Made by a program: the position numbers and the translations under genes
The notes under the pieces: generated by a model
The model's database searches: none
What the model was told of the DNA's origin: nothing
The model's input: the letters and a program-made list of their open reading frames with translations, nothing else
Source of the DNA: Zygnema circumcarinatum SAG 698-1b
Taxonomy: Eukaryota > Plantae > Zygnematophyceae
Reading direction: 5' to 3'
Assembly (NCBI GenBank): GCA_037447605.1
Contig: CM074804.1
Location: 1,240,001-1,304,000 of the forward strand
Length of the DNA stretch: 64,000 nt
Shown here: positions 1-64,000 of the stretch, piece by piece
Layout of the letters: each line of letters begins with the position of its first letter
Position numbering within the stretch: position 1 is the stretch's first letter

Positions 1-248
1 AACTCCACCGCATTCTCGATGGCATTATAGTTTCTGCATTGTCTGACTTTTCTATGCTTGATGGCAAGTACGAATTTTCCATCTCCTCCTAGCTCTATTT
101 TATGTTTGGACACGCAACCAACTGACCAACAGCTCGTAGACATGGTCAGCATATGCTTGCCAAAGTCATGAGTGTTTGCACTGCCTGTGCAGCCAACTAC
201 TTCCGTTAAAGTAAATAATTACTTTGGCAAGAGGCATTTCCTGGCATT

Positions 249-249
<1 letters not shown>

Positions 250-340
<91 letters not shown>
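250..340. repeat. (CT)n microsatellite, probably intronic in the 3D gene
   Basis: Near-perfect CT dinucleotide run. Confidence 0.95.
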
Positions 341-344
<4 letters not shown>

Positions 345-418
345 TCTCTCGTCCCCCTTAACACCCCTTCCCGCCCTCTCCCTTCCTCTCTCGTGTGCTG
401 ATTATTTTCTCGATGCAG

Positions 419-1781
419 GTACTGGACAGATACCAATTTGTTGGGCCAATCATATCACGGTCTCACTGCTAGGGGCACCTTCCCTAGCCAGGTAAGAGGT
501 CGCATTCAAATCTATTCCTTACAATAACAGCTTGTAGCCCTCAGTTTGAAGTTCAGGGTTGCAGGAGCATCACCGTTAGGGCTTTGGAATGGAACTAAAC
601 TTTCATGTGTGGTTCATTCAAGGAATTCCACCTGAGAGCGTCTGTCTATCAATTCCGCTATTTTATTAGAAGCCATTTTTGTTTCCGAACCATGTTTTGC
701 TTGCCCCTTTCTTCCAATGCAATGTCCCATTCCCTCCTGCAGGCCCGGCCGGCCCTTCTTTCGCCTCTCAGCCTCCGTCACTGTGAACGGATTCCGGGCC
801 GCCTTTTACTGTTTCCATGGCGGCTGTTGCCGCGCTACGGAACTATCGCAGCTGACACGCAGTTCTTCCCCTTCGGAACTCGCATGTTTGTTCCGGGCTA
901 TGGCTGGGGAGTGGTGGGTGAACTCCTGTTTTTTTTTTTTTTTTTCTTCGATTGTTGGGGGGAGAGGGGGAGTGAGTATATTGGTGTTGGGAGTGCTCGT
1001 GGTTTGGAGGTGTATGATAGTTTTGGGAGTTTTAGGGCTACAGGCGTGGGGAGGAGCAAGGCGAGGGGAAGCGATGCCTTTGGTGATTTAGGGTTGTGGG
1101 CACCATGAAGTGGCATGTGCTTTTAACTGGGGTTTGTGGGTGGGCTGTGCCGTGCAAGGGCAGGTGGAGGACCGGGGTTCCGCCATAAAGGGGCCTGCTC
1201 GAATCGACTTGTTTCATCATTCTCATAATGAGGCAATGAAGTGGGGGAGAAGGCGACTCAAGGTGGGAAAGGGAACGGAAGGCGAAGAAGAGTACATGCT
1301 TTAGGTCTGAAGGATCTGATGGTTTTGAGATTTTTTTTAGAAAGTCAAGAGAAAGGTGGGAAGGTTTAAGAGGGAGGGAGGGAGGGATGGAGGGAGGGAG
1401 GGAGGGAGTGTGGCAATGGAGGGAGGGACAGATTTGGAAAATATATACTTTTTTGAAATAAAGGGATGAGCTTGTCTGATCATGTCATGTAGAGCGCGTG
1501 AAACAGGGAGGTGGATCCCAGGGAGGTGGATCCGAGGGGGCGGACATGATCAACCTTGGAGTTGCAAACAAGCCGATCATAGCCATCATTATCTTGTCTG
1601 ACGAAGGCTCTGCAGGGCAATGTCTCCATTCATAAGCTGAAACTAATCGATTCTATTTGATGCCACGTGTCAGGTCCTGGTTCTACGGCCCGGCGAGAGC
1701 GTGGTGGACCTTCTCAACCTTCCCCCGCCGGTCAAGTTCGTCCTGCGCGGCTTGGATTGGGCGAGGCGCTTTGTTTTCTGA
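419..1781 (+). CDS. 3D-domain (MltA-like/peptidoglycan lytic transglycosylase-type) protein, 5' partial; exons 419-491, 743-913, 1164-1262, 1674-1781
   Basis: GT-AG exons splice in frame to [30 protein letters not shown]...[69 protein letters not shown]...RRFVF*. The three aspartates of the 3D motif (IAAD, EDRG, RIDL) are present. The upstream exon and start were not identified. Confidence 0.85.
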
Positions 1782-3125
1782 ATGGAGCCATGGGAGGGAG
1801 AGAATGGCTTTTAGGGTTTCCATGTTGCTCCATGTTCCGTCATCCCGTGCCGTTTCCGTTTGTTGCACTCCGGTCCGTCTTGTTCTGTTCTGTTCCGTTC
1901 CGTTCCTTTCCTTAAAAGCTTACAGCTGCGCATTTCTATGCATTGCAAACAGGTGGCAAAGGTTCGACCAAAATTTGTTGATTCGCTTTTTTCTTAGTGG
2001 GAAAGGAGGTGGTGGGCAAGTCTTGAAACAAGATAGCAAGGTGGTTGGCAAAGTTTGATAGCGACGGCTTTTCTTGCTTTGGGATGACGGTAAATCAACA
2101 ATTTTGAATTATTCCTGTACCATGTAAACAACATTTTTTTGTCCCCGACCTCTCCTCCCCCCCCTCCCCCCCACTTTTTTTTTTTACAATCAGCCCTTCA
2201 CATGTGCTTGTACTTGAATCACTCAGTCTGGTGTTACTGTTTGCCGTTTTACTGCTCCAACTTGTTGTTCTCGAGTTAAGTGCCTTGTCACTGTGTAGCC
2301 AGCCAATGGTCGCAACCATTGGCTGGCGACCCAGGCAGTGGTTTTTAACACACTATTCCTGTGATGGAAATTACTATGGACGCTTCTTAAATTATTCCAG
2401 AATGACGTTGACATAGATAAACTCCTTGACCACCATCATCATCATCATCTCCAGCAGCAGCATCTTCATCATTGACCCTAGTTCCTAAACCTGAACCCTT
2501 AACCCTAAACTCTGCATCCCAGAGCCTAAATCCTATACCCCAAACCTGCACCCTACGCCCAAAAACCTAAACCCAACTCTAAAGCTTCAACCGGAACCCT
2601 AATCCCCATTGCTTAAGAAATGCCTCGTACAATTTCGTCGGTCAAAAGTCCAGCAGTTCCAAGAAACAAACAACAACCCCAAGCATATAATTGACAATGG
2701 AATTATCAACACTTGATTTTGCGCACCCTCCTTGACATAGAACGGCAGAACTTTGTCCACAATTAGTCGAGCTGCCGAAAAAAAATACGAAAAACTCAAT
2801 TTTGGTTCCAGCTTTCACAAAGAAAATAGAAAAACTACATTCGCCTTAAGCCCTAAAGCCGAAAAAAAAGGTCTACAATGAAATTTACAGATACTTTCAG
2901 GGATTTAAAGGGGGGGTTACAAAATTTGAAGCGCTTTAAAAAGATTTAGGGTTTTGAGACTAAATTTTAGGGTCTCAAAATAGCATGAGCTAGAACTCAT
3001 CAAATGACCAAATTTTATACAAAGAACCTCCGTTTCCGTGGCCCCATTCAAACTCTACAACCCACTTTACGCAAACCCTAAAAAACCCTTAATCTTCCGA
3101 CTCTCCTAATTATCTTTTTATTCCT

Positions 3126-4858
3126 TCAGAGCCACTTCGGATGATCGATAGAAATTCGAACAAGATCGGTATCGAAGAGCTCAATGAACTTCACCAACAG
3201 AAAACAAACAATAAAAAGCCAGGTCAGAATATGAGAGATTCAAGATCTTACAGAATAAAAGATTCCAGACCGTAAAGAGAACAAAACTTCAGAAATAACA
3301 TTTTTTCAGGTGTTTTATAGGGTTTTTTGAATTTTAACATTTAAAAAAATAATAATAATAAAATACCTGCTCGCTCAGCAGCCTCACTTTGCTCCCTGCG
3401 TATCGCCGATATTCTTCAAAAATGGAAGTCAGGTTCCAGCGCTGCAGCTTCCTGAGGCAGCCAATCAGAGTGCCTGCATTGCACCATTGTTAAAAAATCT
3501 CTACATTTAAATTTAATTGTGAAAAATTACCTTTAAACCTCTGAACTTCCTCAAGTCTTTACCCATCAGTAATCCGCCGACAAGTATGAATTTTACGGGG
3601 AAAAAAGTAATCAAAGAGAGAACGAAATGTTTCAGGCTAAGGGAAATAAAGCCTAAATCCAACTCGATTAAAGTGCAAGTTTTTCTTGCGGAATTGCCCA
3701 CCTGTTCGGTGTCTGCCGAGACTGCACATTACGTGTAAAGGGTAGCGGTCCGGAGAAAGGATCACCTTTATCACTCACACAAGGAAACCCGGCTTCACTC
3801 ATAACGTGAAATAGGAATAAACCAGGACTAACGGATCTTCTATCTCCGTGCTTTTCCGCTCTAATCCGTAGATCCCTGCCCATCCCCCCTTCCATCCCCA
3901 CTCCCTCTCTCCCTCTCTCCCTCTTTTCCTCTCTCTCCCTCTTCCCCCCACCATTTCACCCGACTAGTTCACTACCTCCCTCACTCCTTGCTTCTCACCC
4001 TCCACGATTGTCCTTCCCTATGAAGCTCAAATGTAAGGACTAAAGTATCGCTCTCTCCCTTTCCACCTCCAACCCCAACGGAAGGACTTGTTAAGCGCCG
4101 ACCTGAAGAGCAGACAAAATTTCTTCTTCAGAAATGGGGCTGGCGGGATTGTTTGCCTGCTCGTCCCAACCATGCGGACGTACAATGTCGATCTCCTGGT
4201 CGTCCAGGAAATTAAGACTGCCCCAATAGTGCAAAACGTCCATTAGTCATTCTAAAGCAATATTCAAAGCATTCTGCGAGTACTTTGACAAAACCAAATG
4301 CAGTTTTTCCATGCTTCTCCACCCAATAAGCAGGAAAGTGAAAAATCCTCCTGTGATTCTGCTCTATATGAACATACACGGTATCCAAAACGAGGCTGTC
4401 CGACTATGGCAATCGATATTTTAGAAAGAAATGGATAATGGCATGGCATCCATCACCCATCACCATCCATAGCATCCTCATCCCCTGCCTTCATGTCCCT
4501 GCTGCCATGCATGTCATCCATCATGCATCCATGGCATGCCTCTGATACCATGCCATCGTTCCCTCATAGAACCCAGCACATCCATCACACTGTACGCATC
4601 CATGACATCATCCATGACCTCTGGCATCATGGTGATGCTGAAGCCATGTATGCATCCCCCTATCCCTCCGCCCATGCATGCATGCGTGCCGAGCAGCAAG
4701 ACGTACAAGGGCTGCGTCGGCTCCTCGTGCGACAAATAAATCACCGTTTTCAATTTCAACCGCTCCAGAAAAGGAAAGTTGAGCTCGTTCGGCTGTCCTG
4801 AGCGGTACAGGTCTTCCTCCACCATCCCAAAGTTTGCGGGAGGAAGGAAAAAAGACAT
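3126..4858 (-). CDS. Siw14/OCA-family (PFA-DSP-like) tyrosine/dual-specificity phosphatase; exons 4707-4858, 4103-4217, 3702-3765, 3367-3473, 3126-3188
   Basis: Five GT-AG exons splice in frame: [43 protein letters not shown]...[41 protein letters not shown]...[10 protein letters not shown]...WL*. CX5R motif is intact. Confidence 0.92.
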
Positions 4859-5554
4859 GGCTCCCCCCTCTCTTTCTCGCTCTCTCTCTCTCTTTCTCTG
4901 TCTAACTCTCTGTCTGTCTGTCTCTCACTCTCTCGCCAACCCCAAATCAATGCAACCCTAAATCGTAAACCTAACTCTGCAAGCTCCTTACCCCCCGCCC
5001 TCAGCCCCTCCGCTCAAACTCCAATAGAACCGCAAGGAAGCGTGTCTCCGCACGGGTTGAAACTGGAACGGGACTCGAACTGAATGGCAATCTCACGCGA
5101 CACATGTAGTTAGGCCTCTGTGAGGCAGCCACGTGGCGTCCGTACTGGCACCGACTTCCACCTCGAGATCCACCGACAAGTAGGCGCCGTTGCACCTCCG
5201 CTGGATTGGTCAAGGGGGACGCCATGTACCCATGGCCACGCCATGGCCATGGCCATAGATAGCCATGCCATGGCCACCATGGCCATGACCACTCCCTGGG
5301 CCGTACGGCGCGACATTTCGCGCTGTCCGCCGCCCGTCGAGGCCGTCGGCCGCGTCACGTGACAGATGCGCGCCGACGCGGCGTCGGAGGGTCTGCGAAT
5401 CGAAGGGTCGATGGCGGCGGCCGCCCCCTCGCACCATATCGCCGGGCATGCACGCATGCAGGTTTGGCCCTTCTATTTTTCTCTTTCCCTCCCTTCCTCC
5501 CTCCCTCCCTTCCTCTCTCTTTCGCGTACGTGCTCCACTCAGAACTATATCTAG

Positions 5555-7614
5555 ATGAAACAAAAAAAGAGAAGACCGTTTACCTCCAAGGCATTGTTTT
5601 TATTCGTATTAAGCCCCATTCTGCGGGTTGTGCTGTGGCTGCGAAAAATCCGTTGGCTGCTGCCGGTCCCCGTCCCCGTTGGACAAGACTCATGTGCCAG
5701 CCATCCATGGGAGCTTTCAGAGCCCAAAAGCAAGTGGGCCACATTTCAAGGCGTCAGGCTCCACTATGAAACGGTCGAGCCGCAATCATCTCGCACCGGG
5801 CAGAGCAGTGGAAATCTCAAGGTCTCGTCTAAGGATGTATGGCTGCCTGCTATGGCTTCGTCGGCAACTTCTCAAAGTATCCCCTTTTTGAATGGCCAGG
5901 GTGAAGGAGCATTTGAAAGTTATAAAAGGACGGGGGAGACCAAGACGAGTAGCATGATTTTTGAGGCTAGCCATGACAGCCAAAATGGTCACCAGAGGCC
6001 CCCACTTCAGAGTAAGAGATCTAAAAATTCCTCACCTTCTGGAATGATCCTTTTCCATGGCTTCCTCTCCTCCTCCTTCACCTTCCGCAAAGTGATGCGT
6101 CCTCTCGCCGAGGTCCTTCAAACGGAAGTGTTAGCATTCGACCGACCCGGTTTCGGATATTCAGCGAGGGCAGAAATGCCTGACTTGTATGATATGTCCC
6201 TTCGAGGAGCGACCGATTCTTCGATCCTAACTAGAAATCCCTACACTTCAACTTTCTCAGCCCACGCTGCCTCCACTTTCATTTCCCATTTGGGTTCCAA
6301 AAAAGTGGTTCTTGTTGGACATTCGGCCGGAAGTGTCGTTGCCATTGATACTTACTTCAACGATCCTGGCCGCATAGCTGCAATCGTTCTAGTAGCGCCT
6401 TGCATAGCGACATTTCTCGCAAACGGGCAGCCATGGAAGCGCCCTAAACTCTCGGCAAGGGAGGAATTGGAAAGTAGGAGGAAGGATACTCAGAATCCGT
6501 TCCAATTACTGGCTCGTCCTTGGCCAAAACTTGGGAAAGTATCAACCAATCAGCCGGAGTTTCATGTGTCTGAAGAAGAGTACCAACACGACATTAGTTT
6601 TCTCATTCAAGATTCTCGAAGTCTTAAGTTCTACAGCTCTTCCGCGTTAGCCTCTGATGCCATTTTTTTGGACGAAGATTGGCCTGCACCAGCCAGCCTC
6701 GACAAGGCAAGCTCCCGGGAAAGGAGTTTTTACAATCGGTTCATCGGCTGGCTAGAGTGTGCACGGAAGTGCCTAGCGAGGTGGCTATCCATGGCAGCAT
6801 GTTGGCTCATGCACATGCCCAGCGGAGCAGATGTGGTGAGAACTCTCTTTTATTCGATTGGAGCACAAATTCTTCGATTTGGATGGCACGACCCCGACTC
6901 CGAAGCCTGTTGGGTGAGTGGCTTTCTCAGGATATCAGGACTTCTAGAAATTCACGTGAAGTTTATTTGCTTGAATATCATAGGGCTTTGCGATTGAAGA
7001 TAAAGTTTTCTGCATCTATGGAAGTCGGCATCCCAATTTATGTTTGGTCGGTTTACACAAATGTCTAGACATCTTTCAATTTATTTTTTGCTGTTGAGCG
7101 CCAGGAATTTTTGAGAGGCATATACCGCACGATCAGCTGCCGAGGCTGGGAGCGCTCCCTGGCCAACTTTCTAGCTACGTGCTTTATGGCCGTGACAAGA
7201 GGCACTGAAGATCTGGTCTTTGCAGGTACAGCGGAAAAATCTCTATGCATATGTTAGTGTGTACATGGATACATATCTACACATGCATGACCATGCATAC
7301 ACTTCGATGCTGTCACACTGACTCACACATCGAATATCTTGTCTCAAGAGAACCCTCATGACCGCACTTCTTCTACCATGCTATGACCCTTGAACTATGG
7401 TGATGCAGGCAATGGCCTCCACAAGCTATCGTGCCCTGTGCTCGTAGTGTCGGGCGACAGCGATTGGCTCGTGCCTCTTTGGAACTCGAAGAGGGTCGCT
7501 GCCTCCATTCCGGGCGCGAAAGTTGCCGTCATACGAAACTGCGGACACGTGCCGCATGAAGAGCAGCCGGAAGAGTTCATGGAGGTGGTGCAGCGCTTCT
7601 TGCGTGAAATTTAG
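5555..7614 (+). CDS. Alpha/beta-hydrolase (~563 aa); exons 5555-6913, 7099-7225, 7409-7614; possible extra 5' exon 5366-5461
   Basis: LFHGFLSS, AFDRPGFG, nucleophile elbow VGHSAG, VSGDSD and CGHVPHEE motifs. Exon phases are consistent (1692 nt). Confidence 0.9.
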
Positions 7615-8622
7615 TCACCGTCACTGCTTTAAAGGATCCCACATGGAAATCGTCAAAGAGGGGTCTTGCGCTCAGCATTAGGACTGAATCCCAAGAAGAG
7701 ATTTGCTTGGAATCATGTCGCATTAGTGCTTTTTTCGCTTCATGTATGCTGCTATGCTTTGTATGGTTTACATTCCATAGGGGGGACGGGAGGGGTGGGG
7801 GTTAAATTTTTTTTTTTGACAAGACTTTGTGCATTGTAATTCAGCGCCAATAGGATACATCGACTATTCTGAACACTATCAATCGGGATTGCTTTTTTCG
7901 TCTCAAATTTTCAGAAAATGCGTACTACTCCTGTCAAAATATTTGTTGTGCTCAAGCTTTGAAAACTTTGCGTCCATAACCTCTATTTTAGAAAACGCTT
8001 CCAACTGCACACGTGTTGAGAAAATTTTCGCACTAAAAAGGAAAGCATCTGCTCAGATTCAAAGCGACAAAAAAAAACGCCTATTGAGAATATCAAACTA
8101 CATGTATTAAGCGAAAAGTTTCATTTCTTGTCGCTTCATATTAATGGAGTCAAACATCTATATTGAGCAAATATGAGAGCACGACCGAAATACACGAACC
8201 ACCTCCCTCCCTTCTTCTCCCCCTCTCCCTCTCCCTCTCCCACTCTCCCTCTGTTCCCTCCACGGCCTAAGCCTAACCCTTGCCTATCACGCCTGTCCCT
8301 CCCTCCTTCGCCCTTCCCCCTTAAAGGACAAATTCACCCGTACGTCGAGTAGTTCACTTTACATATATACTCGCACAATCTCTCGAACCAGTCGTGCAAA
8401 ATATTGCTCACTTTTGCCGTCTTACCCAAACCCTACACCAGCTATATCGGCCTGAAAGCCTTTTCTACGCCCACAATCTTGTCAACATTCACTCCCTCCC
8501 TCCCAACCTCCCACTTCAGTACTCCCACTCGCCTCTTATCTCTGTCCCTCCCCATCCCCTCCTCTCTCTGACACTCTCACTCTCTCTCCCCCTCCCTCCG
8601 TTTCATTATTTCTCCCCTCCCC

Positions 8623-11600
8623 TCACGTGGTAGGAATGTTCGCGGGAGTGGGCACAGGTGAGAGATTGCAGAGAGGAGAATCGAGGCAGCCGAGGAAAGT
8701 CGGAGAAATTTTGTCATCAAAAACGGAAGTCTGATTAGAGGGAAATGGCCTGAACGGTTTGCTTGTGATGATGATCCGCGGAGATGACCCATCTGCCTCA
8801 TCCGCATTGTCTCGTGCAAATTCCGCACGGAGACGATGTTGTGCCGCTAAGGGAAGCGAAGCAATCTGCGTTCCGTTCTGCCCCTCCATCATGAATCGCT
8901 CCCCTTCACGCATTGCTCCACCTCTCCCAACCATCATGCCAAGATTCAAATCCATTTCTCGATCTTCATCCGCTTCTTCTCTCCTGTTAAACACGCTCTC
9001 CCTCTCCCTCCCTCTCATTGCATCATGCCCTCCCTCCTTCCCCTCCCCTCCCGTCATCTTCCTCTCCCTCGCTATTTCAATAACTTCCTTTTTAACCCCC
9101 TCTCCCTCCACCCTCCCACCACTCTCTACCCTCTCTCCCACCTCCCTCTCCTCCCCCTCCATCTCTGCATCCTCCGCGCCCCCTATGGGCATCCCTCCCC
9201 CTGTCCCTATCCCCTCTCTGCCCCTATTTAGCCCCGAATTCGCCGATATCCCAACTGGACTCGTCCTTGCTATCAAGCTCTGCCTCTGCCGATAGATATC
9301 TCCGAATGTCTCCTTCACAACAGGCCGACTTGCGTTAAATTTCCGAGGTTCAGGTTTATAAATCTCCCAAAAACCCCTCGTGGGAGGGAGGAGAGATGAC
9401 GGGGGAGGCGGTAGCGGGGGTCGTCCATCTGTCACGCCCATCCCTGACATGTGCGCGAACCCTCCAATGGTGCGCCCAAACAGTGTGGAGCCCATCGGAC
9501 CGTCGATCGAGAAATCGGACGACGGAGCGGTCCCCCCCGATCCTTGCTGGAAGCCGACGGCCGCTCCAGGGCCGCTGGTGGCGGCCGCCGACTGCGAGCC
9601 GGGCGGCGGTTGGTCCACGACAGGGGCGGCAGGTGGCGGGTGTGACGTGGCGCGGTGGTGCTTGTCCTCAGCGGCGGTTCGCACGTGCGGGCGGGGGTGG
9701 CTGTGCTGGCCCTCGTACGTTATGCGCACCTTGCGGGGGTCCTCGCTGCACCGCTCGACCTGCTTCTTCGCGCCGCACTTCTCCTTGCAGCGGTAGTAGC
9801 TCCTGCGACCAATGGCATGGCATGGGTTTTTAGAACCAAGTGGCTAATGACTAACCTGACTAGGTTTAACGCCACAGGCATCGAGATGAATTTGAAGCAA
9901 ACTTGTGAATGGATGGCCACTAAATATGACTAAGATCGGTCTACCACGTCTGCCACGTCTGACTATGAGCCAAGTCATAGCCAGTTCTGGTCAGGCGGTG
10001 ACTAAGGAAGGCCCAGCTCTCGCCCGTCAGCGCCTGGCGGCCCCCCACGCGCAACGTGGCGCCGCTGCTTCCGCGCGGCCAATCGCCGCGCGCCGTGGCG
10101 CGTACGAAAACGTGTTTCAAGCGACCACTCTACGAGTGCCACGTGGCAATGACAGCCGGAGCGTTACTGTTACAAGACGAGATTCGTCCATACGGACAAG
10201 ATTCTGACGTCAGAACTTTGACCAGGTCACCACGGCACGAGCCGGCCAGCTGGCGCTTGGTCGGACATGCACGAGAAAGACAAAAATGACAAAACGGTTA
10301 CTTTCCCGTCCAATCAAATCCCAGAAAAGACAAAGAAATGCCGGACGGGCGGCTTGTCCAGTCTATTTCCGTACAGCATACGCCGTCGGCAGAAGCTGCC
10401 CGGCCGCCGCACGGGCTGCCCAGAAAACAAAAATTCACGGGGACGTTCGCACAGTTCGCTACAACGGCTTTGGTGACGTCATCCACACGGACGGCTATAC
10501 CAACCTCATATGAATGAGAAGTCAATCGCCACAACAAACAAAACTATGACGTCAGGGACATATCACGTCAGCACGAAACCAGACTCTAATGCATTTCCCG
10601 AGCAGGTTCGCGACTGAAAAAATCGCTTTCACGAAAGTCAAGCGGGAAGCAGCAGAAATGACAAAAGCATAATTACGACTGTAATAAAACGACAAAAAAA
10701 CATCCACCAGCATCCCCTGAACCTACCCGAGGACGAAACTACTTCGAAACGAGTACATGTTTCGCGCGCTGATCCCGGCAACAGCACCGTGCGCAGTACT
10801 CGTTCCGAAATAACTTCCAGACAACCCCTACGTCCTTTCCAACTGTGACATGAGTCACAGGACCTAGTCAACAACCGTACCGTAAGGACTGCCAGCGCGG
10901 ACTGTGCGATCTGACCAGTGGCGAGTCCGCCAGCGCCAGGTGGCGTGCGGCGACTGGCGGCCCTGCCCGGCACAGCGACGTGCGCGCGAACGAGGGCGGA
11001 GGCGCCGCGGGAAAACAAATTTCAAAAGTGTTTGTACGGCCGCGCGGACCGGAGGGAGGGGAGGGAGGGGGAGGGGAGGGGAGGGGAGGGGAGGGGAGGG
11101 GAGGGGAGGGGAGGGAGGGGGAGGGAAGGGGGGTGCACCTGGGGTAGGAGTTGTGCATGGTCTCCTTCTGACCGTACTTGCGCCAATTCCATCCATCCTC
11201 GATGACGTCAGTCACCACCACCACCTTCTGTGTGCGGCGCCTGCGCCGTCGAAGACGTAACACCCAAATCCGTAAACATCCAAACCCTAAAATAAAGTGT
11301 CCACTAAAAACTAAAATCCCCACTACAAAGACTTCTATTCATAAATACCAAACCTTGTCCCTTCGTTATCAAAAGAAAAGAAAAACGTTCTTCAAATAAT
11401 TCCAGAAATACCCAAATACTAAAACAACCTCAACCTTCAACCAACCCATATCCTAACCAACCCGATCCTCCCAAAACTCAGATTTCCTCCAAATATCATC
11501 AACCCAATCCCTCGTCCAGAAAACCTCAAATTTCCCCTCCCTCACCTTTTGAAGCTTCCCCGGCCACCTCCGCCAACCAAAGGAGCCATCTCCGCCGATT

Positions 11601-14600
11601 CCGCCACTCTCTTCTCCCTCTGCTGCTGCCCTTTCTCTTCCTCCCTGTTCGCACGAGCGATGACTTCTAACCCCACCTGTTCACACTGCTCCATAAACTC
11701 GGCATCGCTGGGCAGCTCTGGAGAGGAAGCTCTCGCTCCCACAACCCCTCCCACTCCCACTCCCACTCCCACTCCCACTCCCACTCCCACTCCCACTCCC
11801 ACTCCCACTCCTACTCCCACTCCCGCTCCTGCTCCCCCTCCCGCTACACCACAGTCACTTTCCTCAGGCTGGTTAACAGAGGGGTCCTTTGGAAACATTA
11901 ACCCCAAAGTGGGGGACTTCGTCGATTCCGTTCCCCCTTCCTCCGAAGCCCTCTCCCTCTCCCTCTCCCTCTCCATCTCCCGCTCTCTCATCTCTGCTGC
12001 TTTTTCTCGCTGCATGTACTGCTCCAACAGCCCTCCCTGGGAGGAGGTAGCCATGGATGAGCCGGCGGACGTCTGCCTCCCTATTGAATGGATGGAGGGA
12101 GGGCCGGAAGAGGGACGAGATTTGGCCCATGCAGGAGCTGCCTGCGGAGGTCCCTCCCCTCCCTCTCCCCCAGAAATAATTTCATTTCGGTCCTCCATAT
12201 TTTCCCCGTTCTTCTCGCCCCTAGTGGAGCCCAAAACCCAAGGCAGAACCCCACCCCGTCTTCCGGAAGATTCCGGAAGCGTCTCCCTCTCTCTCTCTCT
12301 CTCCCTCTCCCTCTCCCTCTCCCTCTCCCTCTCCCTCTCCCTCTCTCTCTCCCTCGATGGATTTTGGGGAGAGCTCAGATCTCTCCGACCCCAACTGAAA
12401 ACGGTCGAACTTCCGGGAGGTGCCATCGAGGCACCTCCGTCGTCCTGCACGGAGTCAACGTCATGATTACCGCTGTTGACTTTCTGCAGCGCCGCTGCCG
12501 CCCCAATGATTGCTTCCGACTCCTCCTTGAAGAAAATCTCGTTGGGTTTTTTGCTCCTTGCGGTTGACCCGGACCCCTTCTTTTCGCGAGGCTCCGAATG
12601 CGACCCCAAAAAAACTGCCGTTCTTTTCCCGCCGGTCACTTTCGGCTCAATTTCTTCCAAAAAAATTTCACTCGACTGTTGCCCTCCTCCTACAGAAGGC
12701 GCAGCGTGAATTTCCAGGTCATCCTGAACTAAAGATGAAACTGTTGCTGCTTGAAGGCTGCCCAAGGAAGGGCTGTCATTTGCCGGTAAGGGAATGTTCG
12801 ACATGAATTGGAACTCAGAGGGCTCTGAAGGTTCGGAGTCAGCAACACATGGAGAGCTTCCTCTCCGTTCAAGCACCTCAACAAGGCTCTGTTTCCGTTA
12901 AACGGAAAAATAGCCGCCCCACATAGGACCAAACCAACAAAAAAACCCAAGTCAGCAATTTGGATAGACAAGCTGCTGCCCATTGTTCTGTCCCACTTTC
13001 TAACCCAATATTGCAGCCCGTTCGCTAATGAAACCCAAAAAAAACTGACCTCAGATGTTCCTTCTGCTGTTACACGCGGCATCTGAAAGTCGATATTCAG
13101 ATTTGGGAGGGGCTGCGATCCACTCGAAGCCCGAGAAGTGGGCTCGGAAAGTGACGGCCTTTTATCCGATCTCTGCGGTTTTTGAGGCTCTGAATTTTCA
13201 ACGAAATCGTTTTTCTGTTTAGGCGCTGCTGCAACCTGCATGTGTGGGACTGTCCGTTTTGTATTCTGCAAAGCGAGATAGCTTCGGCAGTTTTCTAAGC
13301 AATGAATTGATTTTCTAGCAATGAAATCCGCTTCGGTTTCCATTAAAAGTTCCCTGAAATAAGAACAAGGGAGAAAAAGGAAAGCGCAAGCTTCAGGTTA
13401 GGGGTAGATTAAGTATGGGAAAAATTTAATGACAACAAAGATCCCTTCACATAACATAACATAGACCTCCGCACTCTCCTAATCACCCTTTCCCCTCACT
13501 TGCTCTCCTCTCTACCTCAGTCCCACTTCCTCTCCCTTCCTGTCAACCTCCTCACACTGCATTTCTCTCAACTCCACTCCCTACTCGCTCTTCCCCTCTC
13601 ACTTCCTTCTCACTTCCTCTCTCTCCCACGCTCTCTCTCCCAATTCATAACCTCTCTTTGAATTCACACCCTCCCTCCATTCCCACGAGCTATTTTCCTT
13701 TCTCTACCTTCTCCGTCTTCCACTTTCTCGCCCCCAAATCTGCTTCTCTTCGCCTCCCCCCTCCCCCTTCTCCCTCCCCATCCATCTGCCTCCGTCGTCC
13801 TCCTTCCCTGTCACTTGGCTCTTTACCTCCCTTTGTCCTCTGCCCTCTTCCTCCTCTCCTCACCTTCTCTAACTCCTCTCCCTCCCTCTCCCCATCACCT
13901 CTTCCTTCCCTCAGCCATTCACACAGTCCTTTTCTTTCCCCTCCCTTACCTTACTATCTCTGCCACTCCTTTCCTCCTGTCTCATTTCCTCCTCGTCCTC
14001 CCCTAACCCCCTTCCCAGATGTGCGCCTTCCTTCTCTTCACTATCCCATCCTCACCCTTTCTCCTTCCCTCTCGCTCTTTCCCTTCCTTCAATGATCCCC
14101 TGTAAAACTCCCTCTGACCGAATCTTTATTCTCCCTCCTCCCCCTCTCACCATCCCATTTACTTTGTGTTAAGTATTCTAGGAACTTTTTCTTTCCTCCC
14201 CTTCCTCTCTTTCCCCCCTTTTTTCTCCTCCACCCTCCCCTTCCTACTCCCCCCTCCTTCACCTTCCTCTCCTCTCCCCCTCTCCTTCTCCCCTCCCCGA
14301 CTCCTCCCATCTCCTCCCCCTATTCTATCCTTCTACTCTCTCAATCTGACGCCTCTCCCTATCCCTCCTATCCCTATCCCTCCTATCCCCCTCTTCCCGC
14401 CCCTCCTCCCAACTCCCCCTCCCATCCTGCCCTCCACCCTTCAACGATCTTCCACCCCGCTTCCCCTTTTCGTCCACTTTCTCTCTTCCCTCCCACTCCC
14501 TCCTCCACCCCTGCCCATCCAGCTCCCCCCCTCCCTCCCCCTGCCCCTCCCTTTCTCCCTCCCCTTGCCCCTCCCTTTCTCCCTCCCCCTCCCCTCCCCA

Positions 14601-15077
14601 TTTTCCTTCCCCTATCCCTATCCTTGCCCCTCTCCCACTGCCTTCCATTTCCTTCTCCCTCTCGCTCTCCCTTCCCCTCTCCTCCATCTCCCTCCTCTCC
14701 CGTCACCTCTCTCTTTCCCTCTCCATCTCTCTCTCCCCCCTCTCGCTTCCCCTCTCCCTCTCCATCTCCCTCCTCTCCCTCTTCCCCTCTCCTCCCCCCT
14801 CCCCTTCTCCACCTCCCCTCCCTCCTCACCTGTAGTCCGCTGAGTGTCCCCGGCCCCTCCCTCCCCCCTCGAGCAGCCTCTCCGTGTGCGCCACGAGGCG
14901 CTCCGCGTGTCGGAGAGCCTCCCGTGCCGCCTCGTGGAGCGCCACGTGGAGGTCCCTCGCCAGCAGGCTGCTCCCCCCGTTGGTGCCCGAGGTCGGGGAC
15001 GTCCCCGGGTCCCCCCCTCCAGCATTGCTGCGCACGGAGCTCAGCCCTAATTCGAAGGGGCTCCAGCTCTCCGCCAT
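8623..15077 (-). CDS. WRKY: Large single-domain WRKY transcription factor (~1058 aa); exons 14830-15077, 13050-13353, 11546-12888, 11139-11240, 8623-9802
   Basis: DGWNWRKYGQK, then the typical phase-2 intron after PR, then SYYRCKEKCGAKKQVERCSEDPRKVRITYEGQHSHP. All junctions are GT-AG and the total of 3177 nt is in frame. The first exon is the least certain. Confidence 0.88.
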
Positions 15078-15378
15078 CTCTCTATCTCTCGCCCTCTCCC
15101 TCTCCCTCTCCCTCGCCCTCGCCCTCTCCCTCTCCCTCTCCCTATCCCTCTCCCACTCCCTCCCCCTCTCCCTCTCCCTTTTCCACTCCCTCTCCCCCTC
15201 CCTGTCCCTCTCCTCCTCTCCCTTTCCCTCTCCCACTCCCGCTCCCGCTCCCTCTCTCTCCCCACCCGCTCCCGCCGCCCCTCCACAGCCCCCTCTCCGT
15301 CCCTCCCTACCACTCCCGAGGTGACGCATGGAGCAATGGCTCTCCCGAGAACCTCCTCCCCTCCATGCCGAGGGCGGC

Positions 15379-15499
15379 CACGTGTCGCCCCCTTGACCGC
15401 CGCCCGCCCGCCCGCCCGCAGTCAACCCTTCCCCCTCCCCTCCCCCTGCGACGTTTTGCATCCGCCCGAGAATCAGCCCTCAGTGTGAACGCGTTGACC
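15379..15499. promoter_or_regulatory. G-box plus three W-boxes upstream of the WRKY gene
   Basis: CACGTG 15379-15384; TTGACC 15393-15398; AGTCAA 15420-15425; TTGACC 15494-15499. Function is inferred. Confidence 0.5.
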
Positions 15500-17340
15500 T
15501 GCGGTTCCGTCCGCACAGTGTGAGCGGTTCGCGGCTTGCCCGCCTTGCAGCAATCGGAGTGCGCCTGGCTCGAAATGGTGTTCTAGAACCAGTTCATGGC
15601 ATTTCATTCTTCGTTAGTTTCTTTTTGATTTTATATTCTGTGCGGTACGGATTCATTTCAACTTGGACATTTGCTAAGCGCTGCTTTCGAAAGACGATTC
15701 TGAATCCGCTCTTCGCGGCAGGTGCGCAAAGCGACAGAAGCCATGTCGTTGTTGTGGGAATGAGAGTCGCCAAGTGAACGCCTCAAAAACATAAAAATTG
15801 GTTTTTCAGTGTGAACGCGAGCAGAATCGCGGAAGGAGCGCTCCGCGACAAAAGCGGACGTCAGCAGCGCCAGCTCGCGTCCATGTCGGCAGAAACGGAC
15901 AAATCCGCGATTCCAGAAGCTGAGACTGTACGGTCGCTCCTGCCCTGGACCGCGGTCCTCAAATAGGGGAATTTCGTCCTAAAATAGAGGAATATCCCCT
16001 AACTTGGTTTTGAAAAAACCCGTAAATAAATCATGTACGGACGATACTTATGTACGGGCATGTACGGATGGTGCTATTTTAGTGTTTTTTTTTTTTTGGG
16101 CATGTACATCCGTTTATGGTCTTTTTGAGTTCTAAAGAGATGGAGGATGCGGCATTGATCTCACGATGGCCATGATGCCATCAAATGGACATGACAAAGC
16201 CATCATCATGGGGAACCACGAGGAACTGGTCGCGAAGTCGTCGTCTTGTTGAGCCTCGAAGCAGCAGCAACAACAACAAAGGAGTAAAGTTAACTTTTGT
16301 TTCATTTTCAATTTCAGTTTTTATTTCGGTTTTTTGTTTTTGTGGCTGAATCCCAGAACTTTGGATGTTATGATTTGGAATTTAGTTTTTGTGAGGAGGT
16401 TTCTAGACTATGATGGACTACAATGGTTTATGTGACTTTATGTTGTGATTGCCAATGCACAAGTGTTCTCATTGACTGGTAAAAAATCCGATCTATAAAA
16501 GTCGAAGAGTTTGCACCAATTTCTGAAGCCGTGTTGTCAAGCCAAGAAGTAGTGTTCATGTACCTATAATGACATCGCCATCGTGAGTGCAATGCCAATT
16601 CATTTTACATTTGTTTGAACCAAAAAACGAGCTTTTTGGTATGTAAGGTTAAATCACCATGTCATGCCCGCCCCCCCCCCCCTCCTCACCGTTGCGGCTC
16701 TCTGCCCGCGCCGCTGCCACGTGGCGGCCCCTCGTTCACCCCCTTGCGGCGTGTCCCGCTGCTTTGCGCTTGCTGTTTTTTGCTTTTGTTTGTCTTTGTT
16801 TCTGTTCTGTTTTGTTTTCGTTTTCGTTCGTCTTTGTTTTCCCTTCTTTTTGTCTCTTTTTCTGCCCTTTTTTCTGCTTTTGTGCTTGTTTTTCTAATCC
16901 CCTTCACTGTGCTTTGCGTTAGGGCGTCCTTTGCATCCCGATGTCGTTTCTTGCCTTGCCATTCCGTTATTCCTTTGTTTGCAGGTGCGCGCTTGCCCCC
17001 ACAGCCGGGGCTGCCGCATTCTTGTAACGGCTGAAATCTAACTCCTTCAGCCTGCGCGGAATAACACACCAGCACTCAGAGTTCAGCGAGAGGGCGAGAG
17101 CAAGAGCGAGAGAGAGAGCTTCAGAGAGTGGCGCAGCCCTGGTCAGGGGTGCAACCGAATGCCGGTACGTTGGTTGGCGACAGCCAACCTCGCCCCTATA
17201 TGCTTCCCCCGTTGAACCTCCTACCAGCATGGAGGATTGGAAGCAGGGCTGTCCAGTGGCAGGCTGCCACGTGTCCCTCTCTGGCCCGAATGGGTCAGAG
17301 GTGTACAACGTACGAACGCTCGCCGCATTCNNNNNNNNNN

Positions 17341-20300
17341 TGCGCGGGGACGGCTCAAGAACCCCCCGAGCCGCCCTCGCCCGCTCTCCTGCGGCCTGCG
17401 CCTCCCAGTACAAGTTTATGAGCTCTTGGCAATTGGTTAAATTGCCCTCGACTTCCCATGTGCTATGTTCAACCCCATAGCCCAACCACTTCACGAGGTA
17501 TTCGTAACGGGAAGAGCGACCCTTTCTCACAATACGGTGGGCTTGAATGGTTTCAACTTCATACTCAAGTTCACCTTCAAGTTCCACTGGTGGGGGAGGT
17601 GGTTGGATCCTCCCATCGCTACGGTAGACCTTTAGCAAACCCACATGAAAGACCGGATGCACCTTCATGTGGGATGGTAAATCCAACCTGCAAGAGACAT
17701 CATTGAATCCCTTCTCGACCCTGAAAGGTCCGATGAAGCGGGGCCACAGCTTACGTGTTCCGCCATAAGCTTTGAGTCTCAAGTTCGCCGTACTTAGCAA
17801 CACCTCATCGCCTTCGTTGAAGGTGAGTTGGGTACGGTGACGGTCAGCATAGGCCTTTTGTCGCGACTGGGCCGCTAGCAGGGTCTGCCGTGCCCTCTGA
17901 AGCGCCTCAGACATTAGCGGACAAAGATCATGACTCCGGGAGGTTGAACCATCGGTCCCTCTCAGCTTCAGGGTCGAGGTTCTGTGGGCCATGGCTTCCC
18001 TGGATCAGGCAGAGGGGCTGATCCCGAGGAGTTTAGAGGATGCTGGCCAAAGTTCAAGAAGAAAGGGGTGGTACCAATGGACTCCTGGTAAGCATTATTG
18101 ATGGCATACTCAGCCACTGGGAGCAGTTCTTCCCACCCAACCGGGGTAGGTCCCACATAATGCACGGAGGTAATCCCCTCCAGGATCCACCTGCACCCGT
18201 TCTAAGATCTGGCCATGGGTTTCTTGAGATTGGGGAAAGCTGTAGTACTCAGCGCCTGCTTGAGATTTCCCAGCGATTTTGAGCACTTCCGTCAAAATAT
18301 GGCCGGTGAATCGTGGATCACGGTCAGACACAATTTCTGACTGAAGACCATGCTGGCTCCACACTTTGTCAACGTACAAACGTGCAATCTCGTCGGCCCC
18401 AGCTGTCTTAGTAGTAGTCGGTGCAAAATGCACCATCTTCGGCGACCCGGTCGACAAAGACGAAAGGATAGTCATTGCCCCGAGGGTGTCCGCGACAGAT
18501 GTGATCAAGTCCGTACCCACATATCCATTTCAAAAGGGGGTGTGGGGGGGATGCGGTGGCGAGGATCACTGCCCGGTCGCGAGGTTTGTTTAGATTGACA
18601 AGTTGGACTAGCGGTACATGCGGCTTCGCGTCCTCGAGAGTCGAGGCCACGAACTCGGGCGTGCCTCGCTGAGTTTGAAAAACGCTCTCCATTGTGACCC
18701 AGCCTCGGTGCGGGGAGGATCATGTAGAGCGCCCCGAGGGAATGAGGCTGCTTGTTTCGATCCGGCCTTGGGCGACCAGCTGGCTGGCGTGGTACCAAAA
18801 TCCGTCCTTTGACACCACTTTGTCCTTATAGCCATTACCTTGGCCATCCAGGAACAAAGGATCACCAGTATACCCCTCCTGAATCATCTGTCTGAGATCA
18901 GAGAGAGCAGGAGGGTTGACTGCGTCACTGGTGGAGGGATCTATGACAAAGCATACTGGAGACGGAGACTCGGGGTTGGCCGGCCCCTCACCTCTGTCAT
19001 CTCGTTCCACCAACACTCGAGTCGACGAGCGCACCATCCAGGCAAGATGCCGAGGCTGCCTGCTCAGTGGGTCTGCTACATTCAGCCTTCCGGGCCGATA
19101 GACCCACTGGCAGTCAAACCTTTGGAGGAACTCAGACCAGCGTGCCTGCCGCCTAGACAGGGTCTGTTGGGTAGAGAGAAACGTCAGCGGGCGGTGGTCA
19201 GTGACCAGCGTGACCGCCTTCGCCCCCTCTAAATAGCACCGCCATGTCCTCAGGGCGTGGACCACTGCAAGCAGTTCCTGTTCTGTTGCAGAATAGTTGC
19301 GCTCAGCGGGATTCATTTTGCGGCTTTCATACGCCAGAGGTTGACCATCTTCAAACAAGACGGCACCCAAGGCGAATCCCGAAGCATCACAAACCACTTC
19401 ATAAGGTTTGGACGGGTCCGCTAAACGGAGAGTGGGTGTGGTAGCAAGTGCATGGCGGACACCCTCAAATGCTTCCTGGCACTCAGGGGTCCATACAAAG
19501 GGGACACCGGAACGTGTCAAATTAGTCAAGGGAGTAACCAACTTACTAAACCCTTGGATGAACTTACGAAAATAATTCGCAAATCCCAAGAATGATCGCA
19601 ACTGATGCAAGTCAGTCGGTGGCGCCCAAGTTTCTACCGCTGAAACTTTGGCAGGATCAGGCCGAAGACCCTGATCATTGAGGATATGCCCAAGATAAAG
19701 CAACTCGCGTTGCATGAAGTGACACTTCTTCCTCTTGGTGTTGGAGTCTGGATCTGCTCGCTGCTCCCGGCGCCACCTCGCGTGTCGCCCTCCATTGGAA
19801 CTCCGGTTCCCACCGATGAAGACATCTTCACTCTCTCTCACTCTATCTCACTTCACTCATAGCCCATAACTCACAGAATGAACGCAGAGACGAGCACAGC
19901 GGAAATCACACACGAGAGAGTATAGGAGAAAGCTCACGGCTCTAAAACTCCTTTATAATAAGAATGTCACCCACATGAAGTTCTCCCCCTCTCACTAGCT
20001 ACTTCTCCCCTTACTCACTACCTTGCGACACAAGCAGGGCAGCCCAGCAACACGAGCAGGCACAGAATAAGTCACGGGACTACAGTAGTCTAATGTGGTT
20101 ATCCTACATAATCAAGCTAAACCCTATATACCGCCATGGCCGTGTTACGTGACATCTTCCTTGTTGACCGATGTCATGTCACGGCCGCCTTCATGCGTTC
20201 AGCAGCCAGGTACGCGTTCAACATCCAGCATTGCGGTTCTTCGTAAACCTACGTCCGCGCCGACCTAGTCAACTCGTCCGTACAGTTTCGCCGCCCATCT

Positions 20301-21570
20301 GAACTTGTCGTCCGTCCGNNNNNNNNNNTGAGCAAGATCAAGTGATGTAAACACTTTGGCGCCGTGAAGACGATCCAACAGATCATCGATACGTGGTAAA
20401 GCAAATCGATTCTTTACGGTGATCTTGTTGAGTGCGCGATAATCAATGCACATCCTCAACGAGCCATCCTTCTTCCCAACGAACAAGATGGGCGCCCCAA
20501 AGGGGCTTTGACTGGGTTCTATCCAGCCCTTGTCACGTAAAGTTGCCAACTGCTTTCACATCTCCTCGATTTCTTTTGGACTTAACCGATAGATCGGCCG
20601 CCAAGGCGGCTTTTGCTCAGGCTCAAGAGGGATTGTGTGCCCCACCCCTCGCGATGGGGGCAACCCTCTTGGAAGGTCATCAGGGAAGACATCCCTGAAT
20701 TCATCCAACAGAGGTTGGAACTGGGAGGGAACAGTGGAGAGCACGTCAGTAGATGTGATCTGCCACTCCTGATCTTCGTCATGAACATCCTCAGTGGCTG
20801 TCATAACATGCACCATGAACAAGGTGCAACCCTCCTTAACAGCTTTGGCCAATTGCATGGCTGAGCAGAGATCAGGAGTAACAGGCTGCTTGATAGCAGA
20901 GGATGTGGAGCTGCCAGGGTGCAGGGTAATCCGCCTGGCACCACTGTGCAGAATGCAATGTGGGACGGAAAAGTCCAATTGGGCCTTGACCTCAGTTTAC
21001 CAAGCACTCCCCAAAATAACATCAGTACCAAGGGCCAGTTGTGTTAGAAGACACTTGACTGCCCCGAGGTAGGATTGGAGCTTGATCTTGAGAGTGACGC
21101 TGCCAGAGATCTGGCCCTTGCGTCCATCCCCGAAAGTAACACTTTCTGAATGGGGATCTGTGGTCAACCCAAATCTCTGGGTGAATGCAGAACTAACAAA
21201 GTTAGCATCTGCCCCAGTATCTAGCAGTATAACTGCTGGGTGGCCATTGGCTGACCCGATGAAGGTCATGGCACGATGGGCAAGGTGGAACATAGATCGC
21301 ACTATATGCGAAGGTTGAGGACGAGCCGTCCTCCACACCAAGGTGTAGGGGGACCTAACCAGCGAACTGGTGGATCCTTCCACCAACTTGTGCCCTTTCC
21401 TCAACTGTTTCACCAACCGCCAGTTGGCGTTGGGANNNNNNNNNNGACCCGAGATCCAATCGCGGGACCGGATTGGTCCCGTAGTGCCGTTGCCCCCGAT
21501 CCTCCGCTATGCTGAGGGGGGGACGTTGGGGGATGATGTGGGGCCCACCGTGACTACGTGGCGGCCCCAC
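17341..21570 (-). mobile_element. Degenerate Ty3/Gypsy chromovirus internal region (gag end, protease, RT, RNase H, integrase, chromodomain); LTR boundaries unresolved
   Basis: Protease ILLDTGADANF; [30 protein letters not shown]; RNase H VVCDASGFALGAVL and VTDHRPL; integrase IVSDRDPRFT; chromodomain YEVETI...YLVKWLGYGVEHSTWE. Frameshifts are present, with 10-N gaps at 17331, 20319 and 21436. Confidence 0.93.
19739..20318. mobile_element. LTR-like insertion interrupting the Gypsy RT; one end lost in an N gap
   Basis: Non-coding block starting TGTTGG at 19739, exactly where the RT reading (…KRKKCHFMQRELLYLGHIL) resumes on the minus strand. The other junction is hidden by Ns at 20319-20328. 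Confidence 0.65.
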
Positions 21571-23038
21571 GGGTGAACCAGTTCTTACGGTTCGAACCTA
21601 GGACCTCCATCGTCCTATAGGGTATCCGATGCCCTAACCATTAGGTGATGCATTGGATGGAAACATAAGGCCACGCCGGGCTTTAAGTAATCCTTCCCCC
21701 TTGGGGTGACTGTAGCGTTTCGCTACAATTCTTGTGGGCTCCACCGGCTGCGATCGTGGCGTCACATTGCGGCGTGGTGGCTTTCGTCTGCGCCGGCTCT
21801 GTCGGTGCCTTTGGTCTCCTTCGCCATGGCGGGATCCCCTCTTCAATCGTCCTCTCCTTCCCCCTCTCCTTCCCTTTCTCTTTCGCCCCCCCTTGCTCCT
21901 TCGTTTGTGGTTGCTCCTCCTGCCCTACCCCCCCTTTCTCTCTCATCTCCTGCTGCTCCTCCTGCCCCACCCCTTGCATTCTCGTCTGTTGATGTTGCTC
22001 CTCCTGTCCTTGGCCCTGGCTCTGTCCCTCATGCTGCTGCTCGCCCTCGCCCTCGGCGGGTCGTACCTAGGGTTCCTTGTATTCATTGTGGGGCTTGTTT
22101 TGCCCAGGGTGCTGGAATGGCTTTGCATGAGCGTGCTTGTCCTGCTCGTCCTTTTGCAGCCCCTTCTCCTCCTCCCTCTTCTTCTACCCCAGCCCCTGCC
22201 CCTCGTAGGCCTTCCCTGCATGCGGGGCCTAGTCCGTCAGCTTGGGCCTATGCCCAATCTCTTGATGTCCTTGGATCTTTCTTTCTTGGGTCTCGTCGTC
22301 CCCGTCTTTATGCTCGTATCCCACGAGCCTTGCGTGTTTGTGTGCGTGATGCCTTGCGCTTGCCCCTTGCTCGCCTTGTGGGTGATCCGTCTGATGTTGT
22401 TGCATGGCATCTCCTTCTTCTTTTCCCTCTTTGGGTTTTAGTCTTACCCCCTCGTGGTGGGGCTAGTGCCATTCGTGAGACCCGTCGGCGGTGCATTCGT
22501 TTTTCAGCGGGGGATTGGGAGCTTTTGCAGGTTGAGCATGCAGATCGGATTCGTACCTTGTCTACATCGACCACTAGTCGTTTGCCTGCCCTTTTTGACC
22601 TCCCTGCCCGGCATCGTCGAGCGGTTCAATTGGGTCGTTGTGGGGAGCTATCTTGTGCTGCTTGGGCTTTGCGTCCTTTCACGCTTGCTCCAACGACCCT
22701 TGCCACTTTGGATAGCTTGCGCACTCTCCACCCTGTCGCCCCGGCGGCCCTCCCTTCCTTCATTGACACCTTTGAACCTGTTGATGCCTTCGTGTTGGAT
22801 CGTGTCGCTTTTGCTCGGGCGGTCACTCGGTCTCCCCATTTGTCTGCCGGGGGGCCGTCGGGCATGGTTTATGAGTTATTTCGAGATGTCTTTTCTCCCG
22901 ACACGGGCGAGGGTGGTTTCGACTTGTTCTTTCAGCTTGCTTCTATCATTGCTCAGGGTCGAGTCCCTATGTCTATTAGTCATCTCCTCACCTCTGCTCG
23001 TTTAGTAGCTCTTGCTAAGCCTACCGAAGGTGTTTGCC

Positions 23039-23540
23039 TGTAGCGAACTGAACGCTACAGACACCACGGTGCCGCCGGCATCCTGAGGATCTCCGTACGG
23101 TCCATCCGTACAAGCCGTCCGTATAGTCGTACGGTGTAGCCGTACGGATCCGTACTACCCGTACGGACGGTACGGACTGACGGCGATTCTGCGGCGTCGT
23201 GCGTCGCGTTCGAGATCGGAACACGACCACGACCGCCGGTCGCTATACGGAGTGACGTGTCACGGTCACACATTGGGAATGCTGGTGACCGTGACCGGCC
23301 TCTCATACAACTGGCATTGGACCAGTCGATTGGCCACGTGGCATAGCGCCATTGGCTAGCCCTGCTCCCGGTCCCTTACGCTGGTAAAGGGTTCGACGGG
23401 GGGAGCGTATAAGGGGCGTGGGATGAATGCAAGAGGGGGTCCTGGGAAGGGGGCACTTGCAATCGTTCCAGAAACCAGCATTACGTTTAAGTGACTTAGT
23501 CTCCAGCAGGCTTTGGGTGTTGTGCTCAAGGCTTGTTACA
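23039..23540. mobile_element. Solo LTR (502 bp) inserted in the LINE RT
   Basis: Termini TGTA...TACA; flanking 5-bp TSD TTGCC at 23034-23038 and 23541-23545. Removing it restores KPTEGVCPIAVGEV. Confidence 0.9.
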
Positions 23541-24114
23541 TTGCCCCATCGCTGTGGGGGAGGTTTTGTATCGTGTGGTTGCCCGTGCTATGTGTTTGCA
23601 GTTGCAGGGGGCTTTTCAGGATCACTTTTCCCCTTATCAGTTTGGTGTTGCGACCCCGGGGGGTTGTGAGGCTGTTGTTCATGGCATTCGAGCGACTCTT
23701 GACCTTCATCCGGATTGGGTGGTTTTGCAAGTTGAAGTGACGAACGCCTTCAACACTGTCGCACGTGAAGAGATTTTCCGGGAGTTGCGCGAGGCACCTG
23801 CCCCTATTGCTTCCATTTTTCCTTTTGTTCGTGCCTTTTATTCTTGCTCCAGCCCTCTCCTTTTCCCTCTTGGTGGTACTGACAGTTTTCTTGCCACTCT
23901 TGAGTCTACGACAGGAACGCGCCAGGGTGACCCATTGGGGGGTCCGTTGTTTGCTTTAGCGCACCTTCGTGCGCTCCGAGCATCTGCACAAGCCTTTCCC
24001 GGGTGTCTTTTCCCTTCAGTTGCAGATGATACTCACATTATTGGCCCTGTCAATCAGGTTGTTGCTGCATTTACTGATTTCACTACTCGCTTGGCAGCTT
24101 TGCAGCTCACCGTT

Positions 24115-24240
24115 AATTTGTCCAACTGTTTTGCTTGGTCTCCGGTTGGTCTCCCCTCTTCCCTTTCGCTTCCAGATAATTTGTCCAAGTGTTTTGCTTG
24201 GTCTCCGGTTGGTCTCCCCTCTTCCCTTTCGCTTCCATCT
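24115..24240 (+). repeat. 63-bp in-frame tandem duplication within the LINE RT
   Basis: Two near-identical copies encoding NLS(N/K)CFAWSPVGLPSSLSLP. Confidence 0.9.
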
Positions 24241-26721
24241 GGTATACAGGCCTGTTCAGACGCACTTGGTATTCGCGTCCTTGGTTGCCCTTTTGGGGCT
24301 GCATCGTATGTTGACCATTTTGTGGATGATGCTTTGGTTGAAGATTTGTCTCATGTTGATGAGTTGCCTCATCTTTCTGATCCCCAGGTGGCCTTTTCCT
24401 TGCATACTCGTTGTTTTGCTTTACGTCCCTCTTATCTTTTACAGACCTTACCCCCTACCCTTGCTTTTTTGGCGTCCTTGCATACTTTTGATGAGCACCT
24501 TTTTTCTATGTGTCATCGTCTTTTGGGTCCGGGTATTTTTGACCGGCCGGAAGGTCCACTTGCTCGTCTGCAGGCCTCACTTCCTATTTCTGCAGGTGGT
24601 TTGGGGCTTGTCCCCAGTGCGCGTGTTGCATCCCCTGCTTTTTTGGGTAGCTAGGCTCTTGTTGCTCCAGTTTTAGCCAGCGTTTCCTTGTGAAGTGATG
24701 GTCGTTGCCCAGTCTGTTTATTTGCTCATGTTGATGATGAATTAAATCTTAGTTCGAGGTTGCTTTAGCGTCTTTGCTTTCGTGGTTTTGCTCCTCTAGC
24801 CAGCTGACCGCGTCCCCCCCCCTTTTGCTTCTTTAGCTATTGAATCAGTTTCACGTGTCCAGCCCACTGTGACCGAGGAGGTTGTTGCCGCTGATTTTTC
24901 TACCCTTCTTGCGGCTCTCCTTCCGATGTTGCGTCTTCCGGTTCGCGATCTTGTCTTTGGTCACAGTCGCGAGGGGCGTGGTTGGCGCTACCCCGATTTT
25001 TCCACCCGCCGGCTCTCTCAGGGCGGTTTGACTTCTTTAGCGTCTTAAATCTTGGGCTCCCCACCCCCTTCTGGGGCTCAGATTGTAGTTGTAGTGGATT
25101 GATTGATCGCATGGTGCCACCTTCTTAGATTTGTCGCGGTGGCAGGCGCATCTTGGCCCACAATGTGGTCCGTGACGCTATTGCCGCCGTGGCTCAGGAA
25201 GCGGGTTACCTTGTGCAGCGCGAGCCGTCCCATGTTATCCCACCTCGACAGACTACGACAGGCGAGCGCGGCGTGCGTCCCGACCTTGCTCGTTTGGATG
25301 GGGCGCGGCGTATTTTTGGAGACGTTGTATTGGCTGATCCGACTCGTCGTGGCTTATTATCCCGTTCTGCACACCACGAGGGCGTCGCTGCTCGAGACAC
25401 GGCCCTCCGTAAAGAGCGCGCATATGCTCATCGCGACTCGGCCGATGAGTTTGTTCCATTGGCGGTCGAGATTTTTGGCTGCCTCGATGCTCGGTTGGAC
25501 GTTTTCCTTCGCCAGTGCGCCCATCGCTCCTTTGAGATGCACGGCCCCGGAAGCCCACCCCCCGCGATCCTCGCGGCTTTTTATCGACAACGCATTTCTA
25601 TCGCTTTGCAGCGTTGCCTTGCTTCCACCATCCTCCGGCGTGCAGCGGTTGTTGGTGCTCGTCCCGGTGGTCTCCCGCCCCTTCCTACGCGTGCTGCGCC
25701 ACATCTTGGCGACCTTCGCGGCTGCTTCTAGTGCCGTGTTGTTGGGCCTAGGAGTAGACATCCGTTCAGAAGCTTTTTCTTTGACCTTTAGTCCATTGTG
25801 ACCGCTCCCTTTGGTTCCCGATGTTGATTTCCTTCCTGTACGTTTGATGGCTTTGCCATCGTGAGTTCAATATATCATTTCCGTTATCGTGTCAATTTGT
25901 CCCCTGAATAAGCTATTTACGATACTTAGGGGTTATCCCTTATTTGAAGAGGCCAGGCGGTTACTGTACGAACCGTATGTCGACGTTGACTGGTTCTATC
26001 CGTACGACCCTAGATGGTACGGTTCTTTGTTTCGTACGCTTTCTCCGAAGGTGCGGGTGACCGATTCAGATGTCGACCGTACGGTCGTACCATACCAAAA
26101 TTTGGTCGTTTTGGCGTTGGCGTTGCGAAATGCGTTCGCCTGCTTTTCTGTCTGCTCGTGCTCGGGCCGCATAATACCGTACATTCGTACGACCGTACGA
26201 TATATCAGCCGTTATCTATTCGTCACAGTTGTATAATATAATATATAATATATAATCGTAACTAATCCATCCCTAAGTGGGACCCGAGGGCGGCCCGCCG
26301 GAGTCGGCGCGCTTTGCGACGTGCGGAGGGCGCGGGGGGACATGGAACGGAAAACACGTTTCCAGTATTACTGGAGCCAGTTTATACGGAATACATAGAA
26401 CTTCAATCTGCGTAAAAATCGAATAGCAAAACCCTAGAAACACACACATGGAAACAGACTGAAGTACCGAAATGTACTTCAAAATTTTAGAGAATTATTT
26501 CATGCCGAGTGACAGTTCCACAAGACGTGGCATCATTCCTCGGCCTCTCCACACAACCCCACACACGGACTGACTGCTCCTTTCAGAAAGAAAAGAAAAA
26601 ACAAGAATTCCCACATGCCCAAATTACAATCCTCGCCCCCCCCATCCCATCACCCATCCATGCCTATGCTCCCCCGCCCATCCCATAACCCATCCATCGA
26701 TCTCCACGCCCCCCCATCCCA

Positions 26722-29188
26722 TCACCCATCCATGTCCATGGACCCCCCGCCATCCCCATCCCCATCCCCCTCCGCTGCCCCCCCCCCCAAACTCAATTCC
26801 TCCAAAAGCTCCTCCAACGGAATCTCCGGCGGCTCCTCCCCCTCCCCCTGCTCGGTCATCGCGTCGGGGTCCGCCGGTTTGGGCACATAGCTGGGGTCCC
26901 GGAACACCGCAATCTTGGACCGCATTTCGGGGTCCTCCTCGACCTCCTCCAGGAACCGCTCATAGTCCGACCGCTCCCTGTCGTCCACGGACCGCCCCGC
27001 CACCGACTCCTCCTCCATGGCCAAACTCTTCAGCTTCCATGGTCGTGGTTTGCCCCTCCGTTTCCGTCGCTTCTCCTCGTACGACTTCCGTACCAACACA
27101 ACGTCGGGCAGCTGCAACGACTTGTACTTGTCTAATTCTTCGTCGTTCGTGTTGGCTGCATATAAGTCATACCCTAACGCACTGTCTCCGGGGTTCAGCA
27201 AATTTCCCAAGTGGGTCCTCACGTGAAACATGGTATCGTTCTTCCCAAAATCCGAAGCTCTTGCAACTTGCACATCCGCTAGAGCCAAGTTCTTAGACCC
27301 GCCCCTTCCATAGTCAAAGCTGCTCTGATCGACCGGCTCAACATCGAGTACAACATACTCAACCAGCTGCTTAGAAGATAGAAGTCTTCGAAAAGCATTT
27401 CTCCAATATTGGGTAGCGTCTAAATGGGCCGTCCGTAGCGTGTTAGGGTCAAGGAGAAGCAGACAGTTGGAGACTCGGAGACATAACACAATAGGGCCAA
27501 GGTTTCCCAGAGAGACTGCCATTTTCTGGGGGAGACATATAAGGTCGTCTTTACAGATAGGGCAAATTTCGACAGAAAATGTGAACTTGTAGTTGTACGT
27601 GTTGCTCTTGGAGTCCTGGGAGACGAGCTGCTTGTCGTTTCTTGACTGAATTGGCACGACTCCGTTGAGAAAATCCAAAAATTTCAGTGCGTGACTTCGG
27701 TTTCCGTAGAAGAAGTCCACGCCGTCGTGCATGCGCTTCATGTTGATTGTGTTCGCATCTGCGCCGTGTTTCAGGATCAACTGTTCAAGGAAGAAGAAGG
27801 TCCGTTTGTGATCCACTTTTTGCCGGACTTGAACCACGGCGATCCACTGGTCCGGATTTGCAGCCACTCGTGAACACTGGTCGCACATGTGGTCTTCCAC
27901 AACATATTCCGCTACAAAGGTTTGCTGCAGAATGGCTCCATTCAGGACCTCTTTTTGGATGGTGATCTGCAGAAGCAGCAGCAGCAAGGAAATATTGAGA
28001 TTTTTCCTGTAAATGATGGATGTTAAGAAAAAGAATTAGAGGAGAGGGAGAGAGGGGCAAGCAAAGGGCCGGGAAGAGAGGGAAGAGAGAGAGAAGGAGA
28101 GCGAGGAGGAAGAGAGCAGTGCAACAGAGAGAGAGGGAGAAGGGCGGACAAGGGAATCATTAGACCCGTAACAGAAAATTACTTCAGAAAGTTCCGGAAA
28201 ACCTGAAAAACCCAATATGGCATATCTGAATCGCTCAAATCAGAAACCCTAAAAACAAAAAAGCATTAATTTCCATACCTTAACTTTCAGACGCTTTGAA
28301 TGAGGCTCCGTCCAAATGAAGCCGGCGTCCACCAGCTTTACCTTTGAAAGATTTTTTATCCTCTGCCCCTCCGCATGGGCAGGAAAGAAAAAACGTGAGC
28401 GGACGAGAATAGAAACCAGAGGCTTGATTTCGACAGTCGAGAGTGAAGAAAAAGAGACTAAAAAGAGGACAGACAAGGAAAAGAACCGAAAGACTTCTAA
28501 AATGTCTTGATTCTCTGCTTGTGCTGAATACCTCCAAGGCACAAGGAAAAAGAAAGAAGGGAGAACCAATTGCTGCTCAAGGCTTGCCAAGCCCTTTGAA
28601 ACAGACACCTTCTTAAACCTGGAAACTCGCCAATTTCAAAGCCTAAAAACTCTCCTCCCCCTCCTCTCGCTCCCTATTCGCTCTCCTTCCTCTATATCTC
28701 GTCGCTCTCGTCCTCCTCTCCCTCCGGCACTCTGTATCTCCCCAACTCGCTCCCGTCTCCCTCTTCACTCTGTCCCTCTCTTTCTCATCTCTCTCCCTCT
28801 CTTTCTCGGTCCCCCCTCCCCCTCCCTTCTCCCCTCCCCCTCTCTTCCCCCTCCGTCTCTCCCCTCCCTCTCTCTCTACCCTCTCTCACTCCCCTCTCTC
28901 ACTCCCCTCTCTCCCCCTCCCCGCTCCTACCTTTAAGCAGAAGGTAAGCAGCTCCCTGGACTCAAGGTTGGCCCGGATCCACGTGTTGGGCGGCTGCAGG
29001 TAGCGCTCGCACTCTCTGCAGAAGAGCACTGCAAGGCGGCGCTGGAGGCCCTCCGTGATGTCCACGTGGCTGCGCACGCAGCTCACGCACAGGTTCGCCG
29101 CGTTCGGCGCCATAGAGGTGCCGCACAGCGGGCACAGCACGCTGCCGGCGGTCTGCTGCACATGGAACATGTCGCCGGCCATGGCCAT
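26722..29188 (-). CDS. NMD3: 60S ribosomal export protein NMD3; exons 28931-29188, 28279-28362, 26722-27966
   Basis: CPLCG...NLCVSC, FCRECERYLQPP, FIWTEPHSKRLKVK, CDQC, QVRQKVDHKRTFFFLEQLILKH motifs; in-frame GT-AG junctions. Confidence 0.97.
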
Positions 29189-31186
29189 GGCAAGGAGGGG
29201 GGGGGTGGGAAGTCGGGGAGGGAGGGAGGGAGGGGGAGAGGGAGGGAGGGGGAGGAAAAGGAGGAAGAAGATGGGGTGGAATTGGAAGTTTAAAGGTGGG
29301 GAATTGGCGGGGTAGTCGAGGGGAGATGGAGGGAGGAGAGAGCGAGAGTGGGAGAGGGAGGAATTTTAAAGGGGACTGGGAGCAGGGAGAGGGGGAGGGG
29401 GAGAGAGAGGGAGGGGGAAGAGAGATGGGTAGGTGAGGGACGAGGGGGGAGGGAAAAGAAAGGCGGAGGGCGGGCCTAAAGGCGCAGTGGGAGGGGAAAT
29501 AGAGGAAGCATTTGTGCAGAGAGAGAGCGAGAGAGAGGCAGAAAGGGAGTCCGCGCCGCCAAAGCGCTCGCTTTAGAGGAAAATAATTACCGGGCTAGGT
29601 CTAGTTCGGCTCCGACCAAACGTAATGACTAACTAATCACGTAGAAACAAGCGAAGTAATTATGAATGACTAACTGTGATTGTTTTGACTGAACAAAATG
29701 TGACCAAAGCGTAGACTATAACTGCGAGAGTGACTAGTAAAGCTCGGATCGCTGTGGGCCTGCTGCCTAAAGCTTCGAGTTTCCCGAAAATGTAAATATT
29801 GAAAACGAGTACATTTATATTTGAATTTGAACCTGTGAGTGGTATTCAAAATTACTCGTTCTGAAATAAATCCATGTGAAAGTTTGGCTCGCCCGCTTGC
29901 GTGGTCTGCACGTTAGGGCTGCTCTTTGGCTGGCGGGGGAAATGAGGGTTACGGCGACGGGGCCTTGCTCCGCGGAGAGGGAGAGAGAATATGGTTGCAA
30001 TAGGAATGAATGTGATAAGATAAGATGCCATATGTTGGTTGCTGTAATATAAAGTGATAATAATAACATGATGAGAGATGATGGTATGGCTGCGTCGATG
30101 TGCGCGCAGAAGCTGCAGTCATGCTTTTGAAGAATGGCAGCGAGACCAGGGGGGGCTGCTGGAGAGGGTAAGCAGGCGTAACTTGTCTGCTGTCATGCCA
30201 AGTTAGTTTGGTTGATGCTAGTCAGAAATAATGGTTCTGTGCAGATTCGATAGCCAAAGATGGGGACCGTAGGGTGTCTGAAAGACATGCATGCGGAAAC
30301 GTGTATGCAGTGAACTGTCTGTTGGAACGATTCGGCACTACTTCTTCCTGTGCCGATTACGGGAAACCGAAATTGAAAATCAAACTCTGCAATGCGATTG
30401 GAAGGCAATGCGAGAGAATCCTTTCAGATTTGTTTTCTTCATGATTCGTGTTCCTGTTCGCGCATGCAAACGTGCAATGTTCGCCCCGGAACATCACATG
30501 CACTCCCCTCGGATAATCTTAATAAAGGAAAACGAAGAAAAAGTTGGGGGAAATGCACAGTTGCAGTGAAACTCTTGCGCTCTCTGAAAGCCAATTCTTG
30601 TGTGCGAGAGGGGCGAGGGGCAGAGCGAGAGAGGGAGAGAGAGAGAGAGAGAAAAAAAGAGGGAGAGAGAGGGGATTGTGAGTGATTGTGAGAGAGGCGA
30701 GAGGGAAAACGAAAATGATTGCTAGGGAGCGAGGGAGAGATAGCGAGAGAAGAGTGAGTGAGTGGGACCGAGAGAAAAAGATTCGGAGGGAGGGGGAGAG
30801 GAAAAAGGGAGATTGAGAGTCAGGGAGCGAGTGTGAGGGGGGGGGAAGAGAGAGGTTGAGAGAGAGAGAGGGAGGGAGAGATAGAGCGAGGGAAAGAGAG
30901 AGAGAGGGTGGGTGAGAGGCGGGGAAAGGGAGAAAGTCATACACACACATGACGGCATTGCACTGACAAGGATATGACCGTTCCATCTCACTCTCAGTGA
31001 TGATCACTGTCCTTCAAAACGATTGTATTCAAAAGAATCATAGAACAAGTTCCCAGTCTACCAAGTCTTAATGTCAACTTAGTTTTATTTTTTCTTAAGC
31101 CAGCTATGTTAATCTCGCCCCTTTTTGTTGGAGCAGAAAAGGAGTGCGTGCGAGATCCCATAGTGAAGGGAGGGGAGCGGCCGCTG

Positions 31187-34100
31187 ATGGAGTGGTGGAA
31201 CATTGCTTTCCGGCTCAGCCAACCTTCTTCCTCCTCTGAGAGAGAAGCAGGTGGGATATGTGCGGGGGCTTTGCGCATTTTTTCCAATTTTTTTTTTGAA
31301 TTTTTTTTTCTCATATTGCTGAATTCGTAGAGATTTGTGCAAATCGCGAAGTCTGCAGAATTTGCAGCTTCTTTCGGTCGTCGACTGGAGCATGCACAAA
31401 TACGCGTTCTTTGCTTCAAATTCTTTCACCAAGAGACCCTATATTCAGGTTATCCTGATGCTCTAGATTCCTTAACACTGTGGAAACCCTAAACCAGGCA
31501 TACCTCGTTGTAGGCTCACTCAATTTCCACTCATGGAGGATGTTTTCACTTCCTTTTCGCAGATGCTTCCACTTCAGCAGCACCCACTAGTGAGACAGTT
31601 CTGCTTTCCGGTGATCCTTCAAGCAGAGAACTGAAACCTGAAAGCTTTGGGAGACTTGAAGGCCCATCATGCGTTGGAAATTCTAATAATATGACATGTT
31701 TTGAAGGCTCTGAAAACTCAGAAGGGAATCCTCATACTGAGCAGCAGCTCAGCCCCCAATCGAGTTCTGAAGAAAAAGTTGGTTTTGTAGCATCAGCTGC
31801 TGCTTCTTGGAAAGGGTATGTCTCTATTGTTGAATTAAGTTTGACACCACTTTAAAACTTTGAAAGCGTTTTGTCTGAAAGATGGTTGTTATTGGCGAGG
31901 TAATATGTCCATATGAACAAAAGGATGTGCTTTTCTCTTTCATTTTTTTCCTAGAATTTGACTCAAACTTCAATCTGCAGATTGATGAACCGCGTCCAAA
32001 AAACAGTTCGAGGTTCAGCCGATGATATTGGATGGCTTCAGAAGCTTCCAGGAACCCGCCCAGTGAAGGACCGAACCGGTCGTTTTGTGACTCTTTTAGG
32101 AAGAGTGACGTCAGTTCTGCCTCCTTCCAAACTTCAAAATTTCGCATATTATTCACTACAGCTCAACCCGCCCATTGTGAATTCTTTTTGGGATGTGTAG
32201 GACTTGAACTTATCGTAGGGCACACCCCCTCAGTTCCGACATGCAACATCATCTCATATTGATGGAAAGAGAGAGGGAGAGGTTAGAGAGAGAGAGAGAG
32301 AGATTGTTGAGAGATTATATAGGCTCCCATAAGCGATCAACTTATGTGCAGATTTATCTAGTGCTCAATTGGGTGTTTTGAGCTTGTGTGAACGAAAAAT
32401 GACTATCTCTTACTTTTTATGTGTTTTTTAGCTGATTTTGGGATTCTTTTTCATTTTGCATTGTAGGAATGGAGTCCACACATTGCCGGATTCATTTGTA
32501 TACCTCCTAGTTCCAGGTATTTACTGTCTCAGCCCAATTCACGCCCAATTCATTTGACCGTTCAGTTCCCGAAATTTCATACAAATAGCTTCAAATTAGA
32601 CATGTTGAAGTACTTGTTCCAAACTCGTGTTTTAGCTTAGGAACATTTTCTCCCTTTTTCCTGTTTTATGGCTCATTACTATGTAGGCCTATTCAGCAAT
32701 CATGGGCCGTTATATTTCCAAGACACAAAAAAACATTTCTCGAAGTTGGGGCTCCCTTGCCACATTGCGCGCATCCATAGCGAGGTTTGTTTCAGTCTCT
32801 CCGTTCCGTCTAACGTAACGCAATCAACCACTTTTTGCTGGTTTCGGCATTCGTGTTATTTCGAAACTTGGCTAAAACGAAAAGGGCTAGCAATAATACC
32901 TTCTATGCCTACACAACTTCAAGAACAATCTTGTACAAACCTACAAGACCCACAAACCTACAAATTCTTATTCTTTTTCGACTTCCTTATGCATATATCC
33001 ATGCCAGGCATCTGTGGAAAAGAATGCTGAGGAGGTGAAGAAATACGTGGAGGAACTCTATTGGGGTACGGGAAAAAAAATCGTCATTTTGGGCCACAGT
33101 AAAGGAGGGGTAGATTCAGCCGCTGCTCTCTCCTTAAACTGGGAAAATTTAAAGGAGAAAGTCGCGGGTCTGGTCATCATTCAAAGCCCGTATGGAGGGA
33201 GCCCAATCGCTTCCGATCTCCTTCGGGAAGGGCAGATTTGGGACTCTCAGTCAAGAAGTATAATGGAAATGCTGATCCGTACACTCATCAAGGTGCTTCT
33301 CTAAACTATGTCCAGAGCTTTGGAAGTCATGTCATACCTTGGTAAAATTGCCAAGTTTTCAGATTGCTGGCGACCCCAATAGTGAAGTTGAATGATATCG
33401 ATGGTGTTGAATGAAGGCTTCAGGTTTAGCTGCCTTGGAAGGCATCTAGCAACCCTAGGATGTAGTTTGGAACACCCCCAAAACTTGGAAATTACTGAAT
33501 CTCCAAAATTCACAAGTCAAAACGTCGGTTAATCCTGTTGATACGCAGATTCTGGGGCCTTTTGACGTTAGTTTGCAGATACTTTTAAGTGAAACTAGAG
33601 CCAGTACTGTAAACCTGAGGGTCATCATTAGTGATAAATCCAATGCAAGCTTAATCAAGCCGAATGAACTTTGATATATTTCCTTGGGTAGCAGGGAGAC
33701 ATCACATGTCTGGACGATCTCACATACGACAACAGAAAGAAGTTCCTCACTTCTCATCCCCTTCCAGAGGAATTCCCTGTCGTCTCCTTCCACTCTGAAG
33801 CGAGCAGAGCTCCGGCAGCTCTCACTTCCCTCACACAAATTGCCCACGCAGACCTTCCATGGGCTTCAGTGAAAGTGGCAGGGGGAGAGGGAGATGGTGA
33901 GAGAGCGAGTGAGGAGGAGAAGAGAGAGACGGAGGAGGCAGCTGTGAGAGGGAAGGTCCCTGTCATAGTGCCTCTCCCTGCTTTGATGGCTCTATGTGCA
34001 TTGCAACTTGAGCTCCGTTACGGAACGGCGAGCGACGGAATGGTAGCACGAAAGGACGCGGAAGTTCCGGGCTCCGTAGTAGTAAGGCCTTCACGGAAAA

Positions 34101-34378
34101 TGGATCATGCATGGATGGTGTACTCTCCCACATGGAAAGACCCTAAAGATGTGGATGCCCCTCAGATGTGTGAGGCTCTCATCACCCTGTTGATGGATAG
34201 CTACCCCGAAATCATGAAGAACATGGCTGTGAATAGAGAGTTGGGGAGAGAGGAGAAACTCAAGGGAGAAGGAGACCGTGAGAGAGAGGAGGCCTTAAGT
34301 GAGCTTCTGAATGCTTCCAAGGGAGACCCAAAGGCTGCAGAGGAGCATGACCGAGCCCTTATGAAGGAAGGGAGGTGA
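31187..34378 (+). CDS. Plant alpha/beta-hydrolase/lipase-like protein (GHSKGG family), multi-exon; start uncertain
   Basis: Exons encode GSADDIGWLQKLPG, NGVHTLPDSFVYLLVPG-LFSNHGPLYF, ILGHSKGGVD, IQSPYGGSPIASD, DDLTYDNRKKFL, SDGMVARKDAEVPGS and MDHAWMVY. Confidence 0.9.
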
Positions 34379-35635
34379 GCCAATGAATGGGCACTTTCTG
34401 AATATGTAGACATTTGAGAAACGTGCTACGTGAAGAGCTTTTTGTTAGAGTACAGAAAAGATGTACAGTGTAATCACATGGAGAGTGGTTGTGTCATGTC
34501 ACGACTAGGGAGGACTGCTTCTTGTATCTTTATACGAGGCGTTGATTTTTTGTCTTTTCGAGAGTGTAGGTTAGACGTGCTTCTGCGACGATATTAGGAA
34601 GCCTTGTAGCAATTGTATAATTTCCACAATTTGATGAGAGAAACAGTTAGCTCATTCGACGGGATTTCGCGGCGAATCATAGGAAGTGTTGTCCTTCCTG
34701 TGTTCAGCTTTTTGTAGTCAGAAGATGAGGAAAGTCTAGGGGTTCAGAATTCTGCTCAAATCTATTAATTCGTCGTATGGAGAAGAAACCGTACAGAAAA
34801 CGGAGTGGATGGGAGGAAAATTCTTGGTAACGTCAATTGATTTTTTCATGAGTTTTCTTACCCCTTTCAGGGAGTGCCCATATGGCAAAACATTCATATA
34901 TTCGCCTTATGAATCATCTCCAAAAAGTGATGCCCTCCCTCCCTTTCTTTCACTCTCACTCACTTTCTCTCTCTCCCCTTCTCTCTTTCTGGCTCTCCCT
35001 CCTCCCACCCCGGCTCCCCTCCCCTTCACCCCTCTTCCTCTACCTCCCCTGTCCTTAAGCAAGGTGTAAACACTAGGCATATAGGAAAACGAACCCTTTT
35101 GAAACTTGATATGTGCAATTAGGCTGCTCAGATGCTGTTGAAGAAAAACGTTGCGCAAGATTTGCTTTACTGCAATAGACTACAAGAGTTCAACAAACCA
35201 AGTGTTTACAGCAGACAGGCACAGCTCCATTGATTTATACCGTTAGCTACCTTTATCTTTAAAAAAATACTTTGTGGCTTTCTCAGCATCTCTTTTGACT
35301 CAAATCTCTTTCTTAAAAAAATCCATATGTACACAAAAGTCCATTTGCCAAGCCATCATTTTTGGCCTCATCTAACCCTAAATCGAAAAGCGACCTCGTG
35401 TGTTCATACAACCCAACTTTATCTAAACTGAAGAGAACCGACAAATCCGTGTGAAGGATGAGCAGAACTTGCAAACAGAAAACCCTCTCTGAGAAGGAGT
35501 CTACTCACTCAGCTGCTCCAACGAAAAGCTTTTCACGGACGACAAAGACTTGGGACAAACATCTGACAACTTTTCTTGTCCCTCTCTCCCTATCTCTCCC
35601 CCTTTTTTTACTTTCTGGGACCCCAAGTCCAAATG

Positions 35636-37501
35636 CTACTCTTCGCTCGCCAAGCAGCTGTCCACCATGTCTGCAAGATTTTCGTTTTCAAGAGCTGCTG
35701 CAACGCGCTCCTTGTCATTCAACTGCTTGTTCACTGAACGGCCCTCCCACAAATAGCAATGGAACCCTCGATAATATGGTTCAGAATTATGACGAGTGTG
35801 ACACAAAAAGCTAACAAAATGGACAAAATGGTGATTGAGATGTCTCTGATGACCTAATGGGTCCGGGGGGGAAAGGAGGCGAGCGAGAGGGAGTGGGAGT
35901 GGGAGTGGGACTATAAAACGGGGAGAGGAAGGTAGAGATTGGAGAGGAACATTTGAGAGAGGAGGGCAGAGAATGAGATGCGAGATAGCGATGGGAGACA
36001 AACATTTGGGAGGGAAGGAGGGAGAGGGCGGGTGAGAAAAAGCAGGAGGCTGGAAGAGGGAGAGTAACGAACAGAAGGCTCGGTCGGGGAAAGTAGGAAG
36101 GCGAATACATGTTAAGTATAAAGCAGTAGCGTGCGACCACAACCTTCAAACACTCATTTACTTGTCACTCACAATATCACTTACTCCTTTCAAGACAAGC
36201 AGTCTCAACTTTCAGCTTCAAAACAGCTTAACCCTAAAATCGAATTCAACAGGCCCACCTGCAAGCTCTGAGGCGTGGGATCCCGCCGCCACTCTTATCT
36301 CCACCTGCTCCATGCACATGCGTTCAGTTTAAAAGAGATTTCATCTAAGGAATCCAAGCTTTGGCTGGTAAAATAAGATATTGTTGAAAAGAAAAGTTGG
36401 GTGTCGACTTCTAGCATAAAATTTCACTTTAAGGGAAAACATGAAAGCCTTTTAATCCCACGTCCCCTCCCCCAATCCCACACACACTTTTTTTTTTCAA
36501 CATATTCCATATTTCCAGGCCATTGATTCTGACCTTAAATCGTGCCGGAAGCGAGCGTAAAAGTTTGACTCGAATGCAGAGACCAATGAGCGTGGCCATG
36601 CTGCAGTGCTGCACTGTCGGAGTAAAGTCAATTCTGCGAAAAAAATAAAAGGAAGACACCAATATGAGAATATGCAAATAAATTTACGAAATTCCATACA
36701 TTTTTAACTACTAAGACCCCTTCCTGCAAAAGGAAGAACTTCTCCCTCTCGCCTACTCCCCGCACAGACAGAGAAATAGCCACGGATGAGCCAAAGGGTC
36801 AGTAAAGTCGCCGACAAAAAAAATACAAAAACTCCATTTTCTCCTATTCTTGTTTCCCGTTCCCCTCATCCTTCCACGCACTTCACAAGTCCGCGCTCGT
36901 CGCTGCAGTCGATGGCCTCCTCCTTCACCACGCCGAGCTGCTCCAAAGTGTACGGATGCTCCGGGTCCTTTATGTCCCGAATGTGCTGTGCTAGCCGGTC
37001 AAGGTATCACCCAGGTGAGGGGAAGGGAAGGGAGAGAGACAGGGTGGGGGGATGGAACTAAAGGATTGAAGAAAAATAATTAAATGGCAACCGTTCTACC
37101 TCGATGGGAAAAAAATCGAACACCTTCCTCTCTCTCTCATCTCGCAATTTCATCATTAAGAAAAAAAAAACAAAAACCGCCACACTATAGCCCTTTTTCG
37201 TTTCCTTCGTCCCTTCCCCTTCTTACTGCGCAGCAACTTCTCCATAAACAATGGGCTCCACTCCCACCTTCCCCCAAAAAAAAGGCATGAGGTCCAAACT
37301 ATTAAGCAGAATGAATTGTCGAGGGGAGGGAGGGAGAGAAAAAAAAATTTGCGGGATATCAAAAATTTCTGCTGCGTCGATGCATTCTCGGGTGGACTCG
37401 TCTGCTGAGGTGGCAGTTGTTGTACACGTGGCAGCAGCAGAAGGCCGGGAACGGCGCTCGAGGACGACGGGATTTGGGTTTATCAGGGAGGGCCCCTCCA
37501 T
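35636..37501 (-). CDS. AE7: Cytosolic Fe-S assembly protein AE7/CIA2 (MIP18 family), 163 aa; exons 37360-37501, 36882-36987, 36534-36633, 36259-36304, 35636-35733
   Basis: [64 protein letters not shown]. In frame (492 nt) when intron 1 is read as AT-AC. Confidence 0.95.
36988..37359 (-). other. U12-type (minor spliceosome) AT-AC intron in AE7
   Basis: 5' end ATATCC, branch-site CCTTGAC with A at 36999 about 11 nt from a terminal AC; splicing gives [12 protein letters not shown]. Confidence 0.85.
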
Positions 37502-37698
37502 GGAGAGAGAGAGAGAGAGAGGGAGTGGGAAAAGGAGAAGGAGAGAGGGAGAGATAGAAAATCGAGGTGGAGAGAAATGAGGGGAAGGGGGGAAGAGGAG
37601 GAGAGGAGAAGAGACGGAAGGAGACAGGGACGACAGTCGGAGCGTTCGTACCGACAGAGGAGTAATCAGAGAGAGCGAGAGAGAGACAGAGAGAAAAA

Positions 37699-37761
<63 letters not shown>

Positions 37762-38265
37762 ATGACCTCTGGAGAGAAGAATATGGGAGAAGAGAATAGC
37801 AGCGAGCGAGAGGGAGCAAAGAACGGGAGGTGGTGGGGTCCATTGAAGGCCTATTATTAAAAATACTTAAGGATAAGCCAATCGGGGCTCGCCACGTACT
37901 GACGTTGACTGACGTGGCATGCATTCATTGGTCCTGTCGTACAACTTATTGCAGTTGCTGTTAGGTTCTCAGTTTAACTGAATCAGGTTCTATGTTCGGA
38001 CTGTCCGCGTGCGATGATGGGCACCGACAGGCACGTCGAGAGGGAGTAGAGGGAGTAGAGGGAGTAGAGGGAGAGAGGGAAAGCGGGAGGAGCGAGGGGG
38101 AGGGAGAGAAGAAGCGGGATGTGCAATGATATGGTGAAGTGCGAGAGAGGCGGAGAGGAGCTGCGTGAGTGAGACGGGTTGGAAGTAGAGTGTGGGGAGG
38201 TAGGGAAGGGGCGGGAGAGAGCGAGGTAAGGAAAGAGAGGTAAACAGGGAGTGAGGGGCGCAGAC

Positions 38266-38296
<31 letters not shown>

Positions 38297-38309
38297 AGCA
38301 GAAAGAACC

Positions 38310-40472
38310 ATGCACGATGGTGGGAGAGATCTGTTCGCTGAGCTGGACGCAGCCTCTGCGCGCCACGTGTTCTCTTATCTCAGCGCGCGCGACCTCTGTG
38401 CCGCCTCCATGGCCTGCAGGTGGCTCGATTTCCCTTTATCTTTCGTTTTTTCTTCTTTTTATTTGTTGTTTTTTTTTCCGGCGAATATCGTCTTGCCTTT
38501 TAAGATTTTTTTTTCTTAATTTCTTTTCTTCCCCCTTGCAAGTTCGGAAGCGCAGAAAGCAACTTTGGTTACTTGAAACATGGGCCCCTCCCCCCTCCCC
38601 CCCCTTTGTTCTCTTCACCCTTCCTTCCATGTAATGATTTTGCTTTACATCCTCTTTTAATTTCTAGTGGCCTTTTCCTTACTCTTGTTTTCTTTTTCAT
38701 GCTTTCTTTGCAGAGAATGGCGCTACCTCACCAATGAAGACGCCCTTTGGAGAGACCAGCTCTCCCTGAACCCTAATCCTCTCCTTCATCCCATGCAGAA
38801 ACTCATCCTCCACTCAACTTACAAGCCCCAGTTCTGCGAACAAAGCACGCCCAAAAAGACGTACGAAATTAGCGAAAATTGGAGAAAAGGACGAGCGATT
38901 TCCTCGCGGCTCCGCTCTTCCGGATGCGACAAATCTCCGGCCATTAAGATCGCGCCAGGTGGCACGCAGCTAGTGGTGGCATCTGGCAGCAGGGGAACAT
39001 GCCACGTGTTTGATGTCGCAACTGGTCGGCAGTTTGCGAATTTTGGACTCTCACAGTGCCAAGTAAAGTTATTCCCCACCCTCCTCTTTGTGAGCTGCTC
39101 CTACTCGCAAATATTTCCTTTGTTTCAAATTTGAAAAATCAATGTATGTGGGCCTTTTTTGGGTTCCTATTTTCCTTGGACTCCTGTTTTCTCTGCCTGA
39201 TTTTAACTCGACTTTTTTTTTCCCTTAAAAAAAAAATTCTTTAAAAAAATCTTTATCAAGCAGGAAGGGGAAGCCATGGACGGGCTGAGCACGTGCGCTG
39301 CAATTTCCGGCGACTGCACAACTGTTGCTTTTGGCGGATATGACGGACTTGCGCGAGTCTACGACGTGACACGTGGCAGCCTGAGAGCGGTCTTTGGGGG
39401 TGCCGGGAGTCTGGAAGCTTCCGTGAAGGCGCTGGCCCTCTCATGGGATGGTTCGACTCTGCTCGCCGGTCTCAGTAACGGACATGTGACGGGCGGCAAA
39501 CTGGCCACATGGAACGCCTCACCGACGGGCTATGAAGAAAACTCTGAAATCTCAAAAAGTGAAGATGTGGGGTTTTATAATTGGGGTTTTGTGAGAAGAG
39601 TGGGGCGCCACGTGGCCATGACATGTGTGCAGCCATGCATGTCGGAGACGGAGGAAGTTGGAGATGGGGATGGGCTACAAAGGCAATTTGTTGCAGGGAC
39701 ATCTGGAGGGCATGTGATGGTGTTGGATGGAGAAACAGGAAACCAAAAAGTCGGTCTAGTTGGGAGCTGCAGCTGTCCTGTTGCATGCCTCTGCATGCAC
39801 GACCAGAATAAAAGGGAGTCAAAGGGAGTGGGCGATTCTTGTACCCCATATACGCAAGATGGGGTTTGCAGGGGGTTATTGTATGGAAGCTATGAGCATG
39901 GGATTTTGGGGCATGGGCACCATAACTCGGTGTATGTGTGGGACATAGCGTCAGCTGCAAGAGTTGCTCTTCTCTATCCGGAAGGGAAGACTTTGAGGTG
40001 TACAGGGAGGGGTGGGAGAGCAGTGGGTGGGCTAGGAGGGGCCTATTGGGGTCTCCCTGTAAAATCCGTTTACGCCGACGGATTTAAGGTAGCGCTGACC
40101 GCAGGGAAAACCGTTACAGTGTTTGAGACGAGGACGTGGGAGGTGCTCTATGCGTTTCGGCTCTCACACTTTGAAGAGGAGGGAGGGAGGGAAAGAGAGG
40201 GGAGGGAGAGTGCTGAAGTGGGGAGGAAGGTGGAGGAGAGCAAAGGAATGGGAGCTGTGAAGGGTGGGAGAGAAGGAGGAGTGGCCGAAGAACCGGCTCC
40301 TCTTGGTATTTACTTTTCAGGGAGTCATTTGGGTCTTTCTTTAGTAGGAGGGGCTGTTGGGGTGCTGAACTTCGATGTTGGGGCGGCTGCTTATGGGTCC
40401 ATGGAGGTTCACTTCAACCGTCCGATTGTCGGTGGTCCTGAATCGACGAGGGGCAGAGATGCAAGATCATAA
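38310..40472 (+). CDS. F-box/WD40-repeat protein; exons ~38310-38419, 38714-39062, ~39263-40472
   Basis: N-terminal F-box (LFAELD...VFSYLSARDLCAASMACR-EWRYLTNEDALW), followed by WD-like repeats (HVFDV, GLARVYDV, VYVWDI, VTVFET). Confidence 0.8.
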
Positions 40473-41575
40473 ACAAAAATAAAAGAAAACGAAAGGAGAA
40501 GGATATGTTGTGGGGGAGAGCAGTATGTAAAGAAGACCGAAGAACTCGAAGAAGAAGAAGAAGAATATATGAAGAAGGATGAACATGTTTGAAGATGCAC
40601 ATGTCCGGGTTTCTCTGTACATATATTGTTGCATGGACGACATTGAAGCCTCGCTGTATACTTGTATAAGAGAAGAGTGTTCTGATAATGGACGGGTGGG
40701 TAGAGCATGAACTGACTGACTGACTTCCGTAGAATTCGTTCAAACAATTGCTTTTAGGGCTGTGTACATAAATGCGTGTCGCCATTTTGGGGTCATTGTC
40801 AGTGGGTGTGCGTACGTAGCTTGTGCAGTACATAGCCTCTCCAGTAAGCAAGTACTCGTTGTTGTTGTATACAAGTAGGACCCGAGTACTTTGAATACTG
40901 CGAGGGGTTGACAACAACTTTGTACAATTGGTCCAGCGTAACCGTGAGGGAATTGGCGCTATCATCCATGGCCGTCATGCGATGTTGCTGTTGTTCTCAT
41001 GCGCATGGTGCATGCCTGCGCACCATGGCATGTTGTTCATTTGCCCATGCCGTCCATGGTCGGGACTTGGGACAACAACAATCACTTGATACGGCGGTTC
41101 CATGCCCTCCATCGTTCTATCCCCGTTTTCCAACCACACAACGACACATGGCATACCGAACCGTACGAAAACACGTGTGAACGCCTTTCTCCCTCAGCAC
41201 CGTCGTTTTGTGCGTCATCGTATCAGGGTCATGACGTCACAACATTCTGCCGACACGCGGCGCGTGCGAAGAAGCTTCGCCGGGAAGCCTCCGCTCTCTC
41301 TCGTCTCTTTCCTCGGCCTCTCATGTACGCTGCTACTGCCCTCCCCCTATTCCCCCTCTCCCACTCTCTCGCTCTTGACCTCTCCCTCTTCCCTTCTCCC
41401 TCTCCCTCTCCCTCTCCCTCTCCCTCTCCCTCTCCCTCCCTCTCCTCTCCCTCTCCCTCTCCCTCTCCCTCTCCCTCTCCCTCTCCCTTTCCTTCTCTCT
41501 CTCACTTGACCTCTCCCTCTCCCTTTCCTTCTCTCTCTCACTTGACCTCTCCCTCTCCCTCTCCCTCTCGTCAGA

Positions 41576-44500
41576 ATGGTGGGGCCCGTCTGGGACACGT
41601 CAGAGGAGTGGGCGGCCGCGCAGGCCCTCCACGTGTCCATGGACCTCCTCGCCGCCGCCCGCCAGCACCTCCGCCTGCTGCGACGAGTCGACCGCTTTCC
41701 ATGTCTCAGTTCCGGCCTCGCAGTTAAACGGGCAGTCTACAGGTAGTCTCTTAATTTGCTTTACATTCTTCTGGTTCACATGAGGTTTATGTTGATGTTT
41801 TTTTTTAATATTTGGGGTTAACTCTTCCCAAGACTTCCCTTACTAATAATTCTTTTCAATTGTCCCTTTTTCCCTTCAATGTTGCAGATATGAAGAATGT
41901 TGGCTCCCACTAATTGCGGATTTACAAAAAAAAAACGAACTGCTTCCGGGGGGCTTCCCCCCATTTCCCCCTTTGGACGTGCACTGGGTCTGGCACTGCC
42001 ACCGCCTGAACCCCGTAAGTTTAAGCCCAAAAACCCAAAAAATACTCAAAACTTCACAGCCCCAAATATTCAGATTTGCAAATTTGAAAAAACCAAAAAC
42101 CAAAAAAATCAACAAATCCAATAATTTCCAAGGGCCTCTTGTCCTTCAGTTCCCACAAACAACCGCTTGAATTGAACGTGTTTTTTTGTCCGCTTCTGGC
42201 GACAGCTTCTCTATGGGAGGGACTGTTACGGAATCTATGATCAAGTTCTGGAATGCCTCTCCGTTGCGTTAGACGAAACGGAGGAGGCAGCAGCCATGGC
42301 TGCCACGTGTCAACTCTGGGAGCAGCGATACCCCTCCGAGCCTTTCCACCTGCCCTTGGAAGAGTATGAGGAGCCGACGGAGGTTTTGAAAAAAGAAGTG
42401 GAGGAAATTGTGGAAAAGGCGAGGTCGGATGAAACTCGGATAAAGATTAAGCACGATCTCGCTGCAAGAGTGCATTATCAGCACGACTTTGGGTTCAACG
42501 TAAGCTCTAACTCTAGCTTTACCTCTAACTCTAATTCTAACTCTATCTCTAAGTTTAACTCTAACTCTAATTCTAAGCCCAAATCTAACTTAGCTCTATG
42601 TTTGGCAAGTTTTAGGGTTTCAGGAATCTTAAGGTTCCCTCGCAACCGCTCCTTTTAACCACTTTTTGAGAATAAAGAAATGATAAAATTTTATTTTTTG
42701 CGTTTTTGCATCAGGTTGCGGAAGAGCACTATTTCGATGATCGCTTTCTCCGATCTGCCGTGGAGCGATACAAAGCTTTTCTTCACATCATGCGATGGGC
42801 CAATGGGGCCTTTTTTGTGGTCCCCACCTACGATGTAGACCTGATCTGGCACACACATCAGGTAGGGACACAACCGAACGGACAACAGAACAGAACAGGA
42901 CGAACAGAGAACGGAACGAAAGCACATAGGAAAGGAAGGCAGTGGGAGGGGGAAGGGGCTCAGTGCATTGAAACGTATTCTTAGCTCTATGATAAAGGTC
43001 TTGTGTGAGAGGGCGAGGGCTTGAGGCTTAGAGGGGCGTACTGCACTAGGAAGCGGAGAGAGGAGAGGAATCAGAGGAAGGAGGGAGAGAGGTGGGGGGA
43101 CGGAGAAGCGGAGGGAGGGAGGAGGGAAGAAGAGATAGAGAGAGAGAGAGAGAGAGCGGATAGTAGAGGAGAGACTTCTCGAATATGGGGCTTTCCCATA
43201 TGTGGCATTTCACCGGCTAGTTTGTATGATGCGAAGTTTTTCAATGTGGGTTTTCCTTCCTTGTGCATTCCTTCCTTCCTTCCTTCCCTCTCAACTTCCC
43301 TTCTTCCTCTCTTCCCTCCCTCCTTCCCTCCTTCCTTCCTTCCTTCCTTCCTTCCCTCCTCCCTCATCTTCCCTCCCTCCTTCCTTCCCTCCTTCCCTCC
43401 CTCCTTCCCTCCTTCCCTCCCTCCTTCCTTCCCTCCTTCCTCCCTTCCTTCCCTCCTACCTTCCTTCCTTTCATAATTCCTTCCCTCCCTCCTTCCTTCC
43501 CTCCCTCCTCCCTTGCAGCTGTCCCCCTCCGCGTACGCCCGCGACACCCTGTGCGCGTTGGGGCGAGTCGTGAACCACGAGGAGGAGAGCGACCGCGCGG
43601 AGGGGCGGCGGCTCGCGGAGGGGTTCAGGGCGACCGCGCGGCTGTGGGAGGGGCTCTATGGGACCAGTTACGTTAGGGCGGGCACGCTCTACCGCGGCAT
43701 GGAACCGTTGGGCAGCTGGGCCAAGCCGGAGGGGGGGGGGCTCTCAACTGCGGAGGAGCACATGGATCGCGGAGTAGCGTTAAAGCCGAGGCAGATATTG
43801 CAGGTGTGTCTGTGTTGCCTCAGTTGGAAAATTTGATTTATTTCCTTGTTTTGTTTTGATTTCTTATTGTGTGTGTGTGTGTGTGTATGTGTGTGTGTGT
43901 GTGTTTTTTTTTTTTTTTGGGGGGTTTGAACGAATTGGGTGTGTTGTTTTATTGACTTGAAAGGGAGGTTGGGTTTTTTTTGCTTTCCCTCGACGGCAGG
44001 TCCATATGGCAGTTCTCGGTGCGATAAAACTGCCCAAATTGAAGACTTTGTTGACTTCAAAGACTTTGTTGACTTTGAAGGTCGGAGCAATCGACAGGTG
44101 TCCCGTTCTGGCTCTGACGACGCGCCACGTGGCACCTTCACAGGCGGCGGATTTGAGAGCCGGGTGGAAGCTTCTATGTGAAGAAGCTTCCGTTGGACTG
44201 AAACTGAAACTAATTGCGCGAAGAAAGGGGATTTTTGACGGAACGGCGAGTTTAACGGAAATCGGGAACTTGGCGATTCCATGGAACGAGCTCTTGGAAT
44301 CGCCGTCCTTGAGTGTGAGCCGGCGGTTGGAGTCAAAGAAGAAGGTAAGGAAAAGTAAATTGTTAAAAAGTTATAATTTGGAAAAAAAGGAATTTGAGAG
44401 ACTGTAATGGAAAATTAATTCTGTTTCTTTCTCTTCTGTGAGGAGAGGATTTGTTCGCTATTCATCATTTAACTTTAACTATCTTATTGTATTTATTCCT

Positions 44501-44971
44501 CCTTTTTTTGGAGCAGATGGGACCCGATTTCCATGTGTTCGTTTCTGTTACGCCCCCCGTCCAAGGGCCGTACCTTCTCCAAATTTTGAGAGGGAACGGA
44601 AGTAAAAAAAATGGACGGGAAATATTTTCAGTCGTGGACCACTGCAATGAGCGGCAGCTCACTTTACGAAAAAGGTACGCTTACTCGGTTTTGATATATT
44701 TCTTAACCCTAGTTTTCAGTTTTAGTTTTTTAACTTTTTAAGTTTGATTTGCGAATGGAGGGCGGTTTTTTGCATTTTCTATTTGATATATAATGAAGAT
44801 TTGGGGCAGGGAATTATTAATTTTTTGACGTAATTTGTGTAATTTCTGAGCCATTTATTGCAGGGACATAGATGTGGAATCTGGGAAAGTGGAAGCTATC
44901 GAAATCTTGGATGCAAAGGAGGGGTCTGCGGAAGTGCTTGATGCTGACCACCAAGGTCAGTCCTGGAACAC

Positions 44972-45011
<40 letters not shown>

Positions 45012-45023
45012 CTCACTCTCTCT

Positions 45024-45069
<46 letters not shown>

Positions 45070-46980
45070 TACTCTCACTCTCCCCTCCCCCTCTCCCTTA
45101 CCCCTTCTCAATGTCCCTATCTCTCCCGCTCGCCATCCTTCTCTATTCATCCCCTTACCTCGCTCTCACTCCTCATTTCAGTCTGACCCTCTTCCTCTCC
45201 CTCTCCCCCCCCTACTTCTCCCTCCCTCCTCTTCCTCTCTCCATTCATTATTCAACGAAAAAATCTCCCTACGAACGTCTGCCCCATTACCACATCATTT
45301 CGTTCTCTTTCTTTCGTCTCATTTTTTATTCTAATTTCTCACCGATCCCTTTTTGCAGCTATCGCACGCATAGAGCTTTCGGAGGCTACGCCGACCTATC
45401 AGAGGTGGACAGCTGGCACCGGCTTGACTCTTGGCGTGACCAAAGTTGGCTCGAAGGGTGCCGAGTTTTGGCTCACAGCGGGCGAGAAAGGATCGGTTCG
45501 ACTCGAGAGAGGTCGAAAGCTTCAGTACGCGACTGAGAGAGAAAAGGAGGAGGGGGAGTTTGGGACAGTGGTGAGATATGTTTCGGCTGACCGGAAATGG
45601 CGGGCAACGGGAATTTTCAATTGGATGACGGGAACTGTGGAGGTGAGGGCTGGTGAATTTCGGCTTAAAAGTTTCAGAGACGGTGCTGGGAAGGGGGTTT
45701 GGGGGGGTGGGGGGAGGGAGCGAGAGAGAGAGAGAGGGAGATGGAGAGAGAGGGAGAGAAGGAGAGGGAGAGGGAGGGAGAGAGGGAGAGAAGGAGAGAG
45801 GGAGAGAAGGAGAGGGAGAGAGGGAGAGAAGGAGAGAGGGAGAGGGAGAGGGAGGAGGGAGAGGGAGAGGGAGAGGAGAGAGAGGGAGAGGAGAGGGAGA
45901 GGGAGAGAGAGGGAAAGGAGGGAGGGATAGGGAGGACAGAAGAGAGTGACGACAAGGAATGTCAGAATCAGAGAGAGAAAGAGAGGGAGAGAGGGAGAGA
46001 GGGAGAGAGGGAGAGGGAGAGGGAGAGGGAGAGAGGGAGAGAGGGAGAGAGGGAGAGAGGGAGAGAGGGAGAGAGGGAGAGAGGGAGAGAGAGAGGGAGA
46101 GAGGGAGAGAGGGAGAGAGGGAGAGAGGGAGAGAGGGAGAGAGGGAGAGAGGGAGAGGGAGAGAGGGAGAGAGGGAGAGAGGGAGAGAGGGAGAGAGGGA
46201 GAGAAGGAGAGAGGAAGAGAGGGAGAGAGGGAGAGAGGGAGAGAGGGAGAGAGGGAGAGAGGGAGAGAGGGAGAGAGGGAGAGAGGGAGAGAGGGAGAGA
46301 GGGAGAGAGGGAGAGAAGGAGAGAGGGAGAGAGGGAGAGAGGGAGAGAATGGGATAGTGCGCAACAGAGTTGGTTCTTTCTGCTTGCGTACTCCTTTCCT
46401 CCTTTCCTCCTTTCCTTTCCTAAATTTTGTAGTACTTCCTTCTCAACTTCAATATTACATAAGGTGATGTTTATATACGATGATGATGATGATGATGATG
46501 ATGATGTTGTGTGTGACATGTGATGTAGGTGCATCCCGGAGAGAGCGCGGTACTGATTCTGCTCCTTTGCGCCGCGATCAGAGCTTCGCTTCAGACCATG
46601 GCTCCCTCTGAGTTCAATTTTGAGGCCTCCCATTCACATGTGGACCGGTTCAACGGCGGGGATTGGGGTAAGGATTCCGTTTTTTTATCCTTTGTTTTTT
46701 TAACACTACTCTGTTGTCTGCTCTCTCTCTCTCTCCCTTCCCCCTCTCTCTCCTTCTCCCCCTCTCCCTCTGCCACTCTCCCCCTCTCTGTCTCTCTCTC
46801 TCGTCCTTTGTTTTCATTCGGTTGCATGGCGTACATGTTGGGCTTGTCCTTGTTTCCATGCACGCAGACGCTGTTGTCGTTCCGGGCGACCATGGATCGC
46901 ACGGAGGACATCAAAACGACGGAGTCGCGGATGTCGCCCATTGGTGGCTGCGAGGAGCAGCGGGAGGAACGGAACTGTGA
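41576..46980 (+). CDS. Glycine-rich domain-containing protein-like (GRDP/DUF1399), multi-exon; 3' exons less certain
   Basis: [80 protein letters not shown]. Confidence 0.85.
45977..46347. repeat. (GGGAGAGA)n 8-bp minisatellite, probably in a GRDP intron
   Basis: Roughly 45 near-perfect octamer units, preceded by a looser GA-rich tract from ~45715. Confidence 0.9.
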
Positions 46981-47679
46981 CGGAACCGATGGCATGTGCA
47001 TGCATGTACATCGCGGCACAGACAGCGAGGGACCTGTACATAGCCGTCACACCCCCCCCCCCCCTCCCCCCCCCGCCTGTAGGATCGAAATTGTAATTAG
47101 CTTGCTGTAAAATGCCATTTATAGTCCTTTGTATGCGCCAATAAAGGGCACATTGGAATGAAAGGATGCGTTCAACAAATGTGTGAACGGGGTGCCCCCT
47201 GTTCAGCGCTCCAACAAATCCTCATGCGCTCGTGCACACATTGGCCGCTCCAATGTCTCCTCCGCTTCTGTTCCAGACGAGAAAGAAACAACAGTCTTGA
47301 CTTCAGCAAAAACCCAATTGAGTATCACAAAAACAAAAGCAAAACAGTTAAATAAGAATTGTTTCTCATTCTGTTCCCCTCCCCAATTCTTTCCCTTCTC
47401 CTCGTGTCTCTCTGTACGCTCTCTTTATGTCCACTCCCTCTCTCCTTTCCTTTTCTCCTCTCCCCGCTCTCTCTCCCCTTTCCCGATTCCTCTGCCTTCC
47501 CTCCCTCCCTCTCTCTCCATCCTTCCCTTCCTGCCCCCCTCTCCTCCCCTGCCCTCCCCTCCCCCTTCCCTCCCCTCCCCTCCCCTCCCCTCTCCCTCCT
47601 CTTTCTCTAAAACCTACTGTGCTACCCCCTACTTCTAAGACCCTTTCCATTCCAACCCACTCCCCAGAACGGAACTTAC

Positions 47680-48237
47680 CACATGGAACGAGTGTCCGCA
47701 GGCGTCCAGTTTCCGGCACGCGTCACCGTCCTTGTACTCCGCGAGGCACACAATGCACTCGCTCTCCAAACTCAACGATTTCGCCACGTCATTATGAAGC
47801 TTGAGGCTCGTTGACTTCAGCAACCCCATATCCCTGTCCTTCCCTCCACCAGCCCCTCCCTTCTCTCCCTCCCCTCCCACCTCCCCTCCCTTCTCAACAG
47901 AAGACACCGATTTAAATGAGTACGTTTTTCCCACCCTCGCAATTGCATCCTCGTTCAACCCTCGGGCCGTTCCATGCGCTCCGTTCAGTTGCTGCCCCTC
48001 CACTCCCTCTGCCATCCCACCCTCTAGGGCGCCTCCACGTCTCACTCTCGAATGGAGCCACGTCCTCCAAGCCTTTACTAAAGTAAGGAGAAGGACAAGA
48101 AGAACGAGAACCCCGAGGACCCCGACAACCACACCGTTCATTTGCCTAAGGGAGGGGTAGTAAAACGTGGGGGGGGGAGACGAGGATGCTGGAGGAGGGT
48201 GGCTCGGCATGGGGAGAGGGGGGGGAGGGAGGGCCAT
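47680..48237 (-). CDS. ATL-like transmembrane RING-H2 E3 ligase, first exon; terminal RING exon not found
   Basis: TM segment (VVVGVLGVLVLLVLLLTLV), GLNEDAI (GLD-like motif), ECIVCLAEYKDGDACRKLDACGHSFHV, then a GTAAGT donor. Confidence 0.8.
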
Positions 48238-49357
48238 TGCGGGGAAGCGGAAGTGGGAGGGAGTGGGGAGAAGGGAGGGGGGACAGGGCGGATGTGGAGT
48301 AGCGGAAGTAGGGGCGAGGAGGGGAGAAGGAGGTGCTGGAAGGAGGAGAAGAGGCAAAGGAGAGAAAGGAGAAATATGGGGAGGGAGAGAGAGGGGTGAG
48401 AGACAGCAAACGAGTGAGAGAATGGGAGGTTGAAAACTGGGGGAGCAAGTGACTGTCTACAGTGGGAGACTCCGCTCCGCTCTCCGCTTCTACTTCCGCT
48501 TCCCCTTCCCCTTCCCCTCCCTCTCCCCGGCCCCGGCGAACCCATCCCCACCGAGCAAGCATGAGACTGTGCACCCCCAAGTTCCACAAATGCCTAGTGT
48601 CAAAGTCCCCTAGCGCTCCATGCCATGCCATGCCATCACATGTTGCGACTTGATACCCGCCGACATGGCTCGCTATAACGCTCAGTTCTCAGTACAGTAA
48701 CGATAGAACCCGAGAGCGTAGACAGGGGCCGTCCGATCCGCCATGGCCTCGGGATCTCCTTCGTCAAGTGCGTCGCGCCACGTGGCGATTCGCAATATGT
48801 CCACCGCTCGCTCCCCACCACGTGGCGGATTTCCACTCGTCGCGGAGGCAGCGGATGAGGGCTACCAATCGCACGCCCACTCTCGTCCGCGCTGTCCGTC
48901 CGTACACTGTAGGGCCAGCAAATATCCCGCAGTTGCGTACGCGGCTGCTCCAACATGGAACGGGACAGTAGAACGGGAAATGACGTCATGATACACCAGC
49001 TGTCAAAACCCCCTAAACCCCCCTAACTTCACCGTACGGCTTTTGTACAAATCTCCCGTCCGTACTGTCGGCCAGCCTCGGGCGCCACGTGGCGCCCGGT
49101 GGGCCCGCCGCGTTTCCAGCTCAGCGCCCGCATCGCGCGGGCCACGCCAAACCCGCGCAGCCTCTCCCGCGGAACCATCGCACGTGCGAGCGCGCCCGCA
49201 CGCAGCGCTCACGAGTATGCGCTTTCCCTCTCTCCCACTCTCCTGCTCGCCCTCCCTCCCTCCCGGACTACCCCTCCCTCCCCCTCTGCCTGCCTCCTGA
49301 TAGCCCCCTCCAGTCCCGTCTCCCTCCGCCTCCCTCCCTCCCTCCCTCCCTCCCGCC

Positions 49358-52964
<3,607 letters not shown>

Positions 52965-54203
52965 ATGTTACGGAGGTTGCATGGAACGGGGTCGACTTTA
53001 AGGGTGGGCTTGATCTCTGTCGTGTCAAACGAAGCTCGGAAGAAGCCCAAAACCTAGGTAGGACTATGTAGGCGTATATATTTGAATAGACAGCTGACTG
53101 AACTATTCCTATCCCGTTCCTCTTTTATTTTTTATAAGTGTTTTTTTACGTGTTCATATCGGAGATATATTCGTAGTTTGTTTCATAACGAAATTATGTA
53201 GAGTGCGAGGTCTGTCGGTCCATGTGTACATACATACATAGGACCCATGTTTTCGTAGCGGCGGAGGGTTGAAGGCGCTGTGCAGGAACACCGGTCATGT
53301 TAGTGTTCACGGGCGCAATACATGCATGGATCGTTTTCCTTCTTGGAAATGTTGTTCAACATTGTAAGACATTGTAAACACCAACATTCCTGTTCCCTGT
53401 TCCCTGTTCCGTGTTCCGTGCCGTGTTCCCTGCTCCCCTGTGCCGTGTTTTCGGCTCCCTGTTACGTTTTCTCAGTTCACTGTTGCCTGTTCTCTGTCTC
53501 GTGTTCCGTGTTATTTGTTCCGCGTGCCGTGCTCTCTGTTCCCTATAATCTAATCCGTGTACTCGTGGGGGAACGACAGGGACTTTGATCTCACGATCTC
53601 TGTATCCTGTTTGTTGTTCCGTGTTTTATGTGTCGTGTTCCCTGTTCCCTGTCCCGTGTTCGCCCTCAAATGAGTTCCAGTCAGGGGGCGGTGTCAAAGT
53701 TGCGTACCGCCGTATCGAAGGCGTCTCGTCTCGTATCGCCTCGTATCGTATCGTGTTTTAGAAGTCTGAGTTCCCAGCAGCGGCAGCATCGTACGGCCGC
53801 CGGCGAGGCATTCCGACGGCGGGAAGTATCGCCGGCGTCGGCGATATGTCCGATTAGTGGCCGCAAACGACAGCTTTCCGCCAAATCGACTGTTGCAAGG
53901 ACGGGATCTGTACGGCCACGCAAGGCGATTGATTCGCCACCTGTCGATTTCGAAGAATTCAATGTTGCATTGACTTTGGAGGCCTCGCTTAGGAGGGCGG
54001 GTCAGTCGTAGAAATCTCCAGTAGTACTGTAGTACTGAAGACAGTACAGTACTTCCAACCTTGTAATACCAAAACGAGTACTGCACTCTGACGACGTTTC
54101 AATATAGTCGCAAAAGAGTACAGTACTCGTAACAGAAAACTCTCAGTTCTACTGTAGAATAATCAGCCGTTCAAATTTGTCAAGTCTTACATTTGCCTCA
54201 TTA

Positions 54204-54941
54204 GGGCGGGTCAGACTTTGACCGGAGCGTACTAAATTCCTGAATTTAGTATACTAAAGGTACTAATATCGATTGAGAAATTCGGGTCGGAAACCGCTGC
54301 TCCGCCGAAGCTATCCGTACCTCTCCGTGATTTCCGGGAATACTAAAAGGCATACTAAACAGGCCCAAATTAAGCCGATTAAGCACGCCTGGAACCCCTG
54401 CATTTGCAAATTAAGCACTCCGCCGATGAGAAAACGTGCCACACCTTGTCGTCATGCGCGTCACGCATGTGCGAGCGCCTCTCCGCCGCCGCCCGGACGC
54501 CGCGACCCGCGGTGGTGACGCGCTTGGCGGCAAAACGGAGGGCGGCGGCAGCGGGAGCGCGGCGGTGCGAAAAAGGGGGGGTCAGACTTAGGTCGGAGGG
54601 ACGAAAGGCTCCTAAATTGCTCTGTTGAATTCGCGGCGCTCCAAAATTACCGAACCGGCGCTGAGCAGTAAATGCCCCCGCCGTACAATGTTTAATTCGC
54701 CCGACAGGCTTACTAAATTATTGATTTGGCCATGCTTTAAGTCTGACCCGCCCAACTTAGCGCGGAGCGTAGGAAATTCCCGAATTCAGTATACGAAAAG
54801 TCACTTTTTTTGTGTATGAATTCGGCTCGGGATCCGCGGCTCCGCCGAACTAGCCTTACCGAAATGCTTACCTAGCCAATGCGAAATACGCCCGGCAGGC
54901 GTACGAAATTGATTTGGCCATGATTAAAGTCGGACACGCCC
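54204..54941. mobile_element. MITE-like non-autonomous DNA element
   Basis: Imperfect TIRs GGGCGGGTCAGACTTT / AAAGTCGGACACGCCC (14 of 16 positions match), TA on both flanks, internal direct repeats, no transposase ORF. Confidence 0.65.
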
Positions 54942-55848
54942 TATTGCGGGACTGACGTAAGATTTGCCTGCAGATATTGCACTCCACTAAACGACAATTC
55001 TCAAGATTTCCAAGCGACGAATGCTGTCAGATAACGCTTGCCCCAGGTGGCGACAGCTGCCAATCTGCGATATTGTCGTTTGCAAGCCCATTAGGCCTCT
55101 GCACCCGCCCCACGTCGCCCGGCGCAACCTTTAACTCTAGCGGGTGCGGTCTTGTCCGCATCCGCGCCACCAGGCAGTATCGATGCGACACCCGGACGCC
55201 GTACACGTCGTACATTCCTTGAGATTGCGGAGCTGCCAGAATCGCCCATTCGTACAGCGTGGAGAATCCCAGAGTCTCCCAAATTCTACGACAGTCGTCG
55301 AATGACGCGTGTGGACAGCTACTCGCCGTACATACATGTGTATTGATTCATACAACCATTGGTACGGCCGTGTCTTATTCGTACGATACCGTACTCAGAT
55401 ACCGTACATCCGCCCGCCATTACTCTCGGGGCTGCACTGCACTGCCGGCGGCAGGTCCGCTGCTCGGCTCGCCCAATGGCCAGTCGCCACGTACACAACC
55501 TTTCGCAGGCGTGGTAGTCTCTCACATGCGGGTGCAGTAGCGCTGCCGTTACCCTCGCTCTCACCTCTCTTCCTCTCTCCCATTCCTTTTCTCCCCCTCC
55601 CTCTCTCCGTCCCTCCCACTCTCCCTCTCTCCCTCTCCCTCTCCCTCTCCCCTTTCCTCACCATCTCTCTCCCTCTCCCTCTCCCTCTCCCTCTCCCTCT
55701 CCCTCTCTCCCTCTCTCCCTCTCTCCCTCTCACCCTCCCTCTCCCTCTTCCCCCTCTCCCTCTTCCCCCTCTCCCTCTCTCCCTCTCCCTCTCCCTCTCC
55801 CTCTCCCTCTCCCTCTCCCTCTCCCTCTCTCCCGCCCTCTCCGAAGTA

Positions 55849-55965
55849 TCACGGGCCCATGTGGTGCCTGAAGTCGGCGCTGCACGCCTCCGCGGGGCTG
55901 CTCTTGCGCGTATGCGCCGTCCAGGCGGTGCTGCAGGGCCGGGACCTGTACCCGCTGCGCCGGGG
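55849..55965. other. Probable coding exon of unresolved strand and gene
   Basis: Third positions are almost all G/C in a register shared by + MWCLKSALHASAG... and - GYRSRPCSTAW...HHMGP*. No family recognised. Confidence 0.35.
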
Positions 55966-57607
55966 GGGAGGGGGAGGGGGGGGACCGGCTGCTGCTGCAT
56001 GCGCAGGCCGCGGCCATGGCTGCGGCGCGCTTTTGTCGCAGGAAGCCAAGGACCGCGTAATTGTTGTCTTGACGGGAACGTCGGTAGAGCAGAGTGAGTG
56101 AGATGCCGATTTATTTGTTGGTGGTGGAACCTCAATCATGCTTGCTGATCTCTTTCAATTTTCAAGAGATTTGAAGAGTCTTTCCGAGTTGAAACTCATA
56201 GTGTTTGAAGGTTTCAGAACTGAGACGTTTGTCAGTGCCTGCCTGCACCACGCAGGCGAGGTGACGCTGTACTGTTCTCCGAGGATCACAAACGACACTG
56301 AGATTGCAGCCAACGCCGGTAAGCATCTTTCCATATGCGCCGGCATTGTCCCCTCAGTGATAGCCTGCATCGAACGTTCAAAACGAACAATTTCAGTGGA
56401 CGTCCCCCTCGTCATGGTTTGGACGGCAGGACGCCGATCTCGCTCGATCAATCGATGACCAATGCAAGTGGCAGGACGCAGTTAGCATGTGGAAGCACGT
56501 GACGAATGAAACGAAGATTTTGGAAACCTTGAATGTGCAGGAGCTCTTTCAACCAGCTTGGAGATGCAATCTGACATTGTGAGAGGGTGAGATTGGCAGA
56601 AAGAGGAAGGAGAGAGAGAGGGAAAGGCAAAGAGAGAGACAGAGAGCGAAAGACAGTGAGCAGCCATAAGCAAACTTGAAATTCAGTCGGGAAGTGAGGG
56701 TAGTTTTGGGATATTCTTGGACTGCTGCTTCCCCAGTCCTCTGGTGCACATCACACAGAACGCGGATTCAGTTCTGTTGAGCGCGCTGATACCACCGTGC
56801 AGCGTAGCCTCAACTGCAAATATAACTGCAACTGTAACTGTGCCACCGTTCGCCCGCCCGGACCATGTACGGATCACGGCCAGGTTCCATCGAGCGCGCG
56901 TAAAATCACGCTCGTCAGACTGCGCGTTTTACGGTTTTTCAGTTTCCCTGACGTCAGCGTTGTCCAATCCGCGCTCGCCACGTGGTTACCGCCAATATGC
57001 TGCGAGCTCGGCGGCCTCGACCGGCGGTCACCGCGCGTCGATGGCGGCGAGCCAGCGTGGCATTGACGTCCGACGTGGCGACGCGCTATTGGACATCAAA
57101 ATTCTCCGAGGAGAATCTCGAATTGCCAAAATTGTGTCGTGCAGCCGCGCCACGTCGACAGCACGTCGACGCCACGTCGGTGCCACGAAAGAGTAACGAG
57201 GGGCTTGGAAACGCGCGCGAATTCACAAAAATAAATTTGAGAAATTGCGAATTTTCGGTTCGCCTTTGCTGTTTTTGCAGCCGTTCAGCTTGCATGCGTG
57301 CATGCATGCACATGCTTGCATGGTTACGGAAGACTTCATCGCCATCGTGAGATCAAATGCCGCACCTTTTTCCTCTCCACCTAGAAGAAGTCGTGTACCT
57401 TTGCGACCCCACACTGACGCTGTGCGCGCATGCCGGCGATCGCATGCAGGCCCCGCGGAGGCCGCCTTCGTCTGCTCGAGCACCCTGGCGGACCCTTCGA
57501 TTCGACCTACACCAAACACCAATGTTGGTCAGACTCGTCACACCACGCATGAACATAATCTCGCTCTGTCACTCTGTTTCTCCACTTTCTCTCTCTCTCT
57601 CCCCTGT

Positions 57608-57648
<41 letters not shown>

Positions 57649-57852
57649 TGGCCTCACCGGACAAAGTCAACCTATCATCTTGGGCCTAAAACCTATGTCA
57701 AAACACAGTTCCCGGCAGCAGACTAGAGCAAGCGACTGAGCTTATCAAACCCGTACTTTTCCCCATTGTCTTCCAGCATTACTGTTACCTGAACAAAAGC
57801 ACGACTTAATTCTGGCGTATTCTTCTTTCGGCTCTTTCTCTCCTTTGCGCCT

Positions 57853-60645
57853 TTGCTGTGCGAAGATATCCCTCCTCCCACAGTGTGTTCAGGTAAATCG
57901 ATCCTCAAACAGGTGAAGGCTTTTGAAAATTTCCGGAGAAGCTCTTGGCGGGAGCGAGATGTGATAGGCAGCCTCGGGTGCGGCCATTTGGAGGGTCTCG
58001 ATCAGTACCTAACCTCGATTTGGGACCCATCGAAACGGCTGGTCAATTTGGTCAACATTGGAGCCAATAAAGGTGAAGGCAGAAGACCCACTTCACAAAT
58101 ATCGTAATGCTGAATTCATGCATTGTACATTCTTCAATAATAACCCTCTGAGTAATTCTGCATGCAGGCTATAACCTCATAGAGTGGATTGAGCAATGGA
58201 AATTAGCCAAGAAGAGCCCCCGAGGGTGGGGGAGACACCTCAGAGAGAAGTATGGGAAGCGGAAGGGACTATATACAAGCAACCTTTGCGGATCATGCCG
58301 TGACTGCCAAGCAAAGCCAGCAGAATTTCCAGGTGCCCGGGTTTGACCCGTTTTTTCTTTAGCCGAAGCTCCATGTTTGGGACAGGAGAGGGAGGGGCTA
58401 AAAAAACGATTTTGAATCATTGATTGCTTATGAAGGAGTGAGTCCTCTCTTAACTCTGGCTTGTTGCGCGATGCATACTGAGCTTGTGGAGAAAATTTGG
58501 ATGTGTTTTTAGACTTTCCGACGAAGTTCGCTCCAGGAAGGGGGGTCCACATATTTGCATTGGAGCCCAGCATCACTAATTTCAAGGTTCTTCTTGAGTT
58601 GAAGGTGCGGTTCTTTCTCTCTCTCTCTCTCGCTCTCTCTCTCTCTCGCTCTCTCTTTCTCTCTGGCATTCTGGAAGTAGACTTGCATGAATCGGAGGCT
58701 GATCCAGGATTACAACTTTTTAATGAAGCACTGTTGGAAAAAATAAAATTGCTCTAATTGCTGTTTCACAGTAGTTTTGGAGTTTGCTGATATATGCTGA
58801 ACCTTCCACTCAATGTTATGCCTCGTTGCTGTTCAACAAGTGCTCGAAAGCCACCTCTAGAGGTGATAATCAAAAGTCTTTGGGAGAGGGATATTGAGCG
58901 GTTCAGACTTGGTCAGGCTATGGGAGAATGACTCTGCTGAACGCTGCAGCCGCCAATGTTAGCGGAGTTGCGGACTTCCCTGTCACCACGTACGGCTCAA
59001 ATACTCGCCCGAGGCCTGGTCTTCTGTTGTGACTTTATCGCCAACTCTCGTGTCCATTGCTTGCATGCATTCACACCTTTTCCACTCCTTTGTTACAGGT
59101 GCGGTGAGGAGGGGGGAGGGGGGAGGGGGGAGGTAGGGCTAGGGGAGAGGGGGCGGGTGGGGGGGAGGGGTAGAGAGACGGTGGGGAGAGGGAAAGAGTG
59201 GGAGAGGGAGGAATGAAGGGGAGGAGGAGGAACTTGAGAGTCATCAGGCGTATACAGAGGGAGTCCCTCCTATGTAAGTTCTCTGAATCTCTTTGTGAAG
59301 GAATTCGGGCTTTCAGATTGGGTTTCACAAAGGCCAAGTTAGGAGATGGTGGTAAACGAACTGTGTCCGTTCGCGTATTCACAGTTGAAGAATTCATGGA
59401 GGAGCACAGAGTTGAGCACATCAACTACCTCAAGATTGATACAGAAGGGTAAGCTCTGACATCATTGATCGCTGATAGAGCAAGAATGAGGAAGACAGTT
59501 AAATCCAAGAAGCATTAATATCAATAATTCATGCGCCCGTCATCTACAGTCAGAGCGTGATTAACAAGGGCGAAAGTTTCTGTACATTCAGAAGACATGA
59601 TGGTTTGGTTACTTTCCAGAGAAGAGAAATTGTAGTAGCTTTTCAATGGACTATCCTAAGAATGCTATAGGGTGGAAACAATGTGTTGCGCAAACCCTAT
59701 AAGCTTGAAAGCTCCTGCAAAATCTGAATGCAGCACCCGGAAGTTTGAAAACGTTTTGCAGACACGACCCCTTGGTATTATTTGGTTCCGAAAAAGCTTT
59801 TAGAGCTCACCGAATCGAATTGGTGGAGTTTGAGTACCACAAAATGGGAACCTGGGCTAAAATTCGGCTTCAAGATGTAGTGAAATGGTTCGACTCGCTG
59901 GGCTACGACTGCTTCCTTGAACTCTGGCAAGGTTAGGCTCTGCCCCAGAGGCTCCTCTCCCTCTCTCTCCCTCAAATCTCTCTCTCTCCCTCACCCTCTC
60001 TCTATATATGTCTCGCCCCTTGATCCCTCCACCAGTTCTTTCTCTACCTCTGTTCCCTCTTCCATCTTTACCCATTCCTCTCCCCTTGCTCGCTCACCAT
60101 TGAGCTACTTCTCTCTCTGTTCCCTAATTTCCTCACTCTGTCTCCTCTCTCTGCTCTCCGTCCCTTTCTTTAACACGGGCTTTCTGCTTTCCTTGTCTTC
60201 AGCGATCTTCCTTTCTTTCGTCCCCCCATACCCTTTCTCCCTCTCCCCCTGTGCTTTTTCTCCTCCATTTTCCTTATTTCGTTTGCCCTCCTACCTCCTA
60301 GCCATAGTAAGGAAATTGATGCACCTCTTGCTTTGTACCGCTCATATCACTCCCCCAACCCCACCCCCGCCCCCCCCCACCTCCCCCCAACCCCATTCTG
60401 AACACTGTGAAACCATTGCATGCAAATTGTGAGTGTTCCATGTGTTCACCTCTCTCCTCCTCCGCCGGCATGCATGCATACTTGCTGTCATGCCTGCAGG
60501 CGAGCACACAAGGGAGGGCGTGATGTGCCTGACGGGCTGTTGGGACGACATTTTTGAATTCCGCGGTTGGGCCAACGTGGCGTGCTCGAGCCGCCTGAAC
60601 GGCCCCCTCACCGCCTTCCTCCGCGGGGCCTGCAACTGGCTCTGA
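57853..60645 (+). CDS. FkbM-family (Methyltransf_21) SAM-dependent methyltransferase, multi-exon; true start uncertain
   Basis: LVNIGANKG-YN, HIFALEP, VFTVEEFMEEHRVEHINYLKIDTEG, LVEFEYHKMGTW, FDSLGYDCF, CLTGCWDDIFEFRGWANVAC in exons with GT-AG boundaries. Confidence 0.85.
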
Positions 60646-61272
60646 CTCGCGCACTCAGCTCGACCCTCCAGGGAGGGAGGGAGGGAGGGAGGGAGGGAGG
60701 GAGGGGGAGGGAGGGAGGGGGGGGGAGGGGGAGGAGGGGCCACGGTTCCATGCTCCAACACGGCGAGGACTCCGTTCTGTAGTATAGTCCAAGAATTTGA
60801 TTGATTTTTTAGTTTAAAGTTTCGTTCCATGTTTCCGAGTAGAACTGTACCAATAGGGACACGCACTTAGTTGCATTGTGGCCATACCACGCTCCAGGTG
60901 GTGCCACGTGGCAGCAGGCCCAAGTCCCTTGCTCCAGTGGTCGCCACGTGGAACTACAGGGAAAAGCAAATAATATTACCCCGTTTTTGCGTGCGAGTGC
61001 GCGGTCGCGACGCCGAGGTTTTTCGTCGCAATCTGGACAGCTCGTGTGCTCGGGCTGCTGACGTACGCATGGCGTCACCTCACTTTGCCCACAGATCCTG
61101 TCCTGTTAAAGTTAGCCTCGACAAAGTTAATTTTGTGGTAAAGTGAGTCCTGATTGGACGGCACTTGTGCGCTTCTGGCATGGCAACCTGGCTTGGCTTG
61201 GCTTGGCTTGGCTTGGCTCTTGTCCATGCTATGTCATGTGGAACGAATTTTGCGGGGATGCAAGTTGGCCCT

Positions 61273-61350
<78 letters not shown>
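61273..61350. repeat. (ATGCCC)13 hexamer repeat, with (CTTGG)n at ~61187-61216
   Basis: Direct count of 13 perfect units. Confidence 0.95.
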
Positions 61351-61588
61351 CCCCATGCCCCTTGGAAGGGTCCCCCCCGGATCGCGAACGCGCGTGTGAG
61401 TTTGCGCTGCCTTTAAAAAATACAAAACGGGACGCGGCGCGGGAATTTGGAGGGGAAGCGATCAAGCGGCGAACGGGAGTGTGGGCGAGCCTCCTACGTC
61501 CTGTCGCGCCCTCCCCCTCCCTCTCTCTCCCTCCCCCCCTCTCCCTCCCTCTCCCTCTCTCCCTTTCCCTCCCTCTCCCTCCCTCCAA

Positions 61589-61727
61589 ATGAGTGTGCCT
61601 GTGCGATACATGCGCTTGCTCGGCGGGTACCTTTCCAACCGCAGGGCGTCGCTGGTCAAGCTCGTGTGGCTGCTCGTAGCGGCTTCCGTCGCGCTGGTGC
61701 TTCTGCGGGGCTCATTCTGCGACGATG
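61589..61727 (+). CDS. First exon of a type-II-membrane-like protein (function unknown, 3' partial)
   Basis: ATG after a CT-rich leader; GC3-rich MSVPVRYMRLLGGYLSNRRASLVKLVWLLVAASVALVLLRGSFCDD with a hydrophobic stretch; GTAAGC donor. Confidence 0.6.
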
Positions 61728-62151
61728 GTAAGCGGCTCGTTTCTGTTCATGGTCGCGGAAAACCGATCGACTCTTCACTTGATTGACAAAACACCCCTTC
61801 ACTTCACTTCACTTCACTTCTGAGTAAACACTTCATTGACTAATCATTTGCGTGAGTAAAGGGAATGTTGTATTCATGAGTGGATTGAAGCAGTCCGAGA
61901 GTAATATGAGATGAGAATGAGATAAGGGTGAGATGGCTGGCTGTAGTAGTGCGAGAAAATGTTGGAGTTTCATAGAGGGAGAGGCAGCAATCTGCAAACG
62001 CGGCGTTCTCTGATTACGAGTCTGTTTGTAGGGTTGAGTAGCAGCCCCTGCGAGTCTGACTCCGTAAGATCTGTGTGAAAAATCGAAAAGCACTGCAAAA
62101 TGACATTGTGAGAGAGCTTTGTGAGAACTGAGAGAGAGAGAGTGTGTGGAA

Positions 62152-63490
<1,339 letters not shown>

Positions 63491-64000
63491 CGAGCCCGTC
63501 TGTGATTTTCTTCATTTCAAGGAAATAGTAGATCATTTGCCAAGCCTGGCTTGAGCACTTTCAGTGTTTATTCTTCGTAGAAAGAAAAGTACGATAACGA
63601 CCTTTTCCTCCAGAAAATCTTGAAAGCTCTGAAATTATTTAAATGCATTGAAATCTTAAAGTGCCTAAAAACCGTCAGATGCCACTCACACAATATGTTT
63701 TTGCGCGCAGACGTCTGCTACAACAATGTGAATCGATCTCTGGTTTTTCGATCTCCAACAATTAGCAGGAGTGAGGATCTTGTTTATCACGATTTTCTCT
63801 CTCCCGATCTCTCTCTCTTCCCTCTCTACTCTTTTCACGAGCTCTGCAAGTCCAGTAACTCTTAAAAGATGAAGTCGTTCTATCCAAGCTGTGGCTGAAA
63901 ACTACATTCCACAGCAGGAGGTGGAAACAGGTCGCCTTCAACTTGAGTTTGTTTTGAAGTTCAGACTCTTATCAAACCAATTCGTATCTATCTTCTCTTT

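Follow-up and report, generated by a model that had tools for sequence, protein, structure and literature searches.

A 64,000-nucleotide stretch of Zygnema circumcarinatum SAG 698-1b (hereafter the window) carries, close to its start, a nuclear, expressed, intron-bearing gene of a streptophyte alga for a protein of the 3D family. We consider it probable that the product is a 3D lytic transglycosylase that stems from an ancient transfer, belongs to a clade spanning the Viridiplantae, and acts most likely on the peptidoglycan of the plastid envelope or on its fragments. Among eukaryotes, the family represents a new version of an enzyme type already known, anciently acquired and then vertically inherited.

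Reading of positions 1-3000 revealed four open segments on the plus strand, each flanked by canonical splice sites (Table 1). A script check confirmed that the joined exons (419-491/743-913/1164-1262/1674-1781) encode 149 residues in frame, up to the TGA at 1779-1781, and that all three introns in the window run from GT to AG. The preceding intron interrupts a lysine codon, and G419 supplies its third base. Comparison with the Marchantia orthologue identified these segments as exons 3-6, the gene as a whole having six coding exons. When the Marchantia protein is mapped to its locus, its exons cover residues 1-14, 15-62, 63-87, 88-144, 145-177 and 178-212; the last four exon boundaries coincide with those of the window, the intron positions are identical, and exon 3 (419-491) corresponds to residues 63-87. 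Exons 1, 2 and 6 map likewise in Closterium.

Table 1 Features of the 3D gene within the window
Feature	Position	Strand	Basis or remark
3' part of the intron preceding exon 3	1..418	+	transcript contig matches end at 419
(CT)49 microsatellite, inside intron	252-350	+	repeat reading
Coding exon 3 of 6	419..491	+	acceptor AG 417-418, donor GT 492-493; spliced contigs, 4 runs
Intron, 251 nt, GT..AG	492..742	+	joint 488->740 (cut +3) in all four runs
Coding exon 4 of 6	743..913	+	subfamily insert and first part of 3D domain (GTIAADT..PGYGWGV); contig pieces on 740-912
First conserved Asp, GAC	854-856	+	exon 4
Intron, 250 nt, GT..AG	914..1163	+	contigs X1 record 2, X2 record 8, X3 record 13: 740-912 adjoins 1163-1260
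Coding exon 5 of 6	1164..1262	+	Pfam 3D match; second and third Asp
Second conserved Asp, GAC	1170-1172	+	exon 5
Third Asp, GAC	1206-1208	+	aligns with catalytic D162 of YuiC, D308 of MltA
Intron, 411 nt, GT..AG	1263..1673	+	joint 1260->1672 (cut +2) in four runs
(GAGG)n array, inside intron 1263..1673	1370-1428	+	repeat reading
15-bp tandem repeat, inside intron 1263..1673	1504-1538	+	repeat reading
Coding exon 6 of 6	1674..1781	+	last barrel strand and green-lineage-specific C-terminal extension; stop TGA 1779-1781
3' untranslated region	1782..2143	+	unbroken contigs to 2125-2143 at exon-level depth

Transcript evidence was taken from Logan contigs of four public runs (10 runs were listed, 7 of them containing the stretch). 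In 4/4 runs, spliced contigs remove exactly the predicted introns with 0 mismatches. One example is a 2315-nt contig (X1 record 2, depth ~97), in which 419-488, 740-912, 1163-1260 and 1672-2125 are contiguous; the offsets of 1-3 nt at the contig joints are alignment ambiguities, the letters there fitting either side. Across the four runs, depth is 47-180 in exons against 0-12 in introns, and positions 1-241 are covered only by low-depth, pre-mRNA-like contigs. The original prediction, made from the letters of the window, had looked to transcripts for support of its splicing, and the joints match exactly in all four runs. An alternative donor at 917 with an acceptor at 1158, which would add Gly-Gln, is ruled out because the contigs join 913 to 1164. 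The sequence flanking the exons is plainly eukaryotic, with microsatellites inside the introns.

The same contigs extend 5' of position 419 with ..ATTCCCCTTTTAGCCAA, which reads ..IPLLAK. This upstream sequence was not found anywhere in the window, which places exons 1 and 2 upstream of the window start. An 18-nt micro-exon at ~203-220 was also considered as an upstream exon and discarded, as the ..IPLLAK overhang does not match it. From comparison of orthologues, exon 1 encodes an M-x6-I-E-x-TAYC motif, and exon 2 encodes a CGxCCxWEWG cluster together with an insert of ~35 residues. For the Zygnema gene, the TAY threonine and the CxCGxCC cluster are seen in transcript overhangs, outside the window. 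Judged from its orthologues, the complete product is probably ~210 residues long.

A second isoform was detected in run X2: while the main form there has a depth of 78, a 60-nt contig of depth 47 joins ..RVIEATAYC straight to position 419, in frame. Because TAYC joins 419 and exon 2 lies between the two, we read this isoform as the result of exon-2 skipping. The corresponding junction, TAYC-R-YWTD, also occurs in a complete transcript of a second species (P0007). A structural model of the exon-2-skipped form reached a pLDDT of 85.9 and a pTM of 0.77, and among solved structures it matches YuiC best.

Assignment to the 3D family follows from exon 5, which alone matches Pfam 3D (PF06725) at profile positions 34-64 with 35.9 bits (E 8.5e-9), above the curated cutoff of 23.8 bits. 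Exon 4 supplies profile positions 2-28, so the domain is split over the two exons (743-913 and 1164-1262), and a precomputed match to PF06725 is recorded for almost every full-length orthologue. The Pfam match proposed as a check in the original prediction is therefore present above threshold, and its description of four spliced exons bearing all three 3D aspartates is borne out by this match together with the exact-match transcripts. Its description of the domain as complete holds for the three aspartates, which lie in the window, but the start of the catalytic barrel is encoded upstream of it.

The catalytic positions can be read against two solved enzymes. In YuiC, D129, D151 and D162 are equivalent to D261, D297 and D308 of MltA; D162 is the catalytic residue, the backbone of S154/A155 binds the N-acetyl group, soluble penta-GlcNAc is a substrate, and the crystal captured a 1,6-anhydro disaccharide product (PMC4499186). 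The family profile aligns with YuiC at E 7e-20, with the AAD, V-x-D-x-GSAIKG and x-D-L motifs in register column for column. The three aspartates, the orienting threonine and the GSAIKG loop are invariant in all aligned green-lineage sequences. The threonine of the TAY motif is T11 in the green clade and is present in Zygnema, where the transcript overhang reads ..IEATAYC; it is a putative counterpart of T91 in YuiC and T99 in MltA, assigned by motif since the N-terminal alignment to YuiC scores only -0.9 bits.

An AF2 model of P0001, an orthologue 84% identical to the window protein and used here in its place, achieved a pLDDT of 85.6. It has YuiC as its best solved match (E 7e-6), followed by MltA, and a fold test showed a double-psi beta-barrel that superposes on the solved 3D members. 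Weak matches to expansins and kiwellin appear further down the lists. None of the bacterial homologues has the C-terminal extension encoded by exon 6, which the orthologue model predicts to be helical. Comparison of the window with the P0001 mRNA gave a dN/dS of 0.044, with dS saturated; at ~0.04, this ratio reflects strong purifying selection on the gene. The fold, the invariant catalytic positions and the low dN/dS together lead us to expect that the product is an active lytic transglycosylase.

YuiC, an SpsC group stationary-phase survival protein of Bacillus subtilis (PDB 4WLI, 4WJT and 4WLK), is the best solved match to the green family by structure as well as by sequence. Like the green proteins, it is a minimal 3D double-psi beta-barrel, and the TAY threonine and the AAD, V-x-D-x-GSAIKG and x-D-L-Y/F motifs correspond residue for residue, although overall identity is only ~25%. 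In the exon-2-skipped isoform, the loop from TAY to G-L-T-x-x-G is almost as long as that of YuiC. The bacterial protein, however, is secreted via a signal peptide, whereas the green proteins lack one and are encoded by intron-bearing nuclear genes; they also possess a CxCGxCC cluster, an insert of ~35 residues before GTIAAD and a C-terminal extension, all three missing from YuiC. MltA of E. coli (PDB 2AE0, 2PI8) shares the same 3D barrel with its aspartates D261, D297 and D308 and acts on peptidoglycan glycan strands, but it is an outer-membrane lipoprotein of ~340 residues with a second, inserted domain, and only ~85 residues superpose.

The nearest relatives are 3D proteins of Desulfobacterota, such as that of Desulforhopalus vacuolatus (P0017, locus L079), with 43-49% identity over ~175 residues (tblastn), rising to as much as 78% within the exon-4 region. 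They share with the green proteins a CxCxxCC cluster and an FPW-x-LLP insert before GTIAADT. They differ in having a lipoprotein-type signal peptide and in lacking the WEWG-linked insert, the C-terminal helix and the introns. In two genomes examined, the desulfobacterial gene lies directly downstream of mutL. As mutL was the only conserved upstream neighbour in those two genomes, gene neighbourhood was set aside as a clue to function.

To define the extent of the family, we searched with the exon pieces, with P0001 and with a Cryptomeria protein, and added a full-library profile search and cluster look-ups. The exon-4 search retrieved proteins of ~210 residues from the P0001 transcriptome, Closterium, Marchantia, Selaginella and Diphasiastrum, together with a Desulforhopalus protein; exon 4 is 84% identical to P0001 and 74-79% identical to the Closterium and Marchantia orthologues. 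Members occur in Prasinoderma coloniale, Pyramimonas (two genes) and Pedinophyceae, and among streptophyte algae in Mesostigma, Chara, Closterium, Mesotaenium and Spirogloea. Bryophytes contribute Sphagnum, Physcomitrium (two genes), Ceratodon, Marchantia, Riccia and Calypogeia, and vascular plants Selaginella, Diphasiastrum, Adiantum, Cryptomeria and Taxus. With the Cryptomeria protein as query, members from Tasmannia lanceolata and Colocasia esculenta were retrieved as well, which rules out absence of the family from angiosperms. TARA Oceans contigs carry members beside compact eukaryotic neighbours (ESCRT-II, ubiquitin E1, fibrillin). On the TARA contig L086, the neighbouring genes gave no Pfam matches, and its eukaryotic origin is accordingly unproven.

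Core chlorophytes and common model angiosperms were missing from the named matches of these searches, as were Klebsormidium, hornworts and glaucophytes. The family was seen in every streptophyte algal class sampled by name bar Klebsormidium and is rare in angiosperms. Published tables record that the peptidoglycan pathway is kept in Prasinoderma, Micromonas, streptophyte algae, bryophytes, ferns and a cupressaceous conifer, and lost from core Chlorophyta and most seed plants (PMC7455551; PMC10784329). When our named database matches are set against these tables, the distribution of the 3D family qualitatively resembles that of peptidoglycan synthesis.

As for its origin, 575 stretches in the GTDB species collection encode relatives. 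Among the best 80 of these 575, 64 are labelled Thermodesulfobacteriota, the rest bear legacy 'delta' or unclassified labels, and none is cyanobacterial. Neighbours in the protein atlas form a Streptophyta cluster, followed by Thermodesulfobacteriota. The insert before GTIAAD, likened in the original prediction to that of the Desulfobacterota type, is indeed common to the Desulfobacterota proteins and not to cyanobacterial ones.

In a tree of 112 rows, the 26 eukaryotic rows (25 of streptophyte type, plus Pyramimonas) form one clade with an SH-aLRT value of 98, subtended by a long stem of 1.25 changes per site. The order inside the clade roughly tracks the species tree, and the window sequence groups with P0001 and P0019, adjoining Zygnematophyceae. 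When prasinophyte and other algal rows were added, 38/38 eukaryote-like rows fell on one side of a single branch and the bacteria on the other (SH-aLRT 90). The tree is unrooted, and eukaryotes and bacteria are the two sides of this one branch. A nesting of the eukaryotes within Desulfobacterota was therefore not claimed, and derivation from that group is nearest-neighbour evidence.

The most likely history, to judge from these sequences, is a single ancient transfer from bacteria that predates the divergence of the green lineages, with vertical inheritance ever since. The original prediction had suggested horizontal acquisition; a bacterial origin stands, but the acquisition appears neither recent nor streptophyte-specific, given the one clade that runs from Prasinodermophyta through prasinophytes to streptophytes. 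It had also considered that the family might already be documented and vertically inherited. Vertical descent is what we see; the documentation consists of the automatic database name '3D domain-containing protein' under which the green proteins are filed. If this history is right, the family offers a dated case of a bacterial gene gained before the green lineages split and later given introns and new modules.

Where the protein acts is a separate question. In streptophyte and most other green-lineage proteins, 7-20 residues precede the first barrel strand. In the mRNA of P0001 (L081), the ATG is preceded at a distance of two codons by an in-frame TGA. A few prasinophyte and metagenome models have N-termini of 40-60 residues, which do not resemble transit peptides. 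No transit-like or signal peptide was found in any green-lineage orthologue whose N-terminus was read, and no hydrophobic segment in the streptophyte forms by Kyte-Doolittle analysis. Bacterial homologues begin with hydrophobic N-terminal signal peptides, of the lipoprotein type (ending in Cys) where read. Prasinoderma and Mamiellophyceae-like forms contain a strongly hydrophobic segment inside the insert, with Kyte-Doolittle values of 1.96-2.26.

Since the streptophyte forms have neither a presequence nor a hydrophobic segment, the default prediction for them is a cytosolic location. Plastid peptidoglycan lies between the envelope membranes. The missing presequence makes both ordinary stromal import and secretion unlikely for the green proteins, which leaves a puzzle: a wall-cutting enzyme that has no targeting peptide must reach a wall between two organelle membranes, or have some other target. 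It is possible that the protein travels to the envelope by non-canonical means, or that it acts in the cytosol on wall fragments. A secreted antibacterial enzyme, one of the roles first suggested for it, is unlikely because only the bacterial homologues have a signal peptide.

Our favoured reading joins these observations as follows. An ancestral gene would have been transferred once from bacteria, its living bacterial relatives being the signal-peptide proteins of Desulfobacterota. In the green lineage, the signal peptide would then have been lost and the introns, the exon-2 insert and the C-terminal helix gained. From sequence and modelling, the YuiC/MltA-type double-psi beta-barrel core is predicted to cleave glycan strands of GlcNAc/MurNAc type, leaving 1,6-anhydro ends. 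The most likely substrate would be the peptidoglycan destined for the plastid envelope, or its fragments, because the family is kept where plastid peptidoglycan synthesis is kept and has been lost from most angiosperms and core chlorophytes. The place of action would be the intermembrane space or outer envelope, reached by a non-canonical route, or else the cytosol. It is species distribution that makes a plastid-wall role, as put forward in the original prediction, plausible; the orthologues read carry no targeting signal that would speak for it.

A different account, which we regard as unlikely but the most serious of the competing ones, makes the protein a cytosolic enzyme rather than a wall remodeller, one that degrades glycan pieces arriving in the cytosol, whether peptidoglycan turnover products leaked by plastids, remains of invading or ingested bacteria, or chitin oligomers, and so recycles them or removes those that might trigger immunity. 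The streptophyte proteins, with no recognisable N-terminal presequence or membrane segment, fit such a role, as does the activity of YuiC on soluble penta-GlcNAc (PMC4499186). Lytic transglycosylases, however, normally work on polymeric strands in the wall compartment; the hydrophobic segment (1.96-2.26) in the prasinophyte insert suggests a membrane-bound ancestor; and the distribution of the family tracks plastid peptidoglycan, not exposure to bacteria or fungi.

In a more specific form of the favoured reading, which we offer as a speculation and think doubtful as a whole, the presequence-less 3D enzyme would be the missing MltA-type cutter of glycan strands in the plastid envelope wall. Its passage to the intermembrane space or outer envelope would follow a non-canonical route requiring the green-lineage-specific module of exon 2; in prasinophytes this module is hydrophobic and spans the membrane, and in streptophytes it is basic. 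By skipping exon 2 in frame, as observed in two species, the enzyme would alternate between a form that is anchored or targeted and one that is free, minimal and YuiC-like. Were this so, survival of the family in Tasmannia and Colocasia would single out seed plants in which a true peptidoglycan layer is still being built.

We think it improbable that the protein took on a new role outside peptidoglycan after the transfer, either binding glycans non-catalytically or cleaving some other polysaccharide. Expansins, barwins and kiwellins have the double-psi beta-barrel fold too, and the weak structural matches to expansins and kiwellin point in this direction; a change of function is also possible in view of the long eukaryotic stem branch, to which the new modules of the green clade (exon-2 insert and C-terminal helix) may be added. 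Against it, the catalytic aspartate, the two other aspartates, the orienting threonine and GSAIKG are invariant across the aligned green sequences, dN/dS is 0.044, and it is the catalytic YuiC and MltA, rather than expansins, that head the match lists. That the locus is a bacterial contaminant in the assembly, or the dead remnant of a transferred gene, could be entertained on the ground that the closest non-plant homologues are bacterial, but is refuted by three GT..AG introns spliced out in the transcripts of four runs, intron positions common to Marchantia, a frame open to its stop codon under a dN/dS of 0.044, and host-typical microsatellites inside the introns, so that we give it practically no credence.

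A lytic transglycosylase of the plastid envelope, as we favour, would enter a sparsely populated field. Mosses are known to have plastid peptidoglycan, its presence in seed plants is under debate, and to our knowledge the enzymes that cut or remodel it are barely known beyond DipM, MltB and VanY in one moss. MltB and VanY are reportedly plastid peptidoglycan hydrolases of Physcomitrium (Utsunomiya et al. 2021). DipM has been reported as a plastid peptidoglycan hydrolase of the same moss (PMC4015805). All three are the products of nuclear, bacterial-type genes kept where plastid peptidoglycan is kept, the proposed functional setting of the 3D family as well. Their folds (LytM/M23 peptidase, SLT-type transglycosylase and DD-peptidase) are unrelated to 3D, and they are reported to be chloroplast-localised, whereas the 3D family has no presequence.

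In the searchable literature, which took in the DipM, moss precursor and Picea papers and an organelle-proteome atlas, we found no paper on the 3D family in plants and none in which a 3D protein figures as part of the plastid peptidoglycan toolkit. This agrees with the original prediction, which had placed such a protein outside that toolkit. The family provides a well-conserved, single- or low-copy candidate in Marchantia (Mp1g05360) and Physcomitrium (LOC112287588), where it is easy to knock out.

A transcript isoform that lacks exon 2 and stays in frame was recovered in public run X2; in it ..IEATAYC is spliced to R-YWTD, and window positions 417-448 follow on sequence that lies before the start of the window. 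The isoform thereby loses both the Cys cluster and the green-lineage insert. Support in run X2 comes from one 60-nt contig, at a depth of 47 versus 78, and the identical junction is present in P0007, a complete transcript of another species. Variation around exon 2 was also seen in two Cryptomeria isoforms (named X2 and X4) and in one Riccia fluitans model.

At the exon-2 position, the insert is much longer in the prasinophyte homologues from Prasinoderma (P0294), Pyramimonas (P0304) and the TARA contigs L084 and L085 (P0290). This long insert contains Gly/Ala-rich hydrophobic segments with Kyte-Doolittle values of up to 2.26, which look membrane-spanning, whereas the streptophyte homologues lack such segments.

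The 3D gene is retained in a few angiosperms, namely Tasmannia lanceolata (P0305) and Colocasia esculenta (P0145). The Colocasia model has no subfamily insert ahead of GTVAADT, and this may reflect a skipped or mis-called part of an exon.

Record 2 of run X1, a transcript contig of 2315 nt, reaches ~1.5 kb beyond window position 419 on the 5' side, whereas only ~190 nt of coding sequence is expected there; the surplus may reflect an extended 5' UTR, intron retention or a merger with a neighbouring transcript.

In two Desulfocapsaceae genomes, the 3D gene starts inside the end of mutL or a few bases past it. This adjacency is reminiscent of the amiB-mutL linkage of E. coli.

Coordinates of the bacterial mutL and 3D genes and of repeats within and downstream of the 3D gene
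Feature	Position	Context
mutL with adjacent 3D gene	L009 1073-3465; L079 (Desulforhopalus vacuolatus) 959-3453	same strand; two Desulfocapsaceae genomes
(CT)49 microsatellite	window 252-350	3D-gene intron
(GAGG)14 array	window 1370-1428	3D-gene intron
15-bp tandem duplication	window 1504-1538	3D-gene intron
Inverted repeat, 13 bp, 4-nt loop: GCCAGCCAATGGT-CGCA-ACCATTGGCTGGC	window 2296-2336	
Series of degenerate units resembling CCCTAAA (plant telomere-type)	window 2470-2610	outside 3D gene

Downstream of the 3D gene, the 30 nt at window positions 2305-2334, part of the inverted repeat, were found within transcript contigs of 2.5-2.6 kb (runs X1 and X6). The contig flanks of this match are identical across all four of four runs and differ from the window; the 30-nt motif is therefore common to the window and a transcript from elsewhere. 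The CCCTAAA-like run lies directly 3' of a His/Ser-rich (CAT/CAG)n stretch.
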